Shown in pieces: positions 1 to 53,637 of a stretch of 53,637 nt of DNA. Source of the stretch: Perkinsus chesapeaki ATCC PRA-425 (Eukaryota; Protista; Perkinsozoa); NCBI GenBank assembly GCA_013115145.1, contig JAAPAO010000200.1, forward strand, positions 1-53,637. Reading direction: 5' to 3'. Position 1 is the stretch's first letter. Every line of letters begins with the position of its first letter. The position numbers and the translations under genes are program-made. Below the pieces are notes generated by a model that worked only from the letters and a program-made list of their open reading frames with translations, did not search any database and had not been told where the DNA came from.

Positions 1-677
1 AACTAAGATACAACAACTAGCATTGTCGTAACGAATCAACAAAACTCTATTATTGTCTCTAGGAGTGACAACGGCGGTAGCATCTGTAATTATCCGAGAA
101 GTACGTAGCGCGCGCCATTGTAATCGATATACTTTTTGCGCACCTGAGAGGCGCGTTGTTTCTTATTTAAATGTCTAGGCTTGTACCATCTCTTCGACAC
201 TTCCAGTGGCCGGTGAGTGATTTCTAAATAAAATGGCCCCTCTACTTGCTGTTGTCAGCCACCTCCTGCTGACGAGATATCTCCTGTAGGACTACAGACT
301 AAAGCGTAGGGATGATGTTTAATCGATTTTATGGCGGGCAAGAAAGATTCCTAGGTTAGCTGGCATCGATGGGTCCTATAGAGTGAACGGCTTCCCGGGC
401 AAAGAATCTGGGAAACTTATGCTTCGAGCTGAGATATCCACTATTGGTGGTAATGGGCCTGAATTAGTGTGCCCAAGCTGACCTTATTTGTATCTTATCA
501 TTCAGACTCTCAAGAGGTCAGTAGTATCTACTCAGTAGGCTCGAGCGCCCCTAGGGACCGGTTGCTGGATAGTAAATGTAAATGCGGTGCAAAGGAACAG
601 CTAATTGCATGCAAAGTAGCGCTCGTAAATTGACCTAAGTTAACCTATGCACAGGGCCGACTTGAGAGACTCACTAG

Positions 678-2897
678 GAAAGATGTAACAAGGAGACGGT
701 GCGCGGTTAATAGAGGGAAGCTGGCTGCGGCAGGGTGCGGCTTTTGAAGGGGGCGGTTGAGGAACTTTTAGGCAAGCTGCTCTTCGAATGCTCTCGGATG
801 AGTTGTCGATGACAATTATCGAGGCAGAGGAAAACTGCAAAAAGTGGATAGCTGCGGTTAAGGAGGAAAGCAGAGTCTTCAGTAGTACTGGGAATTGTGC
901 AAACCCTCTATAGTGGGTATCATGTATGAGAATGTATGGATATTAAGTAGAAGACGCTGCGACGGAATCTTCGGTAGTTAGGGGAGCGAGCGGTATAGAG
1001 GATCGTCGGTAGTATGGGGGAAGGAGAGGTATAGAGAATCGTCGGTAGTACGGGGGAAGGAGCGATATAGGTCTCTTTTATTTCCTGATGCCCTTCTAAA
1101 CCTGTGGATCATTTGATTCTTGCGCGCCTCAAAATAAAGATAGAATTTCGTCCTATATATTTTTTGATTATTTTTAAACCTTCCGATACAATACTTTGAC
1201 ACGTAGATCCCTCAGGTGACCTTGGGGCTCTTAAAGCATCTTTGGCGAGTCGGTCGGAGTCCTTAATTCAGCACAGGACCGAGGTTCAGTGCTCGCTAGC
1301 TCCGTAGTTTACAATTTCCTGTCGCAGTTGGAGTCGCTGCGGGATAGGGAGGCAGCAGCTCAGGATGAGCTCCGAGATAAGACACAGGACTTTATTAGCA
1401 ATCTGAGGAAAGCTAGGAGTGAGTTACGTGTTGAAAGAGAGAACGAAGATAAGGTAATAGTGGGAACGGTATTGGGGACAAGCACGATTCATGGCGACAT
1501 GCAGCTTTGTACTCGCGGGCATTAACTTTTTTTCATTTTGGCTAATGTGGGGTTTGCTTTGATACTTTACGTATCTGAATAGATCTCGAAGGGATGAAAA
1601 AATAATGTTTAGGTGAATCGTGTCCAGCAACCGTTCCAATCAGTTTTTGGCAAAATATAATGTTCCTGTTTCGTAGCGGCTTTGGCCATGACACGCAAGC
1701 GTCTTTCTTTAGCTCATAGTTTCCCTGTCAAGTGCGAAGCGAGAGTTGAATGCCAGGAAGGAAAAGATTCAAAATGATCGGAGGGCTCTGGAAGCAGCTC
1801 GAACCGATCTTGATGTCTACACTAGTGTCATTGAAGAGGTAGGAGTCAGTTGCAAGCAGGCAACGGTGAAATATACGATCGGGGAAATTTTGCGGAATTT
1901 GGAAGAGTCAGTTGTGGCTCGGTGGAGAGAAACGTTGGATGCGGAGCCGAAAGGGTTCTATATCGACCGAAACCTTTATTCTTACGGAACATGTTCCTAG
2001 AAGCTTGAAAGGGGCACGTCGTCGCGGAACACGGCAGCCGTGTATGAATGATACCTAATTGCTACAAAGAGGAGCAAGGGCTGGCAGTAGCTTCAAAATT
2101 CGGGGACAGCAGATTGTGTGCGGAGAGTTCCTTAGGTGCCAAGTATTATAATCGACCTCGATATGGCGGAGAAGGATACGTTGAGGGAGGTACAATAGCT
2201 CTTGTTGGAGATGATAGTAGTTGATAATGTCAGACGGCAGAGTATTCGGAGCGGTCAGCTAGGTTGATAGAGGAAATGAAGGGTATTGACTGTCGCATTG
2301 AGGGGTTGAGAAAATGTAAAGTGATGGACGTTAGTGCTAGGAAAGAGTGCCTACAAAGAGAAAATAAAGTAGGCAGGGAATGGTCGTGAAATTTGGAGGC
2401 TTCGAGATGATGCGAGTCTGAAGTCGTGGTGGATTGGTACGTCGAAGCTGCCTCAATTAGACTCGAATGCTGCTATTAGAAAAGGTTAACGCCTAGGCCA
2501 ACATCAATTTCCAGTTTTACGAGTTTTGGTGTAAAGGTTTTTACCATTTTACTTGTTAACTTTTTAGGAGTTGGATCGGCTGTCGGAGCATCTGAACGCA
2601 ATGCAGAGATATGTAGCGGAGCATGAACATCGAAGAGTTAGCAGCGACACGGCCAGATCTGACGTGAGGGGTTACTGTGGTGAGCGGGGATTTGATGGCA
2701 GTTAAAAGAAGAAGATGAGGAGCTGATTGAGATGGAAAAGGAGATACGGAAGAATACGAATCTGATGAAGGTTAATTCTGAGGAGTAGTCTCCTTTACTG
2801 CTGGAGAATGCAGGTTAATGAGCGTGAGCTTGAATCCATGATGGGTAGGAGCGATGCTTTGAGAAAGAAGCTTAGAAGGATTGAGGAGAGGAAGAAG
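678..2897 (+). CDS. Multi-exon hypothetical coiled-coil protein (boundaries approximate)
   Basis: Several short E/K/R/L-rich open segments bounded by AG/GT: LRMLSDELSMTIIEAEENCKKW (~780-865), FLSQLESLRDREAAAQDELRDKTQDFISNLRKARSELRVERENEDK (~1310-1452), RKEKIQNDRRALEAARTDLDVYTSVIEE (~1755-1838), VNERELESMMGRSDALRKKLRRIEERKK (2814-2897). Start, stop and full exon chain not resolved; no family recognised. Confidence 0.45.
971..1070. repeat. 35-36 bp tandem repeat, about 2.7 copies
   Basis: The core TCGGTAGT recurs at 971, 1006 and 1042; unit approximates AAGGAGAGGTATAGAGAATCGTCGGTAGTACGGGGG. Probably intronic. Confidence 0.8.
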
Positions 2898-3377
2898 GTA
2901 ACCCTCGCTCCGACATTATCGAAGGAACGGCAGCTAAATGCCTCGAAGATTCCGTCACAGAGATACGAGAAACATGTTGAATTTGTGGCGCCGCCAGAGT
3001 TGAATAATCCGCGCTATAATCTATTGCTTGTTTGGCTGAGCGGACGGGCCGCACAATTCTTTCCGCTTCGGGATGGCCAAAATCGTCGTAGTGGCTTATT
3101 TTGTTTGGAGTAGGTATTCCAGATGGAGAGCAAGCGTAAGAGAGAGAGCATACGGACGTGAATGAAGACACTATTGGCTGACACTATTGGCACACACGGA
3201 CACTATGTAGCATATTATTTTTGCAGCATATTGTTATTTTTGTAATCATGTGCAGTGGCATGGCAGTCATAAGTGCTCCCTTGCTCAAATGAGTTTTCCT
3301 TCTCTCTCTGAGATTGAGTTGCGAGGGAAGATCCACGGCGATGGCTATTCAGGCTTACTCGCTATTGTCTCTTGGAA

Positions 3378-4401
3378 ATGTCGGCGATCTTCGATGACAT
3401 GTTTGATGTTAAGAACATCGATGATGAGAAGTTCGATCGAGGTGAGTCGCCTCTCTTTGAGAATCTGCCCGACCCCTTTCCGTTCGCTCCTTCTTACTCT
3501 TTTGATTTCCAGCACTTGTTTCGTTTCGTCTCCGTTTGATTGCTCCTTCCTCCTCGTTTTACTATTCCCTTTCCTTTATTCAAGCTTGTTTATCAGGCAT
3601 TTACTGCTGCCCTTGTTCATGTTCGTTCCTTGTCAGTATCTCGTATTAAAGCCCAATCACATACATATAACGCCGATGTCGAAGTGGATATAAATACGGA
3701 GATTTATCCCATCGGCAAGAACGATACAGTAAGTCATCGAGAGGGGTATTTCTGAGTAGCGGAATCCTGTAGTTGCGAATCGCTATTGCCTCTGCGGCAG
3801 ACGCGACGGAAGGGTATCAGGGTGAGTCAGCTCAGCCAGGCATTATTGATGATTACGAGTATGCCATGTACGGGAAGGTAAGATAGATGTGTAAGCGAAA
3901 TGCGGAGGAGGAGAGTTATTAGGTTTATAAGAAGATGAACAAAACAGTCGGCAACGAGACGGTGGCCTCGCGCACGATCATGTAAGTACAGCCGGATGTG
4001 TCGTTTGTGGGGGAGAATCTTACTTGCGCCAATTTCGTATTGAAGTAGTCGAGGTCCAGACGGACAGGAATTCATACAAATCCAACTGGAATCAGACGAG
4101 GTTCTTCTCTATTGAATTAACCCGTGAGTTTGCACATCGGGGGCCCGCGTTTTCGGATGTCACGTATCGTATAGGGCATCCGATATTCTCCTAAGGAAGA
4201 GCTTTCACGGTACTTGGCCAACTTTTCTGGGGTTCTCTCATTCCTCGGTGGCTTGCTACTACTTTGTGCTGTGTATTCGCCCCGTGTAGTTACGTATCGT
4301 TCGGTGGACTGTTGATGAAGCTAGAGGCGCAAAGAAGTGATGTTGACGAATCCATCCGACTCGACGATCGACTCTACTTACTGATAAGGAAAGTTTACTA
4401 G
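3378..4401 (+). CDS. RPB8: DNA-directed RNA polymerases I/II/III subunit RPABC3 (RPB8), 5 exons, 143 aa
   Basis: Exons 3378-3441, 3637-3728, 3773-3877, 3923-3981, 4290-4401, all GT-AG, total 432 nt in frame. Translation MSAIFDDMFDVKNIDDEKFDRVSRIKA...DINTEIYP...DDYEYAMYGKVYK...YVSFGGLLMKL...LYLLIRKVY* carries the RPB8 hallmarks FDRVSR, YEYxMYGKVY, SxGGLLM and YLL. Confidence 0.97.
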
Positions 4402-4892
4402 ACGGCAACAGCAGCAGCTCATATTGCCGATACCTCTCCCGTACGGGTATGTTAACGTTCCTTCAAGGGAGACAAGTATTGTGTTACAGTCAACTCTAGC
4501 GAAAACGCGACGTTGATAAATTCAGCGAGCGAATGGTTATCCCGTAGACAGGCCAAAGCTGGATGCATAAAGCTACCGTACGTGCATTTTCCTCATCCAA
4601 ATCACGACAACGCAGTTATCTCCACGAGTATTTATGAAACTGTATATTATTGACATTTCAACACAGTCCTCGCATGTCGGTCAAGTGAGTACAATATACG
4701 TAGGCGTATAATCAACTGATTTATGTTAGACTTCCAATGAGAAGTGTGTACTGTAACTGTTGCCAGATAATGCTCCAAAAACCTGTATTTTTCGCCCAGT
4801 GCTTCCGGAGTACTGCAGCAGAGTCATGTTGAATCATTTAGTTCGTCTGATGATGATGCATGACCGGTTAGTTCATACTTCACGCTTAAAGC

Positions 4893-5435
4893 ATGCCCTT
4901 CTTGCGATACGACTTAGTACACGAATTCCATAACCATCACACTCATCCTTCTCACCCTCATAGCAGCAGTCATCATAGAGGCTTGCTTGGTGGGTACTTC
5001 AGCGATGAAGCTAGATATCACTTGAATGAGGCAAAGGGCATGTCTGAAGCTGCTATTGAGGAGATGCGAAATGTTCAGCTGCCGAACCTTCTTGTGAGAC
5101 CGGGGGGGATTTTCTCCATCTGCTATCGCTAATACCCTTTTTATGGCCGGTCCCGCTTGTTTCGCACTTACTGAAGATCCATTTCCTTAATACCCCACCC
5201 TCCCCCTCGACTCTCGATTACATCATCATGAAGTAGTCGAGCTTATTTGTGTTCTCAGCGTGCCAACAAAGTGTTATCCTTCATGAATGATGCTCATCGG
5301 CCAGAGTATTACTGGCCCTACCCTCGGTCTGAGCCGATACAATTTGCTGACAAGGAGCTTTCCTTAGGGATCCCTTTGGATAAAGCAAACAAAATACAAG
5401 TAAATTCAGGATCTCCGCCACGGGAAATGCATTAA
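4893..5435 (+). CDS. Small two-exon hypothetical protein with His-rich N-terminus (~125 aa)
   Basis: ORF 4893-5093 ends at a phase-0 GTGAG donor; the acceptor TTCTCAG at 5258 joins in frame to RANKVLSFMNDAHRPEYYWPYP...REMH*. The segment HEFHNHHTHPSHPHSSSHH is His-rich. Confidence 0.5.
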
Positions 5436-6748
5436 TGCCGCGCGATTTCAAGAGCTGACCTTGTGGGCCCGCTTCAACAGAGATAATGTGACTGCTTTGT
5501 GGACAGTCTGCTGTCTGCGCCAAACGGAGCTCTTCAGGAGATGATATTAGAACACCCGACGGACATGCTGTCACTAACACCGCAGAGTCTAAGTACGCTC
5601 CAAGCTTTTGCGGAAGTTAATGAAGCTCGCCGCACTTGTGTTTATTTCCTGTGAAGGTATGTATTGTGTGCTAGTGTCTCCACCCCGACATAGCCCAATC
5701 TATGAAGGGCTTATGAACATCGTAACTTTCGGTTCGTAAGTGACTTTGACCGCTCAATATAAATGGGGGAGATATTAGCAATACTAAGAGCCACATAAGC
5801 GAAGCGGCTACAAGCATTATAGCGGTAACGAGAAAACACACTTTGAAACGACTCATGTAGCAGCTAAACTCGGTCACGAATCATGACACGATTTTTCGTA
5901 TCCTTTCTCCGGGATCTTCATGCCAGTGGTAACATTCCAGTGGGTAACCGACAGGTTTTACCATTGGTCACCTATTGGTCACGGGTCTCTTCGAGAGATT
6001 ACTTTGCGGAACATTAGTTAGCTCACATTAAGGTTACGCTTATGACTGTCTCAGCTTATGTCGTTGACTGGAGCAGATTGCTCGAGCAAATAACATAACA
6101 GTCTCTTAATGAGGCGAACTTGTCTCAGGCAACATTGGTTCATCGTTGTTCGTCGGTTTCTAGAGGCAACTCTCCTTTGATCAATCTCATAAGTAACTCA
6201 ACACGTTTTGTAAAATGATTATTATAATGAGATTATGACGGTAACCACGGAGAGATCACCGGGACGGAGATTATCCTATCCAAAGAACTCATCTACGTAC
6301 TTGCACTCTCTTCAGCTACAATGGGAACTGCAGGCACAAGTGAACAAGTTGGATTCGACAAACGATTGACCAGCCTATGGTTCTACTATGGCGTTCCGAC
6401 GGAAGCGCACCGAGCCTTCTCGGCTCTGGGTACTGCTCCCCTGACGCAACACGAGGCGACATAATCAGAACAGATAGGCGAAAACAGATGAGGAGCAGCA
6501 AACGTTAATAATGCCTGAACATTTGTATGCACGAGCAGCACTGTTAGAGCAGATCGAACATACACTCTACTCGGGCTTAATGAAATAATAAAGAACAATA
6601 CATAAGAAAGTCTTAGTACAGGTCAGCTCACTCATGAGAGCAAAGGCACAAGTATAAGGGAGGAGGACAGTGGCAAGGACAATATGCGCAAGGGTTTACA
6701 TGGGTGTTTTCAGGTCATTACTATTTTCTTGTTGAACACCACCATCAG

Positions 6749-6852
6749 TACTGAGAATGACGGTAGTGCAGATGACAACAAGGATGATGTACTTGAACAT
6801 ATTTAGGGAACCGGTAAAGGAGCCTGAAAATTATTCCTGCGTATCATGAACC
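6749..6852 (-). repeat. Copy 1 of a ~104 bp duplicated segment encoding a signal-peptide-like start MFKYIILVVICTTVILS plus upstream sequence
   Basis: Aligns by eye with 8125-8227, including the shared block AGTGCAGATGrCAACAAGGATGATGTACTTGAACATA; minus-strand ATG at 6800. Confidence 0.85.
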
Positions 6853-7461
6853 CATAGTTGGATCTGTTCTGTAACATAAGATTCGAAATTTTAGAGAACA
6901 CTCAGCATGAATAGAACATAAAAACGGCACAGCTGCGCTACACAGCTGTGATCCGAAGGCGCACGTTATGAGCCGCGAGAGGAAACACATTGGCATACTT
7001 TGGGAGACCTCCGGCAGGCCAGCGGCAGAAGGGTTACTCCCTACACACTCATCGGCCATGCTTTCCTTCGTATATTTGATACTAGTAAATTTAGCTGTGG
7101 GAACCTCCTTGGGCGAGACTAGGTGCAATCTAGTAGGTGACGCTTACGGTTTAGCTCTGGTCAGCTGGACGGAGTGGTGGAGGTGAATTCCTCACTTGAG
7201 AGGTTTGAACGCCGTGTTTCAAATACTGAGCACGTTTACAAAACTAGAGTTCTCGTAATATCGCGTCCAATAATGCCCATGGCTGCGAATATCCTACTGA
7301 TAATCGACAAACCTGATACCTTCCATTAAGCAACCTCGCGTCACGCGAGTCGCGTGCAAGCAGAACGCAATGCCTCGGGTAAGGCCCTATGGAACCAACA
7401 ATGTTCGTCGTTGGAGTTCTCCAGAGCATCTTTGTTCTTTTAAACTTCATAGTACGAAGAT

Positions 7462-7959
7462 ATGACTTGCCGTCGTACGGCTAAACCCGCCGATAAGCCA
7501 TACTCCGTTTGGTTGAGATGTGTATTGCTTATTATTCCTTATGTGATGATGACTGGATTGAAGGGCTGCGGTGATCCAAAGTACTCGGTTGATATTGGGA
7601 AGTATGAGGGTATGCGCGAGGGGGTTCGTTATGATGCCTATGTATACGGGGCGTCGAGTCACACCTTCTCCGTGGCTCTCACTTTCACAACCGACGCTGG
7701 ACCTTATACCTGTAGAAGCGACTTCCATTACGACAAGTTCGCACGAGCTTATACCCCCGACACCGACGGATGCCTTGACGATCTACTCGCTCATATAGGT
7801 TTGCCGTATTTACTCTGTATAGTCGAGTTCACCGCAGATGATTCAAGCTCTTCTTCTGTTACGCTGAACTTAGGCAGATACAAAACTAAGCTTTCTAAGA
7901 TCGAGGATGACGAGACTCTGAAAGAGGTGGATCACAGCATATCAAAGACTGCAGTGTAG
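7462..7959 (+). CDS. Hypothetical secreted or membrane-anchored protein, 165 aa, intronless
   Basis: Intact ORF with N-terminal hydrophobic stretch (VWLRCVLLIIPYVMMTGLKGC) followed by a beta-rich, Cys-containing domain; no family recognised. Confidence 0.6.
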   Translation: MTCRRTAKPADKPYSVWLRCVLLIIPYVMMTGLKGCGDPKYSVDIGKYEGMREGVRYDAYVYGASSHTFSVALTFTTDAGPYTCRSDFHYDKFARAYTPDTDGCLDDLLAHIGLPYLLCIVEFTADDSSSSSVTLNLGRYKTKLSKIEDDETLKEVDHSISKTAV

Positions 7960-8124
7960 AAAGGCTCGATATGAGAAGTCATGAGACTCAATAGTATCTA
8001 TTGAATAGTTTCCATCTTGGTCCAGATGACACCGCCGAGTTGCGTAGTCAAAAGAGAACCGTCGTTAACTCCACAGTAAAGTTAACTAAATGAACGGGGG
8101 CCCATTGTTTGTCAATCTCCTTCA

Positions 8125-8227
8125 TACTGAGGGTAACGCTAGTGCAGATGGCAACAAGGATGATGTACTTGAACATACTTAAAGAACCGGAAAAGGAGCC
8201 TGAAATCGTTCCTGCCTATCATGAACC
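8125..8227 (-). repeat. Copy 2 of the duplicated signal-peptide segment (MFKYIILVAICTSVTLS)
   Basis: Homologous to 6749-6852; minus-strand ATG at 8176; unspliced ORF is only 42 codons. Confidence 0.85.
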
Positions 8228-9449
8228 ACGATTTGCAATCTCGCTCACGTGAAGTATACCCACTAGGCCGAGGCGGAGTGTGTGTATGAGTTTATACGCC
8301 AAAATTGGCTTAGTAAGACTAGGGGCGGAGGCGGAGCCGCTCCATGGAAGAAATACTTGTTCGCCAAAAGTGGGAAATCGCACATCGACCCGATGGTTAC
8401 ACTGCACAACGCGTTCTTAATACGACGTCAAGAACACAACGTTGATTGGGACCGTTGAATAGCCCGTCCCAGAATCTGCTATATTCTACGGCCCTCGAGG
8501 GCTAGACTCTATCAGTCTAGCCGGCCTTTCCAGCTGGAGCGGATCAGTGAGGCGTGAGAAGCGCCATTACCTTTAGTGGGTTAGTTTGGTAGCCTCACCT
8601 CCTGAAAACGAAGGTATCATCAATACGGTATGAACGTGACATCAGTCTTGTCATTGATTCGTCGGCCTCGATAAGAAGTCTCTCAAGCTTCATGTAATGG
8701 CTTCTGTACGCGTTCTGGTTAGGATTCCTAACTTAGGAATTCACCTCGAAACGAGTTAGACAGCACTCTCTCATTGCGGGTCGCGACGTGTGCTCAACTA
8801 GGGCCTTCCCAATAAAAATAGTGCCATGTTTTCAGCTGAGCTCTAACTCGCGGACATCCACCATCTATACGTGATATGAGAAATCGAGCATGAGACGCCT
8901 TCTGGTTAAGGAGAACTCTTCAGAACTCTTCTTAAGACGTGGAAAAAGCCCAAGTGGAGCAGAATTGAATTCAACAACGTAAAACTTAATGCTTCGTTTT
9001 AGTGCTTGACGACCTCACTATCCGCTGCTATGTGACACCGATAACTAGCGGTATCAGATCTCATCACTCGGAGCTACATAGAAGGAGCTATAAGTTATAT
9101 ATTCCACTCGTCCCGAACCACCATATGTTCCCCTAGGGACGTCATATGACTTGTATCTCGGTTGTATGGCTCAACTTCACCAAGTGTGAAGCTGAGAAGG
9201 TGAATCACATACCAAGTAGGTAGCGATCAGACCACTTGAAAAAGACAGGGTGAGTCAATTTCGACGGGTCGTGCCAGACTTCTCTTAACTCACAAAATGA
9301 GTCCACCAGTCACGTGTGATCGGTATGAGGGTCCATCACAGAAACAGCTGTGAAATCTTTGGTGTAAATTGGTAACTGGGTCTGCTCGCGATCTACATGT
9401 AATATGAGTGTCACTTTCGGAAACACAACCATCCAAAAACAAGTAAAAC

Positions 9450-10160
9450 TCAATCGTTCTCATCGCGGCCAACATCATAAAGATTCTCAACATAGTTTTT
9501 CTTCTCTCGCCGATGCACGACATGCTCTGTGTGAGAAAGCTGCGTCTCCGAGAACTTCGTAAGCACTTTACGGACGGCCCCTAGTCGGGAGCAATCCGTC
9601 GAGACCGCGTCAAGGGCAAAAGCGATGGCCTCCGCAGTGGACAGCAGACCCGCGTTGGCCAATGGCTCTTTGCGGATCACAAACGCGCCCTCGTTCTTCG
9701 GTTTTAGCACCCATTTGTGCTTAAGGCCGACCAAAGGTGGTGAGGACTTGTACATCTCCTTCGCATACTTCCACGTTGCGTCGACAAATATGAGATGGCG
9801 TATCTTTCCTTCGCCTTGGTAAGTGCAGTCGACCTGCTCCGCATCATCCGTGGGGTAAATAAGTGCACATTCGTCTGGCTTGTCCAGTACAACCTTCAAT
9901 GGCGAGTCTGCGGGCATGTTTTCGCCGATTAAACGTCGACCAACCACGACATGGACGCCTTCAAGGCACTTTGTCGCTACCAAATCGACAGTGCGATTTT
10001 TTCGTTTTTTCTCGCTGGGATGCATCAGGACCACGACAGAGTCGATTCCTTCTGGTAAAGGTAGGCGTTGGGGAGGGAACGAAGAGCACATGCAGACGGA
10101 CGCGGGCCGGTCACATCCAGAACAGATTACTCGACGCTTCTTGGGGAGAGGTTCGGACAT
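9450..10160 (-). CDS. DTWD2: DTW-domain protein (tRNA-uridine aminocarboxypropyltransferase, DTWD2/TapT-like), intronless
   Basis: N-terminal CxxCxRPxxxCxC (CSGCDRPASVCMC), LMHPSE, ALIYP, LIFVDATWKYAKEM (DxTW motif), FVIRKEP and LSTAEA, in the order known for the DTW family. First ATG at 10160. Confidence 0.92.
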   Translation of the reverse strand: MSEPLPKKRRVICSGCDRPASVCMCSSFPPQRLPLPEGIDSVVVLMHPSEKKRKNRTVDLVATKCLEGVHVVVGRRLIGENMPADSPLKVVLDKPDECALIYPTDDAEQVDCTYQGEGKIRHLIFVDATWKYAKEMYKSSPPLVGLKHKWVLKPKNEGAFVIRKEPLANAGLLSTAEAIAFALDAVSTDCSRLGAVRKVLTKFSETQLSHTEHVVHRREKKNYVENLYDVGRDEND

Positions 10161-10184
10161 TGTAATTAACTGAAGGATCAAGTA

Positions 10185-10305
10185 TGATAGGGAATATGTT
10201 ACTAGCGATACGGAGGAGATATAATAGAAAGGAGTTTGATAGGAAATATGTCACTAGTGATACGGAGGAGGAGAAATAATAGAAAGGAGTTTGATAGGAA
10301 ATATG
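10185..10305 (+). repeat. 52-55 bp minisatellite, about 2.3 copies
   Basis: Units begin TGATAGG(G/A)AATATGT(T/C)ACTAG at 10185 and 10237; a third, truncated unit (TGATAGGAAATATG) starts at 10292. It is the reverse complement of the array at 53518-53637. Confidence 0.9.
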
Positions 10306-10465
10306 ATACCGGAATGACGGAATTGTAAGTCTGCCTCATAGGTGTGCCTGACCTCATTATACGATTATACCTGATTATAACCTGACGCTTCATAGATACG
10401 CACTTGAAGCACACTCGAATCTACACGTGGAGTATAGATCCCTTGTTATCATATATCGCACTTGC

Positions 10466-11068
10466 TCAGACTTGCTGTTCTCTGTCTCGAATCGCTCGAC
10501 TCATCTGACGTACTGGATAAAGTGAGGAGATCCCGATCGATTTCGGAGTGTCTAGCACAGATGAGTCAAGCTTTCCTTGTTGATTATAGCAATTATAGGA
10601 TTCAGAATTGATTCTAGCATCGCATTTCAGGTGTAAAGAACAGTTCTGGAATCCGAACGACCCCATTATTGAACAATGATTATTTACCATATTAATACAT
10701 TTCAGAAGTATAGGGATTTGGGTGGTTTGAGTTAACATGGACCCTCTGACGCCCCTTCCATAGACTATCTCCTAATACGACATTCACTGATGAGACCATA
10801 CATCAGAGTCATGGTACACAGCATATATGGAGGCAACCAAGATGCCCCCCGTACCCTTCGAGAAAAAATTAACCTTAAAATGCGTATCCAGAATCACCAA
10901 GAGGAGGTCTCCGAACTCGTTTCCGCATACCAATGAATCACAACTCGTTCGTCCTTGAACCAGGAGTTTTAGGTTTGGACTCGTCGGAAGTACAAAAATT
11001 GTCTTTCCCTTTTTCGGCGGGCGCGCAGTTTTGCGCTGATCGCGCGCGCCCAGACATCCGACAGGCAT
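10466..11068 (-). CDS. Possible two-exon hypothetical protein (~185 aa)
   Basis: ORFs 10784-11068 and 10466-10738 join in frame through a 42-nt GTGAAT...CGTCAG intron; no family recognised. Confidence 0.35.
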
Positions 11069-11553
11069 TTTTGTACTATGATGGTAGACATGGATCGATG
11101 GTATTAATGAGGGTAAGAGTGATGTGTTAAGTCATTAACAATGAAGCTGGATAAAGTCAACTTGTGATCGGTTTTATTTTATTCATTTTGCTTGTGGAGA
11201 ACAAAGAAGTAGCGAAGTAGAGGAACCTAAGTACCGAGCGGGGATGAGACTTTTCAACTACTGAGAGCTGGTGGATTTTTACGGGAATGCTATATATCTC
11301 ATTTTGAGATGATCATCTTTGCCGTACGCTCCTACTTTAATAAGACTCTGCAATGTGCTTGTGATGACAAAGGAAATTTCCAGGATTGTACGGTAATGGT
11401 TGTATTTCGTACATGAGGAATTATCTCCTAGTGAGAAGTATAAGAGGATGATGGAGGGCTTACTGAAAAAATATAAGTGAAGTTTGACGGGAAGGGTAAC
11501 AGACATTTCACGACTTCAAGTGAAAGATCTAGCTTACTGTTGTTTTTGAATAA

Positions 11554-14500
11554 ATGGCTGAAGAAGCAGCAAGTACCGTTGTTAATAGAGGGCTTGATTC
11601 ACTGGTCAAGGACCCAAGGGCTACACAGGATTTCAGCAAGGAGGCTGATAGTGTTATTGTTACCAGTCGGGACATGGCCAAGGTGAGCTTATCTTACCTT
11701 TGAAAAATATATTATATGGTGAACTCGTACAGTATTAGGATTAGTGGTTTTGGAGAACTAATGAGACTTGCTGAGGGATGAGCGGCATGGGTCTTTTATA
11801 TGGACATTGAAAAGTTACTCAATAATACCTATTATCAAATAATATTCATTATTATAGTATTTGATATTATATTATATAGTTATTATTATTCATCGAAACA
11901 GTATAGCAATCCATAGAAATTTTCCTAGATCGACATCTGTTAGTAAATGATAAGGTTCACATCAATCCTTCATGTATCGACCAACCATCTCTTCCGTTTG
12001 AAGACTCGGTTCACTTTATCGCCAGCAAGGCAAAAGTTGAGGAAGAGTCTTTTTGGGATTCAAGATATAAAAGTCGAGTTCGTCGATATAAATAAATGCA
12101 GATGAAATTTCTAAATATGTTTTATTTTGGCTTTGTTAAGATGCGGAGCTCTTTGAGGAGCGGTAAAGTTGAGTGTGCTATGTCATGGCAAGTAGGGCTT
12201 CGTTATTGAATATAAAAAAGTTGGAGAATCTCCAGGCAATGAAAAATCATGTTTGTAACGTGATGAGCGTATCTCATTCCACGGATCCATTTAGGCCGGT
12301 CGTCTGGATGACGCTCTTGACGCTTTGATGGCCCTGGAAAAGAAAGCCAGGCAATCCAGCGATGCTGCTACATGCAGCCGATTGCTCATTGAGATGGCCA
12401 CGCTTTTGTAATGGGGAGAGTTGACGATAAGTTGAGGAGTGTTGGCAGATATAATGCGAAGCAGTTTGACAGGCTGTTGGAGATGATTCATGTTATGACT
12501 AAGAAACGAGGACAGCTCAAGCGTGCCGTTGCCGACTTGGTAGAACCTTTACCGAAATCTTTGCAGTTGTATCTTGGGGCAGGTTCATGTGTGCATGGGT
12601 TGGCTGGATACATTTGATAGGAAGCAACAGTACGCTATGGTTGATGCTTTATCTGAAGTCACGGAGGGTAATACGAATGGGGGCGCCTATGAAGAGCCAT
12701 CTGGCCCGCGGAAATGGTTTAGGAATTCAGTGGAGGCTTCGATAGAAAATGTGTTTACAGGTCATACTTTGCATCACTCCGTTTGTAGGGGCAAAAAAAA
12801 CTGAGAATTTTCGAAAGCTTTCGGGAAAATTTTGTACATTTGGATCGATAGTGGAGACCGCAGTTGGTGTTCATTCAGAAGGACATTTTGTAAAAGGATT
12901 TGATATTGCCTTCTCCTAAAGGGAACGCTGACTTGGGAACCCTCTGCAACTTATTGATTTTATGGAAGAATTTGTGGTCCCTTTTGTTAGGTAAGATCTT
13001 TGTAGAGGTTGAGCGTGCTAGACTGCGCTTGAGATTGGCGCATATGAAAGAGGAAGACGGAGATCCTATCGAGGTGAGGGGGGGTATGGGGGAGGGCTAA
13101 GTTGGAATGATAAGCATTACTTGATATGATGGGGCAATGAAATATTGCTCCAATATTTCATTAAGATAGCAACTAGTATACACTCGACACTATATAAGTG
13201 TTGACATACACTGCACAACAAAACTTTAGCAAGTTGGGTTTTTTAGCATTTAGGAGGAATTGAGGTGTACTCATCAATAGTATCAGTAGTATTGATTTAG
13301 CACTGCCTCAGCAGTACTCCTTTACTCTAGACTGTATCAGATTATTAATGTAATCAGTTAAATATCTCGGCATCGGGCCGGCAAAGTATTCTCCGTTTGA
13401 GTGCGCGGGGGTATCTAGTGAGTGTCTTGCGACCGGTGTATACTGTATGACTGGGATGCTCCCCGATGCTTATTTTACTGTATACCTACAAGTCATGTAT
13501 CTATTCGTAAAGCATTGTTCGCTCTGGTTCGGCAGCGCTGCTACATGCGCGAAGGTGGTGCTATGAAGTAGATGATAATCCGTGTTTTAGGCGGCAAATA
13601 TCATCCAAGATGAGCAGATCGAGACATGTGGGGCTATGGAGAAGAATGAGAAAGCGGAATACATTCTGGAACAGGTAAGACACTTTATGGGCATTCACAG
13701 GGGATACGTAAGAGTGATAGTGTATTTGGTGACAGAAAATAGTGGTAACGATTTAATTACAGTGTAATTAGATTGCTACCGCGCGGTATTGTCCAGTTTT
13801 CTAGGGACAAGGACACTCACCGTAGGAATCGTTATAAAAACGGAGTATTTTGAAAGTTGTTCATTTGGAGGTTGAATTAATAGGTGGGCCTTGTCCCTCA
13901 TTTATATTAGTTTTTATCGTATCTGGCATAGACTTTAGTACCGTCTTGCTCGCGAGCAGGGGATTCTGCAGGGCTGATGTTGTTCGTTGCTTTTATGAAT
14001 TTATTCGTTGTTGTCAGATGCGTATGGTGTTGAGGAAGGGGGACTATATCAGTAAGGCTAGAACAGATATCTGTGAAGATAATCTCTACAGGAACGCAAA
14101 TCATATCTCGGAAGATCAATCCGAGGATGCTCGAGAGAGATCAGGGTATGCAGGATATTAAGATCACCTATTATACGTAATAAGAGACACGGGAATGGTC
14201 GGAGCTTCGGTCGATTTGGGGTAGTATAGGGGTTGGCCACGGTCAGAAGTGGTGAATATGAGTTAAGAGGGCAATAACTGGGGAGTAAAAGTGATGGGAT
14301 ATTGGGAGGGGGGGTCTATAATAAATTTGAATCTGTGGTAGACATTGAAGTTGGCGATATCTTTTCTATTGGACAATAATAGTCAAAGCGGAGGGAAGAA
14401 TCGAGTTCCGCAAATTCAATATTTTGAAAAAAATGGTAGTTGCTCGTTTACTTTAGGTATCTTGTTCGTTACTGGCTTCATGAGAAGAACTACCTCGAGG

Positions 14501-17328
14501 TCAAAATATAATAATATATATTATAATACCTGTTATCCTCCTCTTTATTATTAGGTCTATAAGTGTTATAGAGCCATACTGGACACTAAGAAGACACAGG
14601 AGGATGAGGCAATGTGGACACAGGTACTGGGAGAAGTTATTCTTCGTAGATTGGTGCCCTAATGGTAATTTGCCTAAGTTCAGTCTCTATGTTCGATAAA
14701 ATATAAGTTACTAATTTATGTTTTATTATCAAAGCTATTTGAGCTATGGGATGTTATTCAGTTTACTTTTAGAAAACAATTATGTGCTCTTTGAAGAAAT
14801 ACCAGTATTAATGCAACCCAATTTCCCTTCCTTTCTCCACATGTCTACGAAGAACTTGTTACCATGAGTGCATGCAGAGTGTTCGATATAGTTCATATAG
14901 AAATGGTTGATCTTGGTTGATCTAGGCCTTGGAGAGTTCGGTGCTTTACCTTCTCCTGTCGCCCTATTCCAATGAGCAATCGGACTCCCTGTACAAACTA
15001 AGGGATGCGGAGAAGAAGCGTCTGGAGAGCGTACCTGTTTACAGGTAGGCCTCCTATTAGTTTAGAATGTTATTTTCAACTGTAGCGAATTGTTGGACTC
15101 GTTCTTGGCCGAGGAGTTGGTGCCAACACCTGTTCCTAATGAGGACGTCATCAAGGCATATAAAGTAGTAGGGGGAGTCGGTTATATACTCGACAAAGTC
15201 TGGTTGAAATTTGGACTAGCTTTCATTGATTTCGGGAATGGCTCTAAGGAAGGTTGAGAGTGTTATTCATTTGACTAGATCTTGTTAGTATTATATTTAC
15301 TCCTCAGCTAAATAGGCGTCTGTGTAGGCCAGTTGATGTATAGGAAAAATGAGCACCTTGGGGATGATGACCGGGCGGAAGATTCTTTTAGGTTAGCGCA
15401 TTGTCTAAATTAAAATGAATTCATGAAAGTATTTTGTAGCTGTCGTTCGGTAAAAATGGTAGTATGGATGGGTAAGAGTATCTTGTGTAGGTGTTTAACG
15501 ATGCCGCTGCAGATAAAGAGCCGGAGTATCTGGGGTAAGTGATAGCCTACAGCATTCCTTATTTCAACCTGTGTTATTCAGTGGTGAGGAGAGATGGAAT
15601 CTGTTCAGAAAACGAGTGGTTCAACATGTACGTATTTAGTAGCTTCACGGGGCCTTCCAGGATGATGGTGCCAAACACGAGTCTAAGAAAGTTGTTGAGA
15701 AGGTCTCATGTCATGTTTCTTCTTGCTCTAGAAATATCTCTTGTACCTATATTGCCATGGCATTCTTTGTGCTGTATTGTGAAATATACTACCCCATGTC
15801 CGGACGTCTTATAGCAAGTTGCCAGCTTTGCTCCTGGCGGTGTGCTATTGTTCTACCAAATCACTATGTGATGATTGTTAAGTAACGGAACGTAATCTTC
15901 AGATTGTGTATTCTAGTCTTCGGTCTTTATACACTTGTCTACTCCTCAAGTATCAGTTCAATCGATGGTATTAATGATCGAGTTTTCATTATAAATCATC
16001 GCCTGGTAACCTCCTAATGAATACGGGCATTCGCCATCTGACCATCATCCGTCCACGATGTCGTTGATGCCACACTTCTTACGTAGCTTTGAGATGCTTC
16101 AGCTTTCTCGCTTGACCATTAAGGCGATCTATTCGCTTATATCTGGGAAATCTCCTCGGGAAAAGTAGCTCGCTATCTGACCGTTTCCTCTCAGAACATC
16201 GTTAAAGTCGCGGCAGTCTACTATACCAGAATTCACACGACGTCCTTGTAAGTGCCTTTTCAAAGGTGTGTTGGCATGTTAACCGTCCCAGAGCGAAGAT
16301 GATTGGCGTGTCGGTTGATGAGACTGAAAAGGAAGTCTGCGAGCTTGTGACTGGAGGCTTCTTGGCAGCCAAGATTGACCGTCCTGCGGGGATCGTCAGG
16401 TAAGACTAAGGGTGGAGTTGAGGAGCTCTGATGGTCGTTGGGCAAATTACGGTATTGGGAAAGGAAATACATGCCGAAATGTGAAATAGCGAATGACATG
16501 GTTCAAGGTTCCTCGAATGGGTTCTGCCGAGCACGTGTAAATATGGCTGCTTCCTTTTCATATTGTTAAAGACACCTTTGTCGCTAGTTCGGTCTGACTA
16601 TGAGCCTGTCAACTGCCCCTTGAAATCATGTCTTTTTACCAAGACAAAAAGCCATCATTTGGTTCATAAAAGAGGGCGGGGCAGTTGGGTTTGTCGTGTG
16701 GTGGAGGTGGTGTGTGAAGGATATATTTCAGATTTGGCAAGAGGCTAACTACAACTCAGCGTCTCGATAAATGGGGATCGGATATTCATAGCCTTCTGGA
16801 TTTGGTTGAATCAACTGGCCATCTTATTGCTAAGGAGCAAATGGTAGGTTATCATCATCGGTCACGGGGGATTGGAACAGACTATTATCTCACAATGCTT
16901 TTTTGCTGGTGTGAGTCAGTAATCCAAACTTCACCATTTCAAGATCTAATTAGTAAAAGCCCAGACCAAATTAATATAACCCCGAACAAATTAGTAGGAG
17001 CCCTAGTCTAGTGGCTGTAGAGCTTTCATATTTCATCATTACCGATGAAATTGTAGTAGAAGTCGGATTGATTCTTATCGGAGTACTTTTCAGTGGGCAT
17101 AATCGAAATGCAGTCAGCTGGTCACGTTTTCCAAATTCTATTCTCTCGATTCCTTCGAGCGTATCTACATGTTGACTTTTGGGAATTCATTTCTATCGGT
17201 GCTCCGACTTGTAGTATACGTTTCCGCTCGATCAGGTTGCCTATGATATTTGATCGTTTTGTGTTCAGATTAGCGCTGCTCGTGCTAAGATGCGTGCGAG
17301 GGCGGCCACCACTGCTACGGCGAAGTAA
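11554..17328 (+). CDS. RPN5: 26S proteasome lid subunit RPN5 (PSMD12), many exons
   Basis: Ordered exons: MAEEAA...QDFSKEADSVIVTSRDMAK (11554-11682), AGRLDDALDALMALEKKARQSSD (from 12295), YNAKQFDRLLEMIHVMTKKRGQLKRAV, KIFVEVERARL, IETCGAMEKNEKAEYILEQ (13591-13673), MRMVLRKGDYI, LSPYSNEQSD, RLDKWGSDIHSLLDLVESTGHLIAKEQM (~16760-16843), and a probable last exon ISAARAKMRARAATTATAK* (17269-17328). These match the PSMD12 motifs KRxQLKxAV, IxVExERARL, ETxGxMEKxExxEFILEQ and HLIxKE. Not every internal exon was mapped. Confidence 0.93.
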
Positions 17329-18512
17329 ATATTAAACTCGTTGTGTTGTCGCGGAGATAGACTAAGTTTCAAAGGGCATCTCTGTAGTGTTACTAGTCAT
17401 ATGAAGATGATCAGAGGGGAGAGTGGTATGAGTGGCCAGCCTACGTAGGGGCGGAGATGGGTTGGTTTTGTATGTAGTGGGCTTTTGCGCATGCGTGCTG
17501 AAAGGAGATGATGAGCCTCCTTTTGGCTGCGCCTCTACGTGAAAAATAGTATCACTTTGGTTTTCTTATGAACAGTTTGAGCTCCATGATACGGTCTGGA
17601 TACTATTGATGATCAGCTACATGCAATATCCCACAAGTCTATGGGCTTTCAAGACTTGCTTGGTGTTGGATCACTGCTCCAGCTGCGAAGTCACCTGAGC
17701 TAGTGGTGGGATAGGGAGCAGTGGGGGATAGCTCTGGTGTTGATATTTACTCTTTCTTGATTAGCTGATAGCTTTCCCTATTAAAGTTTGACTTTACTGT
17801 GGACAGTAAGTAGGTTGATTACGAAGTCTTGCCAAAGTACTGGGAACAACTTTTCCCGGTTGCACTACAGATGGTGTTGTGTTGGTCTTGAAAAGCTGTT
17901 GACTTTCGTAGGTTGTTGTTGACGTAATTATCGTAACGTTTACCGGTCCATATTGATGAGTAAATGGCAAACCTCCTCCTCCTTACCGGTAGCAGCCACT
18001 GGTGGGATGGATTTCATGAGGCTTGCATTGGTTGTCTATGACCCAGATGGAGTGTAATGACAAGGGGGAGGAAGCTGTGAAATGGTTTAGAAAATTGGTC
18101 TCCGTTCTAAGCACAGCACGCTGGATTTCGACCATCATCATTTACAGTGCGCGACATCTACACCTTTTCTCGATCAAACAAAAACTTAGATCAGTGAAGT
18201 TGAATATCTTTACGGGAGTAGAAAGTTTATAGTAGAGGCAACTTTAATATTCACGCCAAGGCTTGATGGTCGTCTTAACAAAGTTGAAGCAGAACGGCGC
18301 GGCCTGTACGGGGAAAATCGATAAGTAATCTATATAAGTCGTGTACTTTGTCGGTATATTATATAACATAGCCACCGCAGGAGGGCCATCTAGTTACTTG
18401 GAATGGAAGGGAAGTTTTAGAGGAGTTCTGAATCTCCCCCTCTTCTGCAGGGGACGGGTCTAGATCATTCCGAGTGCAAAAATTGACTTCGTTTGTGAAT
18501 AAGTGGCGCCTT

Positions 18513-21500
18513 CTAATTCAGGATTGATCGTCCGACTTGGTCACAGGAGCATTATTGGACAGAAGATGTGCTCTACACTCTAGTGTGGGCTGGCCAGGGG
18601 TGGATGTGGAATAGAGATTGGGGTCCGTATGCCTTGGCTGCAATCGACACAGTTGGGGAGGAATCGCCTATAAGGAAGAACGCCGATTGCTATGTTGAGC
18701 TGTCGGAGGAGGAGGCTGGGAATCCTCGGCAGGCTCTGAGCAAGATTCATAGAGTGCTGTCGAGGCACCCATTGGTGGCGGTGCCGTGGCCGGTCTTGGT
18801 CGATCGGTCGTGGAAGCTTGAACCGAAGAAGACCGCGGTGAGTTGCGGAAGGAAGAAGATTTCGTATGAAGAGTTTGTTGGGTACGGAGGGATTGTGCAG
18901 GGTTACTGCCTGGAGCGAGCGGGGCCGGGGGAGCATGTGATGGTGACATTTTCGGACACTCCAGAATCCAGGCTTACCTGGGCCGTTGTGATGTATGCGT
19001 TGTCGGCGTCGGGGGTGCCTTTTTCGATCATGGACCGGAGGACGCTGCCGAACGCGCCTGCCAGGGAGAGGCTTTTGGAGCGCTGGCAGCCGAGGCTTTG
19101 GATCTGCTGTGATCCAGAGGGGCATGGGAAAGGGGAAGGGGGAATGGCGGATATACCGGCACGTGTTAATGTTGAGCTGGACTTGACTGAGAAGACTGTG
19201 GTTGTTGATGGCCAAGCGACACGGGTTCGATTCCCACCGAGGGCACCTGAAATTCTGGCCACTGCCGAGTCGGTTTGCTTTGTGGACTGGACGAGCGGCA
19301 GCACAAGCGGGCTTCCTAAAGGGGTTGAGACTACTCATCGCACTTTGATAAATATGATGCTTTGGGCTTGGGGGGATGAAAAAATGTTTTTCCACGGCGG
19401 AGCGAAGCACGAAGTTGTCGCTGCAAACCTGTTCCTGTTGTGGTACTGGTGGCAGCCTATCTGTGTGGGAGCGTCGGCGGTGTTGGTTGAAGATAAAGAG
19501 CTTTCGGACTTGGTGAGAGTTTCAAGCTGAGGGGGGGAGATGCGTTTTGGTCAGGAAGTACACATTGCTCTGCTTGATGATGAAAAGGTGTCCATTGTTG
19601 ATTGCATAACCCCTTCGTTGTTGGGAGCTATGGTGGATTATGCCGCCGCAGGAGAGGTAGGCAGGGGTCGGTGTGGTTTTCCCAGTGGATTTAATGTGCT
19701 CTATCAAAATATGTACTACACTTCTCTGCCTCGAGTTAGAAATCTCCATGCCACTTGGAGAGCGAAGTCTCCAGGGGTCAGGGTAGGTAGTAAAAAGTTT
19801 ACGACGTTGGGCTTTTCGAAAATAAATAGTCCTTTACTTAACTGTATAACTGTTATATCGCTGTCCCCGTATTGTGTCGGGTTCTCTCAGACGGAGAAGT
19901 CGCTTCCGAGGACAATGGTGGTGAGTGGAGAGCCTTTATCGGAGCAGGTAAGGCCGGAGGATGCCTATGTGCTATCATAGCTCGCAACAGGTATGTCGGA
20001 AGTTCCTCAAGAGCCAACCGAAAGGTGCTAGACTTGTCAATCTGTTCTCAACCACGGAGACCGGTGATGCCGCCTACTGTCCGATTACGGAGGAGCAGCT
20101 GCCGTTGTGGACGGGCATGGTGACCTTCGCTCCGATAGGGACGCCTATATGGAACGTGAAACTGCATATAGAAGATATTAAAGATGGTGAGTGATGGGAA
20201 GGCATGGACAAGATCAGGCGCGGATCTGGTCGCGCTGTAGTACCCCTGTCTGCTGGCTTACATCTGCGTCTGTTGGCGAAGGGGAGACAATTTTGAGAAC
20301 TATCTGGGACGAATCTTTCCGTTTATCAGCACGGGAGAAAGCAACAGAATTCCTCGCTCAGTTGAGGCCGTCATTGTTCAAGGCTCCTCGTTGTTTTCCT
20401 GTGCCAAAGTCTTCTCGGAACTCGCTGTAACTCGTGGTATGGGCTATAGCGCGTTGGTGAGGTTTTCATATTGATGGATGTGTAGATCGGCTCAACTTAA
20501 GGGATAGCCTCAATATATGAGACGGTTTCGGTGTGTACGTCATCCGAGGGTGGCGAAAGCTCCGGTCTATATTTTTTACCAATACTATAAGGAATCTTTG
20601 ATTTCGTCTAGTTCGATGGCTACCCTCATCGATTTCAGATTCGGGTGCTAGTGGAGAAGGAGAGCTCTTTGTTGAGCATGCCGGTGGTATAATGTCTTAT
20701 GTTAATGATGCTGAGCAAACAGCTCGAGGGTTTAGTTCTCATCACGGCTGGCGATCCCGCGATAGGGTTAAGGAAATCCAAGGTGTGGGACTGGTCATTG
20801 TCGGCCGAGCCGACGACAATGTCAAGGTACGGAGGGAATCATTCCGACTTGCTGAGGGCATCTTGGGGTCGAAATTGGTCGTTATTTAAAAACACTGCAG
20901 ATTGCGTCGGCAGTGGTTTGGATGTTGGACTGCTTTGATAGGGCTTAGACAGTCCATCGGTTTGGGCTGAAGCTAATGGCATTGTTTCTCAGATTCGTGG
21001 GTTCAAAGTTGACCTTAGGCTTGTCGAGGCGAGATGCCGTGACTTGTCTGGACTGAGCGAGGTGTGTGTTATGGTCGATGAGGAGGCATTGGTGGTTGCT
21101 TATACCTCGCCGAATGCTGAGGTGAAGCCGAATGAGCTGATAGACTTCTGCTGGAGGGAGGTTCGAGAGGGCAGACTACCGGACAGCCACGTGCCGCAGA
21201 GGGCTCTACTGTGGCAGGGCGGCAGTTTTCCGATGATGAAGACTGGGAAGATTGATAAGACAAAGGTAAAGGAGAAAGTCCAAGCGGTGAGGAGAGGGCC
21301 CTCGAGAGCCAGATCAGGCGATATGGGCTCGGGGAGCCTCATCCAGGCTCGAGTGGCCGCTGTGTGGAGGGACACCTTGGGTTGCGAATGCGACCTTGAC
21401 GGATCTTTCTGGCGAGAGTGCGGTGGGCAGTCTCTGACGGCTATGAGAATCGCTGCGGCTCTGAGGATTCCAGCGAAGCTCATCTTGGATGGGACTTTGG

Positions 21501-24500
21501 ACACCCCACGAGATATAATATATTTCCTCACAAGAAGCCAGCACAGTTCGCCACGTGAAGTTCACGTGGCAAAGGGCGAACGAGGCATGGCCGAGAAGGA
21601 TCACCGGATTGCTGTGATCGGAGCGAGCGGACGGTGGCCTGGCATTGGCCAGACGAGCCTCTCGGCCCTCCTCGAGGCCCTCAGTGGCAAGCTGGTCGAG
21701 TTCAACCCATTCGTGGCTCCTCCAGACGGTCACACTGGAGCAGGTGGGATCGAAAACTTGTCGAAGTTGTGTGATTCTGTTTTTCAGGCAATGTGCCTGG
21801 CGGCTACTATTTGGAATCTGCTTTGGTGTCGGGGTTCGATGAAGCCTTCTGGTCCCAGCGAGGCGTTTCTGATGCTACTCTCATCGATCCTCATCAGCGT
21901 ATCTGGCTCGAGATGGCCTATGAATCTTTGCTCGATGGAGGCTTTGGGCCGGTCATGGAGCGAGGGGAGGCAATCAATTGTGGGGTGAGTCCATTGGGAG
22001 CTGCATAATGCACGCCAATAGAACTTTGTCATTCTCCGCTTGCATCACCCGTGTGAGGGTTGGGCATTTTCAAAACTGTGTCGGCCGTCGAGCTGTTATC
22101 TTTTTGGCATTCTTCATACCTAGAGACGAGTACTAGTGAAACTCTACAGCCCTGTTGAGCTTTGAGACCTCGATACCTTCAAACCTCGCCGATCGACGTG
22201 TGCGGCCGCATGCATGGTCATTTTCCCCATCAGGTATTCGTCTCTGGTGGCTCCTTGCCCCATTATCTCTCCCTTCTCCTCGAGCCAGGCGAGACTTTGC
22301 CGTCCCTCCGCGTGTCTGACCCTGATCGTTACTTCACCCTCGAGATGGGCAATGACAAGGACTACTTGGCAATGCGCACAAGTCACGCCCTCAATCTCAC
22401 TGGCCCGTCCATGTCTATCGGGACGGCGTGCTCGTCAGCTCTGGTTGCGCTCTGTCAAGCTGTCGAGGCGCTTCGAAACGGCACATGCCAGACGGCCTTG
22501 TGCGGAGGGGTGTCGTTGATTCTGCCGCAAAACGAACATGCCAGCCAAGAAGGAATGATCTGGAGCTCAGACGGCAAGTGCAAGCCGTTCACGGATGCCG
22601 CCAGCGGGACGGCGAACTGCAATGGCGGCCATTGCTTTCTCCTCAAACCCTACGAGGACGCCCTGAGGGACGATGACCCGGTCTATTGTTTGATATCGGG
22701 CGTGGGTGTATGTAACGATGGCGCTGGAAAGCCGTTCTCTGCGCCCAGTGTGGCGGGCCATGAGAGAGCGATCCGAGCGGCTCAAGCCGACTGTGATGAT
22801 GACATTTTCGGAAAAGTTGGTATGATCGAAGCACACGCCACCGGCACGTACGTCGGCGATCCTATCGAAGCCGAAGCTCTCACTGGACAGTATCACCGAG
22901 AGAAGGGCAGAGGAGCTATTTCGATCGGGAGCGTCAAAGGCAACGTTGGTCATGCTAATACAGCTGCTGGGGCATTGGGCTTCGCTAAGGCTGCAATGTG
23001 TGTTTATGAAGGTGTCCTGGTCCCATCGGGATCGGCCATGGAGGGTAAGACCGTGGGGGTCCTCAATACCATTTTGTTATTCAGGAAATATCAACCCACT
23101 CCTGGCCTACCGTCTAGAGTCTTCGAATATGAAACTCCAGCGCATCTTTGAGCCATGGACGGAGACTCCTCGAGCGGCAGCCGTCAGCGCCTTGGGCATC
23201 GGTGGTACCAACGCCCACGTTATCATTGAGAGCGGCCCAGCTCTACCCAAAGCCACCGAGACCGACGAGAAGGTCTACTTTCCATTGTCGGCTGACACTA
23301 TGGAGGCTCTTCAAGATGAGGCAAAGGCGCTGGCTAAGTTCCTCGAGGTCTTCACCGGTTCGCCAGCTGACGTTGCCTACACTCTGGCCAGATTCAGGCC
23401 GTCTCTTGGCTACCGTTACGTCGCAGAAACATCTTCTGCTCAGTTGTCTGATATGGACCTCGAGAATGCAGTGAAATGCCTGCCGACGTGCAACTGTGTG
23501 ACGTTAGTCTGTCCTGGTCAAGGTCTGTCGTTGCCGTCACCGGGATCGATCTCAATCGATCCCGCGATCATCTATCTTCTTGGCGAGGATCCCCTCGTCA
23601 CGTACAGTCTTAACCCAAACCCTGTCACACAACAGGTCGCTTTGTTTTCTGTCTCCTATTCGACCTGTTTACGTATCATCAAATTAGTATCGCAGACCAC
23701 GACCGTCCAGATCCTCGGTGCCTCCCTCGGCGAGTGGGTGGCTGCTACAGTGTCCGGGGTCATGCCTCTCGAGGAGGCCCTGGAAGTAGTCAGACTTCGA
23801 GCTTGGCTCATCACCGAGGGGAACACTGGGAAAATGCTCGCTATCACCGGGATGACAACCGAGGAACTCTTGCCTCTGCCCGATGGCATCGAACTGGCCT
23901 GCGTCAATGCAGACAAACGTATAGTGGTTAGTGGCTCTTTGGAAGCCATTGAGAGCTACAAGGCAACCTTGGAAGTCCCCAGCAAGATTCTGGATACTGC
24001 GGGTGCCTTTCATTCGGTCTATGTGGACAAGGCTGTGGGCGTGTTGAAGTCGGAGATGCCCCGGCTGGTGCCTCACCTCAGGCAGCCTTCTCGGTGCCAC
24101 CTTATCAGTACTGCCAGCCTGGAGGGTCCCATTGACTTCACCTCTGTCGACTACTGGTGCACTCAAACCAGGAGAACTGTGATGCTTGCTCGAGCACTCA
24201 AGAAGGCCAGCGCCGGTGGCACGGCTTTCATCGACGTAGGGCCCGGCGCTGGTATGCGGACTTTGATTCGTGAATGCGTCCCTGAGTCGGAGGTTTTGTG
24301 TGCTGCTCGTTACCTAGATAAAAGCGACCAAGCTTTAAAGAGCGCTCTTTGGTCGGCCGGCTTCATTTCGGACCCACCGGTGCCCGAGGGCGATGGCTTC
24401 CACCGGGTTCTGAGTCTGCCTACTAGATCCTGGATCAGGCGGAAATGCTGGCCTCCCGAACACAACAGATCCCTCATGGCCCAAGCCAGCAGCGCGGAGT

Positions 24501-27500
24501 CGGACCTCGCCAACATTACCTACACGGAGGTCTGGCAGGACCTTCCGAAGCTCGACGACGAGGTGGCTTCGGACCGCTTTGCCGGCTTCAGTTTCGGTGG
24601 GGAGGCGCCGGATTATGAGGATGTTGTTTGGTGCAGTGGTGTCAGCGACTTCGATATTGCCGTGAAGTCCTTTGGTCGGTGTGTGCTAGTTGTTGCCCCT
24701 GAAGAGTCCGTTGATCCCGTCGAACTTCTCGGTGATTTTATCACCTTCGTCCAGGAATCTCTTATCCCTATTGGCCGACGGCTCTCTCATATGGACACAT
24801 TACTGATAATCCAAGAAAACCAGTGCACCAGTCCCCTCATTGGGTTCGCTCGATCGCTGCTTTCTGAGCATGGCGGTGACCTAGGCCTCCGGATCCTGCG
24901 TACCCTAAACATGAACCAGTTCAAGCCGTCCGTAAGTCTGCCCAGATTGGCCGAGTTGAGGCTCGCCGACGGCACAGTCAAGTTGCGGCAACTCGTCCGT
25001 AAACCTCTCAAAACTACGACGACCACAAGTGACTTGAAGCATTGCATTCCCGAGGGTATTGTGGTGGTCACTGGTGCCTTCGGAGGTCTCGGCCGTCTCG
25101 TCACGAAGTGGGCTGCGGACAACCTGTCCTGCCGAAGGATCGTGCTAGTCGGTCGTTCCACGCACGGTCAGACGAGCTCATTCGATTCACCTTGTCCAAT
25201 TGACGTCCGACTTGCCGACGTTAGTGACCCTGTGTCCGTGGTTAATGCCCTCACCGAGTACCACGGTCAGGTTTCGGTAGTCCTGCACTGTGCCGGGGTG
25301 GTAGAAGATGCCCTGGTCGAAAATGCTTCGTCGAACTACGAGGATCTTCATCGCTGTTTGGGCGCCAAGGCACTGGGGCCTCCTAATCTGATGGCTGCTC
25401 TCGGCCCCGAGCCTTATTACGTGCTCTTCTCCTCAAGCTCGAGCGCCTTCGGAAGCCCTGGTCAGTCCGTCTATGCCGCGGCCAACTCGGCGACGGACTA
25501 CTTCGCCGACCATTCCGCCAAGAACATATTGGCGGTCCAGTGGGGAGGGTGGTCGAAGTCAATAGAAGGCAGCATGTCCGCCAAGTACAACGTGAACCCT
25601 TCAGCTGGGGAGCGCTTTTTTCAGCCAAACCAAGGTCTCGGAGCTCTCGGCATACTGCTTGCCCAGCTCGCCACACGTGAACTTACCAATCGTAGTGCTA
25701 TCGTGGCTGACATTCCGGATTGGCAGGAGTACCTCTCCGCATCGGGTCTTCCACGAGAAGCTCCTTTGTGGGGCAGGATACTTCCGGCACCTTCTAGATC
25801 CTGGGTACCGACTTTGGGACAGTTGTCCACTGATCCCAAGTACTCTTGGATGCTCGACCACAAGACGGACGACGGCGCGCTAGTGCCAGCTACGGCGATG
25901 GTGCTTTGGTTGCTTAACCATCCCCGTGAGTCATCGGGTGCTCTCGAGAAGGTTGCCTTCCATAAGGTCCTCTGGTTGGATAAAGGTGAAGGTATCGAAG
26001 TTGACAGAGGTGAAGTCCGCAGCGGTCACACTGTCTACGCTTCGGCAGCCTCCAGCGGCCCAGTGGCCCCTGGTCAACCCAACTATATCAAGAGCGTGCT
26101 CTCCAGCGGCCTCTGTCAAGAAGGACCTTGGGAGTCTGTCGAGGTTGGTGACCTGTACAAGAACTACTCGGAGTCTGGTTTCCCGTATGGCCCTTCTTTC
26201 CGCCTCCTCCGCTCCGCCAGGCAGCATGGTGACCTCCTTGTAGCCGCAGTCGCTGATGGAGCCCACCTTGCAGCTGTTATGGACGCTTGCACGCACGCGT
26301 GCGCTCTGCTGGATGAGGCAGCTTTCGGTGGTCTCCCTAGCAGCATCAGCCATGTGCGCCTGGAGCTCGATAGCCCTACCGTAACTGACACTACCGATTG
26401 GACAGTAGTTGTGAAACGGTCACAAGTCAACTCCCTGGCATACAGCTTCGACCTACTGATGCAGCAACCGAGCTCGGGAAGGTGTATAACCTTCGAGGGC
26501 TTCACCATGCAGACCACCACAGCGCCGCCGATGACACTAAATGTCTATCGGGAGGGAGATCCTGTCCCTTTCGCACATGACGATATCAGACGCCGTGTCA
26601 TGGGCTCCTCCTCCTCCGTTATACGTTCGATGGTCGGGCCGATAGATATCCCTAAGCTCCGAGAGCGTCCTCAAGACCTGAGACAGTATGTATTGACCCC
26701 AGCTGGCAACGGCGAGTTGGACGCAACCTTCGCACCTGAGGAAGTTGACGATATCGTGCCGACTGGTGGGAAGGGAGCTCTGACAATCCAGAACTGTCTC
26801 TTTCAGGTTTTATAAAGGTCAACGCTAAGTATTGGGGCATCTCCTTCCTGGACGCTCTGGCCGCCACCGGAGCTATGCCTATGTCATTCTTTGGTGGTGA
26901 ATTTTGTGGCGAGGTCGCTGCGATTGGAGAAGGGTGAGCAGCGGGGTATGTGGGTGAATTCATAGTTCAAAGCTGAGTAAGGCTTAGACGGTTGATGCTA
27001 TGTGTAGCTTTCCAGAACGTTTAATACTTATACTGATACTGTCACCGCATAGGAGTATCAATGGACCTCACTGTGTCTGCATCCCCGAGGCAAATCTTCC
27101 GAAACCCGACTACACTCGAAATAAATGTGCCAAAATTGGCATTCCTGAGATTCCTGGTGAATGCTCATACCGGTCTCAGGGTTGATACCATCAAAGTTGG
27201 TGATATCGTCGGTTGCGTCACCCTTGGTGCCAATGGCCTGCATTCCAGTATGACCCTCCCAGCTCACTACTGTCATAAGGTAAGCTCAAAATCAGAAGAA
27301 GCGATCGATCTCCGGCGCCTCTACTAGGTCCCCGCCGGAATCACCCCATCAGTGGCCGCCGCCCTACCGATGTCGTTGGCCACGGCGATTCTCGGTAGGA
27401 CATGCCTGCTCCGTAGATCTTCATCCTCTCCGCTCTTCAGCTCTCGACCTCCGCGCTGGTCTGGGCCGTGGTCCCTCCAAGACGGTCTTGGTCCATTCGG

Positions 27501-29389
27501 CTGCCGGTGGTGTCGGGCTCTGCTGTGTAGCTCTCCTTCGAATGCGTGGTCATGATATTATTGGAACCTGCAATCTGAGGGATGACAGGAAGGTCGAGAT
27601 GCTCAAGGTTAGTTTCGCGATTCCCATTTCGTTGTTGAAGCTCCCTTTCCAGAGCCTCGGAGTGTCCCGAATCTTCGACAGTCGGAATGTGTCATCTTGG
27701 TACGTGCCAATGATGTCCGGCGAAGCTCCGCGCCCAGAAGCCATCATCGGTGCGCTCGACGGTGATCAGTTTGCTAGGTAAACTGCTGCGTATGTTCCAG
27801 ATGTCCAATATTGTGTGATAGGTCTTTCGAGGTTGTGGCGTCAAATGGCTACATACTAGACCTGGCGAAAAAGGAACAAATGCTGGACCAAGCAACCGTT
27901 CCCCTCAGCCACTTCCTCAGAGGTAGCCTTCCTCCCGGAAGGCATGATGGTCGAGATGATTCCCAACAGGTGTCACTTACAGCGCCTGCCATCTTGACGA
28001 GTTCATGCGCACGGCACCACCGAGCGAAGTCACCGATTTAATGAATAAAGTTTGGGAAACGGCTTCAGCTGTTGGCCAGAGTGCGATGCAATCGATGCCT
28101 GTCTCAGTCTATCCCGGTGAACATCTAAAGCAAGCGCTGGAGGTGCCCCCACATCAGTCTCTCATCTCGGCCACATTCTCGTCTTTCAGGTCCTGACTAC
28201 AGGTCGCAACGTCGGCAAGGTTGTAGTGGAGCTGGAGCCGCCGGAGGGACACGTGGTGTCCAGCGACCTCGTGGTTGATCTTCGCAACAGCTCCGACCAA
28301 GTCCTTCTCGAGGGAGCAGCTCTTGTCGTCAGCACACTTGAATCAACCTTTCTGGCGAAGGCGCCAACAGTTACCGTTCGCGCTGGCCAGAAGCTGCCAA
28401 TAGACCTCCTGAGATCCCTGGTTCACTTACCGGCCCAGGGCCACGCTTATGTTGCTCTCTCCGGTCCACCAGAGCTACCAGCCCTCCCCGTCTGGCATAG
28501 CTGCTGCGAGTCGAGCTCGGCAAGCACCGGTACGTCGAATAAGTTGTCAATCTTGGTAACAGCTGTTCGACAGCGAAGCAGCGCCGCTGCGTTGGATGGC
28601 CTCTCAGACGAAGACCTCGCAAACATGACTTTGGAAGAGCTCGGCTTCGATTCCCTCGCACGCTTGCAGCTCTCATCGCTCATCCGAAAGCTCTCACCGG
28701 GGGGTCGAAGTCTAGTGGGGAGCGAGCTGGTTGGGCATTTGCCGCTCAGTAGCATCGCCTGCACCAAGCCAAAGTCTGCTGGGCGATCCAAGAGTCATCG
28801 ACCACGGTGGCTGGCCCTTCATGGCTTCAGAATGAACGGTGACTTTTTCGCCCAGCAGCTTGCTGGTCTGGCAGACTTCCTCGGTGTCGAATTTGTCTTC
28901 GTCAACGCTCCCCACCAAGCGCATGGTCCAGGATATGGCGAGAAGGGCGGTATAGCTGATGGCTTTGAGTGGTGGTGGAAAGGGGACAGCGCCGACACAA
29001 CCTATGACTCTGGCTGGATCGGCTCTGAAGGCTTGAAGACAAGTCAGGACTTTCTGCGGCAACAACTGGAACGAGTTAAGCCCGAAGGTGTCGTTGGGTT
29101 CTCGCAAGGTGGTGGCATGGCCTACTGGATGCTGTGTAGAGGCCTAGTAAAGAACGGTCTCATTTTCAGCCCAGTAGGCCCCGACACAGACGAGAGCTTG
29201 AGCCCGCAATCCGAGTCTACCGTTGTGGTAGTAAGAAGTACTCAAAAAGATGAAGCCTCGGCAGCCTACTGCCAGAACGTCTTGAAATGTGATTTCCTTG
29301 CCCACGAGGAGGGACATGTCGTACCGAGCTGCGGTAGCGAGAAGTACAAGGAACTTTACGACACGGTGAAAAAGCAGTTGGACTTATAA
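18513..29389 (+). CDS. Hybrid NRPS-PKS megasynthase: A-T-KS-AT-KR-DH-ER-ACP-TE(FSH1-type), spliced; true start codon unresolved upstream of ~18513
   Basis: A domain: WTSGSTSGLPKG (19288), VSGEPL, NLFSTTE, PIGTP, GELFV, IVGRADDNVK/IRGFKVDL, TGKIDK. T: GGQSL (Ser 21431). KS: IAVIGASGRWPG, IDPHQRIWLE, GTACSSAL (Cys 22429), EAHATGT, GSVKGNVGH, SALGIGGTNAHVIIE. AT: CPGQG, GASLGE (Ser 23723), GAFHS. KR: TGAFGGLG (~25070), HCAGVVED, GQSVYAAAN. DH: WMLDHKTDDGALVP (His 25859), YGPSF, VMDACTH. ER: GGEFCGEV, VLVHSAAGGVG. ACP: LGFDSL (~28640). TE: LALHGFRMN, GFSQGG (Ser 29102), HEEGHVVP. Frame-preserving GT-AG introns checked at 19513-19554, 23045-23084 and at several A, KS and ER junctions. Confidence 0.92.
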
Positions 29390-30701
29390 AAGGTTGCTTG
29401 AGCATCTCTAGGCTCAGGCTAATGGTCGTTACTACGTTTCTTGTACGATTCATTTGACTTTAAATGCTGATTCTGCAAATATATTGCCTGTTGCGTACAT
29501 TATAGTAAGTGATCCATCTGTTACTCTCCCTCAACGGTTAAGAGAGTTCAGTTACTGAGCTCTGAACTCCCTCGATCAATCACCAAGGAAACTACCTTCC
29601 TTGACAGGAAGAGTAGGATCTCTTGGCATTAGATACATGCGTAATCGGTGAACCATACAGTAGCAATAGCAGTATAGGAATCAAATCCCACTAGCAGGCT
29701 GCAGATAGAATGGGCAGTCTAAGCCAAGTTCGGCGATGGGCTATAAACATACACACCCTCCTCACATCTGAGAGGTGTAGAAGCCGACAAGCCACTCAGA
29801 TCCGGGTTTCCTTACCAACAACTGTAGTCGAGCATCATAAATGTGTTCCACCAATTGTTGAGCCCAATCGATATGCAACTCCAATAAATTTATTGGACTG
29901 CAAGCCAGAGATCCTGTTTACGACGAGGAAAGGACTCGCATAGGAGTGGAATAGTCAAAACATCCTTTACCGTGGAAAATTGGACATATTCGCGACGACC
30001 TGTACGGTACAGGCTGTACCTTGGGCTCAGCACATTGTGGCCCGTACTGAGCTTGACAAAGTTTATTTGGTTCTAGACGGACTATACTCTTGGAAGTTTT
30101 CCTTGCTGTTGTGAGAAATATCGCTAACCAAGTAGCGAGTCGAAGACAGTTTTTTAGGGCGTGGTAGCGTGCCTCTACATTTGAATCAGAACTGAGTACT
30201 GCCGATTTATCTTTGGCAGAAGTCTCCATCATTCATTCCGTCTGTCAATTGGCTCGAGACTCCTGGCCTACAGCCCACTTGGAGACAGACTCGTGCGCGT
30301 ACGGCAAGTAATAGCAGCAGAGTTGATATACAGCGAGGTTGTACCTCATCCATTGGTCGGAAGCTAACCGCTGTCCGAGCTTCGCTACTTCTTTACTTAC
30401 TTGTATTATCACCAATGGTGATCAGTACTTCTAGCCTAGAAGTACTGAATAAGCCGCTCGTTGTTGCTCGCTATTAAGTATATTCTGCGGCGGGAACTAA
30501 CTAAGTAATTCCGGTGAATTGGCCCTGGAGGAGCTCGAAAGCCATATCGAAATCATTGGCGCATAGACTATGCGCCATCATTCTATATGGGGCCGCCGGG
30601 TGATAAGAGGCGTGGCGGTCGCTATGAGGCGAGAACTACTCATCAATGAGCTTCCTGTCCTCCGGAATCGCGCATTTGCCAAACACGTGCTCTTCTCTCC
30701 G

Positions 30702-31322
30702 ATGCGGCTATATCTCGTGCTGATGACTATGTACGCGCTGCCTGACTGTGCGCGGGCTGTGGACAACGATTTAGAACTCTACACGGACCTTGGGTGATAA
30801 AGGAAGCCGCTTTTGCTCCAAGGGCACGTTGTGCTCTGAAGACCAGGACTATACTTGGGAGTCATACTTCAACAGAGTATTGGATATCGGTGGACCAAGT
30901 TTTATTCTTGGTGGATATTGGTTACAGTACAGTAGAGTACTACCATTCCCGGGGAATGATTCCCCCATGCAACGCACTGGAACGCTTTTATCAAAAGGTG
31001 AGACATAAAGGCACATCTACTCTGGCCCGCTTAGGAGTCTTCTGTAAGGACTACTTCGACTAGACTACCTTCGAAAGAAACGTTCAGAGCTTCAGGGAGA
31101 GATATCCCGCGAACCGCTTCGTTTTCGGAGCCCCGTTAAGCAAGGGTGAAAAGGGGAGTTTACCTAAGGCCGTCGAGGTTTTGAGGAAGCTGAACTTGAC
31201 ATCTGCAATCAGGTGCGTATCTACTCACAAGCTCCAGTCGTTTGTTGAACTGTTATTTAGTGCCGCTGATCATTATAGACGGAGTGCTTCTTTTTAGCTT
31301 CGGATGCAATTATTTGCGAACG
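30702..31322 (+). pseudogene. Degenerate secreted GH18/chitinase-like gene
   Basis: Signal peptide MRLYLVLMTMYALPDCARA; frameshift near 30790 (YTDLG/DKGSRFC...WESYFNRVLDIGGPSFILGGY); short intron near 31007; in-frame TAG at ~31060 (KDYFD*TTFERNV); after another intron, SAADHY then a frameshift to DGVLLF, resembling the GH18 y-x-x-DG motif. The family call is from remembered similarity only. Confidence 0.5.
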
Positions 31323-31713
31323 GTAAAGGAAATCGGTATCGCAAGGGTTGCAGATTCCGACTTCTATGTGTTAAGACCATGCTACGATGAATCATCGTAG
31401 CATGGTAGCTGATCAGATCAGCTTTCTGTATAATACAGGCTGTATTTAATACGGTTAAGTGCGGCCGACAGTTTTCGAGTCTGGAGCACTGCGCCGCGCT
31501 TATAAGCCACACACTTTCGTTTAAGAACCCCGGAAAACCCGCCCTCAACCTTCACATGAGGAGGTTAAGCTTCTTAGACTTTGAGTTCCAAGAAGGATGA
31601 ACTTTTGAAACAGGTTAAGGGTTTCTTGGAGGCTCTTGAAAGATTTGAGGAGTAAATTGCGCCTCTTTTAAAAATCCCGCTTTAAAGAGGGGGGCCTTCT
31701 TTGACCTAAAGAA

Positions 31714-33442
31714 AATGCCCCGACAACCGAACCGAAACTGTTTCGGATTTCGATTTCGGATTACCGACGGTCTTGGTTTCGATCGGTTTCGCTTTCGGCT
31801 GAGTTACACCGGTTTCGACTTTCGTTTCGACTTTCGTTTCGGACTTTCGGCTTCCAGGCTATAGAAATTTTCGCGTGCGCTTCGCGCACGGCTATTTCCG
31901 CTGACGGGTTAGATCCGTGGCAGAATATTTATTACTAGTAATAAATATTCTACTACGGATTTTGCCAATCCGTATTTACCAGAGTCACCGATCGGGGGCA
32001 CGAGCCGGCCATATGTCCTTCCAGGAGACGTCTCACCAGGTAGTTACGAATCTAAAGTGTGGGACCTACCGTTATGTATCCTAGCTATGATAGGTCCACC
32101 TGATTGTGTCGAAGTTCCACCAGGGCAATCAGTTCCTTTATCTCGTTCGGGCAGTTCGGCCAACTGCACCGGCGGATGTCCAGCATCTTTAATAAAGCGA
32201 AGCGAAGCGCCAACATAAAAATTCTTTATGTTGGCGCTTCGCGTGAAGATTCACTGAATCGTAAGAGTCTCTTTGCTGCCTTCGTGACATGGGTGGTCAA
32301 TTGTAATTCGCCGGGTCCTTGCGAAACCCCCCGAGCAGCTCGGGGGTTTCTCCTAGCTCGGGCCGAGCTATCGTAAATCTGGACTCTCCCAACGCGCAGG
32401 GGCACAACACAAACAAAACTTCATTGCAAGGTTAAGCGCCTGTGCGACGGAAGAGCTTGACGGATGATGTCCTGGATAGGGGTGATCTCACAAGCTACGA
32501 GCTACGGGATAAGCAAAGTTCTGGAGTGGTCGGGCGTGTGGAGGAGGTGAACTCCTACTTGAGGTTGGAGGCTCCCGGTACCCCGTTCGATGACTTCTGG
32601 ATTCCTAGTGAGGGATGTCGTTCCGAGTAGTTACTAAGAAATCGAACACGCACTTGAACACTCCGATTAGAAACCCAGCTCGAGTACTCAGCCAAACATC
32701 TCGGAATGCCCTCCTTTCCGAGCTGTTGCACTTGAACACAGAAGTACTCGGATTAGGAGAACTCGGACTCGGAACTCGGAGCTAGTTACTCAGACTCGGA
32801 ACTCGGAACAGTTGAGCACTTGAACGGGCTCCAGAAGTGCTTCCAGAATCTGGAAGCAGGCTTCGGTCAAGTATCCCCTCATCTATAAGGCCGCCAAGGC
32901 TGCGAGATTGACCATGCTGAGGACGGGAAACGTGGAGAGCATCGTCTCACCAATCAGATAGCAGTTATCACTAAGACGCACTTTCGTGAAGTGTATTACA
33001 CTTGATCAGAGCTGTTATGACCGTTCGTGGCACGAACGAGCTGCCGTCGCACAGGCTTGTGGAGTGATGAGTCATCACTGATGACCTTGGATTGTACGTA
33101 TTTGTGGTTCTCCAGTGTGCTACAGTGTAGCAAAATTACTTCCATAAGGTGTATAGCTGTTGCAGTCAGCTGTAGCAGCTGCATCTAGCTGCTATCTAAC
33201 TATGGGTGTCTGCACCGTTTCACATTAACCGCGGTATTCGTGTTCTGAACACGTATATGAACACGTGTATGAATTGTAACTTGTACAATTGTAACTCTCA
33301 AGAGGCATGTGATGTCTCTTAGAGTCTATTAATTAGACATTGTCTCATAATGCACGGCCTGAGGCCGTTTCGGTCGCATCGCGACCGAAACCCGGATCGA
33401 AACCGAAATTTCGGATTCGGTCGTTTCGGTTGTCGGGGCATG
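31714..33442. mobile_element. Non-autonomous hAT-superfamily DNA transposon, 1729 bp
   Basis: TIRs: left AATGCCCCGACAACCGAA (31714), right TTCGGTTGTCGGGGCATG (ends 33442); 17 of 18 bases complementary. Identical 8-bp flanks CTAAAGAA at 31706-31713 and 33443-33450 (TSD). Dense subterminal TTTCGG/CCGAAA motifs at both ends, and an internal hAT dimerisation-domain remnant. Confidence 0.9.
32442..32961 (+). pseudogene. hAT transposase C-terminal dimerisation-domain remnant, interrupted by an insertion
   Basis: Removing 32602-32854 gives EEVNSYLRLEAPGTPFDDFWKQASVKYPLIYKAAKAARLTMLRTGNVESIVS, which resembles the Dimer_Tnp_hAT pattern ExxxYL...D.xxWK...YPxLxxxA......vERxFS. Confidence 0.7.
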
Positions 33443-33942
33443 CTAAAGAAGCTGCCGGTTTAAAAAAGTCTTCTTGAGGTTGGTAAGTGGGACTTTTTCA
33501 AAACAGTTGAAGCAAAATCTGGCCGTTTTACCATTAAGAAGCTTACGAAGGCTTCTTTTAAGAGACTTTTGAAATAGGCCTCAGTACAGTATCGGTGCCG
33601 CTGCTGCAGTCAACAAACGCCCCATCATATGGTGGAGCGTCACTACCCCTCGGGCATTGGGCCCCCCTCGCCTTCAAGAAAGCTGCCAATCGCCCAGGGC
33701 CTTCGATCTTTATCATGGAGCAAGGATAGCTTGATCTCTACAGTATGGTACTGCAGAATAAGCAATCAATGGATGAGGGAATTTCGCGTCGAATCTCCCG
33801 CAGACTTCACTGCACGCATGCGCACACGAATACCGATCCTTGGCTTTAGTAAGATCCACATCAAATCTAGCATACAAACTTGGAGTGCCCAACCACTCCC
33901 GATGTTAGACTCGTCATTTGACATCCGTTTGCCTCGCAAGAA

Positions 33943-35808
33943 GTGCCGGCACGAACTCGAAGTCAGCCTTCCACATGGACTGTGCATGCGTGTGAAGGGT
34001 GTGTTTGCGTGCATGAAGGCCGTCAAAGCTGTGTTCTGTTGCACTCGGGTGATTTATTACCACTATTTCCTATGCCCCCCACCGTACCATCCAGAACATC
34101 GTTGGCCCGTGGCAGCTTCGTGAAAAAGCTTCCCGTTGTCGGAGCCATCTCTGGCCTCTGCAAAGACTTCGGGTGGAAGTTGATTTTCATGCTTCATTTC
34201 ACCAACCATTGGGCGAAAGGCTTCAGCTACATCATGATAGCCTCGACCATTCGATTCTACTTTCGTGCCATGAATGTGCCTGGTCCTGACATCGATCGCT
34301 ATTATTCTGTAATATTCATGCCTTGGGCCATGAAGCCTTGGTTAGGTGTGATCTCTGATTCGGTCCCTATTTTCGGCTATCATAAGTTGCCCTATATGAT
34401 GCTCATCAGCCTTCTTGGCCTTATAGGGACAATCGTGGCCGTCTCATTGAAACTGGTTGAGAGTAACGCCCCCATTGCTACCGTGGGTCTATTCTGTGCA
34501 AATCTTCAAATTATGGGTTATGACCTCTTCGCAGAAGCCGTCTATTCACGTCGTCTGGCGGTCGTTCCAGACTCCGGCCCAAGTCTTGTCAGTTACGTTT
34601 GGGCCGGTAATCAGCTTCTTGGTCTATTCGCTACACTGCTGGTTGGTTTCATCGTTGAACACGCTGATGGTGTTTGGGGCCTCGGTGGTGCGCAGTGGGC
34701 AATTCTTACTACTATCTTCACATCATCAACTGTTATTATCCCCGCATGGATGAACTTTTTCGAGGAACCCAAGGTGACCAAAGAAGAGGCAAGAGCGCAC
34801 CGCAAGCATTTATGGGGAAGCCAGAAAGAAGTTGCGATTCTGTCTGTCGTTGTTGGTCTTACAGCTGTCGGATATTCTGTCATCAACCTAGTTGCCAGAT
34901 CCAATACTGTAGCCTTCGTGACAGCTCTTGTGAGTGTCGCTCTACTCACTGGATTCGCTTTCTCTGTGATGCGACCTGTGATTGGTAAACTAATGTTGTT
35001 CAATGCAATATCACAAGTCACTATCATATCAGTTGGTGGCCCGTCGATCTATTTTTTCACTGATGACGAGCAACAGTATCCCGCCGGGCCTCACTTTTCT
35101 GACATTTTCTATGGTTCAGTTCTCGGCACGGTAGGGCAACTCTGCTCCGTTCTTGCTATTTTCGCCTTTGGCAAGTTTATGAAGAAGTGGAAGTACCGAA
35201 CAGTATACCTTGTCATGACGATTATGCTCGTTGTCATGCAGTCTGGTGATCCCATCATCTTTTCACGTCTTAACGTTCGTATTGGTATTCCAGACCATGT
35301 ATTTGCAGTGGGAAGCACTGCTCTAGTAGCCGCAGTGTCCATGATACAGTTCATGCCTGGTTTCCTGATTCTCTCTCACTTATGTCCTAAAAATATGGAG
35401 GCTACGATGTTCGCTTTGCTGGCATCTTTGTCAAACTACAGCCAAAACGTCACCCCTCCAATCGCTGGTTACATAAGTCAATTGCTTGGCGTCACACCGA
35501 GAGGGCTGCCTGGTGTTGATGAGTCGGAGACCTTTACTAATCTTTGGATCGTCTCATTGATATTGATGGGCCTTAGTATAACATCGATCTTCTTCTTATG
35601 GCTCATTCCTAATGCCAGAATGAATGAGCGCATTCTGATTGATGGTGATGACACATCAGCTACGGCTGGGTCTTTGGTGGAAAGGTGGTTCAAAGGAAAG
35701 AAAACTGGTGACACCAAGAGCGAGGTTAACTATGAAGTGAGCTCTGAGAAACCATTGGATCCTCCAAGTGATAAGGAGGATAAGAACAATACCGAACTCA
35801 TTCGTTAG
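33943..35808 (+). CDS. BT1-family folate/biopterin transporter (MFS); start uncertain (in-frame ATG at 34069 or an upstream exon)
   Basis: About 12 hydrophobic segments; BT1 signature PWAMKPWLGVISDSVPIFGYHKLPYM, and LCPKNMEATMFALLASLSN; long intact ORF. Confidence 0.88.
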   Translation: MPARTRSQPSTWTVHACEGCVCVHEGRQSCVLLHSGDLLPLFPMPPTVPSRTSLARGSFVKKLPVVGAISGLCKDFGWKLIFMLHFTNHWAKGFSYIMIASTIRFYFRAMNVPGPDIDRYYSVIFMPWAMKPWLGVISDSVPIFGYHKLPYMMLISLLGLIGTIVAVSLKLVESNAPIATVGLFCANLQIMGYDLFAEAVYSRRLAVVPDSGPSLVSYVWAGNQLLGLFATLLVGFIVEHADGVWGLGGAQWAILTTIFTSSTVIIPAWMNFFEEPKVTKEEARAHRKHLWGSQKEVAILSVVVGLTAVGYSVINLVARSNTVAFVTALVSVALLTGFAFSVMRPVIGKLMLFNAISQVTIISVGGPSIYFFTDDEQQYPAGPHFSDIFYGSVLGTVGQLCSVLAIFAFGKFMKKWKYRTVYLVMTIMLVVMQSGDPIIFSRLNVRIGIPDHVFAVGSTALVAAVSMIQFMPGFLILSHLCPKNMEATMFALLASLSNYSQNVTPPIAGYISQLLGVTPRGLPGVDESETFTNLWIVSLILMGLSITSIFFLWLIPNARMNERILIDGDDTSATAGSLVERWFKGKKTGDTKSEVNYEVSSEKPLDPPSDKEDKNNTELIR

Positions 35809-36376
35809 TCGGCGTTCGAGGCATTATTATTTCACCTCTACGCCACTGTCTATCTGTCTGCTGACTACGCGAGTCTCCAATATCTTCTGTCACTGTATGT
35901 CACTATTTCTGGGTGGTCGACTTTTGGTAATGACGGTCACTGTGTTGGTAATATGACGCGGGCATTCTGTTAGATGCGGCCGATTCAAGTGCTTATTTGA
36001 AGGGCACCTTCTGTAAAGTACGTACTCTTTTTCCTGCCCTTGTTTCATATCCATCAATGCCATTAATACAATTTGACTCCGAATGCGGTAATGCTAGTTG
36101 ATATCGCGGCCGTCCTTGCCAGCAAGTCCTCGTAAAACTATCAAAACGCTATTTTTCATATCAGACTTAAGGTCAAACAGTTGAATATAACTTCCTGATA
36201 TTGTGTTTTTGTGTTTGTTAATTATTGGCACCCCTCCTGATGCCCCAACTGACTTCTAGTAGACGATGAGTATCTCATTAGCTAAAGGCGGATGTGTAGG
36301 TGGGTTTATACCAAGTCGGGTTCCATAACGGGCCAACCGTGAAGATTGGAGGTGTAATCACTGATGGTGAATCACC

Positions 36377-36772
36377 ATGCTAGAAGTTCTAGCATTACCC
36401 ACTGACCGAATCACCGATGTGCCTCTGTCGAAAGCACTGTCACCCTGGGCCCAGTATTCTCGAGACATTTTTATTTTGTATCCCCTACTCCCTACTCTCC
36501 CCTTTTTGTTCTATACGCTGATCGCTAAGGGACATCCGCACCTTGCTCTCGTGTTTCTTTGTATTCTATGCGCTACTCGAAAGACTAGAGTGAAGTACAC
36601 ACGGCCTTTCTATAGGTGTTTTAAATACATGTATATCGGTGTCTATCCTCTACAATTGGTGCTTGGATATGCTTTGCGATGTTTGTCCGACTCAACTCGA
36701 CCCGCTGGCACCCATGCCCACGTTGTTGTGTTGATTGAGGATAGAATCGCGACTGCGGAGAGCCTGTATTGA
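36377..36772 (+). CDS. Possible small membrane protein or exon fragment
   Basis: 131-aa ATG ORF with hydrophobic stretches (IFILYPLLPTLPFLFYTLI, LALVFLCILC) followed by a basic patch; no family recognised. Confidence 0.3.
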   Translation: MLEVLALPTDRITDVPLSKALSPWAQYSRDIFILYPLLPTLPFLFYTLIAKGHPHLALVFLCILCATRKTRVKYTRPFYRCFKYMYIGVYPLQLVLGYALRCLSDSTRPAGTHAHVVVLIEDRIATAESLY

Positions 36773-36794
36773 GGACCAACTGGAGTTGGCGAAT

Positions 36795-39179
36795 TCAAAG
36801 TGGGAGATGACTGACAGTAGCACCCATCGTGTGTAACGTCGGAGTTCCGCCTAGAGATGATGTGGTCATCTTAACAGCCAGCATGAGCTGTTTGGAATTC
36901 CAGTGTAGATGGGCTCTATTAGCTTCAAATGACATCTCCGCGAACTCGGCAGAGAGTAATGTTATTTGTTGAGAGAAGGGCAGGCCTGTTACTTTCTGCT
37001 TCGTGTCGCTAATATGTCGATGGTGGTAGATTTGTTCCGGAGGCAATTGTTAATATTATAAACACAAATCGTATAAATGGTAAAATGACCGGATATAGGC
37101 AATATTACGAGCGATTGCCGCCGCCTGATTGAGTGACTCTGCTTACACCAATGAGCCCGTTCAGGAACCACTGCAATCGAGAATAAATAAATGACTGGAA
37201 CTTGGGGTTCTCTATACTAGTTGGCGGCCAACGCAGAGAATCTGCGGCTACAAGAGCAGAACTTTCCATCAGTTCACCGAGACCGTGATCCTCCAGCGAA
37301 CATAGTAACTTCAAGTCATCTGTTTCTGTCCACGTCCAAGTTGGATCTTCTCTCCACGTAGGAGGCGCCCGACCAGTCTGTGCAGTAATCCTCTGTGATA
37401 CACTTGACAGATAAGAAGGATCACTTGTACTGAGGAGCAAAAATGGTCGTGAAATGTTGGCTGATGATGATGACGCTTACCTCAACCTTTCAATAGTGAG
37501 TCTTATAAGATAAAGCTGTCCGTACCGTCGCATAAAGTTCATTCCTTCTCCAATGAGATAATTATCCAAAGGAGTGCCGTCCGGAAAATGGGTTGGGAAT
37601 CTTTCAAGACTCTCCTCGCCTTGGGACATTCTACTTTCAATATCGTTAACAATCTGAGGAAGCCAGAGCCCGATAACCGCGCGCATTATGGGTGGAAGGG
37701 GCGGCTTACTTTCAGGTAACGGAAGAACATGACAACGTAAGCGTCGAAAATGTGACGTGGTAATCCTCGGAACTCTGGTGGAGATCGGGGTTGAGTGGCA
37801 TGCGGTCGTTCTCTGGGAATGTAGAAGCGCATCGCGAAGGCGAAAAATCTTCTTCTGGCATCGAGGGGAAAGAACTCCCAAACAGATCTGATGTAAGACA
37901 CTCCTCGTAAATGTGAAAATGGGGAAATGGAATTGTACCTTCCATGGAGCTCTACAAGCTCTTTCACACTCAACGTCTCCCAAATGTTTGGGATCCTCGT
38001 AGGTGATCGAGGGGCACCACTGCCATTGCTGTTGAACCCAAAGGAGGGCTGGCCTGAGCCGAAGGTAGGCGGAAGACCAACTTGAGCTCCATAGCCGCTC
38101 GAATTCCTCTGAAATTAAAAAACTGTTTCGAAAGTCTAGGTTAAGTCCAATCTTACCGAGGCTTGCCCGAAGCGTCCCATATTGACTTGGTTCATAGATT
38201 GCTGCAATTGACGGGGTACCCCTTGGGAGTCTAACACAGCGGTGCTACGTGTGATATATAGTGCAGGGTCCGAAGTACGACTGGGTTCACCGAGGGCCTG
38301 GAATCCAGTTGCCCCTCCGGTCTCCCTAGATACACCACCACCATCAGCGGGCCTTCCTCCCGAAGCAGCCTGGGCTTGAACAGACCAAGGTTGACGGGCC
38401 TCTTCAAGTAGGACGGCCAGTACTTCATATATTTTATGGTTTTCCATGCCCCTTACTAAGCGGGCACCATCACTTACAGCTAAGAACAACGTGGGTCGAT
38501 CGGGGCCTCTGATGAATTGACCGTTACCAAGATAGACGTAGACGTAGAATCCGCTTGAGGAAAGCGTGACACCAACAAGTAGTTCCCCTTGCATTTGCTT
38601 ATGTTGAGAGATAGGCGCTGTAGTCGAAGACATCGCCGGGATAGGCTCTGCACGAGGACTTGGATTTGGGGGTTGAGGACGTGCATAGGGATGAGTTAAG
38701 ATATTACTGCTAGTAGCCCTTTGTGGTGGTGGTGGAGGGTTGGGGTTAACGAAATCATTGTTGGTTACAGTTTTACGAGCAGCAGGAGAGTCAGCACTCA
38801 ACGTATCAGAAGTACGGGACAGACCGGGGGGCAGAATTCCCCCGTCAGCGTACAGTTGAAGAACGTCAGTACGCTTGGCCTCGGCCTGCCCTTGCCGAAG
38901 TCGCTCAACAGCGACCAGCGCCGCACTCGAACCGAATCGCATGTTCTCGAGATAGCAGGCATGAAGAGTTGGGCACGAGAGTATGTCATAGGCCTCCTTG
39001 ATGGTCTTAAAGAACTCCTCGGAGGCCTTCCTCAGTTCCTTGGACTCGGTATTCACCGTGCTCGGATGGAACCGTAGCGAAAGACTTAGATACGCCGATC
39101 GTATACGTTCCTTATCAGCCGACGGAGGTACTCCGAGAACTTCGAAGAGAGTTGGCGGTTGCGTTTTAGCATTCATCAT
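36795..39179 (-). CDS. J-like (DnaJ, HPD>HPS) domain protein with C-terminal CHD3/4/5-type SANT-like (DUF1086) and SLIDE-like region, about 5 exons
   Basis: N-terminus LFEVLGV...IRSAYLSLSLRFHPS...FKTIKEAYDILS is a J-domain. A phase-0 TCG|GTAAG...TTCAG|AGG splice links to the exon encoding ARRRFFAFAMRFYIP...FRGLPRHIFDAYVVMFFRYLK, then AAA|GTAAG...CTCAG| to HFPDGTP...RRYGQLYLIRLTI, then WTETDDLKLLCSLEDHGLG. A probable last exon ends at TGA 36795. Confidence 0.7.
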
Positions 39180-39279
39180 AATAAAAAATAAATGCTGAAA
39201 AAATCGTGAGCTATCTAACTGTTTCAGGCCTCAAGGGATACGCGTGCACAAGTCTCAGTGGTACATAGAGATATGGTAG

Positions 39280-41212
39280 CTAAGACGAAGAGCGAGTAAA
39301 CACAAAGGTAGTGTAGAAGTTGAAGACAGGCTCCTCTTCTGGCGACAATACAACGCCTGAATGCTTCCTTCGGAAAGTCCTAACCACGTCGCACTTCGTC
39401 TCGTAGTGGTCCAGAAACGCGCCGAAATTTGCGTGCAGCACGCACTTGAGATTTGATCCACGTGCTGCCGCGTCGAAGGACTTGAAGGGAACCATGTACT
39501 CAGCTTGGTCGTCAATGCTTTCGATAAGCCAAAACCGATATACCACACCCCATATAGAAGAACACATCTTATGATCGATGACCGCCGCCGCAGATTCACC
39601 TTGAGGAACTGCTGTACGCGTGCGGCAGAGTTTAGCCAACTCTTCCTTCTCGAAGGTCACACTATAGTGGTCATTGCCGAACTTCGCAGAACCGTCCGAA
39701 GATATCGTTGTATGCTTAAGCCTGTTAGATATGGTCTCGCTGCAGGGAATGGTACCGATGAAATTGCCACCAGGTTTTAGGACAGCTGAAACTCTGGCTA
39801 ATAGCTGCTGCGCGGCTTCCTCGCTGGACATAAGATAGTGCATAGCCAGTTGCATGGAGACAGTATCGAAAACTCTAGTGTCACCAGCAGCCGCAGCACA
39901 GCAAACTCCTTCTTGCTCGGCGATTAAGATTGCCTGAAAAAGTACAAATGAGTGATAGGTAAATTCCAGCTGCATGGAAAAGCGACACGGCGAGCCAATG
40001 CGACGCGACGTGGATCTGGAACGAGACCTGTGCGACTTCACCGACCTTCTTAAACGTTGTCTCGTCTTCCAGGTTGCCTTGGATGAATACTGCACGGTAC
40101 TGCAATCTCTGCTCGGATTCACCGTATCGGCGTTTGGCTTCTTCAATGGCCTCGGAAGATATATCAATACCGATGTACAACCTGCCAAAAGAGAATGCGA
40201 CGCCGAACGATCGCATAGCTAAATCAAGTTCTGGAACGTTTTCTCACCTCGGTTTGCACGCACTGTATTTCCACAAATCCTGCCCGTGTCCGCAGGCGAG
40301 GTCCAGGACCACCGGGCCCGACGGGGGTACGAACTTCTCTATCAGCACACGCTTCACCAAGTTGTTGTACTTCCTCAAGGCCCCAACTTCAGATTCATTT
40401 TGGGACACCTGGTTCCTGGTTTTACGGTCGTAGTGGTCCTGCACGTTGAAACTGGCCGCGGCTCCAGCGGCGGTGAAGAGGTTTTCGTAGCACAGAGCTG
40501 GCGCGGGCATGCCGTCGGCCATCGTAGCGAGCGACTCGGCATTACGGAGCAAATCTCGGACGGCCACGCTGAGTCCATGTGAATGGTGCCCAATCATTCT
40601 GGTATATTGGTTTCTCAGCAGGGAGGGATTCACATCAACCCTGAGGCCGCGCCCTTGGACCACGACGCGCCACCAGAGATCAGGGCCCTTGTTGAAACGG
40701 AAGACCGTGCAGGGCCCCTCGGGACCTTGGTAGTCTATCTGGGGAATGCAGACGTCCACTCGTAGATGAATGCTGCTTTCGGGCCGATATATCAGGTACC
40801 GCTCGACGATCTCCTCACCACCAGTGGGTGCCACAGTCGCCTCCGAAACGTCAACACTGGTCCAACCAGCTTCGTGTGCTTTGAGGGATTGCACTGCCTT
40901 CGAGGGTTCCTGTAGAGCTGCGTCATCCTTAGTATCGAAGGAGCCGCTAGGATCGATGAAGCAACAACCAGTCGCTCGGGATATGGGTAGACCGACAGAC
41001 TCACCGCTCATCTTGTCAGTGAACGTAACCAAGGATACCGATAACCGAACCTCCTCTTTCGGACGAGACGCCAGAGCCTTTATAAGACCGCCTTCGAGCC
41101 GCCGGAAGATGGGCATGTAGGAGGACCCTGAGAGCTCGCTCGGGGCGCACATTCGCAACTGTCTCGGAATTCCGTCTTTGGGCGGTTGCACTGCCGGGGT
41201 GGCGCTTGTCAT
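39280..41212 (-). CDS. RNMT: mRNA cap guanine-N7 methyltransferase (RNMT/Abd1-like) with ~250-aa N-terminal extension, 3 exons
   Basis: VQDHYD, LRKYNNLVKRVLI, VLDLACGHGQDLWKY, YIGIDIS, FDTVSMQLAMHY, LKPGGNFIGT, YRFWLIESID, EYMVPF. In-frame GT-AG introns near 40246-40184 and ~40046-39939. Confidence 0.9.
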
Positions 41213-41571
41213 CGTATAGGGGCAGAAACAAGAAGCTGAGAGAGTGGTGAAAGATACTCCAGAGAACTCAAGACGAAATTCAGAGGTGTCATGTCACAAC
41301 CATTTGAACAAATTATAGTCCTCCAAGCTGAACGGCACTCGCCACTGTGGAGGTAGATGCTTAGGTATGATAGGCCGCCTTAAAGCATGATGATAAGGTT
41401 CCTTAAGAGACGGAACAACTCACATTTGTCTTGGCGGAACCTGGGGCACGTGCATGTTGTCAGAGTGAATGTCAAGACTGGTGTCGAGCTTCTTTCCGTC
41501 AACGTAGTGAGCAGCGATATAAAGTCTGTAACTGCGCGGAGGGTACAAAGATCCCAGCTCAGACGATTCCC

Positions 41572-43500
41572 TCACTTCTCCTCGGAGCCAGGCTTAGTGC
41601 AAATGGAGCGCATTAGGGGACGAGGGCCGCCACTCGGTCGATGATTCCGACTGAGAATCCTGCTGCCGTTGAGGGAGTAGTTGGCGTCCAAGTAGACCTT
41701 TCCATCACACTCGCCCCTGGTCCCCTTAAGCGTAAGATGAGCGTCCTTCATAGGGTGCTTGAAGAGAACCCCGGGATGAGTAAAGCGATAGAGATCTCGT
41801 TGGAGCTCAGGGCCACAGGTGAGCCTATGGCCATAAGAGCCAGTATCAACATCTGTCGCAGCTATACCGTGCCCTGACAAAGACACTTGTCAGGGGGGGG
41901 TGGTATGAGCTGCATGTACCAAGATGGAAGGAATACAACTGGGGGACAGAGGGCACCGCGAAGACTGTCGAGATGGGAGTGCTGGGAGGACCATCTGCAA
42001 GAAGTGCCATGGGACAACTCTGCAGGGAAAAGCCGCCCGCGAGGGATGCCACCACCAGAGCCGGACGCAACGTCGGTCATCGTGAAACCAATATTTCTGA
42101 AATCACACACAACCAAGCGGGCAGGTTTGTCAAGACTCCATGGTGAGCTCGATTCCGGCGCCGCCGAACCGACCGAGATCAGAGGAGTTCGCAGGAGACC
42201 CAGATGAAGCTCGGGGGCGTTTCGGCGTCCCGCTTCCTCGAGGAGACGCGCAATCGGGCCCGATGCCGGTGTAACTGACCGAAACGTTGAACTATGGCGA
42301 ATACCGACGCGCTCACATCCACTCGATGAAAGGGTGATGAAATTCATAGGGATAAGCCGGCAGCAGCGGTGCAAGGTTCTGGAGGATATAAAGGAAGTTC
42401 TGAAGGGGAAATGAAAAATGTTCAACCACAGAGAAAGCTACTTCGAGCGTTGGCCAGAAGAAGATGTACTCCCCCAGAAGGTCACCGCTGACGAGGTTGA
42501 TGCTATCGAGCCCGAAGATCGCTGCCGCGGAGATATCGCAGGAACCTGACACTGAAGCTCGACCGAGCGTGGAAGATACGCTTACTTCCGTCATCTCCGC
42601 AAGGCTGCAGGGTCATGCCGCATGGGCTCAAGCTTGCAGTTCGGCAGTCCAGGGTGCTGGAGAAGAGGTACGTCTGCCCGCCAGAGGAGGCTCCTCGATC
42701 AATGGCCGGTGAAATCGGTGCGGTGGGAAGAGTTACCGAGGGACTCGGACCAGCGGCGAACGGAACTGGGCGTAATATCCTACAATGGTTACTGCTGACT
42801 GCGTCAAAACGTACCATGGCCGCGCCACATCCCTGGCGCACGGCTGACCAGCTCGTCACTGAGATCTACACTAGTGTAGGCGACTTCATACCTGAGACTA
42901 AGTATAGACGGAATGACCAGCATCAGCAGCAGCTTACCCTCCCCCGTCCTCGGGGGGAAGTTGCTTGAACGCTCTGAGCAACTGCATTTTCACAAAACCA
43001 GGCGCTGAGTTGGGGGAGTTCAGCACCACATCCAAGAGCTCGGCCATAACACCTAGATTGAATACAGGCAGAATATCAGCTCGAAGACTTTACTCGGCAC
43101 TTCTGGACATGAACTTGTTCCATTGTTGGAGCGAACAGGGCCGAGGGAGGGAGAGGCTACCATCCCCGGGATGGAGCTGTTCCGTGGACTGGCCGCCGAG
43201 TCGCCGGGCACATCTGAGAAGATGAGGCTCTGATATGGCCGAGTGGGAGACTTCGTACCCAGCCTCTTCGATGGCAATGACAACTTCATGACATTGTGGA
43301 GGAGAGGGTTGTAGTGGGTGTAGGAGAACTCCAGCAACCTGTCTCGGACCTGAGGAGAGAGTAGGTTCGCTGATAGGGGTCTGTCGTACAGCCTTGGGCA
43401 ATGACCCTTGAGTATCCAGCTCTAAAACGTTATCAATAAAAGCTTTGTGATCATAGACCAAAGCACCTACGTACCTGAAGGGGAGTAAAGAGAGCAGCAT
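41572..43500 (-). CDS. Multi-exon coding region of unknown product (a separate gene or the 3' part of the PX gene)
   Basis: Chain of minus-strand open segments with GT-AG junctions, for example SCPEVP-S|VMAELLDVVLNSPNSAPGFVKMQLLRAFKQLP, EYIFFWPTLEVAFSVVEHF and DLYRFTHPGVLFKHP. Ends not resolved. Confidence 0.45.
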
Positions 43501-43606
43501 GATCGACTCAGGTAGCGTACTCAGGGTGGTAAGGCAAATGAAGGAGCTTAGCCCGCGCCATGTGCTCCGGAGGATTCGTGGCTAATCGGTGATAGTCTAC
43601 ATGAAC

Positions 43607-46020
43607 CTATGAGACCGATAAGGGGACGCTCCAAGAGGCAGCAGCACAGATCACATTGCAAGGCGCTCTTAAAGTGTCTCCGAAGTCCTTCGGCGGGGGC
43701 ACCCGCCGCCATCTGCTCTGGTCAAAGCTGACATCACTGTTGTCCTCTCCGCTGTCCGTTGTGGTTGGAGGAGGAGCGTTCAGTGAGTCGTAATAGTTGA
43801 TGGAACCGGAAGGGGTTGATGAGGCGGGGTTGTGGAGTAGGAGTAAGTAGCTTACTATCGGTGCTTGGGTCGCTCTCCTCCGTGCCATCATCGTAAGTAA
43901 TCGTCGAAACGCACGTGGACACCTTCAGCAACGCCTCCTGGGCGACCTTCCGCAGGTCCAACCCGCCTCGGGACCCTCCACCGGCCTGAGTTCCTCGACG
44001 GGCACTCTGTCGGCCACTGAGAGAGTTCTGGCGTCCTGATGAGGTGCGATGTGACGGAGGAGCGGTATGGCAGGCATCACCGTGAATGGAGGACTTCATT
44101 ATTCTCGGAACGTTGGTGCGTCTTTGAACCTTGAACGGACGTCGATGAAGTCCAAGACTCCCGGAAGTAGTTCTTACCAGAACGCCTGGAGGGCCTCCTA
44201 TCATACCCGAGACGGCCGGGCCACTGCCTAGTATCTTAAGCCAGGTGGTGTACCTGTATACGGCGACGGCGGTCGAAGAGGAAGGAGCGACCCTATAGAC
44301 TTACTCTTGAACGGCCCACTCGTCACCATTGAGGAGATCAATAAGTCGGTCACCTGGAGGGCTGATAGTTCTAATTATTTGGAATGAATCAAGTCGGCTA
44401 GACTGCCCTGAAGGAGGAGGATGAGCTCGCCACGGAGGAGTTGATGAGGTGGTTACCTCGGTTAAGCCGTATATGCATTTCGAGGCGCATCCCTTGAAGA
44501 TAGGTGAAGGGGAAGGTCTTGAGGACGTGGGTATACAGTCCAGCTTCACTGTTGAACTCGAATGACAGCAGCTTCCGGAGGAAGCCAAGGGCAACACAGG
44601 CCGACACAGGTGGGGTCTCGGAGAGGCTGCCAACCTGAGAGAGAAGGAGCTCCGGGTCGACTAAGTCACGGGCGCCCGACCTCCGGCAGCAGGCCAACTG
44701 GTGTTGAAGCATCACCATACTGGGGGTAGGCGGCGTTCTCGTTGTAGAGGTAGCTCTGGCCGGTCGGATCAAAGCCGATGAAGAGGACTCGAATGGAGGG
44801 CTCTCGGTACTGCGGTTTGTTCTGGGCGAACCAGCACTCGAACGTCCTGATAATTTGAACCTGATTACATACAGTATGAGCCCGGCTTATGAGTCTACAG
44901 TTACCTTGTCGTTACTTGGCGAATCATCGGCCACCTCATCCGTGAGAGGGCCCGACTCCCCTTGGGCTTCCAGCAGCTGAAGGCATCCACCGTCACAGAC
45001 AGTGCCGAGGCGCAAGAGGGTACCTTTTCCATGAAAGATCCCAATGCCGCACAAGCCTCCTCATCGGGCGTCATCTTCCTTGTCATTTCACCTTTGCCTT
45101 CAACACCAGCTACGGGGACCGGTCGCAGCGGACTTGTCACATGCAGGGAGTTATCAATACTGTCGGGACCGTGAAGGTGCTCGCCGAACGACCTGCCTGA
45201 GGGCGGACAAGTCCCGGGAAGCTACTCCCCGGTGTAAAGCTATCACCGCTGAACTCGCTCGAGGGTACCTGCCCGACAAGCGAGGAGGGGGGGTTGTAGA
45301 GGTCATTCCGAAGGCTCAAGGGGACTTCTAGGAACTCGGAAACCTGCAAACCGATTCCCGGGTGAGTTGAGGGCGGCACATTTCTCACCACATTTTGCAT
45401 GCTTGGCGACATCACCAACAAGAAGGGCAGAAGGTTGTCCAGGTACTGCTGGAGGCCCTCCCGCCGGGCAGCTACAAATTCTGGATCGAGCCGCGGCACT
45501 GAGGTAAGAGGATGATGAGCAGGGTAGGCTCTCACTGCAGCTGCTCACCGAGAAGGGTTTTGGGAGGCAGCTCTGGGAGGCGCAAGGCATGCTGAACGGA
45601 CTCGGCGGCAGAGAGGAGCAACCTAAAACCAGAAGGAGTGCTGGCGCCTCCAATTCGGTGGCGCGAAGATTGAAGGCGCCTGGCGCGTGCACATGAACCA
45701 TGCCTCAATTGTCCCACCTGTGAAGCTTGTGGTCGGCCTCACTGAATGCACTGTATCGTCGGTAGACGGTCCAAGTATCACTGACCCCTCCTGAGGGTCC
45801 CTCGAATAGTTGTAGCTTCACAGTGTACCTGAGAATGAGGGGGGTATCAATATGTGCCGTGTTGTGCTGCAGCTCCTACATAACGTACTGCCTACCCAGT
45901 GTCGGCGTAACACTATCAGCAGAGATGATCGAGGCTCTCAGTTGCATTACCATACCACCAAGAGCTAATAGGCATCAACAAGGCAACATTATCGGGCGAA
46001 TCGATACCAAAGTCACTCAT
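43607..46020 (-). CDS. PX (phox-homology) domain protein, multi-exon; 3' end uncertain
   Basis: Exons give YTVKLQLF...WTVYRRYSAFSE (RRYSxF), LPELPPKTLL, LDPEFVAARREGLQQYLDNLL and VSEFLEVP: the canonical PX motifs in order. Confidence 0.75.
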
Positions 46021-46648
46021 GGAAAGGTGGAGCAACACAGAACAAAGGCAACACGGAAAACTCTCGAGAATGTGGCTAACGGGGAAAGGGGAGTGCACTC
46101 ATCGGCGGGAGGATGTACGGCGACCCTGAGGGGAATACAAAGCACAAGTTTGAGACGCGCAAACACAAGGATCATTAGCTTACTTCATCTCGGCTGGAGC
46201 CTCGCTCCCTCCGGATTGGCTCCCTGCGAGAGCCGCTGGAGGATCTCCTCGGTATTTTTTCGAAAGGGCTGGAAGATCTTCTGTGACCTGAAAGGCAAGG
46301 AAGTTCGCAATGGTCGGAAAGGTAGGGATCATACTAAACAAGGGGGAACATGCCTCTCGTCAAGTGACACGACGCCAGTCGCGTGAACTTTATAGCTAAG
46401 CCAGCACAACCGTACTCCTCGAGTGTGATATGCACCGAAATCAAGCGCCAGCGAAATATTATTAGAGATACAAGGTCCGAGGGAGAAAGGGGGAAGACGC
46501 CTGTTAACGATGAGCATCGGCGTCGCAGCAAAACGGTCTACGTGAATGTCACAGCTGACATGTTTGCGACAACACATGGGTTACTGCGTGTGCGTGCAAA
46601 AACGTTAATCGAAGATCGCTGCAACGCACAATGTGAAAGGCGATCACA

Positions 46649-48070
46649 TTAAGGAACGGGACTGGTATAATAATTCAACATTAATAGTAGCATCATGTAT
46701 GGTATCAAATGTTGCTTACCACGAGCTCTCCTTGAACTTTCAGACGGTGAACGGTCTCGCTCCCTCTCGCGGTCACCAACTGCCATGTCACGAGTGGCGC
46801 TTTGTTGCTCCATCTTCAGACCCCTGTGTTGGTGCTGCCTCGATAAAGGGCTTCTTCGCCTCCTATCATCATCCTCCGATCTAGACCGCCCTTCTCGGGG
46901 GTTGTCTTCCGGCCCTGAGATCCGATTTACACTTTCCTTCAACCACCGCCTCACGTGACGCTCGCGGGGTTCTGTCTTCCGCTCGCCCCGTTTCGGTCAC
47001 CTTCGTCCTGTTCCGCGCATCCTCCACACTTCCGTGCGGGCGTTCCACCAAAGGCGATCTCGCTGAATGATCGCTTCTACAATAAAGCTTTGCGGAGCTA
47101 TCTCACCTTGGTACCCTGATCTCTCTCGCTCTTGTCTGCGTTCCGGCTCCCTAAAGCCATATGGCGCCGATCGGGCGCCACCGCTCATTTGGCGACCTGG
47201 GAGCGAACACGTGAGGTGTTGCCGAGGGCAGAGGTGCTGATTTACGTGGTCTCTCAATTGTATCGCCGGCATTATCCGGCGGTAAAGGGCCTCTACGCGC
47301 CGGCCATCGTCCACTGCCATCTCTTGTCCAACCTCCAGATCTCTCGTCTGCGAAGGGAACCACTAAATTCAACGCAGCCGAAGTTCTTAACGCGCTCATT
47401 CCGCCACCAAACGGACCTTCTCGGGGTTTCCTGGCAAACGGATTCTCCCCAGCCTCAATCATCTTCTTAACCTCAGCATCTCGTTCCTCCCTTCTCTGCT
47501 GCATAACTTCGCGTCGTCTGAAAGAGCACCATGAACACCACCGAGTGCCTTTACTTTACTTGTCTATTCTCTCTCGCACATTGTCCAGGACAGCCTGAAC
47601 GACATTGTCATCCAGTTTTTCAGCATACAAGTCGAATTTGATTGGCTTCTTTGTCGACTCCTGATGGTCCTGAAATACGTACATCCTTTTCACCAATAAC
47701 ACGCTTCTCACTCGTTAACAGCAAGCTAAACGATGTGGATGATTTTTCCTAAAGTATGCCTTTTACGCGGAAAAATCGAGGGAATTTTCCACAGACATGA
47801 ACAACCGGGGCCGATGCTATCAGACAGTCGGAAGCATACATGCGCTGTTGTGTCCGCTGTCTCCTCAGCCGGCTCCTCGTGGGCTTCCTCTTCCTCCTCT
47901 GCCTTCATCTCCTCCTCAAACTTATCATGTTTCCATACAAACCCAGCACCCTTGCCTCCACCACCACCAGACCAGCGTCCTTTACCACCACTGAAGCCTT
48001 TACCCTTGCCTTTGCCAAATGTAAGTCCATCACCGAACCTGAGACAACTTGCACTTTCAATGGCTGAGGC
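46649..48070 (-). CDS. Multi-exon low-complexity protein (GKGKG/Gly-rich, WKHDKF motif, acidic and Arg/Ser-rich segments), probably RNA-associated; boundaries approximate
   Basis: FGDGLTFGKGKGKGFSGGKGRWSGGGGGKGAGFVWKHDKFEEE; spliced exon DHQESTKKPIKFDLYAEKLDD...RID/RREVMQQRREERDAEVKKM; downstream RSRSEDDDRRRRSP and RERERDRSPS. Confidence 0.5.
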
Positions 48071-50315
48071 AGATAAAGATTAGAAGAATCGTAACGAGTC
48101 TTTGTGGTCGTCAAGACCAGGTCGACCGCGTCGTCAGACCCTCTGTTGCCGTGTATTGATAACTCACTGAGGCACTAACAACTGCATTGTAGTCCTTCCA
48201 ATAGTAACATATTCCCTATCGCACTACGGAAGCTTCCTAATCCGCAAGGGCCATATCATAGCCTTTAGTGCTTCGTCAAATACCTTGCTCCACAACGCCA
48301 TTCTCAAGGCCACAAGAGCCCCTCGAGAGGCGAGGCTGCCAGCATTCGAAGCTGGTAGCAGCATCACTTCCCTCTAAGCGTTTTGACCAGCACCCGAGTC
48401 CGGTTTTAATATCCACTATCTCTCCGTTATATCACCTTCCTTTTCCCCATGATCCTTTCCCGCTCCCCTTGCCGAATGGCGTATATGGCCCTCTGCGCTC
48501 TAGAGGCGGACGCCTAGGGCTTCTGCCGAGTTGCAATGCCAATGACTAGCAATAATATTATTACTCTCGATCGTCTCTTCGCGGTTCTTCAAGGCCTCTA
48601 TTTTGGCGCTCCCGCTCTCCCTCGCCCGGCCTTCCTCCCCTCGGGCCCTCTTCCCCCTCAGGCCTACTGCGGCGCCTTTCACGACTGCCCGACCGACTCC
48701 GGCGACTCCCCCGTCTCTCATCGGAGCGCTTATGTGATGAACCTTAGAAATGTTTGGGAAGGCCGGGAAAACTCAAGCGTTACCTCGACGCCTATCAGAC
48801 CTATCGATTTCATCTCTGCTTCTCGAACGCCTCCTCCTTCGATCGTCTGGCGACTCGCTACGTCCCATGGAAGGAAGAAGGTGGAACCTAAGATATTTTT
48901 CAGGTTAACTTCCGTGCACCACCTTAAGTACTATCAACACAACTCATTCATTTATGAGACTTTATAGTTCGTAAACGACGTCAAACCATGGTACTCTGAC
49001 ACAGACCCGCAGTATTCACAACAGAGTTCCATAGTAAATGGAAGAAGGGTCAATATCTGACCTATTTAGAATCTTTTGTGCCATCTTCAACAATACGCTT
49101 GTCTACTTCACTAACCCACACCTGTTTGTCTATTATCACCCAAAGCGACCAGTGACAATCGCTGGATCCATAACGGAGGAGGACACGTTACGGTCACCAT
49201 TAACGGGGAGGGGAATAGCGGATGCTCCCGGAGGGAACGAACTTCGGCGTGCTTGTCTACCTCCTTCTCTACGTCCTAGCTTTCTGTTGATTGAGTGTAA
49301 CTTAATGACAGAAGGCGAGGTTCAACCAAAGATATTTTTGCTCATAAGCGTGCTAAGAGTGTGTCCTAATGTGCCGAGTGGGTTTGGCAAGTCCAATCCC
49401 TCAAGGTTAAGACAAAGAGTCAAATAAGCCCCGAAGCAACTGAGCCTCCGTAGACCAGATCAGTTGAATCCAGGTAGGTCGTAATGGAAGGAGAAGCGAG
49501 AGACAACAAATAGACAACGTGACGCGGGAAGTCGGAACCTTTAATTGAGATTGATATCTTGCACTCTTGCATTTTCCTAAATAGCCGTTTCCGCACTGTT
49601 CAGCTTAGTCCTTAGCCGTAGCTCGACAGTGGTGATGTCGTGGCGACAAGATGTGCCTGCCGACTTCCCTTACTCATTTACAGTAAGTGAATGGGCTGGT
49701 TCAGCCTCGAGTGGTGGCCGACCCTCGGTTAAGGGACGCGCTCCTGATGCCAATACGAGAGAACTGCAGGAAAGAGTGAGTTGGTGAAGGCCGCCGCCCC
49801 CTTGGACCCTTATGGTCGCCCTTAGATTATAAAGTGTATCAGACTGCCGGATAGGATGTATTTTTGTAAGAGGTCACTTTGGGTATCTTTGAGGTTGCTC
49901 GTGCAAGATTCTCATGGGGTTGGTTTATCACCCTCTGCTGCCCGTGAGGATCTTTGGCGCGGTCTGGTTTATACCGCTCCTATTGTTGGTGAAGATTGGC
50001 AGGAGTCTAGGTGGCCTTCACTCTACTATTTCCTTTCCTTCTCTGTTTTAGGACCTTCCACGTTTCCCATCAGACCAGCCACCGTGAAGCCCCTCAGCCA
50101 GTGTCCCTCAGCTCGGTAGGGTCTAGCTAAGCTTTCTGCCCATCGACCCTCAGGGCGATGATCAGCAGCCTCCCGATGCCAGCCCCGAGGCAGAGTCATG
50201 ATCATGCAGTTCTTTCCCTCGTATCCCATGTCTCTTGCGTTTCCTCCTCCTCGCCTTGTGACGGAGTATCCTATTTTATCAGTTCAAGTTTTTTCTTCAC
50301 TGACTACTCGTGGAT

Positions 50316-50943
50316 ATGTTCGCCGCCTCGACCGCTCTTGCTGCTTGCGAGCCCAGCTCCGCCTTCTTCGGTTTCATGGGCATCACCGCTGCCATCAGTT
50401 TCGCTAACCTCGGTGCTGCCTACGGTAGGCTCCGCCTCTCCTCGTTCCTTTCTGTCAATGCCTTCCTATTAGGTACCGCCAAGTCCGGTGTTGGTATCTG
50501 CTCCATGGGTGTCATGAGACCTGACCTTGTTATGCGATCTATCATTCCAGTTGTTATGGCCGGTGTGTTGGGTATCTACGGTCTTATCACTTCCGTTATT
50601 ATTAACGGTAAGATGGATACCCCCGCCACCTACTCTCAGTACTCTGGATACGCTCATCTCGGTAAGTCCCATAAAACATCTCCGCCTTGTCTTATAGGTG
50701 TTTCCTTCAGGTGCCGGTTTGACTGTCGGCCTCTCCTCTTTGGCCGCCGGCCTCGCCATTGGTATCGTCGGTGACTCTGGTGTCCGCGCCAACGCCCAGC
50801 AGCCCAAGCTTTTCGTCGGTATGATTCTTATCTTGATTTTCGCCGAAGCTCTCGGTCTGTACGGCCTCATTGTTGGTCTCGTTGTTGCCTCCACCGCTAC
50901 TGAGAAGGGTGCCGGTCTTTGCAGCTCTTTCGCTCCTCAGTAA
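50316..50943 (+). CDS. ATP6V0C: V-type H+-ATPase 16 kDa proteolipid subunit c, 3 exons, 176 aa
   Basis: Exons 50316-50424, 50473-50661, 50711-50943 (531 nt). Motifs [71 protein letters not shown] (proton-binding Glu). Confidence 0.98.
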
Positions 50944-51899
50944 GTAGTCGTCTCCTAGGAGGACTTCTACACTGTTTTCCATCTCCGTCGCCCTAAGGGT
51001 GATCGAGAGTCTGCGGTATAGGAGCTCGATGCTGATCAAGCGGAAGTATCTTCTGCTGTTGATGCCAAGATGATGATTTAGACTAAGTGTCGATTCCTTT
51101 TCGATTGACCCGTTACCATTATTGTACTGATAACCATCTGTATTGTCGCTGCCATTGTGCGTGGGAGCCGCTAATTCGTACGTAGAGTTGAGTAGTGCGG
51201 CTTTGTTTGCTGGCGGTGGCAATCTGATGGGTATTGGAGTGAACTGCTAAACAGTTTGTGCTAGTGCAAGTGGCCTTGGGTTTGTTAATAATACTAAGTA
51301 TTGAAGAGTTGTATATCATGTTCAATTCTCCGACTCAGTCGTCGTCGAACAGTCGAGGAGATAATTGTGGGGGTGAAGGCCAGCAGATGAGCGGCGGCAC
51401 TCAGTACATGTCATTAAATTCAACTTCGTATATGTGAGTAGCTCGGGCTTTCATTGGTTATAATTTCCTTCTTAGGGGCTATCAGTCTCCGGGGTACTCT
51501 AATTATTCGGACTACTTACAGCAGCAGACATCTACTCCGCCATTCCAGACGTATATTGGCACTAATAACTTCGGTGAGAGTCGGTCTCGAAGGTTTCCTC
51601 AGTCAGAGGGAACCGTCCTCAACTTGGTCTGCTAAGAATCTCAAGTATCTTGTCGGTTCTGCAAGAGCGTGGTGGTTCTTGTCTTCTGTTGTGCCTTGCT
51701 TCAGGCATCACCGGTATTGCTACTCCAAGGGGCACCTACGACAGTGCGTATGGGTCGCATTACACTGGACAGCGGAGCGGCAGGACTAAGAGAAAGAGCG
51801 CTGGGTGTTGCTGATGACATCATGCTTCATGGGTTTCGCTATTTGCTAGACTCGGTGTTTGTCACCATTTCACACATGGTTAGAATTCCTTCGATCGTC

Positions 51900-52485
51900 A
51901 TGGCTAATCCTTCTCCTGCTTATACTGCTGCCGGCCCTGCCAAGTAAGATGCTTGCAGGTTGGATAATTGACTCTGGTTTATTGCAGACCAAATGCGGCG
52001 GTGGCGTATGGCACCGGTGCTGCTGCTAATGGAGGATATGTCTACTATAGTCAGCAGCAGCCACAGCAGCAGTATGTTGCTTATGAGTAGGGGAGGGGCA
52101 GAGAGTGTTCGATAATTACAGAATTGGGTGGCTGGGATAGCTGTACTAAGTTCGACAATCAATTTGGCGAAAAGTTATGTTAGAAAGCTCATCGACTTTG
52201 AGAATGTACTCTATGTGGAGTTGAGTCCAATGGAGGATTAGGATATCACTGGCAAGGCATCTGTTAAGGTACCCGACAGCTGCAACTTACGCTGCTCCAG
52301 TCGGTCAGGCTTATGGATATGCAGCCCCAACTGGCAACCCTTATGGTAGGACAGTAAGTCTGCTGCTGCTGATGAGAGCCCGCCTACTGTCAGGGATATC
52401 CGGTTACGAAGACAGTGAAGGAGCGGTAGTGGTGGCGGGAAAGGAAGTGCCACGTAGATGCAAGAAGAAGAGAATGTGCTGCTAG
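51900..52485 (+). CDS. Small Tyr/Gly/Pro/Gln/Ala-rich protein ending in polybasic-CC (paralogue 1)
   Basis: Exons 51900-51943, 51988-52086, then from 52269 with phase-2 junctions: MANPSPAYTAAGPAK-PNAAVAYG...GGYVYYSQQQPQQQYVAYE-YPTAATYAAP...GNPYG...CKKKRMCC*. The final splice assumes a short 32-nt intron. Confidence 0.6.
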
Positions 52486-52958
52486 ATAGACGAGACACTC
52501 AAGTTGATGCTAGCTCATGCTGTCACCACCATGTTGTACAGATGAAAGTGGTATAGTGACCGGTTTGAGTTAATCACTGGGTGAAGCCGAGGAAGAGGTG
52601 GGATGGATGTTGACCATTTGAGAGCTCTCGATTCCTGTCTAGGATCGAAGCCTATTGTGACCGCTGAAGCCTTATGGAGCAGCTACCTTGGAGAGACTTG
52701 TCTGAGGTCTCTATTAACAAATTTTGTTTCCCACTCAAATGATATAAAGCTATCGAAGCTCATGTAGCGTGGATTAGAAAATACCAAATTTAATCGATTT
52801 TGTAGCTGCTGGTAATAACAACAGGGGCAATGGTGGAGGTGGGAGGAAACGGTGACTTGATTTGTATTTTATTCGTAAGTGGTTCGATCCCTGGGGCGCT
52901 CGAATTGATGGTCAGCGTCGATTGGCTTGAAGTTGACTTGTTTAAATCTCTTAATCTA

Positions 52959-53485
52959 ATGTCAGCAGCTACTCCTAATGCAGCCAACCCAACTCCGATT
53001 TTCACCGTTATTGGAGGGTAATAAAAGGGCGGATGTTTCTGGCGCTAAGTTTCTCCTCATTATAGTAACCAAGCTCGTCCGGCGTACGGAATCACTGGAG
53101 TCGACGATCGGTAGAGATTATAAGTTTGTGTTAATTTCACCTTGGCCTTCTCAGTGGGCAAGTTCCTGAGGGCGGATACACCTACGTAGTTCAACCTGCC
53201 TCCGTACAGCAGCCTCAGTATGCTCCTCCGGGTTACGGGTAGGAGTTATTGGTGATGACAATCATGGATGGATCGGACAGGTATCCTACTTACGCCACTA
53301 TGGCTGCTCCAGGGCCTGTTTACGGGACCTATTATGAAGGTGGATTTGGCAATCCTTATGGTAGTATTATAGGGGGGCGGGATGGGGTGATCTTTGACGG
53401 CGGCGGGTCACTGGTGTATTTTGCCCCCGTGATTGTTGAAGCTGATGGTGACGAAACGCTGGTGTGCTGTGATCGAAGTTGCTAA
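52959..53485 (+). CDS. Small Tyr/Gly/Pro/Gln-rich protein with Cys-rich C-terminus (paralogue 2)
   Basis: Phase-2 spliced chain MSAATPNAANPTPIFTVIGG-NQARPAYG...DR-GQVPEGGYTYVVQP...QQPQYAPPGYG-YPTYATMAAP...GNPYG...LVCCDRSC*; shares motifs and intron phases with 51900-52485. Confidence 0.6.
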
Positions 53486-53517
53486 GGAGTATTGAGCGAA
53501 TTTGACGCTTGTCTTTG

Positions 53518-53637
53518 CACTAGTAACATATTTTCTATCGAACTCCTTCCTATTATATCTCCTTCGTATCACTAGTAACATATTTCCTATCAAACTCCTT
53601 TCTATTATATCTCCCCCTCCGTATCACTAGTAACATA
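53518..53637 (-). repeat. 52-55 bp minisatellite (same family as 10185-10305, inverted), truncated by the window end
   Basis: Units start CACTAGTAACATA at 53518, 53570 and 53625; the reverse complement matches the 10185 array. Confidence 0.9.

Follow-up and report, generated by a model that had tools for sequence, protein, structure and literature searches.

Hsp70 owes its specificity to J-domain proteins, of which only a few are known to work on chromatin. In E. coli DnaJ, changing the aspartate of the HPD motif to asparagine abolishes activity. J-like proteins without HPD also exist, among them Pam16/Tim16 and plant DNAJ-related proteins (Pulido and Leister 2018, as referenced by preprint 10.64898/2026.08.25.747133). 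Zuotin/DNAJC2 (ZRF1, MPP11, GlsA) and DNAJC1 combine a J-domain with SANT domains at the C-terminus (PMC6519820). On the side of the chromatin remodelers, the SANT-SLIDE unit of CHD4 binds DNA and relieves auto-inhibition (PMC9726900), and in Arabidopsis a set of J-proteins, DNAJ41 and its paralogues, binds the SANT-SLIDE unit of PICKLE (PKL) in trans (preprint 10.64898/2026.08.25.747133).

Here we analyse a gene from a window of 53,637 nucleotides of Perkinsus chesapeaki (contig JAAPAO010000200.1), to which all positions refer. P. chesapeaki is a parasite of oyster and clam. The best explanation of the gene, to which we give a probability of roughly two in three, is a class-C J-protein with a divergent, stand-alone SANT-SLIDE tail of the CHD-II type and no ATPase. 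The combination of a J-domain with such a CHD-like tail has not previously been described.

Gene structure and conservation

The gene lies on the minus strand, as do all features given below, and runs in five exons from 39179 to the end of the coding sequence at 37105. Its product is GenBank KAF4667938.1 (P. chesapeaki, 622 residues, "J domain-containing protein", locus FOL47_003331, labelled P0003 here). This public record is identical to the spliced model of 39179-37105 and was used for the full-length work. So far, the annotation of such products has gone no further than 'hypothetical' or 'J domain-containing'.

Exon 1 (38157-39179) starts at the ATG at 39179, ends at a GT donor (38156-38155) and equals residues 1-341 of KAF4667938.1. 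It encodes the J-domain, a conserved post-J helix, low-complexity linkers and a conserved middle domain. Intron 1 (38109-38156, 48 nt, GTAAGA..CAG) holds an in-frame stop at 38136 and is spliced out in KAF4667938.1. Exon 2a (37939-38108, residues 342-398 with the first two bases of codon 398) matches the record and carries a G/S-rich linker and the start of the C-terminal module, with W384 at 37982-37980. Intron 2 (37888-37938, 51 nt, GTACAA..CAG) is in frame and is removed in the record, joining HGR to SVWEFF. The SANT-like region follows, its first half in exon 2b (37710-37887, residues 398-457, FFAFAMRFYIPR...FDAYVVMFFRYLK) and its second half in exon 3 (37481-37653, residues 458-515, FPDG...RRYGQLYLIRLTIERL), separated by intron 3 (37654-37709, 56 nt, GTAAGC..CAG). 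Beyond intron 4 (37430-37480, 51 nt, phase 2, GTAAGC..CAG), exon 4 (37105-37429, residues 515-622 and the TAA at 37107-37105) encodes the SLIDE-like region and again matches the record. All four introns are of the GT..AG type (48, 51, 56 and 51 nt).

A sequence-only reading of this DNA had linked the J-domain to the tail by in-frame introns and had picked out the tail strings F..R.RF..FAMRF.IP, FRG..FDAYV.MF.RYL, FPDG, LIR and WTETDDLKLLCSLEDHGLG. The introns are genuine GT..AG introns that are removed in KAF4667938.1, and the strings do occur where they had been placed, on the minus strand within exons 2b, 3 and 4; the 51-nt intron at 37938-37888 had not been listed. The range proposed for the gene, 36795-39179, is right at its ATG (39179) and too long at its other end, where coding stops at 37107-37105 and 36795-37104 falls outside the protein. 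P. olseni and P. marinus share the C-terminus that ends at this TAA. Given this conserved stop at 37105, the 83-residue open reading frame at 36795-37046, which has no Pfam match, lies outside the protein, and an extension of the coding sequence into it was ruled out.

The architecture of J-domain plus tail is annotated at full length in three Perkinsus species (KAF4667938.1, P0001 and P0011 from P. olseni, and P0012 from P. marinus). It is also encoded, in a single open reading frame, by two uncultured eukaryotic relatives that are intron-less (P0006 and P0010). The fusion, for which the sequence-only reading had suggested a search of alveolates, occurs in the three Perkinsus species and in two uncultured eukaryotic lineages, and these make up a small family. 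P0006 was identified at E 4e-21 when 1.84 billion representatives were searched exhaustively; P0007 and P0008 from this search were discarded as spurious, both being repeat proteins. A scan of JGI metagenomes with the family patterns returned 299 pattern matches and 0 relatives. The PheRS-alpha of the uncultured relatives is of the eukaryotic cytosolic type.

P. olseni has introns 2-4 in exactly the same places, again with GT..AG ends; their identity is 39-53%, versus 71-74% in the ungapped exons. The counterpart of intron 2 (45% identity versus 74% in the next exon) is 49 nt long and must therefore be spliced to keep the frame; those of introns 3 and 4 measure 57 nt (39% identity) and 52 nt. 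Exons 2b and 3 each align to P. olseni without gaps at 74% nucleotide identity. The intron 1 junction lies in a low-complexity region that is poorly alignable with P. olseni. Purifying selection, measured against P. olseni, is strong in all conserved parts (pN 0.06-0.15, pS about 0.87): pN and pS are 0.15 and 0.85 for the J-domain, 0.058 and 0.94 for the middle domain, 0.08 and 0.86 for exon 2b, 0.10 and 0.87 for exon 3, and 0.09 and 0.87 for exon 4. On the evidence of gene models and alignments, the gene structure, the fusion and its conservation are established here, and the J-domain and the tail are a single gene product, as had been proposed.

The middle domain (38376-38597, residues 195-268) is Perkinsus-specific, being near-identical in the three Perkinsus species and absent from P0006 and P0010. 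It has no Pfam match, and its look-alikes in the ESM Atlas are unnamed clusters, YegP and Mur-ligase C-terminal domains. An AP2/ERF-type reading of this domain is not supported, with neither a Pfam match nor an AP2-containing ESM Atlas cluster to go with it. The linkers of P0006 and P0010 carry an AT-hook-like KRGRPPGS motif, which suggests a chromatin setting independently of the tail matches.

The J-domain and the HPD motif

The J-domain (38952-39149, residues 11-76) matches Pfam DnaJ (PF00226) over residues 11-73 at E 1e-12 (48.4 bits, with the cut-off at 27.8), and matches 51 solved J-domains in the PDB at E<=1e-3, the best being DNAJB8 (1.6e-8). The invariant HPD between helices II and III is absent. 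P. chesapeaki has HPS (39060-39068, H38-P39-S40) where DNAJB8, E. coli DnaJ and HCG3 have HPD in the alignment, and HPN stands there in P. olseni and P. marinus. The basic residues of helix II are also lost in Perkinsus, which has YLSL/YLDL instead. HPD is kept in the uncultured relatives P0006, P0010 and P0017; the degenerate J-domain is therefore specific to Perkinsus, and these close relatives with an intact motif allow the loss to be tied to the Perkinsus branch. HPS had been noted from the letters alone and is confirmed by the codons (cat ccg agc). The description of the J-domain as degenerate holds for the three Perkinsus species, which have lost both the aspartate and the helix II basic residues, and does not extend to the relatives. 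As judged from these alignments, the motif loss is established for Perkinsus only, and degeneracy does not characterise the entire family.

The aspartate has been replaced by S or N and the helix II basic residues are gone, yet the domain is under purifying selection; stimulation of the Hsp70 ATPase has thus probably been lost, and the J-fold would serve instead as a binding or scaffold surface. We infer that co-chaperone activity as such has been lost in Perkinsus. Immediately after the J-domain, a conserved segment (38889-38954, residues 76-97, Y..G...A...V[ED]..RQ) is shared in the alignment by Perkinsus, P0006 and P0010.

Resemblance of the tail to CHD-type SANT-SLIDE units

The first half of the tail contains a CHD4-like stretch (37423-37871, residues about 404-517), interrupted by introns 3 and 4, whose counterpart in the alignment is the SANT part of human CHD4 (1431-1529). 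When the family profile A3 was compared with the PDB (177,635 sequences), the top match was the CHD4 SANT-SLIDE crystal construct 8d4y_A at E 0.009, a borderline, one-search value from among about eight tail searches made against the PDB; 6ryr_W was matched at E 0.068. A Perkinsus-only profile had CHD4 as its sole match (E 0.6). The second half contains a SLIDE-like stretch (37150-37365, residues about 537-608, PPTW..W.WTETDDLKLL..LEDHGLG...WP...F.SF..RLQWF) that is conserved with P0006 and P0010.

The language-model features of the ESM Atlas gave PF09111 SLIDE as all of the top three (0.90, 0.89 and 0.88, with 189, 182 and 184 shared features) and CHDCT2, HTH_CHD1_Hrp3 and CHDII_SANT-like below them, in a search where a third of shuffled proteins also receive a consistent top-ten. 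The Atlas's own (ESMFold) model superimposed on a CHD-II C-terminal cluster (PF06461+PF08074) with a TM of 0.69 over 203 residues, followed by further CHD-II clusters (TM 0.53 and 0.42), with unrelated rows at <=0.31. Two family members were also modelled separately with AF2 and compared by VIA-align with a library of 48,161 chains. The DNA-binding domain of human CHD1 (4b4c) came at rank 4 (Z 5.4, 109 residues) and rank 1 (Z 5.5, 78 residues), Z values of 4-5.5 being in the range that the tool itself gives as noise for helical proteins. Yeast Chd1, ISWI SANT, MTA1 SANT and CHD4 8d4y_B (Z 4.3, 19% identity) were also matched, and the values of 4.3-5.5 to CHD1, CHD4 and ISWI SANT concern only the first half of the tail.

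A number of other comparisons came back empty, as would be expected if the tail were a lineage-restricted helical domain unrelated to remodeler SANT-SLIDE units, binding clients and perhaps not chromatin, and matching by chance and through common three-helix bundles. Pfam SANT, SLIDE, CHDII_SANT-like and CHDCT2 were not significant in full-length members, tails, single tail exons or half-tails of four members, and the best Pfam trace in the tail was PF23588 HTH_CHD1_Hrp3 (E 0.12-0.13; 12.9 bits, with the cut-off at 27). A metagenome-only profile had no match in the PDB, CHD4 being gone, nor did a profile of the SLIDE half, and single-sequence PDB searches with the tail exons and with the tail of a full-length orthologue found nothing significant. 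The AF2 models have low confidence (mean pLDDT 62 and 56, the SLIDE half especially poor), and the AF2 tail model retrieved no CHD cluster from the ESM Atlas, so that the structural match of the Atlas was not reproduced. Foldseek, which the sequence-only reading had suggested as a check, returned nothing significant from the PDB for either tail model: P450s were on top for model 1 (TM about 0.2), and the top row for model 2 was ISW1a HAND-SANT-SLIDE. The maximum VIA-align Z was 5.7, with the unrelated BrxC and COMMD equal in score, and the shuffled-protein warning for the Atlas features points the same way. We nevertheless consider a domain of this kind unlikely, since four different methods converge on the same small domain group within very large libraries. 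The profile ranks CHD4 first of all PDB sequences, on the SANT stretch; the features are those of SLIDE and CHDCT2; the ESMFold model matches three CHD-II clusters, clearly set off from the rows below them; and the CHD1 domain ranks first or fourth for two separate models. The AT-hook-like motifs in P0006 and P0010, too, point to chromatin, independently of these methods.

A highly diverged J-plus-SANT co-chaperone (Zuotin/DNAJC2/ZRF1/GlsA or DNAJC1), in which a SANT pair has drifted and nothing derives from a remodeler, is highly improbable. MTA1 and Myb-type SANT domains do occur among the VIA-align matches, but KAF4667938.1, P0001, P0006 and P0010 have no zuotin homology/RAC_head or PF00249 Myb/SANT match at E<=10, the J-domain is at the extreme N-terminus and the exhaustive search found no Zuotin-like relative. 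The look-alikes in sequence, features and structure are remodeler SANT-SLIDE families, not DNAJC2 clusters. A split into two genes or transcripts, one for a J-protein of 347 residues that stops at 38136 and one for a separate CHD-like protein downstream, is hardly tenable. The reading frame from 39179 does reach that stop if intron 1 is kept, the intron 1 junction aligns poorly, searches of public sequencing runs, two of them from the same species, found no RNA match to the stretch, and one P. marinus contig is annotated in this way (P0002, 348 residues, and P0013, 205 residues). But another P. marinus contig carries the fused full-length model (P0012), as do the other two species, and in the intron-less relatives a single unbroken frame spans J-domain and tail. 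Exons 1 and 2 are in phase across a canonical 48-nt intron like the gene's others, and ahead of its conserved region exon 2 offers no credible start. The stop, which the sequence-only reading had named as the possible end of a separate J-domain transcript, sits inside the intron that is spliced in KAF4667938.1.

We return to a tail that most resembles the CHD3/4-type SANT-SLIDE end, a resemblance carried by several individually weak lines, consistent but statistically weak; that it is a SANT-SLIDE homologue is quite likely. The CHD SANT-SLIDE proposal made from the letters therefore survives in part, with CHD4 8D4Y as the top PDB profile match on the same stretch and with the ESM Atlas in agreement, against negative Pfam scans. 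In the SANT half the match of the family profile to CHD4 is borderline, and the SLIDE half has no sequence-profile match. The tail module is not strongly basic (pI 6.3-8.7, net charge near neutral), and DNA binding is therefore not implied. The J-domain alone stands upstream of the tail in the 622-residue protein, with no chromodomains and no SNF2 ATPase in the location that they have in CHD proteins. Neither the gene nor its neighbours, which encode a cap N7-methyltransferase and a BT1 transporter, contain a SNF2 ATPase; its absence, claimed in the sequence-only reading, is established on sequence grounds.

Proposed role and comparison with known systems

We propose that the single nuclear gene FOL47_003331 encodes a class-C J-domain protein in which an N-terminal J-domain, a short post-J segment and a 70-residue Perkinsus-specific domain precede a 240-residue C-terminal helical module, most likely a divergent SANT-SLIDE unit as found at the C-termini of CHD3/4/5 and PICKLE. 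We infer that this protein is targeted to chromatin. Because the uncultured relatives keep HPD and carry the AT-hook-like KRGRPPGS, the ancestral tail and AT-hook may have served as an anchor to nucleosomal or linker DNA, to histones or to a partner remodeler, where the J-domain would recruit Hsp70 and chromatin-bound complexes would be assembled or dismantled.

If this is true, a remodeler-type SANT-SLIDE unit would act as the targeting domain of a J-protein, free of an ATPase, which would be a new architecture. It would also provide an independent link between the Hsp70 system and CHD3/4-type remodelers, a link experimentally first reported in plants in 2026. The HPD-bearing uncultured eukaryotes and the HPD-less Perkinsus species, all under purifying selection, form a natural experiment, in which one can ask what the J-fold does once it no longer fires Hsp70. 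For Perkinsus biology, the protein is flagged as a conserved candidate chromatin factor. The suggested link to the aberrant chromatin of dinoflagellates finds no support in any of our results.

Comparison with the CHD-II C-terminus (human CHD4 residues 1380-1810, 8D4Y; PF06461/PF08074; PICKLE) gives both the best PDB profile match and the best ESM Atlas structural match. A stretch of the type FF.FA.RFYIPR...F.AYV..F.R.. in the family aligns to CHD4 1431-1529, and in both proteins a helical SANT-like half is followed by a half of the type W..[ED][ED]D..LL...HG. The Perkinsus protein differs in that it lacks chromodomains, PHD fingers and an SNF2 ATPase. In CHD4 about 150 disordered residues separate the two halves (PMC9726900), which are contiguous in the Perkinsus tail. 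The tail is too dissimilar for any Pfam model to score, its net charge is near neutral, and its DNA binding is putative.

The DNAJ41/PICKLE system brings a J-domain protein and a CHD3-type SANT-SLIDE unit together on chromatin, as separate proteins in plants; in Perkinsus a J-domain and a probable unit of this kind lie in one polypeptide, as would be expected of a 'Rosetta-stone' fusion between interacting partners. In plants the SANT-SLIDE unit belongs to an active remodeler, and the Arabidopsis J-proteins, compared here by description only, carry a further domain printed as 'DUF344' (10.64898/2026.08.25.747133). It is conceivable, though quite unlikely, that the fusion reflects an ancient partnership of J-proteins with CHD3/4-type SANT-SLIDE units, of which the trans interaction reported for Arabidopsis PICKLE is another form. 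The SANT-SLIDE unit would then be a platform for J-protein/Hsp70 docking and chromatin sensing without a remodeling ATPase, the post-J helix (residues 76-97) would contact the protein's own SANT-SLIDE unit, and the HPD-less Perkinsus form would act as an Hsp70-independent chromatin factor or compete with CHD proteins for the same sites.

Zuotin/DNAJC2 and DNAJC1 share with this family, if its tail is a SANT-SLIDE unit, the pairing of a J-domain with SANT-type helical domains and the link from the Hsp70 system to chromatin or transcription. The family differs from Zuotin/DNAJC2 in having no zuotin homology domain, four-helix bundle or canonical Myb/SANT Pfam match; its tail is like a remodeler SANT-SLIDE unit rather than a tandem SANT, and in Perkinsus its J-domain is degenerate. 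Finally, the Perkinsus proteins resemble those of the Pam16/Tim16 type in keeping the J-fold under selection though the Hsp70-stimulating aspartate is gone. The Pam16/Tim16-type proteins have other partners and locations, whereas Perkinsus has close relatives that still bear HPD.

Structure and integrity of the J-protein gene

The Perkinsus chesapeaki gene FOL47_003331 (KAF4667938.1, 622 residues) is read from the minus strand of the window, a 53,637-bp contig, as five exons, at 39179-38157 (exon 1), 38108-37939 (exon 2a), 37887-37710 (exon 2b), 37653-37481 (exon 3) and 37429-37105 (exon 4, ending in TAA). The introns, at 38156-38109, 37938-37888 (intron 2, 51 nt and in-frame), 37709-37654 and 37480-37430, are 48-56 nt in length with GT..AG ends in all. 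This model matches the public protein residue for residue; exon pieces were searched separately, and full-length analyses used database protein records. A sequence-only reading had placed the 3' limit at 36795, overshooting by 310 nt: the protein stops at 37105, with a C-terminus that P. olseni and P. marinus conserve, and the ORF that follows matches no family.

That reading also joined the J-domain and the C-terminal tail (residues 384-622) into one gene through in-frame introns, and cross-species comparison supports this. Public RNA runs were queried for coverage: none was listed with the stretch, and two from P. chesapeaki placed nothing on it. Full-length models with both parts fused are on record for P. 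olseni (P0001, 589 residues; P0011, 531 residues) and P. marinus (P0012, 611 residues). Two separate transcripts would accord with a second contig of the P. marinus ATCC 50983 assembly, on which the gene that encodes P0012 is annotated as P0002 (348 residues) and P0013 (205 residues), but this split probably reflects faulty annotation around intron 1 or the presence of allelic contigs. Alignment of the window to the P. olseni locus showed introns 2-4 in exactly the same places; in P. olseni they measure 49, 57 and 52 nt and have GT..AG boundaries, and they are 39-53% identical between the two species, relative to 71-74% for the ungapped flanking exons. The 49-nt P. olseni counterpart of intron 2 has to be spliced out for the frame to be kept. 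Nei-Gojobori counts gave a low pN in each part counted (J-domain 0.15, middle domain 0.06, tail 0.09) against a saturated pS of ~0.87. HMMER, run exhaustively over 1.84 billion representatives with the tail from Perkinsus as query, returned one true relative outside Perkinsus, P0006 (403 residues, E 4e-21), and a word search added P0010 (358 residues). Both derive from ENA metagenome contigs that lack introns and are densely packed with genes (L001 and L002, respectively), and encode a J-domain and the same tail within a single uninterrupted ORF. Thus, the fused models, intron conservation, pN/pS values and intron-less relatives make two transcripts very unlikely.

Upstream on the same strand lies an mRNA cap guanine-N7 methyltransferase gene of at least two exons (39280-41212, minus strand, PF03291, E 2e-29), which ends ~100 nt before the J-protein ATG; such a gene likewise lies directly upstream of the P. 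olseni orthologue. A possible spliced-leader acceptor, made up of a pyrimidine tract and AG, precedes the ATG by ~14 nt (39190-39200). Downstream, a convergent plus-strand ORF (33943-35808) encodes 621 residues of the folate-biopterin transporter (BT1) family (E 4e-62). Neither an SNF2 ATPase nor a chromodomain was found among the neighbours in the window. On the metagenome contigs, the gene immediately follows a PheRS alpha gene of the eukaryotic cytosolic type (L001 3370-4908; L002 3-1028), indicating that the two are syntenic and from related gene-dense, apparently intron-less eukaryotes. Their GC content is 44-46% and most neighbouring genes lack a Pfam family.

The J-domain, middle domain and linker

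The J-domain scored 48.4 bits against Pfam DnaJ (cut-off 27.8, E 1e-12). Phmmer alignments placed HPS, at exactly the position first read for it (39060-39068), opposite the HPD of DNAJB8 and E. coli DnaJ. The aspartate is absent from all three Perkinsus species (HPS, HPN, HPN) and HPD is kept in P0006, P0010 and P0017, a further uncultured relative. Helix II carries YLSL or YLDL in Perkinsus, in place of the basic residues of the relatives and canonical J-domains. The D35N substitution in DnaJ abolishes DnaK stimulation, and by analogy the Perkinsus J-domains are probably unable to fire Hsp70. Purifying selection persists, so the domain is not decaying, and the segment directly after it (residues 76-97) is conserved throughout the family.

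The middle domain (38376-38597, minus strand; residues 195-268), a ~70-residue unit with the sequence GVTLSSSGFYVYVYLGNGQFIRGPDRPTLFLAVSDGARLVRG..., occurs in Perkinsus members only and, with a pN of 0.058, is the most constrained part of the protein. It resembles a small beta-beta-beta-alpha unit. There was no Pfam match and its ESM Atlas look-alikes are unnamed clusters, leaving an AP2-like reading unsupported. The linker of the HPD-bearing relatives contains an AT-hook-like KRGRPPGS (residues 112-121 of P0006, L001 5169-6380; residues 120-129 of P0010, L002 1669-2745), sub-threshold for Pfam AT_hook (E 0.9), which would fit a chromatin setting.

Assignment of the C-terminal tail

Pfam gave no significant match, whether the query was a full-length protein, a tail or a half-tail; the sole trace in the tail was HTH_CHD1_Hrp3 (E 0.12-0.13) on WTETDDLKLL...HGLG. 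Single tail sequences found no match in the PDB. A six-sequence family profile searched against 177,635 PDB sequences ranked the CHD4 SANT-SLIDE crystal construct 8D4Y first (E 0.009), followed by full-length CHD4 6RYR (E 0.068). The alignment spans CHD4 1431-1529, exactly the RKAFLNAIMRYGMP... stretch named in the sequence-only reading. CHD4 was the sole PDB match of a Perkinsus-only profile (E 0.6), and metagenome-only and SLIDE-half profiles had none.

The protein is itself an entry of the ESM Atlas. By language-model features, the top three Atlas clusters were all PF09111 SLIDE (0.90-0.88; 189, 182 and 184 shared features), with CHDCT2, HTH_CHD1_Hrp3 and CHDII_SANT-like clusters next. In the Atlas ESMFold model, residues 384-622 matched a plant PF06461+PF08074+PF06465 cluster with a TM of 0.69 over 203 residues; two chordate CHD-II clusters scored 0.53 and 0.42, and unrelated rows ≤0.31. 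AF2 tail models (pLDDT 62 for P. chesapeaki, 56 for P0006) were confident in the first ~90 residues only; Foldseek, a check proposed for the C-terminal half, found nothing significant with them (top row for model 2, ISW1a HAND-SANT-SLIDE, E 1). Across 48,161 chains, VIA-align ranked 4B4C, the DNA-binding domain of human CHD1, fourth for one of the two modelled members (Z 5.4, 109 residues) and first for the other (Z 5.5, 78 residues), and also listed yeast Chd1, ISWI SANT, MTA1 SANT and CHD4 8D4Y (Z 4.3, 73 residues, 19% identity), with Z values that fall inside the tool's stated noise band.

Several of these methods, each weak singly, converge on the same few remodeler domains, and we therefore hold it about 75-80% probable that the tail is a diverged SANT-SLIDE of the remodeler type, closest to that of CHD subfamily II. 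Support is stronger for the SANT half than for the SLIDE half.

Proposed function and comparison with known systems

We propose that the ancestor was probably a class-C J-protein, in which the SANT-SLIDE, with the AT-hook, would anchor the protein on DNA, nucleosomes or a partner, and the J-domain would recruit Hsp70 to that site. In Perkinsus, the AT-hook linker would have been swapped for the conserved 70-residue domain and the HPD aspartate lost, probably yielding an Hsp70-independent scaffold or competitor. The module is near neutral in charge (pI 6.3-8.7), and its candidate ligands are DNA, the tails of histones and partner proteins.

We found no description of this domain architecture in the literature, and database names are only 'J domain-containing' or 'hypothetical'; the family is classed as a class-C J-protein with a putative new targeting module. 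A J-SANT protein of the Zuotin/DNAJC2 type (PMC6519820) is very unlikely, as Pfam returned neither a zuotin homology domain nor PF00249, and the protein is not a CHD remodeler. Arabidopsis J-proteins are reported to bind PICKLE through its SANT-SLIDE (2026 preprint, 10.64898/2026.08.25.747133); by analogy, the covalent combination could be a fusion of such docking partners, which we offer as a lead. The CHD4 SANT-SLIDE is bipartite, with halves separated by ~150 disordered residues, binds dsDNA at micromolar affinity and relieves ATPase auto-inhibition (PMC9726900), whereas the halves in the Perkinsus family are contiguous and have no ATPase present to regulate.
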